DNA from: an uncultured Bacilli bacterium
GTDB taxonomy: Bacteria > Bacillota_I > Bacilli_A > RF39 > UBA660
Direction of reading: 5' to 3'
Length of the DNA stretch: 30,529 nucleotides
Assembly (NCBI GenBank): GCA_947624535.1
Contig: CANQKU010000001.1
Location: 1 to 30,529 of the forward strand
Of this stretch, positions 1 through 30,529 are shown one piece after another. The stretch's first letter is position 1; each line of letters opens with the position of its first letter. The notes beneath the pieces are model-generated. The model searched no databases. It was not told the DNA's origin and saw only the letters and a list, made by a program, of their open reading frames with translations. The translations under genes were made by a program, and so were the position numbers.

Positions 1-52
1 TTCAATGGATGAATTTTATAATAAATATTTGGAGGAAAATAAAAATGACTGA
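1..52 (+). CDS. 3' end of an upstream gene (partial, unidentified)
   Basis: Frame starting at nt 2 reads SMDEFYNKYLEENKND* with TGA at 50-52, 27 nt before rbgA. Too short to identify. Confidence 0.4.
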   Translation, partial: SMDEFYNKYLEENKND

Positions 53-79
53 TAAATATATTTTAAGGGAAGTGATTTT

Positions 80-961
80 ATGTCAAATATGAATGAAAAT
101 GAAAAGTTTCAAAAAAACGTAATCAATTGGTACCCTGGTCACATGGCTAAGACCAAAAGAGAAATTAAAGAAAAACTAGATATTATTGATATAGTTTACG
201 AAGTAATTGATGCTAGAATGCCTTCATCATCAAAAATAGTTGATTTAGATGATTTAATTGGTAGTAAAAAAAGAATATTAATTATGACTAAGTATGACTT
301 ATGTGATAAGACTTATACAAATGAATGGATTAATTATTACCAAGAAAAAGGTTATATAGTTATTCCTATAGATTTATTAAATAATATTAATGTTTCTCAA
401 ATTTTAATAAAGAGTCAAGAAATAATGAAAGAAATCAATCAAAAAAGAATAGCTAAAGGATTAAAAGAAAGAAACATTAGAGCTTTAATTGTCGGAGTAC
501 CAAATGTAGGAAAATCAACTTTAATTAATAGATTAGTTGGTAAAAAAACAGTAAATGTTGGCAATAGACCAGGTGTTACTAAAACTTTATCCTGGATAAG
601 AATTAATAAAAATATTGAACTGTTAGATACCCCTGGTATTTTATGGCCAAAGTTAGAAAATCAAAATTCAGCTTATATTCTAGCATCCTTATCATCTATT
701 AAAGAAGAAATTCTAGATACCATGGATTTGGCTTGCTTTGTTTTGAAAATCATGATGAAATTATATCCAGAAAAGTTGAAAGAACGATATGGTATTTCAT
801 CATTAAGTGATGATATGATTGAAGAATTTGACTTAGTTGCTAAAAAACGAGGTGCGCTTAGCAAGGGTGGCGTTGCAGATTATGAAAAAGTATCAGGTAT
901 TATTATTAATGATTTAAAAAATGGATATTTAGGTCCAGTTACATTGGATAGATTAAAATAG
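80..961 (+). CDS. rbgA: Ribosome biogenesis GTPase RbgA (YlqF)
   Basis: N-terminal WYPGHMAK, circularly permuted G motifs (G4 TKYD before G1 GVPNVGKS, G2 PGVT, G3 DTPG). Upstream of rnhB as in Bacillus. Confidence 0.97.
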   Translation: MSNMNENEKFQKNVINWYPGHMAKTKREIKEKLDIIDIVYEVIDARMPSSSKIVDLDDLIGSKKRILIMTKYDLCDKTYTNEWINYYQEKGYIVIPIDLLNNINVSQILIKSQEIMKEINQKRIAKGLKERNIRALIVGVPNVGKSTLINRLVGKKTVNVGNRPGVTKTLSWIRINKNIELLDTPGILWPKLENQNSAYILASLSSIKEEILDTMDLACFVLKIMMKLYPEKLKERYGISSLSDDMIEEFDLVAKKRGALSKGGVADYEKVSGIIINDLKNGYLGPVTLDRLK

Positions 962-984
962 GTTAGAGTAAGGATAGAAGTAGT

Positions 985-1965
985 ATGAAAAAAGAAGAGA
1001 TAATTGAAAAATTAAAAACCTTATCATTGGATAAAAATAAATATATTGTAATAGATGATGCTAGTTTAGTACTTCAAGGAATAATTGATGAGGCAATAAA
1101 AATTGAACTAGTATGTGATAAGGAATATTATGAAGAAATCTCCTGGAATAGTAAAATAGATTTTTCTAATATAGAAGTAAAATATAATGATGTATTTGAA
1201 ATCAGTTGTTTTCCAAAAGATAAAATCAATATAATAGATTATAACGGTTACCAATTAATGGATATAGAAGAATGTCTTAACTTAAAACAAAAAAGAAATA
1301 ATAAAAAAGATAAAAAAACGATTGAAAAAATAGACTTATATTTATGTGGCAAAGACAATTATCGTTATGAAAGAAAACTAAGAGAGAAAAATATTTCTTT
1401 GATCGGTGGAGTTGATGAAGTTGGTAGGGGACCATTAGTTGGTCCTGTTGTTGCTGCTTGTGTAATTTTACCAGAAAAGTTTGAATTAGATGGATTAACC
1501 GATTCAAAAAAACTATCAGAAAAAAAACGAGAAGATTTTTATGATAAAATTATGGATCAAGCTATCAGTGTAGGTGTTGGAGTTATTAATGAAAAAATAA
1601 TTGATGAAGTAAATATTTATGAAGCAACGAAAATGGCTATGAAAGAAGCAATTGAAAAATGTGAAATTAAGCCAGAGCATATTTTAATTGATGCCATGAA
1701 ATTAGATATAGATATTCCTACAACTTCTATTATTAAGGGGGATTTAAAAAGTATAACTATTTCCGCAGCAAGTGTCATTGCTAAAGTAACTAGAGATAGA
1801 ATGTTAATTGAATTAGATAAAAAATATCCAATGTATGACTTTATCAATAATAAAGGTTATCCTACAAAAAAACATTTAGATGCCATTAATGAATATGGAA
1901 TTATTAAAGAACATAGAAGAAGTTACGGACCAGTTAATGAATATTTGAAAAATCACGAAAAGTAG
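985..1965 (+). CDS. rnhB: Ribonuclease HII with ~120-aa N-terminal extension resembling a degenerate nucleotidyltransferase fold
   Basis: GVDEVGRGPLVGPVV, DSKKL, LIDAM, KGDLKSITISAASVIAKVTRD and HRRSY are RNase HII motifs. The N-terminal part is non-canonical. Confidence 0.93.
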   Translation: MKKEEIIEKLKTLSLDKNKYIVIDDASLVLQGIIDEAIKIELVCDKEYYEEISWNSKIDFSNIEVKYNDVFEISCFPKDKINIIDYNGYQLMDIEECLNLKQKRNNKKDKKTIEKIDLYLCGKDNYRYERKLREKNISLIGGVDEVGRGPLVGPVVAACVILPEKFELDGLTDSKKLSEKKREDFYDKIMDQAISVGVGVINEKIIDEVNIYEATKMAMKEAIEKCEIKPEHILIDAMKLDIDIPTTSIIKGDLKSITISAASVIAKVTRDRMLIELDKKYPMYDFINNKGYPTKKHLDAINEYGIIKEHRRSYGPVNEYLKNHEK

Positions 1966-1971
1966 TGTCAA

Positions 1972-2000
1972 TTGACAAAATATAAGGTTTGTGTTATAAT
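1972..2000 (+). promoter_or_regulatory. Consensus sigma-A promoter for the 2026..3504 gene
   Basis: TTGACA (1972-1977), 17-nt spacer, TG-T-TATAAT (extended -10; hexamer 1995-2000). Followed by RBS AGGGGG and ATG at 2026. Confidence 0.88.
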
Positions 2001-2025
2001 ATGTGTCACTTTTAGGGGGACAAGT

Positions 2026-3504
2026 ATGATTAATGAAAGTAAATTAACAATTAATGAGTTAATGAATTTTGGTATCAATTACAGTACACCAATACAATTA
2101 AATGTTGATATATTAGAATACTTATTTGACGATAAATATAAAAGAAGAGCTTTTCATAAAAAAATGGAAGAAATTGGTAGTGACTTAGCAGAAAGATTTA
2201 AATTACCTAATTATATAGTACAAACATATTTTAATGATGGTGATATCTTTTTATATGAAAGTAACGCACAAGAAAAAAATATTTATTTTAATTACCATGT
2301 TCTTATGAAGCATTTACTAAAATTTTTTATTTGTAAAAATAAAGAAGAAACTAGTGAAGAACATGAAATGATATCTTCAATTTTATATAATGATGCTGAT
2401 ACTTTGAAAGTATTAACTAATAAAATTATAAAAGATGTTAGAACTAAGCTTAGTCATATGGATAATATTAATGAAATAAAGAATTATATTTCAAGTCATT
2501 ATTACATAAATGAATATTTTTCAAAATGGAATGAATTTTATGGTAAGATGCCACTAAATGAGGCAATTCCTTCGGAGATTATTTTTCAAGAGATTTTATG
2601 TAAAGATATAACAGGTATAATTATTCAAAATAAAGAGTTAGTAAAATTTACTTATGAAAATGCATTAAATACAAAGATACTTGATGGTATTAACAAAGAA
2701 AAGTTTTTATTTTATCTAGCCGTATCGACATTAAATAGTTGTTCAAAATTAGAAGAAGTTGATTCGTCTGTTTATTATGCAATTAATTATTACTTACATA
2801 AAATAGAAGAGAATACTTCAAATATTTTTATAGGTGTAGATAATCATTGCTATAGTTTTTTAGATTTTTCAATAGACTTAAAGAATTATTTACAAAAACA
2901 TCCAACAATTGGGATGAAACGATTTAAAGAAGATGCTTTTAAAGGATGGAGTCCAAAAGAAGTAAAAGAATGTCTATCTACACTTAATGAAGAAACATTA
3001 CAAAACTTTAGTATAATTAATACAGAAGATGTCTATATTCCAAATAGTGAAAATACTGGTAATGAAAGAAAAAAATACGAAAGACGTAAGAATACTAAAA
3101 AGGGTGTTGAAGAATATAATAATTTAGCTTTAGCTAAGAAAAAGTTTTATATGAACAATAAAGAACAAATATATGCAACATTAATGGGTAAAAATAAGTT
3201 TGATGGATATATAGCGCATGTTTTAAAAAATGGATATGTTATCTTTGAAAAATTTGATAAGACAAGTGGAATGATCAGTAACCAGTCAGGAGCAGCCTAT
3301 ATTATGACTATAGATAATTTTAATGAATTTTCTACTAGATCAATTGGAGAAATTAGAGACTATGTAAAAAATCATCCTAATGGTGATATAAATTATAAAT
3401 GTCATGCGGGAAATTGGATGCCTGTATTACAAGAAGTAATCGATAAAAAAACAGATATAGATTTATCTAGAGTAGAAAAAGTGTTAACAAAGTATAGTCT
3501 TTAA
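2026..3504 (+). CDS. Hypothetical protein (492 aa), function unknown
   Basis: Long ORF. The track's TTG start at 1972 is the -35 box, so the start is moved to ATG 2026 behind the RBS. No motif recognised. Confidence 0.85.
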   Translation: MINESKLTINELMNFGINYSTPIQLNVDILEYLFDDKYKRRAFHKKMEEIGSDLAERFKLPNYIVQTYFNDGDIFLYESNAQEKNIYFNYHVLMKHLLKFFICKNKEETSEEHEMISSILYNDADTLKVLTNKIIKDVRTKLSHMDNINEIKNYISSHYYINEYFSKWNEFYGKMPLNEAIPSEIIFQEILCKDITGIIIQNKELVKFTYENALNTKILDGINKEKFLFYLAVSTLNSCSKLEEVDSSVYYAINYYLHKIEENTSNIFIGVDNHCYSFLDFSIDLKNYLQKHPTIGMKRFKEDAFKGWSPKEVKECLSTLNEETLQNFSIINTEDVYIPNSENTGNERKKYERRKNTKKGVEEYNNLALAKKKFYMNNKEQIYATLMGKNKFDGYIAHVLKNGYVIFEKFDKTSGMISNQSGAAYIMTIDNFNEFSTRSIGEIRDYVKNHPNGDINYKCHAGNWMPVLQEVIDKKTDIDLSRVEKVLTKYSL

Positions 3505-3545
3505 AAAAATATATCTAATAAATCACTTATAAAATCTAGATAATT

Positions 3546-3579
3546 AAAAAAAATGAGTGCAAATGTATTCGTTTTTTTT
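3546..3579 (+). terminator. Rho-independent terminator
   Basis: AAAAAAATGAGTGC-AAAT-GTATTCGTTTTTTT stem with G:U pairs (works on + strand only) and a U tract, after the 3504 stop. Confidence 0.65.
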
Positions 3580-3640
3580 ATTGTTTTATGAAAAATTGTA
3601 AAATATCTAATATAATAATAGTAATATGTATAAAATATAA

Positions 3641-3669
3641 TTGACAAAAATCAATTTAATTTGTATAAG
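3641..3669 (+). promoter_or_regulatory. Sigma-A promoter of topA
   Basis: TTGACA (3641-3646), 17 nt, TATAAG (3664-3669). Confidence 0.75.
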
Positions 3670-3683
3670 TATAAAAGAAGGAT

Positions 3684-5723
3684 GTGTGTGAATTGAGTAA
3701 ACATTTAGTGATTGTTGAAAGCCCTAGTAAAAGTAAAACAATTGAAAAATATTTAGGAAAAGACTATAAAGTTGTATCATCTAAAGGACATATTAGGGAT
3801 TTAGCGACTTCAGGTAAATATGGATTAGGTGTGGATATTGAAAATGGATTTCAACCAAATTACGTACCAATTACTGGTAAAAAGAAAGTTATTTCTGAAT
3901 TAAAAAAAGATGTATCAAATAGTGATATTGTCTATTTAGCATCCGACCCAGATCGTGAGGGAGAAGCCATCGCATGGCATTTGAAAGATGCCTTAAATAT
4001 TTCTGATGATCAATATAAGAGAGTATTATTTAATGAAATTACACATGATAAAGTATTAGAAGCAATGCACCATCCAACTTTAATTGATGATAATTTAGTT
4101 AGAAGTCAAGAAACAAGAAGAATTTTAGATAGAATTATTGGGTTCCGCTTATCCAAACTATTACAAAGTAAAATTGGAGCTAAAAGTGCTGGAAGAGTTC
4201 AAAGTGTAGCTTTAAAATTAATAGTTGATAGAGAACGTGAAATAGAAGCATTTAATCAGGAAGAATATTGGACTATAACTGCCAAATTTGATGAAGTGGA
4301 TGCCTCATTATTCAAATATAAAGAAGATGAAATTAAACTTTCTACTGAAAAAGACTGTGATGAAGTCTTAGCTAAACTTAATTGTGACTATATTGTTGAA
4401 GAAATTGAACAAAAAAAGAAAACTAAGAAAAGTAAATTTCCATTTATTACTAGTACATTACAACAAGAAGCTTCTACTAAGTTAGGTTTTTCCGCTAAAA
4501 AGACGATGAGTATTGCTCAAAAGTTATATGAAGGTATTGACTTAGAAAATGAAACTGTCGGATTAATCACTTATATGAGAACGGATTCTATTCGCTTAAG
4601 TGATGATTTTACTCGCCCAGCCTATGAATATATTATAAAAAACTATGGTAAAGAATATACAGGATATATAAAAACTAGTAAAAAGAAAGAAAATGTTCAA
4701 GATGCTCATGAAGCTATTCGTCCTACTAGTGTGTTGAGAGATCCTCTAACTGTTAAGCCATATTTATCAAATGATGAATTTAAATTATACAGTTTAATTT
4801 ATAAAAGAACATTATCATCTTTAATGGCTGATGCTAAAGTAAATCAAACTACCGTAATATTAGATAATCAAGATTATAAATTTAAAATTAGTGGGCAAGT
4901 ATTATTATTTGATGGATATCTAGCTCTTTATAAAGATTATGAGACAAGTGAAGATAAGATATTACCAGAATATAAAAAGGGTGAAGTTTTAACTACTCAA
5001 ACAGTTGAAAAAGAACAACATTTTACAAAACCACCTGCTAGATATAGTGAAGCTAAACTAATTAAAGAGATGGAAGAGTTAGGAATAGGAAGACCTTCTA
5101 CTTATGCAAAAACTATCGATACAATTAAAGAAAGAGGTTATGTAGAAGTAGTTGAAAAGAAATTTAAACCTACTGAAATGGGAATTGAAACTACCGATAA
5201 ATTGCAAGAATTTTTCTCAGACTTAATCAATGTAGAATATACTAAAAATATGGAAGATGACTTAGATAAAATTGCTTTAGGAAATTTAATTTGGAATGAA
5301 GTATTAGAAAAATTTTACAAGTTATTTGAACCTCGTGTTAAATCAGCTTTTGATGAGATGGAGAAAAAAGCTCCACAAGAAACAGGAGAAAAATGTCCTA
5401 ATTGTGGTAATCCCTTAGTAATAAGAAAAGGTCGCTATGGAGAATTTGTCGCATGTAGTAATTATCCTGAATGTAAATATATTAAAAAACAAGAAAAAGA
5501 AGTTAAAGAAGTCATGGATTGCCCAATATGTGATGGAAAAATTATCGAAAGAACTACAAAAAGAGGAAAAACTTTTTATGGCTGTACTAATTATCCAAAA
5601 TGTAAATTCGCAACATGGGATAGGCCACTTTTAGAAAAATGTCCAAAATGTGGTAAAACCTTAGTAGATAAAAATAAAAAAATAGCATGTATTGAATGTG
5701 ACTATGAAAAAGAGAAAGAATGA
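3684..5723 (+). CDS. topA: DNA topoisomerase I (type IA) with C-terminal zinc ribbons; TTG at 3693 is an equally likely start
   Basis: LVIVESPSK Toprim start, ASDPDREGEAIAWH, SAGRVQS, LITYMRTDS (catalytic Tyr), GIGRPSTY, and C-terminal CPNC...C..YPEC type repeats. Confidence 0.98.
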   Translation: MCELSKHLVIVESPSKSKTIEKYLGKDYKVVSSKGHIRDLATSGKYGLGVDIENGFQPNYVPITGKKKVISELKKDVSNSDIVYLASDPDREGEAIAWHLKDALNISDDQYKRVLFNEITHDKVLEAMHHPTLIDDNLVRSQETRRILDRIIGFRLSKLLQSKIGAKSAGRVQSVALKLIVDREREIEAFNQEEYWTITAKFDEVDASLFKYKEDEIKLSTEKDCDEVLAKLNCDYIVEEIEQKKKTKKSKFPFITSTLQQEASTKLGFSAKKTMSIAQKLYEGIDLENETVGLITYMRTDSIRLSDDFTRPAYEYIIKNYGKEYTGYIKTSKKKENVQDAHEAIRPTSVLRDPLTVKPYLSNDEFKLYSLIYKRTLSSLMADAKVNQTTVILDNQDYKFKISGQVLLFDGYLALYKDYETSEDKILPEYKKGEVLTTQTVEKEQHFTKPPARYSEAKLIKEMEELGIGRPSTYAKTIDTIKERGYVEVVEKKFKPTEMGIETTDKLQEFFSDLINVEYTKNMEDDLDKIALGNLIWNEVLEKFYKLFEPRVKSAFDEMEKKAPQETGEKCPNCGNPLVIRKGRYGEFVACSNYPECKYIKKQEKEVKEVMDCPICDGKIIERTTKRGKTFYGCTNYPKCKFATWDRPLLEKCPKCGKTLVDKNKKIACIECDYEKEKE

Positions 5724-5738
5724 TTTTTTTCTCTTTTT
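5707..5738 (+). terminator. Terminator overlapping the topA stop
   Basis: AAAAAGAGAAA (5707-5717) / TTTCTCTTTTT (5728-5738) inverted repeat. Confidence 0.6.
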
Positions 5739-5805
5739 ACTTAAAAAAATACATAAATAATGATAAAATTATTTTAATAGTTAAAAATCAGTTGGAGGTA
5801 GTAAT

Positions 5806-6933
5806 ATGGCATATTATTTATATTTAGCTTCTTATAACGATATAGTTAGATATCAGCACTTTTTAAAAATGGATGAAGCTAAAAGACAAAGAGAAAAATC
5901 TTATTATGATATTTGTCATCCATTAAAGTTTAAAATTAAAGATCAAGTTAAAAATTCATTTAAAATAGAAGAAATTGACTCTCTTACTTGTTGTTATAAA
6001 AATGAACAAGATTTAATTAAAAAAATCAAAAATAAAGATATTTCCTATCTTACTAGATTAGAACAAAATGAAAATCACTTAACTCTTGTTTATAAAGTAG
6101 ATAAAAGATTAGAAAAAAGTGAAATAATCTATGATGACTTACTTTTATTTGAACAAGCTACTAATTTAAGATTAAAAAAAAATAATTCAAAACCTCATCA
6201 AGAAATATTAACTGATCATACTGATAGATTAAATGACTTTATTACTTATATTATTTCACTAGCTATGAATAAAACAACCAAAAACTTTTTATTAAATCCT
6301 AAAAATATAACTTATTTAACAAAAGAAGAACAATATAGTATAGATCTTCCTGTATTAAAAGGTATAAGTAAAATAGCAATCGATAAAGAAGATGGTAGTA
6401 ATAAAGAAGTAGTAGTTAAAAAAGGATTAAGATCTTTATTAGAAGAATATATAAGATATGCTACACTTTATGATAACTTATATAAAAGTCAAGAAAACAG
6501 TTTAGAAGTTGAGAAAAATCTTAGACAAACTGAACAAAATATTAGTCTCTTTTTTAGAAAAAATTATCAAAACTTAAGAAAAATGATTGAATGGGAAAAT
6601 ACCTATTTGCATGTATTAGAAAATGCTTTAACTAAAGATAATATTGATAATAAACAAAGAAAAATAATCTCTTTACAAATAGAAAAAGTTAAAAATGAAA
6701 AAGCAGCTAGAAATGATCGATATGAAAGAGAACTTATCCATTATGAAGATGAAGAAGATCTATATAATACTTACTCATCTAATAATGATCCTAAGTACTT
6801 TGAAAATGACCAAGTTAAAACACTTTATGAACATGGTGGAATGGATGAAGTTATGAAATATATGGATTTAGATGATATATTAGCAACTAATGATGCCGAA
6901 AAATTAGGTATTGTTTCTCCAAAAAAGAAATAA
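5806..6933 (+). CDS. Hypothetical protein (375 aa), function unknown
   Basis: Long ORF with GGAGGT RBS and an acidic C-terminus. No FAD/Rossmann or other motif recognised. Confidence 0.85.
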   Translation: MAYYLYLASYNDIVRYQHFLKMDEAKRQREKSYYDICHPLKFKIKDQVKNSFKIEEIDSLTCCYKNEQDLIKKIKNKDISYLTRLEQNENHLTLVYKVDKRLEKSEIIYDDLLLFEQATNLRLKKNNSKPHQEILTDHTDRLNDFITYIISLAMNKTTKNFLLNPKNITYLTKEEQYSIDLPVLKGISKIAIDKEDGSNKEVVVKKGLRSLLEEYIRYATLYDNLYKSQENSLEVEKNLRQTEQNISLFFRKNYQNLRKMIEWENTYLHVLENALTKDNIDNKQRKIISLQIEKVKNEKAARNDRYERELIHYEDEEDLYNTYSSNNDPKYFENDQVKTLYEHGGMDEVMKYMDLDDILATNDAEKLGIVSPKKK

Positions 6934-6953
6934 ATTTATAGGTTGTGATATTT

Positions 6954-7853
6954 ATGAAAAATGAAAATTTAGATAATTACTTAGATTATTTATCTTATCA
7001 AAAAGCATATTCTATGTATACAGTTAATAGCTATAAAAATGATATCTTAGAATTTTTAGAGTATTGTCAAAAAGAAGCTATTGACTATAAAGATATAGAA
7101 TATAGTGATACTAGAATTTATTTAATGTATTTAAAAGATAAGAAAAAAGATACTAATACCTCAATTAATAGAAAGTTAAGTGCTCTACGTAGTTTTTATA
7201 AATATCTAGTAAAACAAAATATAGTTAATAATAATGTTTTCTTACTATTAAATGGTCAAAAAAAAGCTAAGAAATTACCAAGATATTTTGAATATAACGA
7301 ATTAGAAGAGTTGTTTTTAGTACCTGATATTTTAAAACCTCTAGGACAAAGGGATAGACTAATTTTAGAGATGCTTTATGCAACTGGGGTTAGAGTAGGA
7401 GAATTAGTTAATATTAAAACTAGTGATATAAATTTAAGTGAAAGAAAAATTATTATCTTAGGAAAGGGTAATAAAGAAAGACAAGTAGAATATGGAGAAT
7501 ATTGTGAAGAAATATTAAATACCTATTTAAAAGATGGTAGAGAAAAATTAAAAAAGAGTACTACTGACTTTTTGTTTTTAAATCACTTAGGAGAAAAATT
7601 AACAGAACGTGGGGTTAGATATATATTAAATGAATTAATTAAACAAACTTCATTAACTAAAAATATTTCTCCTCATATGCTTAGACATTCTTTTGCAACC
7701 CATTTATTAAATGAGGGTTGTGACTTAACAAGTGTCCAAAAATTACTAGGTCATGAAAGCATAAGTGCAACTCAAATATATACACATGTTACGACTGATA
7801 GATTAAAAGAAGTTTATTATCATAGTTTCCCTAGAGCTAAAAAAGATGACTAA
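6954..7853 (+). CDS. xerC: Tyrosine recombinase, XerC/CodV type
   Basis: LYATGVRVGEL (R), GKGNKER (K), SPHMLRHSFATHLL (HxxR), LGHESISATQIYTHV (H, Y). Core position downstream of topA. ATG 6954 is preferred over GTG 6945. Confidence 0.9.
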   Translation: MKNENLDNYLDYLSYQKAYSMYTVNSYKNDILEFLEYCQKEAIDYKDIEYSDTRIYLMYLKDKKKDTNTSINRKLSALRSFYKYLVKQNIVNNNVFLLLNGQKKAKKLPRYFEYNELEELFLVPDILKPLGQRDRLILEMLYATGVRVGELVNIKTSDINLSERKIIILGKGNKERQVEYGEYCEEILNTYLKDGREKLKKSTTDFLFLNHLGEKLTERGVRYILNELIKQTSLTKNISPHMLRHSFATHLLNEGCDLTSVQKLLGHESISATQIYTHVTTDRLKEVYYHSFPRAKKDD

Positions 7854-7935
7854 TTTAACAAATTTGTTGATTTTTCTTTTATTTCTTTAGGTTTTGTTCT
7901 ATAATAATAAGTGATTTGAGAAGATAGGTGATTAT

Positions 7936-8181
7936 ATGGAAGTTGTTTTTCAAACTGAGAAAGAACTATACGAAAGAGTAAAACCTGCTTTACATGCTAA
8001 ATTAGAAGAATTAAAAAGATTAAACTTTAAAGATATTCATGAATATGAGATTTGGCAATATTTAAAAAAGTGTGTTTGGGTAAATAAAAAGAATTTAACT
8101 CTTTCTGATATTGTTCAAGATATTATTCATCTAGATCATAAAAAAATAAATTTATATTTACAAAATAAAGAAGAGGTGTAA
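7936..8181 (+). CDS. ComN-like post-transcriptional regulator family protein
   Basis: Pattern PAL.AKLEEL...EIWQYL...W....LTLSDIVQDIIHL, ~80 aa, directly upstream of secDF like B. subtilis comN (yrzD). Confidence 0.7.
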   Translation: MEVVFQTEKELYERVKPALHAKLEELKRLNFKDIHEYEIWQYLKKCVWVNKKNLTLSDIVQDIIHLDHKKINLYLQNKEEV

Positions 8182-8183
8182 AC

Positions 8184-10469
8184 ATGAAAAAAAGTAAATT
8201 ACAAAATAAGGAGAGAAAAAGTAAAGTTATATTATCAACTATTACTATGTTGATTTTTATAGCAGTAATTTTATTAGGTTTAGTTCCTATATTTAAAGAT
8301 TTAAAATTTGGTCTTGACTTACAAGGAGGATTTGAAGTTTTATACAAAGTAGAAAGTATTGATGGATCTAAAATGACTCAAGAAAAATTAACTGCTACTT
8401 ATAAAACCTTAAGTAAAAGAATAGACTCTTTAGGTGTTAATGAACCTGAAATTATTTTAGAGGGTAATGATAAAATTCGTGTTAAGTTAGCGGGTGTAAC
8501 TAATCCAGATGAAGCTAGAAAACAACTATCTACAGTTGCTACTTTATCATTTAGAGATACTAATGATAATTTATTAATGAACAGTGATGTTTTAAAAGCG
8601 GGTGGAGCTAAAGTAAGTGAAGATAAAGCAGGTAATCCTGCTGTTTCATTATCAGTTAAAAATAAGGATAAGTTTTATCAAGTTACTAATAAAGTATCAA
8701 AAACTACTAATAATACAATTGTAATTTGGCTAGATTATGATAGTGCAGTAGACCATTATTCTACGGAACAATCTTCATGTGGTAGTACTGGCTCAAATTG
8801 TCTTTCAGCAGCTACAGTTGATCAAGGATTTGCCTCTGATGTTATTATTCAAGGTAATTTTACTACTGAAGAAGTTGAAAATTTAGTTGACTTAATTAAT
8901 AGTGGATCACTTCCATCAAAACTTACTGAAATTTCATCAAAGACAGTAGGAGCATCTTTTGGGGATTCGACTTTATCTAAAACTTTAGTCGCAGGAATTA
9001 TTGGTATTTCAGCTATTATCATATTATTACTAATAGTTTATCGTTTTGCGGGATTAATTTCATCTGTTGCCATGCTTTTATATGCCTTCTTAGTCTTCTT
9101 TGTCTTTTGGCTAATAGGTGGGGTTTTAACTTTACCTGGAATTGCTGCTTTAGTCTTAGGAATTGGAATGGCCGTTGACGCTAATGTTATTACATTCTCA
9201 CGTATTAAAGATGAACTATATCAAGGAAAAAGCTTACAACATGCATTTAAAGATGGATCAAAAACTTCATTGCGTGCTATCTTAGATGCCAATTTGACAA
9301 CACTTTTAGTTGCTATTATCATGTTTGAATTTGGAGAAAGTAGTGTCAAAGGTTTTGCTACAATGTTAATAATTACAGTAATTGTTACAATGTTTACCAT
9401 GGTATTTATTACTAGAATTTTATTAAATATCTTTATTAAAACAGGATATTTTGATGATAAATTAAAAGCATTTATTTGTGTAGATAAAAAAGATATTCCA
9501 AACCTATCTAAAAATGAAGCCGTTAAAAAAATACCATTTAAAAATACTAATTTCTTAAAACATACTCGTATTTTTGCAACACTTTCAATATTAATAATTG
9601 TTATAGGAGCAGTAATTGCTCTAACTAAGGGATTTAATTTAGGAATTGACTATAAGTCAGGTAGTGATATAACTATTGAAACAGGAGAAAAAATTACTAA
9701 AAAAGATATTAATAAAGCCATGTCTGAGTTAGACTTAGATTTAAATAGTTATACTATCACTGATGATGAAGTAATAATGAAAGTTGAAAATGTCTTAAAT
9801 GCTAAAAAAGTAGCAACTATTACAGACTATTTTGAAAAAGAATATGAAGATGCTAAAGTTAATATTGGGGTAGTTTCTAATGTTGTTAAAAAAGAACTAA
9901 CTAAAAATGCAATTATTTCAGTATTATTTGCTATGTTAGGAATTATTATCTATATTTCACTAAGATTTAAATTTAGTTATGCAATCTCTTCTGTTATTGC
10001 TTTAATTCACGACGTTTTAATTATATTTGCTTTATTTGCTATATTCCATTTAGAAATATCAGTTATGTTTATAGCAGCAGTCTTAGCAATTATTGGATAT
10101 TCTATTAACGATACCATCGTCTCATTCGATCGTATTAGAGAAAATCTAAGTAAGGAAGATAAATTAGATAAAGAAAAGTTAAAACAAATTTGTAATCAAA
10201 GTATTCGTGAAACATTTATGAGAACAATCTATACTTCTATAACTACTATTTTACCAGTTATTGCTTTAATATTCTTAGGTTCTCATGAAATTTTAACTTT
10301 CAATTTAGCTATGTTATTTGGACTTATTGTTGGTACTTATTCATCAATTTATATTGCAACAACTCTATTTATTGTATTAGAAAGTAAAAACCTAAATAAA
10401 AATAAAAAAAGAAAAGTAGTATATAAAGATGACTATGAAGAAAAGAAAGTAAAAGGGGTTAATTGCTAG
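8184..10469 (+). CDS. secDF: Fused protein translocase subunit SecDF
   Basis: GLDLQGGFEVLY, LGVNEPEI, LTLPGIAALVLGIGMAVDANVITFSRI (SecD); LGIDYKSG, IIGYSINDTIVSFDRIRE (SecF). Confidence 0.96.
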   Translation: MKKSKLQNKERKSKVILSTITMLIFIAVILLGLVPIFKDLKFGLDLQGGFEVLYKVESIDGSKMTQEKLTATYKTLSKRIDSLGVNEPEIILEGNDKIRVKLAGVTNPDEARKQLSTVATLSFRDTNDNLLMNSDVLKAGGAKVSEDKAGNPAVSLSVKNKDKFYQVTNKVSKTTNNTIVIWLDYDSAVDHYSTEQSSCGSTGSNCLSAATVDQGFASDVIIQGNFTTEEVENLVDLINSGSLPSKLTEISSKTVGASFGDSTLSKTLVAGIIGISAIIILLLIVYRFAGLISSVAMLLYAFLVFFVFWLIGGVLTLPGIAALVLGIGMAVDANVITFSRIKDELYQGKSLQHAFKDGSKTSLRAILDANLTTLLVAIIMFEFGESSVKGFATMLIITVIVTMFTMVFITRILLNIFIKTGYFDDKLKAFICVDKKDIPNLSKNEAVKKIPFKNTNFLKHTRIFATLSILIIVIGAVIALTKGFNLGIDYKSGSDITIETGEKITKKDINKAMSELDLDLNSYTITDDEVIMKVENVLNAKKVATITDYFEKEYEDAKVNIGVVSNVVKKELTKNAIISVLFAMLGIIIYISLRFKFSYAISSVIALIHDVLIIFALFAIFHLEISVMFIAAVLAIIGYSINDTIVSFDRIRENLSKEDKLDKEKLKQICNQSIRETFMRTIYTSITTILPVIALIFLGSHEILTFNLAMLFGLIVGTYSSIYIATTLFIVLESKNLNKNKKRKVVYKDDYEEKKVKGVNC

Positions 10470-10484
10470 TAAAGGAATGATATT

Positions 10485-12638
10485 ATGTCAAAGGAAAAAG
10501 AAAATCCAACGCTTGATGATTTATTAATTCGTTTAAAGTCATATCTTCATGAAGAAAAGGATTTAGATTTAATAAAGAAAGCTTATCAGTTTGCCTATGA
10601 TAAGCATCAAGGACAATATCGTAAGAGTGGGGAAGAATATATTATTCATCCCTTAAATGTTGCCCTTATTCTAACTACTATATATGCTGATGCTGAAACA
10701 ATTCAAGCAGCTTTACTTCATGACGTTTTAGAAGATACAGATTGCACCGTTGACGAGATGCAATCTGCTTTTGGTAGTGAGGTTACAAGATTAGTTCAAG
10801 GAGTTACGAAACTTTCTAAAATTCATTTTTCTACAGAAAATGACTATTTAATTGACTATTACAAAAAAATTATTGTAGGTATTAGTGAAGACGTTCGTGT
10901 AATTATCGTAAAACTTGCCGATAGACTTCATAATATGAGAACACTTTGGGCCTTACCACCAGAAAAACAAAAAATTAAAGCTAGAGAGTCCTTAGAAATT
11001 TTAGCTCCTATTGCTCAACATTTAGGTATTCATAAAATTAAAAGTGAACTAGAAGATTTATCATTAAGATATTTAAAACCAGATGTATTTTATGATATTG
11101 CTGAAAAGTTAAATAATACAAAACTAGAACGTGATAAAACTGTTTATGAAATGTTACAGCAAGTCGCAAGTCTTTTAACTGAACATAATATTGTTCATGA
11201 AATTAAAGGCAGAAGTAAAAGTATCTATAGTATTTATAATAAATTAAATAAAGGTAAAAAATTCAGTGATATATATGACTTATTAGCTCTTAGAATTTTA
11301 GTTAAAACAGAACAAGAATGTTATCTTGCTTTAGGAATAATCCATTCTAAATTTAGACCACTTCCTAGAAGATTTAAAGACTATATTGCTATGCCAAAAC
11401 CTAATATGTATCAATCTCTTCATACGACAGTCTTTGGTCTAGATGGATATTTATTTGAAATTCAAATTAGAACTTATGAGATGGATGAAGTAGCAGAAAA
11501 TGGTATCGCAGCTCACTGGGCTTACAAAGAAAATAAAGATGCTAAAGTAAGTATGCAGTCAACTACTGAACAAAAACTACAATTTTTTAAAACTATTATG
11601 GATTTAAATAGTGATAAAATGAGTAATGAAGAATTTGTTCATAGTGTCAAAGACGAAGTATTAAACAATAACATTTATGTATTTACCCCAAAAGGTGACG
11701 TAATTGAACTACCTAAGGGAGCAACCCCAATTGACTTTGCCTATAAAATTCATACCAAAGTAGGAGAAACCACTGTAGGAGCTATTGTCAATAACAATAT
11801 TGTTCCCTTAAACTATGAATTAAAAAATAACGATATCGTAAAAATTAATACAAATAAAAACTCAGCCCCTTCTAAAGAATGGCTTCAAATAGTCAAAGCC
11901 ACTCAAACTAAAAATAAAATTAAAAGTTATTTTTCTAAAAACGAAAGAGAATTATATATTGAACGTGGTAAATATCAAATAGAAAAAGAATTACGTAAAA
12001 GAAAACTATCTTTTGCTACTATATTTGATAGTAAAAATTTAGAAAAAATCTTAAAATCATTAAAACTTAATTCCTTAGAAGATTTATACCTTGCAGTAGG
12101 TAATGGAAAACATTCTGCTAATGCTGTTATTAATATTGTTGATGAGCAACCAATTCAAGCTCCACCTAAAATTACTAAACCTATTTCAAAAGAAAATGAT
12201 GCTGATATCATTGTATCTGGAATAGACAAAGTAAAAGTAAACCTAGCTAATTGTTGTCATCCAATCTTTGGTGATGAAGTAGTTGGCTATATTACTAAAG
12301 GTAATGGTATTAGTGTTCATAGAACAAATTGTCATAATCTAGCTATGTTAGAAAATAGAATGATTTCTATATCTTGGAATGACTTAATTGACCTAGATAA
12401 AAAATATTTTACTATTTTAATGATTTACTCTAATAGCATTGATAATAAAATGGCTGATATTGTCCAAAAAACTTCTATGTTAAATATAAGTATAGATAGT
12501 ATCAAATTAATCCATAAAGAAGATGAAATGGTATATGAATTAGGCGTCTATTTAAAAGGAATTGATCAGTTAAATCGCTTGTTACTAGAATTAAATAAAC
12601 AACCATTTATATACCAAGTAGAAAGATTAATGCAATGA
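10485..12638 (+). CDS. relA: Long RSH bifunctional (p)ppGpp synthetase/hydrolase Rel
   Basis: HD domain (HPLNVA, LLHDVLED, KLADRLHNMRT), synthetase (RFKDY, YQSLHTT, EIQIRT), TGS (TPIDFAY), Cys region (LANCCHP) and ACT-like tail. Confidence 0.97.
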   Translation: MSKEKENPTLDDLLIRLKSYLHEEKDLDLIKKAYQFAYDKHQGQYRKSGEEYIIHPLNVALILTTIYADAETIQAALLHDVLEDTDCTVDEMQSAFGSEVTRLVQGVTKLSKIHFSTENDYLIDYYKKIIVGISEDVRVIIVKLADRLHNMRTLWALPPEKQKIKARESLEILAPIAQHLGIHKIKSELEDLSLRYLKPDVFYDIAEKLNNTKLERDKTVYEMLQQVASLLTEHNIVHEIKGRSKSIYSIYNKLNKGKKFSDIYDLLALRILVKTEQECYLALGIIHSKFRPLPRRFKDYIAMPKPNMYQSLHTTVFGLDGYLFEIQIRTYEMDEVAENGIAAHWAYKENKDAKVSMQSTTEQKLQFFKTIMDLNSDKMSNEEFVHSVKDEVLNNNIYVFTPKGDVIELPKGATPIDFAYKIHTKVGETTVGAIVNNNIVPLNYELKNNDIVKINTNKNSAPSKEWLQIVKATQTKNKIKSYFSKNERELYIERGKYQIEKELRKRKLSFATIFDSKNLEKILKSLKLNSLEDLYLAVGNGKHSANAVINIVDEQPIQAPPKITKPISKENDADIIVSGIDKVKVNLANCCHPIFGDEVVGYITKGNGISVHRTNCHNLAMLENRMISISWNDLIDLDKKYFTILMIYSNSIDNKMADIVQKTSMLNISIDSIKLIHKEDEMVYELGVYLKGIDQLNRLLLELNKQPFIYQVERLMQ

Positions 12639-13069
12639 AAGTAGTTATTCAAAGAGTTAAATCTTCTAGTGTTGAAGTAGATGGTAAAATAGTAGGTCAA
12701 ATTTCAAAAGGCCTTACCTTATTAGTAGGATTTAATGTAGATGATGATAACTCTAAAATAGATAAAATAGTTAAAAAGATTATAAACTTAAGAATTTTTG
12801 ATGATGATAATCATATAATGAATAAATCCATCCTAGATATAGGTGGTAAAATTTTATCTATTTCCCAATTTAGTTTATATGCAGATACTAAAAAAGGATC
12901 AAGACCAAGTTATCATAATGCTATGAAAAAAGATGAAGCTTATAAGTTATATAATGAATTTAATAAATACTTAAGAAATTATGTTGAAGTAGATACTGGT
13001 ATTTTTGGAAGTAATATGTCAGTCAAAATAGAAAATGATGGTCCTGTTACAATTATTCTAGAGGAGTGA
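12635..13069 (+). CDS. dtd: D-aminoacyl-tRNA deacylase
   Basis: MKVVIQRV, SQFSLY, NDGPVTI. ATGA overlap with rel, as in the conserved rel-dtd pair. Confidence 0.96.
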   Translation: MKVVIQRVKSSSVEVDGKIVGQISKGLTLLVGFNVDDDNSKIDKIVKKIINLRIFDDDNHIMNKSILDIGGKILSISQFSLYADTKKGSRPSYHNAMKKDEAYKLYNEFNKYLRNYVEVDTGIFGSNMSVKIENDGPVTIILEE

Positions 13070-14130
13070 TAAAAGTGTTTTCTAATAAACTGAATATCAA
13101 AGCCATTAACCTCTTAGTATTTCTACTTCTTTTTTATTTGACAGTCACTAACTTTGAACTTTGGTGGAATATCTTAGAAAAAATTATAAAAATTACAATT
13201 CCATTCTTATTATCATTTTCTTTCGCCTATGCCCTAAATCCATTTAAACAAATACTTGTATCAAAAGGAATAAATAATAAATTAGCCGTCTTCTTAATAA
13301 TAATTATCATAAGTATAATTTTAACTTCTATTTTAGTAATTACTTTACCAATTCTTTATAATCAATTAAACTTATTTTCAAAATATATAATTTCTTCACT
13401 CCAACACCTAACAAATAAATGGAATCTTAACTTAGGTAATATCTCTATTAAACTTACAGACTTTTTTAATCAACAAATTAAATATATTAGTAATATTCTA
13501 AGTCACAAAACCTTACAAGTAGTTACAAAATCAATTGACTTCATAGAACAATTAATTATAGGATTTATAGCATTTATTTACTTTTTATACAACATAGAAA
13601 ATATCAAAGAAAAAGTAAAAACTAATCTAGAAAAAATATCTAATTTAATTTTTAAATACGTTAAATATATAGATAAAGAAATAGAAAATTATATAAAGGG
13701 TTTAGCTTTAGTTATGTTAGTTCAATTTTTTGAATATTCTATTTTATTTTTAATAATTGGTCATCCTAATTGGCTATTACTTGGTATTTTAGCATCAGTT
13801 ACTAGTATTATTCCATACTTTGGATGTCTTACAACTAGTTTAGTAGGGATGATTATAGCTACTAATATCTCTATTAAACTATTAACTTCTACAACTATTA
13901 TTTGTATACTTTTTCCCATAATCGATAGTTACTTAATATCTCCTAAAATATATGGTAAAACTAATCAAATTAGCCCATTTATAACTATTATAATGATCTC
14001 TATTGGAGGATCCTTATTTGGAATATTAGGAATTATTATGGCTTTACCAATCTATTTATTAATACGTACTACTTATTTATTTTTTTATCCAAATATTAAA
14101 GATAAAATTAAAGAGTTATTACTACATTAA
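13066..14130 (+). CDS. AI-2E (PerM) family membrane transporter
   Basis: ~350 aa polytopic protein with AYALNP, SIIPYFG, ISPKIYGK and ISPF motifs. Confidence 0.82.
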   Translation: MIKVFSNKLNIKAINLLVFLLLFYLTVTNFELWWNILEKIIKITIPFLLSFSFAYALNPFKQILVSKGINNKLAVFLIIIIISIILTSILVITLPILYNQLNLFSKYIISSLQHLTNKWNLNLGNISIKLTDFFNQQIKYISNILSHKTLQVVTKSIDFIEQLIIGFIAFIYFLYNIENIKEKVKTNLEKISNLIFKYVKYIDKEIENYIKGLALVMLVQFFEYSILFLIIGHPNWLLLGILASVTSIIPYFGCLTTSLVGMIIATNISIKLLTSTTIICILFPIIDSYLISPKIYGKTNQISPFITIIMISIGGSLFGILGIIMALPIYLLIRTTYLFFYPNIKDKIKELLLH

Positions 14131-14142
14131 AGAGTTAGTACA

Positions 14143-14171
14143 TTTACAAATTTTTAGGCATAGTTTATAAT
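14143..14171 (+). promoter_or_regulatory. Sigma-A promoter of murC
   Basis: TTTACA (14143-14148), 17 nt, TATAAT (14166-14171). Confidence 0.72.
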
Positions 14172-14193
14172 AGAAAAGAAAGAAGTTGATAAT

Positions 14194-15495
14194 ATGAAAT
14201 ATTATTGTATAGGAATTAAAGGAACAGGAATGTCAACTTTAGCTCAAATTTTAGCTGACTTAGGTAATAGTGTATCTGGATATGATGACTGTAAGGAATA
14301 TAAATTTACCCAAAAAGGATTAGAAGAACGTAATATTAAAATTTATTATGACTCAACACACGATATAGATAAAGATACTATAGTTACTTATTCAGTAGCA
14401 TTTAATAAAGATCATAAAGAAATAAAAAGAGCTAAAGAGTTAGGTTTAAAGGTAAAAAAATATAATGAAATAGTAGGGGAAGTAGTTGACTTATTTGATA
14501 GTATTGGTGTATCTGGTACTCATGGAAAAACTACCACCTCTTCAATAATTAAACATATCTTATCTTCAAGTGTAGGTTGTAACTACTTTGTAGGAGCAGG
14601 AGATGGTAAAGCGTCATTTGATAATAAATATTTTGTTATAGAGTCAGATGAATTTAATAGACATTTTTTAGCATATCATCCAAAATATGCGATTATTACA
14701 AATATTGAAAAAGAACACTTAGAATGCTATAAAGATTTAGATGATATTACTACTACTTTTGAAAAATTTGCTAATCAAGCTAAAGAATTAGTAATAGCAT
14801 GTGGTGATAACTTAGAAGTTAGAAAAATAAATTATAAAACAAAGACTATATTTTATGGATTTAATGATAATAATGACGTTATAATTAAAAATTTAGAATT
14901 ATTAGAAGACGGCTCATCATTTGATATATTTATGAATAACGAGTTATATGGACATTTTACAATTCCCTTATATGGAAAACATATGGTATTAGATACTGTC
15001 GCTGCTATTGTAATGTGTGACTATTTACAAATTTCTAAAAGTATTATTACTAAAGCGTTATTAAACTTTCAAAATGCTAAAAGAAGATTTGCTCAAGAAA
15101 TTATTAAAGATACGATAATTATTGATGACTATGCTCATCATCCAACAGAGATTAAAGCTACTTTAGAAGCAGTAAAACAAAAATATCCTAAGAAGAGTTT
15201 AACAGTAGTCTTTAAGCCTAATACATATTCTAGAACTAAAGATTTTACTTTTGAATTTGCCAACGCCTTAAGTTTAGCTGATCATGTTTTTATAACTCCA
15301 ATTGATTCAAATAGAGAAAAACAAGAAGATTATCCTAATGTTACTTCTAATTTAATTATAGAAAAAATTAAAGATAGTCAATTAATTACTGAAGATGAAA
15401 TTAATAAATTACTTCCATATAAAAATGGAGTAATCTGCTTTATGAGTTGTGCCTCAGTAACTCATTTAATTGAAGAGTTAAAAAAAATTATTTAA
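14194..15495 (+). CDS. murC: UDP-N-acetylmuramate--L-alanine ligase
   Basis: GIKGTGMS, GVSGTHGKTTT, ESDE, TNIEKEHL, DDYAHHPTEI, FKPNTYSRT. Confidence 0.93.
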   Translation: MKYYCIGIKGTGMSTLAQILADLGNSVSGYDDCKEYKFTQKGLEERNIKIYYDSTHDIDKDTIVTYSVAFNKDHKEIKRAKELGLKVKKYNEIVGEVVDLFDSIGVSGTHGKTTTSSIIKHILSSSVGCNYFVGAGDGKASFDNKYFVIESDEFNRHFLAYHPKYAIITNIEKEHLECYKDLDDITTTFEKFANQAKELVIACGDNLEVRKINYKTKTIFYGFNDNNDVIIKNLELLEDGSSFDIFMNNELYGHFTIPLYGKHMVLDTVAAIVMCDYLQISKSIITKALLNFQNAKRRFAQEIIKDTIIIDDYAHHPTEIKATLEAVKQKYPKKSLTVVFKPNTYSRTKDFTFEFANALSLADHVFITPIDSNREKQEDYPNVTSNLIIEKIKDSQLITEDEINKLLPYKNGVICFMSCASVTHLIEELKKII

Positions 15496-15524
15496 AATGG
15501 TAGGTGAAATTCTATCATTTTTTT
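15494..15524 (+). terminator. Terminator after murC
   Basis: AAAATGGTAG / CTATCATTTT stem (one G:U) followed by a T run. Confidence 0.6.
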
Positions 15525-15569
15525 AATTTATATTTAATTTTGTGGCACACTATAATTAGGTGATAATTA

Positions 15570-16361
15570 ATGAAAATTTTAATTACAGGAGCAGCTAGTG
15601 GAATAGGTTTTGACTTAGCTAAAGCTTTAGCTATAAGAGGACACTTAGTTTATATAACAGTCCATACTAAAGAAGAAGTAAAACCTGTCAAAGAAAAAAT
15701 TGAAAAACTAAATCTTCCTATACTATGTTTTAAAATGGATATTAGAAATAAATCAGATAGAGGTCTTATTAATACTTTAAATATTGACTGTTTAGTTAAT
15801 CATGCTGGAATTGGTAATGGTGGATCTCTTTTATATATGGATATAGACGTCTTAAAAGATAACTATGAGACTAATATCTTTGCATCATTTTCACTTCTCC
15901 AAGAATTTTATAGGATAAAAAAACAAAGAAAAGAAAAAGGTAAAATTTTTATTACCTCATCTATTGCTAGTATGTTACCAATTCCATTTATTGGCTGCTA
16001 CACATCATCTAAAGCTGCTATTTCTATGCTTGCTTTTACTCTAAAAGAAGAATTAAAATATTTAAAAGATAAAGATATATCAATCTCTTTAGTTGAACCA
16101 GGAGCTTTTAAAACAGGATTTAACCAAGTAATGATTGATAATAAAGATAAATATTTATCTCATGATAATAAAATCTATCATAATCGTAATAGTATTAATC
16201 ATCTTCAAAGAAATATGTTTGCACTAATTGAAAAAAATAATACTAAGAGTTTAGTAAAAGCACTCGTAAAAGAAATAGAGTCACCTAATCCAAAATTTAA
16301 AATTAGAAGACCAATTATCCAAGGTATTATGACTAAATTATATTTACTACTTTATAGATAA
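15570..16361 (+). CDS. Short-chain dehydrogenase/reductase (SDR)
   Basis: TGAASGIG, NHAGIG, YTSSK (YxxxK), EPGAFKT. Confidence 0.9.
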   Translation: MKILITGAASGIGFDLAKALAIRGHLVYITVHTKEEVKPVKEKIEKLNLPILCFKMDIRNKSDRGLINTLNIDCLVNHAGIGNGGSLLYMDIDVLKDNYETNIFASFSLLQEFYRIKKQRKEKGKIFITSSIASMLPIPFIGCYTSSKAAISMLAFTLKEELKYLKDKDISISLVEPGAFKTGFNQVMIDNKDKYLSHDNKIYHNRNSINHLQRNMFALIEKNNTKSLVKALVKEIESPNPKFKIRRPIIQGIMTKLYLLLYR

Positions 16362-16371
16362 AAAAAGAACA

Positions 16372-16740
16372 TTAATTTGTTCTTCTATGAGATATTTTTT
16401 TAATTAAACTTTTAGTATTTGTCTTAACTTTATCTAATTTATCATTATTATCAATATAAGCAGGTTTCAAGTCAATAGGATTAACATAAATATATGTTAA
16501 CTTATTAGGTATATTAGGTTCTTTAACAGATAAATCAAATAAAATTAAATCATGAATATCTTCTTCATAAGTTACAGGGAACTTAGTATCTAATTGAATT
16601 AACTTATTAAATACATTATAGTAAAATAAAACATTATCTTCTACTACAGTATCAATTTGTTCATAAGATAATTTCCCTTCATTATATTTAATATTTTGTA
16701 TGGTGGCCTTTTTGATTGGACCAGTTGCATATTTTTTCAT
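16372..16740 (-). CDS. Hypothetical protein (122 aa)
   Basis: ORF with GAGGTG RBS and its own promoter on the minus strand. No motif recognised. Confidence 0.75.
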   Translation of the reverse strand: MKKYATGPIKKATIQNIKYNEGKLSYEQIDTVVEDNVLFYYNVFNKLIQLDTKFPVTYEEDIHDLILFDLSVKEPNIPNKLTYIYVNPIDLKPAYIDNNDKLDKVKTNTKSLIKKISHRRTN

Positions 16741-16762
16741 AAATTCACCTCACACCTCTACC

Positions 16763-16791
16763 ATTATATGCTAAAACAAAAAAATGTTCAA
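16763..16791 (-). promoter_or_regulatory. Sigma-A promoter of the 16372..16740 gene
   Basis: Minus strand TTGAAC, 17 nt, TATAAT. Back-to-back with the tRNA promoter. Confidence 0.7.
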
Positions 16792-16816
16792 GAAAAATTA
16801 AAAAGAAAATAAAGTA

Positions 16817-16848
16817 TTGTAAAAAAATATATTTTGTGGTATTATAAT
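16817..16848 (+). promoter_or_regulatory. Promoter of tRNA-Met
   Basis: TTGTAA (16817-16822), 17 nt, TG-G-TATTAT (16840-16845). An overlapping TATAAT lies at 16843-16848. Confidence 0.6.
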
Positions 16849-16858
16849 TATGTTTTAC

Positions 16859-16935
16859 AGCGATGTAGCTCAGCTGGCTAGAGCGTTCGGTTCATACCCG
16901 AAAGGTCGTGGGTTCGAGCCCCTCCATCGCTACCA
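16859..16935 (+). tRNA. tRNA-Met(CAT), elongator type, CCA encoded
   Basis: Acceptor AGCGATG/CATCGCT plus ACCA; anticodon arm TTCGG-TTCATAC-CCGAA; TTCGA T-loop. D and anticodon arms resemble the Bacillus elongator tRNA-Met, not fMet or Ile2. Confidence 0.95.
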
Positions 16936-16946
16936 AATAAAATATT

Positions 16947-16972
16947 AAGAATGCTTAGGCATTCTTTTTTTA
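16947..16972. terminator. Terminator between tRNA-Met and the convergent XRE gene
   Basis: AAGAATGC-TTAG-GCATTCTT followed by a T run. Possibly bidirectional. Confidence 0.75.
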
Positions 16973-17281
16973 ATTATCAAATGGATCTTCAGGTGGATTT
17001 TTAATAGGTTTATCTAAAAAGAATGCATAAAGTGGTGTATTTAAAGCCTTAGCGATATTTCTTAAAAAAACAATTGAAAAAGTTTGATCTACATTTTCAG
17101 CTAAAATATTAGCTATCATACTAGAACTACTATTTGATAATTCAGCTAATTGTTCCATTGTAATTCTTCCATATTCATCTGTAATTTCTGAAGAACATTG
17201 ATTATTAATAAAATAAAACTTAATATTTTTACTGATCTTTTTAAAAATAGTTTTATCATCTTTGGTATATTTTGTTCTCAT
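16970..17281 (-). CDS. XRE/Cro-C1-type helix-turn-helix transcriptional regulator
   Basis: ISKNIKFY...ITMEQLAELSNSSSSMIANI...FSIVFLRNIAKALNTPLYAFF is a typical XRE pattern. GAGGTG RBS. Confidence 0.8.
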   Translation of the reverse strand: MRTKYTKDDKTIFKKISKNIKFYFINNQCSSEITDEYGRITMEQLAELSNSSSSMIANILAENVDQTFSIVFLRNIAKALNTPLYAFFLDKPIKNPPEDPFDN

Positions 17282-17353
17282 TTTTTCACCTCTTTTTTTT
17301 ACTGATAATTATTCTATTAAGTACCACTATAAGAATTATCACCATTTTTGCAA

Positions 17354-17391
17354 ATTTTATCTATTGATAAAATACTGAAAAATAATCAGTA
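17354..17391. promoter_or_regulatory. Two abutting palindromes, candidate operators
   Basis: ATTTTATC-N4-GATAAAAT (17354-17373) and TACTGA-N7-TCAGTA (17373-17391) in the divergent intergenic region. Confidence 0.45.
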
Positions 17392-17515
17392 AATTATAGA
17401 TTTTTTCTAAATTTTATGGTAATATGAATGTCAAGAAAGAAGTACCAGTATTTAGTGGTGGTAAAAAATCTTTCTAAAGGTAATGCCTATTATATTTAGA
17501 GGAGGTGAAAGATTA

Positions 17516-18010
17516 ATGAAAAAGAAGTCTATTTTAGTTTTTTTAGTAGTTTTGACAATACTACTTACAGCGTGTGCTAAATCTAATGAAAGTAAAAAAG
17601 AAGTTAAAAATGATACTAAAAAAGAAGAAGTTAAAGAAGAAAAAAATAATATTACAGGAACTTTTTTTGCCAAGACAGAAGATGGTGTTATTAGTCATGA
17701 AAGATATATTACTTTTAATAGTGATAATACTGTATCATTACAGGTTATAGGTTGTGGAGCAGTTTGGACAAGTACAGGGAAATACACTATCAATAATAAT
17801 GTTTTAGAGATTAAAATTGATGATGATGAAGAAGATATTTTTAAATATGATATAAGTGATGACTTACTAATTGCCAAAGATGATAAATCAAAAACTATAT
17901 GTGGCTTTTGTAATGAAATATTTAACTCTTTCATCAGGGGAAATGAAGATGAGAAAGTAGAAGTTAACTCTCCAGATATAAATCCAAGCCCTGATGATTC
18001 AATGTGGTAA
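17516..18010 (+). CDS. Lipoprotein (164 aa), possibly lipocalin-like beta-barrel
   Basis: GGAGGT RBS then ATG 17516. Signal MKKKSILVFLVVLTILLTAC (lipobox LTAC), K/E-rich linker, beta-rich mature domain. Confidence 0.8.
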   Translation: MKKKSILVFLVVLTILLTACAKSNESKKEVKNDTKKEEVKEEKNNITGTFFAKTEDGVISHERYITFNSDNTVSLQVIGCGAVWTSTGKYTINNNVLEIKIDDDEEDIFKYDISDDLLIAKDDKSKTICGFCNEIFNSFIRGNEDEKVEVNSPDINPSPDDSMW

Positions 18011-18021
18011 GGAAGTGGATA

Positions 18022-18762
18022 ATGAAAAAGAAAAAAATATTATTAATTTTTTTACTAGGTTTAACCATACTACTTACAGCGTGTGGTAAAACTACTGAAA
18101 GTAAAAAAGAAGTAAAAAATAAAAACAAAAAAGAAGAAGTAGTTGAAGAAAATGAAGATAAATATCTAAAAACAATGGATATGGCAACTTTTGAAAAAGC
18201 AAGTAAATCATCAACTGATGACTTTGTAGTTTTTGCCTATGATCCAAATTTTGATAATGAGCAATATATAATAAACGAAGTAAAAGATTATATTTCTAAA
18301 AACAAAAGAGTAATTTATTTTTTAGATATAACTGACTTTGCCAATGAAAAGGTTAAAAATGTAACTGAAAGAGAAAAGAAAACTTATTATGAAAGATATA
18401 AAAAAGACATTTGTAGTAAATTTATAGAAGATCCGCTTTCTTATTATACTGAAGAAGATTGCGAAGAAGATTTTGATGACGTTGGACTTGAAGATGAAAT
18501 TCGAATGAAGTTCTTTGAAGATCATTATATTGATGATGAAGACGTTTGTGCACTTATGTATTTTCATAATAGTTCTATACTTGATACATTTAACAATTAT
18601 ATTCCTTATGGAGCATTTTCAGTATATAAAGAAGATAAGCAACAAGAAGTATTAGAAGAAGCTAACGAAAGATTACATGAGTGGCTTGATAAAGTGTATG
18701 CTCTTAGAGATGAAAAAAACATCAAAGATAAAAAAATAAAAAAAGTAACTAAAAAAGATTAG
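18022..18762 (+). CDS. Lipoprotein (246 aa), possibly thioredoxin-like fold lacking CxxC
   Basis: Signal MKKKKILLIFLLGLTILLTAC (LTAC). Alpha/beta pattern FVVFAYDP...VIYFLD...LMYFHN. Confidence 0.75.
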   Translation: MKKKKILLIFLLGLTILLTACGKTTESKKEVKNKNKKEEVVEENEDKYLKTMDMATFEKASKSSTDDFVVFAYDPNFDNEQYIINEVKDYISKNKRVIYFLDITDFANEKVKNVTEREKKTYYERYKKDICSKFIEDPLSYYTEEDCEEDFDDVGLEDEIRMKFFEDHYIDDEDVCALMYFHNSSILDTFNNYIPYGAFSVYKEDKQQEVLEEANERLHEWLDKVYALRDEKNIKDKKIKKVTKKD

Positions 18763-18782
18763 TAAATAGAAAGGAAAACTAT

Positions 18783-19295
18783 ATGAAACTTAAAAAAATA
18801 CCAGTATTGTTATTATTATGTTTAATAGTATTAACAGGGTGTAGTAGCCCAGAGCCATATAAGACAAAAAGTGAACAAGAAGCTGAAAAACAAAATAGAA
18901 CTTTTACAGGCTTTTTCGTATCCGATGAAGTAGGTGAGAATGACTCATATAAAGGAACTTATTCAGATTATATTGAGTTTAGAGATGATCATACTTTCTT
19001 TAGACAAATAGGTGGCTATATACATAAAAAAGGAACATATGAACTTGCTGATAAAGTAGATTATGAGGATGATGAGAAAGATACTAATAATGAAGTTAAC
19101 ACTGGAGATGGAAATGAAATAATAAGAGTTTACGCTGAGGGATATGAGGACAAGTTTGAAGTTTTTATAGGTAGTGAAAATTCATTAATGTATTTTCCAA
19201 AAGGTTATGATGAGGATAATCTTAGTTTGAAAAAAACATTTATGTGGCATAGAGTTGATAGTTCACAAATTGAATATGTAGAGTCAGATGACTAG
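18783..19295 (+). CDS. Lipoprotein (170 aa), beta-rich
   Basis: Signal MKLKKIPVLLLLCLIVLTGC (LTGC). TG.F...YIEFRDDHTF...GTY pattern resembles the 17516 protein. Confidence 0.8.
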   Translation: MKLKKIPVLLLLCLIVLTGCSSPEPYKTKSEQEAEKQNRTFTGFFVSDEVGENDSYKGTYSDYIEFRDDHTFFRQIGGYIHKKGTYELADKVDYEDDEKDTNNEVNTGDGNEIIRVYAEGYEDKFEVFIGSENSLMYFPKGYDEDNLSLKKTFMWHRVDSSQIEYVESDD

Positions 19296-19341
19296 AACAA
19301 AATTAATAAATAATAAATAAAAGAAGTGAGGTAGTAAAATT

Positions 19342-19953
19342 ATGGGTAGAAAGAAAAAAGTTAATGAAAAATTATGTATTATGTGTAATCAAGAAAAAGA
19401 AGATGTAAAACCACATAAACTTTTATTCTTTAATAAAAATTTATGTGATAACTGTTATCATGAAAAGATAACTTCAACAATAAAAGTAAGTGCAATTATT
19501 TCAGGTATATATATTATTCCATTATTAATTACATTTATTATTGATAGTGTAAATGGATGGGAACTAAAAATGTCGCCATTTTTTATCACATATGTAATAT
19601 TAAGTATTTTAACTTTAGGTATGTTTCATAATGGAGGTTCATCTTCTGGATATTTAGACGGTTATTTTAGTGACTATTTTATGTTTACAATAGCTGCAGG
19701 ATCAAATAAAGAACAAAATGATGCTGCAACAACTTATGTTATTTTTAAAGTTTTAGGAATTGTATTAAAAATTCTAATAGGAGCTTTATTATTACCTCTT
19801 GTTGTTGCTTATAATGTAATCATTCTAGTTAATGCAATATTAGTATTTAAAAAAGTAGCTGATAAAATTAGAATGCCAATTGTTATCGTATTATTCGTAA
19901 TACTTGCACTTGCTGCATTTTCATTAATTATGGGAATATTAGGATCATTATAA
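19342..19953 (+). CDS. Membrane protein with N-terminal CxxC...CxxC zinc-ribbon-like motif
   Basis: CIMC-x19-CDNC followed by about four hydrophobic segments. Confidence 0.75.
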   Translation: MGRKKKVNEKLCIMCNQEKEDVKPHKLLFFNKNLCDNCYHEKITSTIKVSAIISGIYIIPLLITFIIDSVNGWELKMSPFFITYVILSILTLGMFHNGGSSSGYLDGYFSDYFMFTIAAGSNKEQNDAATTYVIFKVLGIVLKILIGALLLPLVVAYNVIILVNAILVFKKVADKIRMPIVIVLFVILALAAFSLIMGILGSL

Positions 19954-19971
19954 AAGGGGTGTTGAATAAAT

Positions 19972-20619
19972 ATGAATAATAAAAGTATTAAAATATTGTT
20001 TATACTATTACTTTTAGTATGTACTTCAGCTTGCTCAAATCAAACTAAAAAAGAAGTTAAAGATAAAGAACCAAAAAAGACTGAAAAGGAAGAAACTAAA
20101 AAAGAAGTATTTAATATTAAAGGTGACTGGAAAAAAGCATATAAAGAACAACTTGATCAAATGCAAGGAGAATATTATGATGAAGAGGCATCTGAAACTA
20201 TTTCACATGATCACTATCTTCTAGTAGATATTGATAAAAATTCAGTACCTGAGTTATTTGTTCATGATGATGCATATTCACCAAGAAATATAATATATAC
20301 AATTTATACATTTGATAATAATAGTGTTTTAGAACTTGGAAGTATTATAGGAACTAACTTTGAATTTTATACTACTGATAATGATTATTTATATCAATAC
20401 TTTTTCATGCAAGGAGGGCATAGTATATATAAATATTACATAGATCCAAAACAAAAAACAATTGAAAAAGAAGAAATTGTTTCATGTTATGAATTTGATG
20501 AGAATGGTAATAACGTTGACTGTAACTATATATTAGATGAAGTTAAGCCATATGAAAATAATCAACCACAAAATCATTCAATAGATGACTATAGTGCAAT
20601 AGATGAGTATCAAAGTTAA
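19972..20619 (+). CDS. Lipoprotein (215 aa) with DxDxNxxPEL loop
   Basis: Signal ending VCTSAC, KE-rich linker, WKKAY...YLLVDIDKNSVPELFV motif seen in Firmicutes surface proteins. Confidence 0.75.
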   Translation: MNNKSIKILFILLLLVCTSACSNQTKKEVKDKEPKKTEKEETKKEVFNIKGDWKKAYKEQLDQMQGEYYDEEASETISHDHYLLVDIDKNSVPELFVHDDAYSPRNIIYTIYTFDNNSVLELGSIIGTNFEFYTTDNDYLYQYFFMQGGHSIYKYYIDPKQKTIEKEEIVSCYEFDENGNNVDCNYILDEVKPYENNQPQNHSIDDYSAIDEYQS

Positions 20620-20658
20620 TTAAATTTTATAATTAATACAGTGGAGGAAGTGGTACTA

Positions 20659-22077
20659 ATGAAAAAGAAGGATAAAAAAGATACTGTAGAAGTTAATATT
20701 AAGGAAGAAATTAAAAAAGATAAAAAGAAACCAAGAATTAAACCAAAGAAAAAATCAAAACTAAAAATAATTATTATTGTGGTAGTATGTATTCTTTTGT
20801 TAGCAGCAACAGTTTATGCGATATATTATCATAATTTAGTTTTAATTAAAGATAAGATTATCTTAGAGTCTGGTACTTCAATTAAAAATTTAGAAAAACG
20901 TTTTATAGAGAAGCAAGGTAATTTAAAAATTAAAAAGATAGAGTATACTAATTTAGATGATAAAGTAAAAGATAAAAATGAGTTAGCAACACTTGATATT
21001 TATCTAGATGCTAAAGGGAACAAGGTAGACCGTGATAAAGCTTGTGATAAAAAAGATGATGAGTATATTCTAAAAAAAGGCTATAAATTGGAGACTCATT
21101 TAATTAACGTTTATAGCTACAATGTAAAAATTATAGCTACTGATAGTAGAGTTTTCAAAAGTAAACTTATTTTAAAAGATACCCAAGCACCAAAACTTAC
21201 AGTTAAACAGTCAGTAGAAATTACTGAAGGTGATGAGATTAAAGCTGAAATGTTTTTATCAAGTTATGAAGATGCATCTAATATGGAACGTGGTGAAATT
21301 TATTTTGTTAAAGAAGTAAAAGTTGAAGAAAAAGAGAATAAAGAAAAAGATGATAAGAAAGCAGTTAAGACAACATCTAAAACTAAAACGGTAAACAATT
21401 TGGAGACTTTGTCTAACGATAAAAAAGAGACTAAAGATACTGAAAAAGAAACTAAAGTTAAGTATGAAAAATATGAACTTACTGCTGATGATAAAAAGGT
21501 TGGGGAACATGAGTTATTAGTTGTTGTAGAAGATCCATCTAAAAATGTTAGTGAACCTGCTAAGGTTAAATTAGTAGTTAAAGAAAAACCAACTGAACCT
21601 GAAGAAGAAGTAACTTCAAGTGGAAGTTCATCTAGTGGTAGAAGATATACTGGTGGTAGCAGTAGTTCAGGAGGATATTCTAGTGGAAGTAGTTCCGTAG
21701 GAACACTTCGTACTGAATATGGTAGAATCGTTACTCAAGGACAATTATTCGCATATTGGGGACCAGGAGGCTACACTCCAGCTAAAAGACAAAGTGCTGG
21801 GGCATTATTTGATAGTATTTTTCCTAATCTTCCAGACATAACAGAGTGCAATATACATTTTGGATGTGACAACCTCCTGTATGATAATGGTATCTGTGTA
21901 GACTGGGGAGATTTAGAGGACGTTTACAACAGTAATATGGAAGTTGTTGGATTATATTCAAATTTTTATATGACATATTGTCCTAAAGATGATACTTCAC
22001 ATGGATATGACTGTCCTAAATATGGTGAAGGCTATTTACTACCATCTGGCGTTGTATATTCATGGAGAAACTTCTAA
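20659..22077 (+). CDS. N-terminally anchored surface protein (472 aa): Ig-like stalk, S/G linker, Cys-containing C-terminal domain
   Basis: Lys-rich N-terminus, one TM (IIIIVVVCILLLAATVYAIYY), DTQAPKLTV and VVVEDPSKN Ig-repeat-like motifs, SSGSSSSGR linker. ATG 20659 follows GGAGGA. Confidence 0.75.
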   Translation: MKKKDKKDTVEVNIKEEIKKDKKKPRIKPKKKSKLKIIIIVVVCILLLAATVYAIYYHNLVLIKDKIILESGTSIKNLEKRFIEKQGNLKIKKIEYTNLDDKVKDKNELATLDIYLDAKGNKVDRDKACDKKDDEYILKKGYKLETHLINVYSYNVKIIATDSRVFKSKLILKDTQAPKLTVKQSVEITEGDEIKAEMFLSSYEDASNMERGEIYFVKEVKVEEKENKEKDDKKAVKTTSKTKTVNNLETLSNDKKETKDTEKETKVKYEKYELTADDKKVGEHELLVVVEDPSKNVSEPAKVKLVVKEKPTEPEEEVTSSGSSSSGRRYTGGSSSSGGYSSGSSSVGTLRTEYGRIVTQGQLFAYWGPGGYTPAKRQSAGALFDSIFPNLPDITECNIHFGCDNLLYDNGICVDWGDLEDVYNSNMEVVGLYSNFYMTYCPKDDTSHGYDCPKYGEGYLLPSGVVYSWRNF

Positions 22078-22087
22078 TAATTAACTT

Positions 22088-22115
22088 AAGATTATCAAGC
22101 TTGATAGTCTTTTTT
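22088..22115 (+). terminator. Terminator after the envelope cluster (copy A of repeated hairpin)
   Basis: AAGATTATCAA-GC-TTGATAGTCTT plus T tract. Confidence 0.7.
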
Positions 22116-22189
22116 AGCTTTTATTTGTATTATCATATTAATTTAATATAAGAATAATGTTTCATTTTACAGTAAATTTACGTAAATAA

Positions 22190-22344
22190 GTCGTAGAATA
22201 CAAGACCAATTTGCATGAGAATAAATATTGTGATATTGTGACATTAAGCATGGAGGTAATTATATAGTAGAAGATTTTGATATTAGACTAAATAATTATT
22301 ATAGTGAAAATGAATTTGATAAAGAAGAAGGAATTATTAGATGA
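22190..22344 (+). pseudogene. Possible 3' remnant of a gene formerly coupled to the MBL gene
   Basis: Frame ...YCDIKHGGNYIVEDFDIRLNNYYSENEFDKEEGIIR* ends in an ATGA overlap with the 22341 start. An 8-bp tandem duplication (TATTGTGA x2) interrupts it. No start codon with RBS. Confidence 0.35.
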
Positions 22345-23567
22345 AAGTAAAGATAATTAAGGGTACAAATCAAATAGGTGGGTGTATTACTGAAATAGAG
22401 TCTAAATCTGCTAGAATTATAATTGACTTTGGTGAAGATTTGCCTTCTGATGAGGTAAAAGATTGTCATGAAAATCCAATGATAGATGGTCTTACTACTG
22501 GTAAAAGAAAATATGATGCTGTATTTATTACTCATAGTCATGGAGATCACATTGGACTTATTGACTATATTTTAGAAGATATTTCAGTTTATGTAGAAAA
22601 AGAAAGTAAGAAAATATATGAATTATTAAATAAGTTTACTTATAAAAATACTAGATTTAAAACAACTGATATGGAATTTAATAAACCAATTACTATTAAG
22701 GATATGAAAATAACTTTATTTAGAATAGATCATTCTTCATATAATTCTGGTATGATTTTAATAGAGTCTAATGGGAAAAAAATACTTCATACAGGTGACT
22801 ATAGAAATCATGGAAGAAAGGGAGGGTTATTTACTTCTACATTAAATAAAATTGGTGAGGTAGACTTACTTATTACGGAAGGTACTACTTTTGGAAGAAA
22901 AGATGAAAAATATAAAACTGAAGAAGACTTAGAGTTACTTGCTAGTCATGAATTTAAAAAATATAATCAAATATTTATCTTACAAGCTTCAACTAATATT
23001 GATAGAATAGTAACTTTTTATAAAGCTTCTAAAAAAGCACATAAGGTATTTATAGAAGATATTTTTACTGCTAATATTACTAATATTTTAAATAGTAATA
23101 TTCCAACTCCTAAGAAGTTTAATGATGTATATGCTTGGATACCCTTAAAATATCAAGATAAGCCTAAGAAATTTAAAGATAAGTACTTTCTTCCATTTGA
23201 AGATAGATGCAACTCTATGATAGTAGCCAATGACTTTACTATGCTTGTAAAGACTTCTATGTTAAAAGATATTAAAATGTTAAAAGAAAAGGGTGTAATT
23301 ACTAATGCTTGTTTAATATATTCAATGTGGGAGGGATATCTTGAAAAGAAAAGTTTTAAAGATTTTATAGATGGCATAAAAGATTTAGGAATTTCTTTTA
23401 AAATTATACATACTTCAGGACATGGTGATAATACTGCTAGAAAAATTGTTAATGAAATTACTAAACCTAAGAAAGTTATTCCAATTCATACTGAGAATAA
23501 AGAAATAGCTAAAGAAGTATTTAAAAATGCTATTATATTAGATGATAATGAAATATTAGAAATATAG
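22341..23567 (+). CDS. RNase J-like metallo-beta-lactamase/beta-CASP nuclease (no RNase J C-terminal domain)
   Basis: GTNQIGG, IIIDFG, THSHGDHIG (HxHxDH), DHS, HTGDYR.HG, LITEGT, HTSGH, IPIHTE. Confidence 0.87.
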   Translation: MKVKIIKGTNQIGGCITEIESKSARIIIDFGEDLPSDEVKDCHENPMIDGLTTGKRKYDAVFITHSHGDHIGLIDYILEDISVYVEKESKKIYELLNKFTYKNTRFKTTDMEFNKPITIKDMKITLFRIDHSSYNSGMILIESNGKKILHTGDYRNHGRKGGLFTSTLNKIGEVDLLITEGTTFGRKDEKYKTEEDLELLASHEFKKYNQIFILQASTNIDRIVTFYKASKKAHKVFIEDIFTANITNILNSNIPTPKKFNDVYAWIPLKYQDKPKKFKDKYFLPFEDRCNSMIVANDFTMLVKTSMLKDIKMLKEKGVITNACLIYSMWEGYLEKKSFKDFIDGIKDLGISFKIIHTSGHGDNTARKIVNEITKPKKVIPIHTENKEIAKEVFKNAIILDDNEILEI

Positions 23568-23579
23568 AGGTGAATTTAT

Positions 23580-24617
23580 ATGAAAAATTATGTAATAATA
23601 AATACAAAATCAACAGGACTTCTAAATCCATTTGATAATACTACTCTTATAAAATTAGAAGCTGTTAAATTAGATCTTAACTTTAATGAACAAGCTAAAT
23701 TTTTTGAATATATAAAACCTAGTGAAGAATTATCAAAAGAAGTAGAAGACTTTACAAAAATAACTAATACTATGTTAAAAGAACAAGGTATTTCTTTAAA
23801 AGAAGCTTTAGAAAAATTTTTAGAATTTATAAAGAATTGTTGGATTATTAGTTATAATGCTAATTTTGATATTTCATTAATTACTAAAGGTATTTATGAA
23901 ACTGGTATAGAAGATCATGAAATAAATTTTATAAGTTTAAAAGAATATTTTAAATATAAGACAAAACTATGTAAGAAAATTAAATCTTGTAAATTAGAAA
24001 ATATAGCTAAATATTATGATATAAAATATAACAACTTAAATTCTGACTGGCTTATGGTAGTTACCAAGTTATTAAAAAAAGTAATGGAAGAAGAACAGGC
24101 TTTAACAATAGATGAGTTTATAGATAAGCCTATTCCAAAAATATTACTCCCAGGATTATCTAAAAAAGATACTAAAGTTAAAGTAAGATTTCATAATGGT
24201 AAGGGCTTATCTAATGTAAGAAGTATAGAGTTTATTGATAAAACAAAAAATAGAAAAGTTTCCTATCTAACAAGTTATAATGCTATAAATAGATATGATA
24301 CAACTTTTTACGAATTGATACTTTTTAGAAAATGGAATGCTATAACTATAGATGACTTTATATATATGGATCTTGATACGATAGATTATTTTGACTATTA
24401 TAGTATATATAGTAGTAGAGATTTATCAACTGACTTAGAATTAAGAGATAAAATATTAGAAAAAATTCCATATTTAGATAAATATAATATAAAGTTAGGT
24501 TGTCTAGGTAGCATTGATGAGATAAAGAAAAATTATAAAGTACTAGGTGAAGATAATTTAACTAAGTTAATTGATCATATAAAAATATTTGGTAAAGAAA
24601 AGGTTAAGGAGGATTAG
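23580..24617 (+). CDS. DnaQ/DEDDh exonuclease-like N-terminal domain with degenerate active site plus unknown C-terminal domain
   Basis: YVIINTKSTGL (vs DxETTGL), F..YIKP, KITNTML, ALEKFLEFI, YNANFD, KLENIAKYYDI. Confidence 0.75.
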   Translation: MKNYVIINTKSTGLLNPFDNTTLIKLEAVKLDLNFNEQAKFFEYIKPSEELSKEVEDFTKITNTMLKEQGISLKEALEKFLEFIKNCWIISYNANFDISLITKGIYETGIEDHEINFISLKEYFKYKTKLCKKIKSCKLENIAKYYDIKYNNLNSDWLMVVTKLLKKVMEEEQALTIDEFIDKPIPKILLPGLSKKDTKVKVRFHNGKGLSNVRSIEFIDKTKNRKVSYLTSYNAINRYDTTFYELILFRKWNAITIDDFIYMDLDTIDYFDYYSIYSSRDLSTDLELRDKILEKIPYLDKYNIKLGCLGSIDEIKKNYKVLGEDNLTKLIDHIKIFGKEKVKED

Positions 24618-24620
24618 ATT

Positions 24621-25298
24621 GTGGCAAGATATACAAAAACTGAAACAATAGAAAAGTTAAAAAATATAAAGATAAGTGAAATATATAATAGTGCGGTTAT
24701 TAACTATAAGGGTCTTACTACAGATACTAAAGAAAAATATACTGAGGTTGTTGCTAAAGAGTTGTTAGATAATCCTAGTAAATATAATTTTGACTCTATT
24801 GAAAAAATTAATAGAAATAGAGGGTATAATGTTGGTACTCATGATGGTACTTATAATGATGAAAGTAATAGACGTGAAGAAATTATTGCTGTTAAAATGT
24901 ATTCTAATAAATATCCAAGTATTGGAAAAATGTTAGATTATCAAGTACCTCTAAAAGATAAGAAATCTACTAAGGCTGGAAAAATAGATTTAATTTCATA
25001 TAATGATGATGATAAAAAACTTTATTTAATTGAATTAAAAAATGATGCTAGTGTTGAGACTTTATTAAGATGTGTTTTAGAAATTGTTACTTATGAAAGA
25101 CAAATTAATAAAGAAAAGTTAGTTAAAGATTTTAATTTAGATAGTGAAGTAGAAGTAGTTCCTGCTATTTTGATTTTTGAGGGAACTAGACCTTATGAAG
25201 ATAGAAATGATTTGTATGTTAATAAATTAATTAAAAAATATAATATTGAGGTGTTTATTGCTAAGTCAAAAGAAGTATTTACCATTGATAAAATATAA
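24621..25298 (+). CDS. PD-(D/E)xK restriction-endonuclease-fold protein
   Basis: RREE helix, YQVPL, GKIDLI (D), YLIELK (ExK), ETLLRCVLEIVTY. GTG start with GGAGGA RBS. Confidence 0.72.
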   Translation: MARYTKTETIEKLKNIKISEIYNSAVINYKGLTTDTKEKYTEVVAKELLDNPSKYNFDSIEKINRNRGYNVGTHDGTYNDESNRREEIIAVKMYSNKYPSIGKMLDYQVPLKDKKSTKAGKIDLISYNDDDKKLYLIELKNDASVETLLRCVLEIVTYERQINKEKLVKDFNLDSEVEVVPAILIFEGTRPYEDRNDLYVNKLIKKYNIEVFIAKSKEVFTIDKI

Positions 25299-25330
25299 GT
25301 CAAATATTTAGAAGTATTGAGGAATTAAAT

Positions 25331-26098
25331 ATGAATTTAATAAAAAAAGAAAAAGAAAGATCAAAAAAATATATGTTAAAGGTAGATGATGATGGATTAG
25401 TTGAATTAACTGAAGATAATGTAGCAAGAGTTGAAGCAATGATTAGTACAGACTCTAAATATAAGAATATGACTAATGCTAGTGTTAAAGATACAAGTGG
25501 CTATTGGGGAAGTGAGTTAAAGGAAATTCTTTTTAATAAAGTAGAAAAAACTAGTGATGGTCATGACTATGAAGAAATAGTAGGAGAACTTATTAAAAAA
25601 ATCGATGCTGAAAATAGTACCCATTTAAATTCTCATAAATCTACAACGAAATTTAAAATTGATGATGTCAAAGGAATAAAAAATGTTAAAGAAAGAATCT
25701 TAGAAATAGATAAACGAGATTTAGAAGAATTTTTAAAACATCCTAAGGATACAGGATATGAGTTAATAAATATAATTAATAATCCAGTTCCAGGTGAAAA
25801 TCATCATTTCTCATTTGCAACTAAATTTTGTCATTATGCTTGTCTATATTTATTTGATAATGAATATGCAGATAATTTTTCTATATATGATAATGTTTTG
25901 GAAAAAGCATTACCTAAATATGTTAAAAAATATTTGAATGAGGAAGTATCGTTTTCTAAAGAAGATTATGGTAAATATATTGATTGTATTGATAGATTAA
26001 GAAATAAATTAAAAGAGGGAGATAAAGAAAAAAATCTAGAAAAACAAGAAATTAGTAGAAATGGACTTGATCATTTGATTTGGTATTTTCATAAATGA
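25331..26098 (+). CDS. Putative HhH/Ogg-like DNA glycosylase-fold protein
   Basis: SFATKFCH...SIYDNVL...Y..YI..I..LR...LDHLIWY. The C-terminus parallels the AIIDRH and LDLYIWY motifs of archaeal-type Ogg enzymes. Confidence 0.5.
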   Translation: MNLIKKEKERSKKYMLKVDDDGLVELTEDNVARVEAMISTDSKYKNMTNASVKDTSGYWGSELKEILFNKVEKTSDGHDYEEIVGELIKKIDAENSTHLNSHKSTTKFKIDDVKGIKNVKERILEIDKRDLEEFLKHPKDTGYELINIINNPVPGENHHFSFATKFCHYACLYLFDNEYADNFSIYDNVLEKALPKYVKKYLNEEVSFSKEDYGKYIDCIDRLRNKLKEGDKEKNLEKQEISRNGLDHLIWYFHK

Positions 26099-26113
26099 GA
26101 GTAGGTTAAAATT

Positions 26114-26146
26114 AAAAAGATTATCAAATAAATTGATAGTTTTTTT
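26114..26146 (+). terminator. Terminator after the four-gene operon (copy B of repeated hairpin)
   Basis: AAAAAGATTATCAA-ATAAA-TTGATAGTTTTTTT. Confidence 0.7.
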
Positions 26147-26175
26147 ATTTATAAGGAATTTCCTCCTTATAAATA
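26146..26175. repeat. Perfect 12-bp inverted repeat, candidate IS200/IS605 left-end hairpin
   Basis: TATTTATAAGGA-ATTTCC-TCCTTATAAATA just upstream of the tnpB remnant. Confidence 0.5.
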
Positions 26176-26203
26176 ATATTTTAGAAAAAATTAAAATAAA
26201 CTA

Positions 26204-26247
26204 TTGATTAAAACTAATGTTTGACTTATAATGAAGCTGTTAGGGGG
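26204..26247 (+). promoter_or_regulatory. Promoter and RBS of the mini-tnpB
   Basis: TTGATT (26204-26209), 17 nt, TATAAT (26227-26232); AGGGGG (26242-26247); ATG 26254. Confidence 0.65.
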
Positions 26248-26253
26248 ATATAC

Positions 26254-26493
26254 ATGATAATTAATAAAGCATTATCTAGAAGTATGAGAGGAAGTAAAAA
26301 TAGAGAAAAAATAATAAAAAAATTACAAAGAAATTATGAAAAATTAAGAAATGCAAGAAAATATTATACCCATTTAATAACAAGTAATTTAGTAAAAGAA
26401 AATGACATAATCGCATGTGAAACATTAAAAGTAAAAGATATGATTGAAGAAACTAAGCATCGTTTTAGAAAATATATAGAACAAATAGTTTAA
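26254..26493 (+). pseudogene. tnpB: Internally deleted TnpB (IS200/IS605 family), 79 aa
   Basis: LSRSMRGSKNREKIIKKLQRNYEKLRNARKYYTHLITSNLVKENDIIACETLKVKDM matches the TnpB segment leading into RuvC-II (E). No HTH, RuvC-I, zinc finger or RuvC-III. Confidence 0.8.
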
Positions 26494-26512
26494 AAAAATA
26501 AATCAAAAAAAT

Positions 26513-26624
26513 AAGTACGGTAGCGACTATCGGAGATTGGTCTTTGGAGGGTAGAAATTATCCAGTGAAGAAGAAAATCCAAACCGTGAGGTTTGGGCAT
26601 GATTTATAAATAAATCATTTGTTC
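26513..26624 (+). ncRNA. TnpB omegaRNA (reRNA)-like scaffold / IS right end; exact 3' boundary uncertain
   Basis: TACGGTAGCGACTATCGG...TTTGGAG...GTGAAGAAGAAAAT follows the usual tnpB 3' pattern. Hairpins CGGTAG/CTATCG, CCAAACC-GTGA-GGTTTGG (GNRA loop) and ATGATTTA-TAAA-TAAATCAT. Confidence 0.7.
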
Positions 26625-26630
26625 TTGAAA

Positions 26631-26639
26631 TGATATAAT
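26631..26639 (+). promoter_or_regulatory. Extended -10 element upstream of the GNAT gene
   Basis: TG-A-TATAAT with no recognisable -35; GAGAGGT RBS follows. Confidence 0.5.
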
Positions 26640-26665
26640 TGTATTAAGAAATTGAGAGGTATAAA

Positions 26666-27154
26666 ATGGATTATAAGATTGAGTTAGCTGATATAAAAGA
26701 TATAAATTCTATCTTAATATTATATTCTGATAGAATGAAATGGTTTAAAGATAATAATATAAAACAATGGAGTAGATATCTTGAAAATCATCCTAAGGAA
26801 GAATTTGAAGAGGCAATAAAAAATGGAACTTTTTATATTGTAAAACAAAATGATGAAGTAGTTGCAGGTTTTGAGGTATCTACTAATAGTAAGTATTGGA
26901 ATGATAATATTACACCAGCATATTACATATATAAAATTGTTACAAAAGTAGGACATAAAAATTTAGGACAAGTTATATTTAAAAAGTGTGAGGAATTAGC
27001 GAAATTAAATGGTAAGAAATATTTGAGAATAGAATGTCTAAAATCAAATGAAAAATTAAATATCATATATGAACAACATAATTTCAAACTTGTAAAATAT
27101 GGAAATAATGAACGATATAGTTATTCACTTAGGGAATTGAAGATAGATGAGTAA
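26666..27154 (+). CDS. GNAT family N-acetyltransferase
   Basis: MDYKIELADIKDI..., VVAGF, YIYKIVTKVGHKNLGQ (motif A), YLRIEC..SNEKLNIIYEQHNF (motif B). Confidence 0.85.
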   Translation: MDYKIELADIKDINSILILYSDRMKWFKDNNIKQWSRYLENHPKEEFEEAIKNGTFYIVKQNDEVVAGFEVSTNSKYWNDNITPAYYIYKIVTKVGHKNLGQVIFKKCEELAKLNGKKYLRIECLKSNEKLNIIYEQHNFKLVKYGNNERYSYSLRELKIDE

Positions 27155-27215
27155 AACAATAATTGGAATTGTAGTAAAATATAAAGATGCTTTGATAAAC
27201 TTTCTGAAGTTCTGA
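27147..27215 (+). pseudogene. Short ORF overlapping the GNAT stop, possible decayed gene start
   Basis: MSKTIIGIVVKYKDALINFLKF*. The N-terminus recalls peptidase C26 starts (KPIIGI), but there is no continuing frame. Confidence 0.25.
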
Positions 27216-27370
27216 TAAAGAAATTTCATTTTATTTTTAAAGATGTAACTTTAAATGACAATGAAAAGAATGGATTAATGTTGGAAATATTGTAACCTCT
27301 TTACTAAGTAATGTAGAAACTGATATGAAGAATTATTAAATTTTGAAATAGACGAATAATTAGAGAAAAT

Positions 27371-27402
27371 TATCATCCTATAAATTTTAATGTAGGATGA
27401 TA
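27371..27402 (+). terminator. Hairpin / probable terminator
   Basis: TATCATCCTATA-N8-TGTAGGATGATA, followed by a T-rich tract. Confidence 0.55.
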
Positions 27403-27426
27403 TTTCATTTTCTATTTCAAAAGATA

Positions 27427-27455
27427 TTGTTCATTTATTTATTTTGTGGTATATT
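27427..27455 (+). promoter_or_regulatory. Probable promoter of the glycosylation locus
   Basis: TTGTTC, 17 nt, TG-G-TATATT. Confidence 0.45.
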
Positions 27456-27516
27456 GATATAAAGTGTAGAAAGGAATAAGAGGGAATATTATTATATTAA
27501 ATTAAGGAGTATCAGT

Positions 27517-29442
27517 ATGTATAAGGTTTGCGAAAAAGTAAATATATTTATTCCTGGGAGAATTGGATTAATTGGAGAATTAAGTGATTGGGCTAGTGAA
27601 TATAAGTTTGAAAATCAAGATATTACAGTAGGGCGTGTTATTACTTCAAAAATTGATAAAGGTATTTTTGCGACTGTTTGTAAAAGTGAAACTTTAAAAT
27701 TCCATATGGAAGAATATAGTTTTGAATGTGGAATGAATGAGGATGAATTAGACTCTGAGGCTAAAAGCGGTAGCTTTTATTCATATTTTTGTGGAACTGC
27801 ACTTCATATGTTGCGTAAGTATAACGTAGGCGGTATTTATGTAGATGTTTTATATAATACTCTACCTATTCAAAAAGGCCTAGCTTCTTCAGCAGCAATT
27901 TGTTCTTTATTTGTAAAAGCTTTTAATGAACTTTATGACCTAAATTTGAGTGAAAATGAATTGATGGATGATGCTTATTATGGTGAAAGACTTGCCCTAT
28001 CTTCTTGTGGTAGGCTAGATCAAATTGTATTAAAAAAAGAAAGTTCATTATTCAAAATGATATTTTATGAAGATTGTGTTTCTATTACACCTATAAATGT
28101 TAAGAAAGAATTAAATTTAGTAGTTGTTAATTTAATGGCTAAAAAAGATACTAAAAAAATTTTATCTTCTCTTAGAAATTGTTATCCATTTGCAAAAAAT
28201 CCAAAGCAAAAAAGATTACAAGAAATGCTTGGGGATCAAAACTATCAATTGGTGGAAGAAATGCATCAAGCTCTTAGTGAAGGTGATATAGAAAAAGTAG
28301 GTGAGTTATTTACTGAGAGTCAACTGTTAATGGATCAAGCTGCTATTCCTATTTGTAGTGAATATAAAGCTCCTGTCTTACACAGTGTTATAGAAGATGA
28401 ATATATCAAGAAATTATCATATGGAGCTAGAGGAATGGGCTCTGGTGGAGACGGCAGTATGCAAATTCTAGCTAAAGATAAAAAAGCTCAACAACTAATT
28501 TTAAAATATGTAACTGAAAAACTAAATATGGAAGCTTTTTGTTGTAATATAAAACCTGCTCATAAGATTAAAAAAGCAATTATTCCAGTCGCAGGCTTTG
28601 CTACTAGGTTGTATCCAGTTAGTAGAGCTTTAAAAAAAGCATTTTTACCAATTTATGATCAAGGTGTATTAAAGCCATTAATTTTAAAATTAGTTGAAGA
28701 TTTAGATGAAGCTGGAATTGAAGAGATATGTCTTGTTATTAATAAAGAAGATCAAGCTGAGTATGATAAAATTTTTAAAGATACCTTACCAAAAAAATAT
28801 TATCAAAAACTAGATCAAAAAAACTTAGAGTATGACTTTAACTTACTACGAATTGGTGCTAAAATTAAGTATGTTATTCAAGATGATACTTTAGGCTTTG
28901 GACATGCCGTATATTTATGCAAAGACTTTGTCAAAGATGATCCTGCTTTAATGATTTTAGGAGATACTTATTATAAATCAAATACTGATATCTCTTGCAT
29001 AAAACAAGTAATTGCTTATTACGATGAAATAGAAAAAAATATCATAGGTATCCATGAAATTGATGAAGATATGCTTGATAGATATGGAGTTTTAACAGGT
29101 GTTTGGACTGATAGTAACAAAAAACTTATGACAGTTCAAGAACTAGTTGAAAAACCTAGTCTTGAATATGCTAGTAAAAATTTAAAATTAGATAAAAAAT
29201 ACTATGGTAATTTTGGAATATGGGCTATTAAAAATGATGTTTTTACATCCCTTGAAGAAATTATTTTAAATAAAAATGTATCTAGTACTAATGAATATGA
29301 ATTTGTTGATGCTCTAGCAAGAATTTTGGATAAATCCGATATAAAAGCTTTAAAAATAGATGGTACTTCTTATGATGTTGGTAATTTAGCATCTTATCAA
29401 GAAACATTATTATCTACTATTGATAGTGATAAATTAGATTAA
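27517..29442 (+). CDS. Bifunctional GHMP sugar kinase (N) / GalU-like sugar-1-phosphate nucleotidyltransferase (C)
   Basis: PGRIGLIGELSDW, PIQKGLASSAA, GMGSGGDG; then KAIIPVAGFATRLYP, LGFGHAV, LGDT, VEKP, YDVGN. Confidence 0.87.
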   Translation: MYKVCEKVNIFIPGRIGLIGELSDWASEYKFENQDITVGRVITSKIDKGIFATVCKSETLKFHMEEYSFECGMNEDELDSEAKSGSFYSYFCGTALHMLRKYNVGGIYVDVLYNTLPIQKGLASSAAICSLFVKAFNELYDLNLSENELMDDAYYGERLALSSCGRLDQIVLKKESSLFKMIFYEDCVSITPINVKKELNLVVVNLMAKKDTKKILSSLRNCYPFAKNPKQKRLQEMLGDQNYQLVEEMHQALSEGDIEKVGELFTESQLLMDQAAIPICSEYKAPVLHSVIEDEYIKKLSYGARGMGSGGDGSMQILAKDKKAQQLILKYVTEKLNMEAFCCNIKPAHKIKKAIIPVAGFATRLYPVSRALKKAFLPIYDQGVLKPLILKLVEDLDEAGIEEICLVINKEDQAEYDKIFKDTLPKKYYQKLDQKNLEYDFNLLRIGAKIKYVIQDDTLGFGHAVYLCKDFVKDDPALMILGDTYYKSNTDISCIKQVIAYYDEIEKNIIGIHEIDEDMLDRYGVLTGVWTDSNKKLMTVQELVEKPSLEYASKNLKLDKKYYGNFGIWAIKNDVFTSLEEIILNKNVSSTNEYEFVDALARILDKSDIKALKIDGTSYDVGNLASYQETLLSTIDSDKLD

Positions 29443-29480
29443 TTTATACTATATGAAAAAGTATATTAAGGGGTGATTAC

Positions 29481-30023
29481 ATGTCTAATCGAATAAAAAA
29501 AGTGTTGATACTAGGAAGTTTATTAATTATTTTTACAATTATTTATATTCTCACCTTTCACTTTAAATTTACTAAATTTATTAATATTTATTCTTATAAT
29601 GGAATATTAAATTTATTCTTAATTAGTGTAATCTTTAGTATAATTTTAATTTTATTATTAAAATTTCATAAATTTAATATTGACTTTAAAGATTGTCTTA
29701 TTACTATATTACTTTTTTCATCAACACACTTATTTTTCTTTTGTTTAGTTCCTGTTACGATTGAAAGATCTATTAGTGTTTATCTTCTAAATGAATTAAA
29801 TAAAGAAGCCTTAACAAAAGATGATTTTGAACAAAAATTTATAGAAAAATATGTTTATGAAAATGATGCTGTTGGAAAAAGATTAGATGAGCAAATCTAT
29901 ACTGGAACAATTACTAGTAATAAAAGGCATGAATACTCTTTAAATAAGAAGGGTCAAGTTTTTTATAATTTATTTAAATGGATAAATAAAATATACCATG
30001 TAAATAGTAATGTTTTAACTTAA
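29481..30023 (+). CDS. Membrane protein (3 predicted TM) with soluble C-terminal tail
   Basis: Hydrophobic N-terminal half, then ERSISVYLL...KRLDEQ...GTI...YSLNKKG, which resembles a winged-helix end. Confidence 0.7.
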   Translation: MSNRIKKVLILGSLLIIFTIIYILTFHFKFTKFINIYSYNGILNLFLISVIFSIILILLLKFHKFNIDFKDCLITILLFSSTHLFFFCLVPVTIERSISVYLLNELNKEALTKDDFEQKFIEKYVYENDAVGKRLDEQIYTGTITSNKRHEYSLNKKGQVFYNLFKWINKIYHVNSNVLT

Positions 30024-30047
30024 TAATATAGTGATAGGGAGGATAAA

Positions 30048-30529
30048 ATGATTAAACAGAAGTTGAAAACTATCAAAAATAGTATTAAAGACTTTGGTAT
30101 CTTTAATATTATAGTTTTATTTATTTATGTTTTGTGTATTATAGCAATTGCAATGCATCATGAATTTTCAGTTGATGAGTCACAAAGTTTTTTAATTAGT
30201 AGAGATCTTGGTATATTAGATATTTTAAAACAATTACGATATGAAGGTCATTCATTTTTTTGGTACTTTTTACTTATGCCAATAGCTAAATTAGGTAGTA
30301 GTATTGAGCTTCAAAAGATAATACCAATTACAGCCTCTAGTATAACTGCGATTGTTATTTTAAAAAAAGCTCCATTTAATATGCTTACTAAAATTTTATT
30401 AGTTTTTAGTTCAGGTATGTTATATTATTATAGTTCTTTTGCTAGACCATACTGTTTTGTACCACTATTTCTTTTCTTATTAGCAGATATGGATAAAGAT
30501 AAGAAACACCATCCATATAAATATGCGGT
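30048..30529 (+). CDS. GT-C fold membrane glycosyltransferase (partial, runs off the window; absent from the ORF track)
   Basis: GGAGG RBS, ATG 30048, open to the end: MHHEFSVDESQSFLISRD...LRYEGHSFFWY...YYYSSFARPY. This is a DE motif after TM1, typical of ArnT/PMT-like GT-C enzymes. Confidence 0.75.
   Translation, partial: MIKQKLKTIKNSIKDFGIFNIIVLFIYVLCIIAIAMHHEFSVDESQSFLISRDLGILDILKQLRYEGHSFFWYFLLMPIAKLGSSIELQKIIPITASSITAIVILKKAPFNMLTKILLVFSSGMLYYYSSFARPYCFVPLFLFLLADMDKDKKHHPYKYA

What the first reader, a model, noticed from the sequence alone, without database searches (positions are those of the whole stretch)
22341..26098. Candidate undescribed defence system: beta-CASP nuclease + dead DnaQ + PD-(D/E)xK nuclease + Ogg-like glycosylase
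Seen: four co-oriented genes (gaps 12, 3 and 32 nt) between two terminators in an accessory region beyond a tRNA. All four have nucleic-acid-processing folds, and there is no methyltransferase. Known: PD-(D/E)xK nucleases, MBL hydrolases and base-excising glycosylases (e.g. Brig1, a different fold) each act in anti-phage systems. I do not recognise this combination as a named system. Inference: a modification-dependent system in which the glycosylase-like or pseudo-exonuclease subunit senses foreign or modified DNA and the nucleases destroy DNA/RNA. Alternatively it is a cluster of independent cargo genes.
Basis: partly seen in the sequence, partly recalled or inferred. Interest (0 to 1): 0.8.

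Follow-up and report, generated by a model that had tools for sequence, protein, structure and literature searches.

The report
Two-nuclease pair with dead exonuclease insert
The four genes are real, but only three belong together: an unpublished, horizontally spread pair of DNA/RNA-cutting enzymes, here split by a disabled proofreading-exonuclease relative. The glycosylase-like fourth gene is an independent neighbour, and nobody has tested whether the pair defends against phages.

Summary
There are four co-oriented ORFs with gaps of 12, 3 and 32 nt, lying between two terminator-like hairpins in a region past tRNA-Met that five congeners do not share.

- **Conserved unit (g1 + g3).** g1 is an EF2904/RNase J-like beta-CASP nuclease with all catalytic motifs invariant. 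g3 is an unnamed PD-(D/E)xK family (D123/E138/K140). Of 41 g3-family loci with at least 3 kb of flank on both sides, 33 carry a full g1 homologue on the same strand. These loci span several phyla, and the two proteins occur fused in both orders.
- **g2.** This DEDDh fold has N/K in place of D/E and no His. The family is rare (five relatives). It again sits directly after the g1 homologue on two other contigs. Elsewhere that position holds PolIII-alpha-like proteins, a 2-TM protein or a wHTH protein, so g2 looks like a lineage-specific accessory subunit.
- **g4.** It has an Ogg2/AGOG-like fold (Z 6.5) and belongs to the HI_0787_N family. It never co-occurs with g1-g3: 0 of 80 and 0 of 86 loci.

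PADLOC names none of this. The pair's neighbours are mostly ordinary genes, so defence is plausible but not shown. This scan has flagged the same pair before on other DNA.

The parts
22089..22116 (+). Terminator-like hairpin plus T-run that closes the upstream gene (orf478). Its arms, AGATTATCAA/TTGATAGT, are the same as in the hairpin after g4.
   Evidence: folds at -9.2 kcal/mol; the pattern has only two copies in the 1.31-Mb assembly; none is expected by chance.
22277..22305 (+). Promoter-like site (TTGATA-17-TATAGT) 36 nt upstream of the g1 start codon.
   Evidence: 10 of 12 matches. This is a consensus match only; such sites are as common in shuffled sequence here.
22341..23567 (+). [quoted passage not shown]
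   Evidence: The profile hits PDB 2az4 (EF2904) at 1e-39, then RNase J, INTS11/CPSF73 and Cas14. Invariant residues: H65, H67, D69, H70, H131, D153, E180, H357, H361, H383.
23580..24617 (+). g2: a pseudo-exonuclease. Residues ~1-150 are a DEDDh (PolC/DnaQ-type) fold with N8/K10 in place of D/E and no motif-III His. Residues ~190-345 are a domain with no recognised relatives. It is a lineage-specific accessory partner of g1.
   Evidence: Only five relatives turned up among 5.8 billion proteins. The gene again follows the g1 homologue directly in L010 and L118. Its C-terminal domain is shared with a 244-aa protein lying between a PolIII-alpha-like gene and the MBL gene in L021.
24621..25298 (+). 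g3: a PD-(D/E)xK nuclease of an unnamed family, 225 aa. Residues 1-84 form a family-specific N-terminal region; residues 85-225 are the nuclease fold. It is the conserved partner of g1.
   Evidence: D123, E138 and K140 are invariant. 33 of 41 well-flanked loci carry a g1 homologue. Fusions: P0331, P0356, P0357.
25331..26098 (+). g4: an Ogg2/AGOG-like helical protein of the HI_0787_N (PF27257) family, 255 aa. It is probably co-transcribed here but is not part of the conserved module.
26118..26146 (+). Terminator-like hairpin plus T-run after g4, with the same arms as the hairpin at 22089.
   Evidence: folds at -11.5 kcal/mol, z = -5.3.

Best explanation
The locus holds two separate things.

(1) g1-g2-g3 is a local version of a conserved, horizontally spread two-nuclease module. 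Its core is a PD-(D/E)xK endonuclease (g3 family) and an EF2904/RNase J-like beta-CASP nuclease (g1 family). These act as one unit and are probably a physical complex.

Inferred mechanism: g3 makes the first cut in a nucleic acid. The beta-CASP enzyme, like RNase J and SNM1, then degrades from the new 5' end. A variable third protein decides when or where this happens. In other lineages the third protein is a 2-TM protein, a wHTH protein or a PolIII-alpha-like protein. Here it is a catalytically disabled PolC/DnaQ-type proofreading domain joined to an unknown domain. It may bind 3' ends or primer-template junctions without cutting them, and so point the nucleases at replicating foreign DNA.

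The most likely role is restriction of phages or other mobile DNA, but this is untested.

(2) g4 is an independent accessory gene of the HI_0787_N family with an Ogg/AGOG-like fold. It shares the transcript here by accident of insertion.

Shown: the gene structure, the folds, the intact and lost catalytic residues, the co-occurrence, the fusions, and the independence of g4. Inferred: the complex, the division of labour, the sensor role of g2, and the defence function.
For: Co-occurrence of g1 and g3:
- 54 of 80 g3-family loci from GTDB species genomes carry a full g1 homologue on the same strand. Among loci with at least 3 kb of flank on both sides the figure is 33 of 41, plus 2 with MBL remnants.
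- These loci come from Bacillota, Fusobacteria, Brachyspira, Alphaproteobacteria, Synergistota, Melainabacteria and Bacteroidales.
- g1-like genes were found in only 5 of 399 sampled genomes of the window's own phylum.

Fusions:
- g3-g1 (P0331), g1-g3 (P0356) and a partial form (P0357).

Catalytic residues:
- Both active sites are invariant.

The third slot is variable:
- A 2-TM family occupies it in 32 loci, and a wHTH protein in 4.
- PolIII-alpha-like genes sit beside the MBL gene in L016, L021 and L025. The two are fused in P0270, P0319 and the 579-aa MBL of L010.

g2:
- It directly follows the MBL gene in L010 and L118 as well.
- Its catalytic D/E are replaced and the His is absent across the family.

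g4:
- No co-occurrence in either direction. Its homologues sit in unrelated contexts: an ICE, and GNAT/MazG islands.

Setting and precedent:
- The pair is accessory. g3 was not found in 40 relatives, and the region is not syntenic in congeners.
- A beta-CASP nuclease already serves as an immune effector: Cas14 of type VII CRISPR.
Against: - There is no experiment, and PADLOC has no model for g1, g3 or g4.
- The two nearest genes on each side of the pair in ~45 loci are mostly regulators, metabolic genes and transporters. Only scattered defence hits appear, such as Zorya ZacB/C in one locus. No matched control was run.
- The pair is almost absent from viral contigs (1 locus). That neither helps nor hurts a defence reading.
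- In G020 (96% complete) g1 and g2 occur without any g3 homologue; a DUF1016/YhcG nuclease lies two genes upstream. g3 is therefore dispensable or replaceable.
- The links to polymerase-like and exonuclease-like proteins fit a repair or replication role equally well.
- The complex prediction gave no verdict.
Confidence: 0.5

Rival explanations
1. All four genes form one modification-dependent defence system. The Ogg-like g4 would sense or excise modified bases, and the nucleases would destroy the marked DNA. This resembles END nucleases, where an inactivated EndoIII/Ogg domain guides a fused nuclease.
For: - The gap before g4 is only 32 nt with no terminator, so g4 is probably co-transcribed.
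- Matching hairpins flank exactly these four genes.
- OGG-like domains do act as sensors in published defence systems: END nucleases (PMC12191111) and Ceres as cited in PMC13700489.
- g4 keeps an invariant Lys (K165) and Asp (D181, D187).
Against: - None of 80 g3 loci holds g4 within 8 kb, and none of 86 g4 loci holds g1, g2 or g3 within 6 kb.
- g4 homologues have no conserved neighbour at all.
- The g1/g3 module is complete without g4 in every other genome examined.
Confidence: 0.07
2. The g1/g3 pair, with its polymerase-like or exonuclease-like partners, is a DNA-repair, replication-restart or RNA-turnover module rather than an immune system. An example would be processing of blocked ends or cross-links, as SNM1/Artemis and NucS do.
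For: - The nearest solved relatives of g1 are RNase J and SNM1/Artemis-type enzymes. The best structural match of g3 is the repair nuclease NucS.
- The pair recurs beside, or fused to, C-family polymerase-like and DEDDh-like proteins.
- Neighbouring genes are mostly ordinary genes, not defence genes.
Against: - The distribution is very patchy: 5 of 399 genomes in the phylum, and none of 40 close relatives for g3. The pair is also spread across phyla, which is unusual for a repair pathway.
- Several loci lie on integrative or conjugative elements: L100 has an integrase, YqaJ, RadC and ArdC; L011 has relaxase fragments.
- The exonuclease partner here has lost its catalytic residues.
- A 2-TM partner is the commonest third gene.
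Confidence: 0.25
3. The module serves a mobile element: replication, maintenance, addiction or counter-defence of an ICE or plasmid. It would be element cargo rather than host immunity.
For: - Some copies sit inside elements.
- It is associated with replisome-like proteins.
- In the window it lies in a variable region beside an IS605-type tnpB remnant.
Against: - Most of the 80 loci show no element hallmark among their nearest genes.
- No integrase, relaxase or replication initiator lies in the window's variable region.
- The replisome-like partners are often truncated or lack catalytic residues.
Confidence: 0.1

Closest known systems
EF2904 of Enterococcus faecalis (PDB 2az4) and RNase J (beta-CASP metallo-beta-lactamase nucleases)
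   Same: g1 has the same MBL plus beta-CASP architecture and the full set of metal-binding and A/B/C motif residues. The profile E-values are 1e-39 to EF2904 and 3e-31 to RNase J.
   Different: EF2904 has a structure but no published function that I could find. g1 lacks the C-terminal domain of RNase J and scores 78 bits against a cut-off of 820 for the RNase J1 model. It is also tied to a PD-(D/E)xK partner, which RNase J is not.
PD-(D/E)xK nucleases NucS/EndoMS, XisH, and the nuclease domains of Upx and Can2
   Same: g3 residues 85-225 share the fold (Z 9.6, 8.4, 9.3 and 7.8) and the D...ExK triad.
   Different: There is no sequence-level relationship. The N-terminal 84 residues, including the conserved TTDTKEKYTE block, have no counterpart. 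There is no CARF, helicase or second nuclease domain in the same chain.
DnaQ and the PolC proofreading exonuclease (DEDDh family); the DEDDh domain of Cas2-DEDDh
   Same: The N-terminal half of g2 matches these at E 3e-10 to 1e-7. It meets Pfam RNase_T and the PADLOC 'DEDDh' model.
   Different: The first Asp is Asn in all six family members, the Glu is Lys in the window, and the motif-III His is missing. An extra ~155-aa domain with no recognised relatives follows.
END nucleases (nuclease fused to an inactivated EndoIII/OGG-like sensor domain; PMC12191111)
   Same: A member of the Ogg/EndoIII fold superfamily lies next to nucleases.
   Different: END nucleases are single polypeptides (PLD or another nuclease plus iEndoIII). 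Here g4 is a separate gene that never co-occurs with the nucleases elsewhere, and it keeps candidate catalytic Lys/Asp residues.
Cas14, the beta-CASP effector of type VII CRISPR-Cas
   Same: It is a beta-CASP nuclease used as an immune effector. g1 matches the NCBIfam model at 5e-12 and the PDB entry 8yhd at 1e-16.
   Different: No Cas5/Cas7, CRISPR array or guide RNA lies near g1. The score is far below the family cut-off (45 bits against 800).

Membership tests
beta-CASP metallo-beta-lactamase nucleases (g1) | MBL motifs 1-4 (D, HxHxDH, H, D) and beta-CASP motifs A (D/E), B (H) and C (H/V). | tested here: met
   D29, H65-x-H67-x-D69-H70, H131, D153, E180, H357/H361 and H383 are invariant in 30 homologues. 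Pfam Lactamase_B_2 scores 49 bits against a cut-off of 27.
RNase J proper (g1) | Reaches the curated family score and has the C-terminal dimerisation domain. | tested here: not met
   NF047419 scores 78 bits against 820; TIGR00649 scores 57 against 400. The match covers only residues 3-237, and the protein is 408 aa against ~555.
DEDDh 3'-5' exonucleases (g2) | The fold, together with the five catalytic residues D, E, D, D and H. | tested here: not met
   The fold criterion is met (RNase_T 47.6 bits against 24). The catalytic criterion is not: the D-x-E position reads N-T-K in the window and N-x-E/D in relatives, and no His-x4-Asp motif is present. Loss of activity is inferred, not measured.
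PD-(D/E)xK nuclease superfamily (g3) | A restriction-endonuclease-like alpha-beta-beta-beta-alpha-beta core carrying the D...(D/E)xK triad. | tested here: met
   The model has pLDDT 94. VIA Z is 9.6 (NucS), 9.3 (Upx), 8.4 (XisH) and 8.1 (AF1548). D123, E138 and K140 are invariant in 25 sequences.
HhH-GPD / Ogg-AGOG DNA glycosylases (g4) | The HhH glycosylase fold, with a catalytic Asp (and Lys in bifunctional enzymes) at the HhH-GPD motif. | tested here: inconclusive
   The four best of 48,161 chains are Ogg2, MagIII and two AGOGs, but Z is only 5.1-6.5, below the tool's own caution line for helical proteins. Pfam AGOG and OGG give E 0.08 and 0.12. K165, D181 and D187 are invariant, but I could not map them onto a solved active site.
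Named anti-phage systems in PADLOC-DB v2.0.0 | The proteins match the system's HMMs. | tested here: not met
   No hit for g1, g3 or g4. g2 hits only the generic Cas-associated 'DEDDh' model. DefenseFinder itself was not available.
END nucleases | A nuclease domain and an inactivated EndoIII/OGG-like domain in one protein, or at least a conserved pairing of the two. | tested here: not met
   The genes are separate, and the co-occurrence of g4 with g1-g3 is 0 of 80 and 0 of 86.
A multi-gene system, as claimed for all four genes | The components recur together in unrelated genomes. | tested here: not met
   Met for g1 + g3 (33 of 41 loci; fusions). Met within one clade only for g1 + g2 (window, L010, L118). 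Not met for g4.

The most novel reading that the evidence does not exclude
The g1/g3 nuclease pair is the effector core of an undescribed family of immune systems whose swappable third component is the sensor. In the window's clade that sensor is built from disabled replisome parts: a dead PolC/DnaQ proofreading domain here, and PolIII-alpha-like proteins in sister genomes. These would recognise replication intermediates of invading DNA and unleash the two nucleases.
Probability: 0.25. Interest if true: 0.8.

Novelty: new variant of a known kind. Interest (0 to 1): 0.5.

Why it matters
If the beta-CASP plus PD-(D/E)xK pair is an immune effector, it is a widespread module of gut and oral anaerobes that no defence catalogue lists. 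It comes with a clear experimental handle: two intact active sites, natural fusions, and a set of interchangeable third genes.

The window adds a compact three-gene form. Here the third gene is a catalytically dead proofreading exonuclease. That ties the simple pair to the larger operons with polymerase-like genes seen in sister genomes, and it offers a small construct for testing whether disabled replication proteins serve as sensors.

If the pair proves to be a repair or RNA-turnover device instead, it would give a function to the EF2904 structural-genomics family.

Showing that g4 is independent also stops a false four-gene 'system' from entering catalogues.

Tried and rejected
- **Complex prediction.** Complex prediction on g1 + g3 + g2, with g2 as the partner, scored 0.00. 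That is 'no answer', neither for nor against binding.
- **Sequence searches against PDB.** Profile searches with g3 and g4 found nothing meaningful. Foldseek against PDB gave only weak hits for both models, so the fold assignments rest on VIA-align.
- **orf478 as a fifth component.** It has no similarity to the 484-aa gene upstream of the MBL gene in L010, and a terminator-like hairpin separates it from g1.
- **MBL fusions containing g2.** P0251 and P0263 were tested for a fused g2 and showed no similarity.
- **g4 plus GNAT as an ancestral pair split by the tnpB remnant.** The GNATs share only generic family similarity.
- **Phage origin.** One viral contig carries a g3 relative and four carry g4 relatives, out of 2.9 million.
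- **The matching hairpins as element ends.** They are not found in any of the other 199 fetched loci, and nothing else marks a mobile unit.
- **Literature.** Searches for the pair, for EF2904 and for MBL-fold defence proteins found no description of this module.
- **g2 C-terminal domain.** The Atlas feature search gave no hit above noise.


Full report
**What is there.** The window is a 25% GC stretch of a 1.31-Mb, 67%-complete MAG. Its first 16.9 kb hold core genes: ylqF-type GTPase, RNase HII, topA, xerC-like, secDF, relA, dtd, a Mur ligase, an SDR and tRNA-Met. In five genomes of the same genus the order dtd / AI-2E transporter / Mur ligase / SDR / tRNA-Met is kept. Nothing that follows the tRNA in the window is found there. 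The finding therefore lies in a variable region.

The four ORFs are exactly as described: 22341-23567, 23580-24617, 24621-25298 and 25331-26098, all on the + strand, with gaps of 12, 3 and 32 nt. Hairpins followed by T-runs sit just before and just after the block, at 22089-22108 and 26118-26140. They fold at -9.2 and -11.5 kcal/mol. They share the arms AGATTATCAA/TTGATAGT, a pattern with only these two copies in the assembly and none expected by chance.

**The four proteins.**
[quoted passage not shown] It meets Pfam Lactamase_B/B_2. In an alignment of 30 homologues the HxHxDH motif, H131, D153, the beta-CASP motif A Glu (E180), and H357/H361 and H383 are invariant. Its profile finds the uncharacterised E. 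faecalis protein EF2904 (2az4, 1e-39), then RNase J, INTS11/CPSF73, Cas14 and SNM1/Artemis. It is not RNase J itself: 78 bits against a cut-off of 820, and no C-terminal domain.
- **g2** has a DEDDh fold: RNase_T at 47.6 bits, with the best NCBIfam hits to the PolC exonuclease region. Where DnaQ and PolC read D-x-E it reads N-T-K. The Asn is shared by all five relatives, and no motif-III His is present. Residues ~190-345 have no recognised relatives.
- **g3** has no Pfam or NCBIfam family. It does have at least 476 homologues, with invariant D123, E138 and K140. Its model (pLDDT 94) is a PD-(D/E)xK fold over residues 85-225: NucS Z 9.6, Upx 9.3, XisH 8.4.
- **g4** belongs to a family of more than 660 proteins, some annotated PF27257 HI_0787_N. 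Its model (pLDDT 92) matches Ogg2 of T. maritima (Z 6.5), MagIII and two AGOGs as the top four of 48,161 chains. Sequence-level matches to Pfam AGOG and OGG are only E ~0.1. 'Ogg-like' is therefore a reasonable fold call, not a family membership.

**Which genes belong together.** I fetched 80 loci encoding g3 relatives from one-genome-per-species collections.
- 54 carry a full-length g1 homologue on the same strand. Among the 41 loci with at least 3 kb on both sides, 33 do, and two more keep MBL remnants.
- The loci come from Clostridia, Bacilli, Negativicutes, Fusobacteria, Brachyspira, Alphaproteobacteria, Synergistota, Melainabacteria and Bacteroidales. In contrast, g1-like genes occur in only 5 of 399 sampled genomes of the window's phylum.
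- Among 150 representatives of the g1 family, three are fusions with a g3-family domain. P0331 has g3 at the N terminus, P0356 has it at the C terminus, and P0357 carries a partial g3-like domain ahead of the MBL.
- Two of the three g1-like genes in Bacilli that lack a g3 homologue are preceded by an overlapping gene with a D...ExK motif. One of these aligns to the g3 profile at hhalign E 1.6e-4.

The beta-CASP plus PD-(D/E)xK pair is thus the conserved unit.

**The third gene.** The usual order is g3, then g1. Between them, or beside them, 32 loci carry a ~230-aa protein with two N-terminal transmembrane helices, and four carry a wHTH protein. Sixteen loci have a further ~130-aa protein just upstream.

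In the window's own clade of small-genome gut Bacilli, the MBL gene is instead accompanied by replisome-like proteins.
- PolIII-alpha-like genes (PHP plus the NTPase domain, 640-690 aa) lie next to it in L016, L021 and L025.
- The L010 MBL protein has a PolIII-alpha fragment fused to its N terminus.
- Full fusions exist elsewhere (P0270, P0319).

g2 fits this pattern. Its only relatives with readable context (L010, L118) again follow the MBL gene directly. Its C-terminal domain recurs in a 244-aa protein lying between the PolIII-alpha-like gene and the MBL gene of L021. In G020 (= L010, 96% complete) there is no g3 homologue at all; a DUF1016/YhcG nuclease lies two genes upstream. g2 is therefore a clade-specific accessory of g1, and g3 can be replaced.

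**g4 is separate.**
- None of the 80 g3 loci holds a g4 relative.
- None of 86 loci with g4 relatives holds g1, g2 or g3.
- The neighbours of g4 differ from locus to locus. Examples are an ICE with MobL/TraG/resolvase, and an island with GNATs, a nucleoside phosphorylase and MazG. No neighbour family is shared beyond near-identical contigs.

Published work does use OGG/EndoIII-like domains as sensors of modified bases in defence (END nucleases, PMC12191111; Ceres, as cited in PMC13700489). The comparative data give it no support for this locus.

**Is it defence?**

In favour:
- The distribution is patchy and crosses phyla.
- The setting is variable.
- Several copies lie on integrative elements.
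- The third gene is swappable.
- A beta-CASP immune effector already exists (Cas14).

Against, or neutral:
- PADLOC has no model for the pair.
- The two nearest genes on each side in ~45 loci are mostly regulators, GNATs, HAD hydrolases, kinases and transporters. Only scattered defence hits appear. I ran no matched control.
- The polymerase and exonuclease links would also suit a repair role.
- The complex prediction returned no verdict.

I put the structural conclusions at about 0.8: g1 + g3 as the core, g2 as a clade-specific accessory, g4 as independent. I put the defence reading at about 0.45.

**Relation to earlier work.** I found no paper describing this pair. This scan has flagged the beta-CASP plus PD-(D/E)xK pair on other DNA many times, and also operons with 'dead replisome' parts plus two nucleases. 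My own tests agree on the pairing, the fusions and the 2-TM partner. One of those notes records that a check found the polymerase catalytically intact in many rows. I did not examine the polymerases here and make no claim that they are dead.

Noticed in passing
window 22089-22108 and 26118-26140: Two terminator-like hairpins with identical arms (AGATTATCAA ... TTGATAGT, then a T-run) flank exactly the four-gene block. They are the only two copies in the assembly. The whole block may have arrived, or been duplicated, together with its terminator. No other mark of a mobile unit was found.
   Followed up: partly
window 26146-26640: A 90-aa ORF (26221-26493) matches only the tail of the OrfB_IS605/TnpB profile (E 1.6e-9). 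It is followed by a GC-rich hairpin at 26578-26597. This looks like a remnant of an IS605-type element between g4 and the GNAT gene.
   Followed up: no
L032, L035, L036, L041, L050 and about 27 other loci, between or beside the g3 and g1 homologues: A ~230-aa protein family with two N-terminal transmembrane helices (conserved GGIFG...KD..GT) and a soluble C-terminal domain. It has no Pfam family and is the commonest third gene of the nuclease pair. It is absent from the window.
   Followed up: partly
L041:7589-7993, L043:358-762, L044:4091-4498 and about 13 other loci: A ~130-aa protein family (conserved FCND.F.IPPVKTFL ... GAFWG.VFKF) ends about 10 nt before the g3 homologue in 16 loci, mostly Oscillospiraceae. 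It may be a fourth component there.
   Followed up: no
L016:6059-8753 and L021:9359-12179: In the nearest relatives, the MBL gene is preceded by a truncated PolIII-alpha-like gene (PHP plus NTPase domain, 666-687 aa). In L016 a 235-aa protein with a weak KOW match comes before that. I did not check whether the polymerase active site is intact.
   Followed up: no
window 17483-20619: Four or five lipoprotein-like ORFs in a row follow the tRNA. The first two share a 110-nt 5' block at 85% identity (repeat finder family D2).
   Followed up: no
window 27517-29442: A 641-aa fusion of a GHMP kinase and a nucleotidyltransferase. It is present in only 7 of 16 congeners and lies on other contigs there, so the variable region extends past the finding.
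   Followed up: partly
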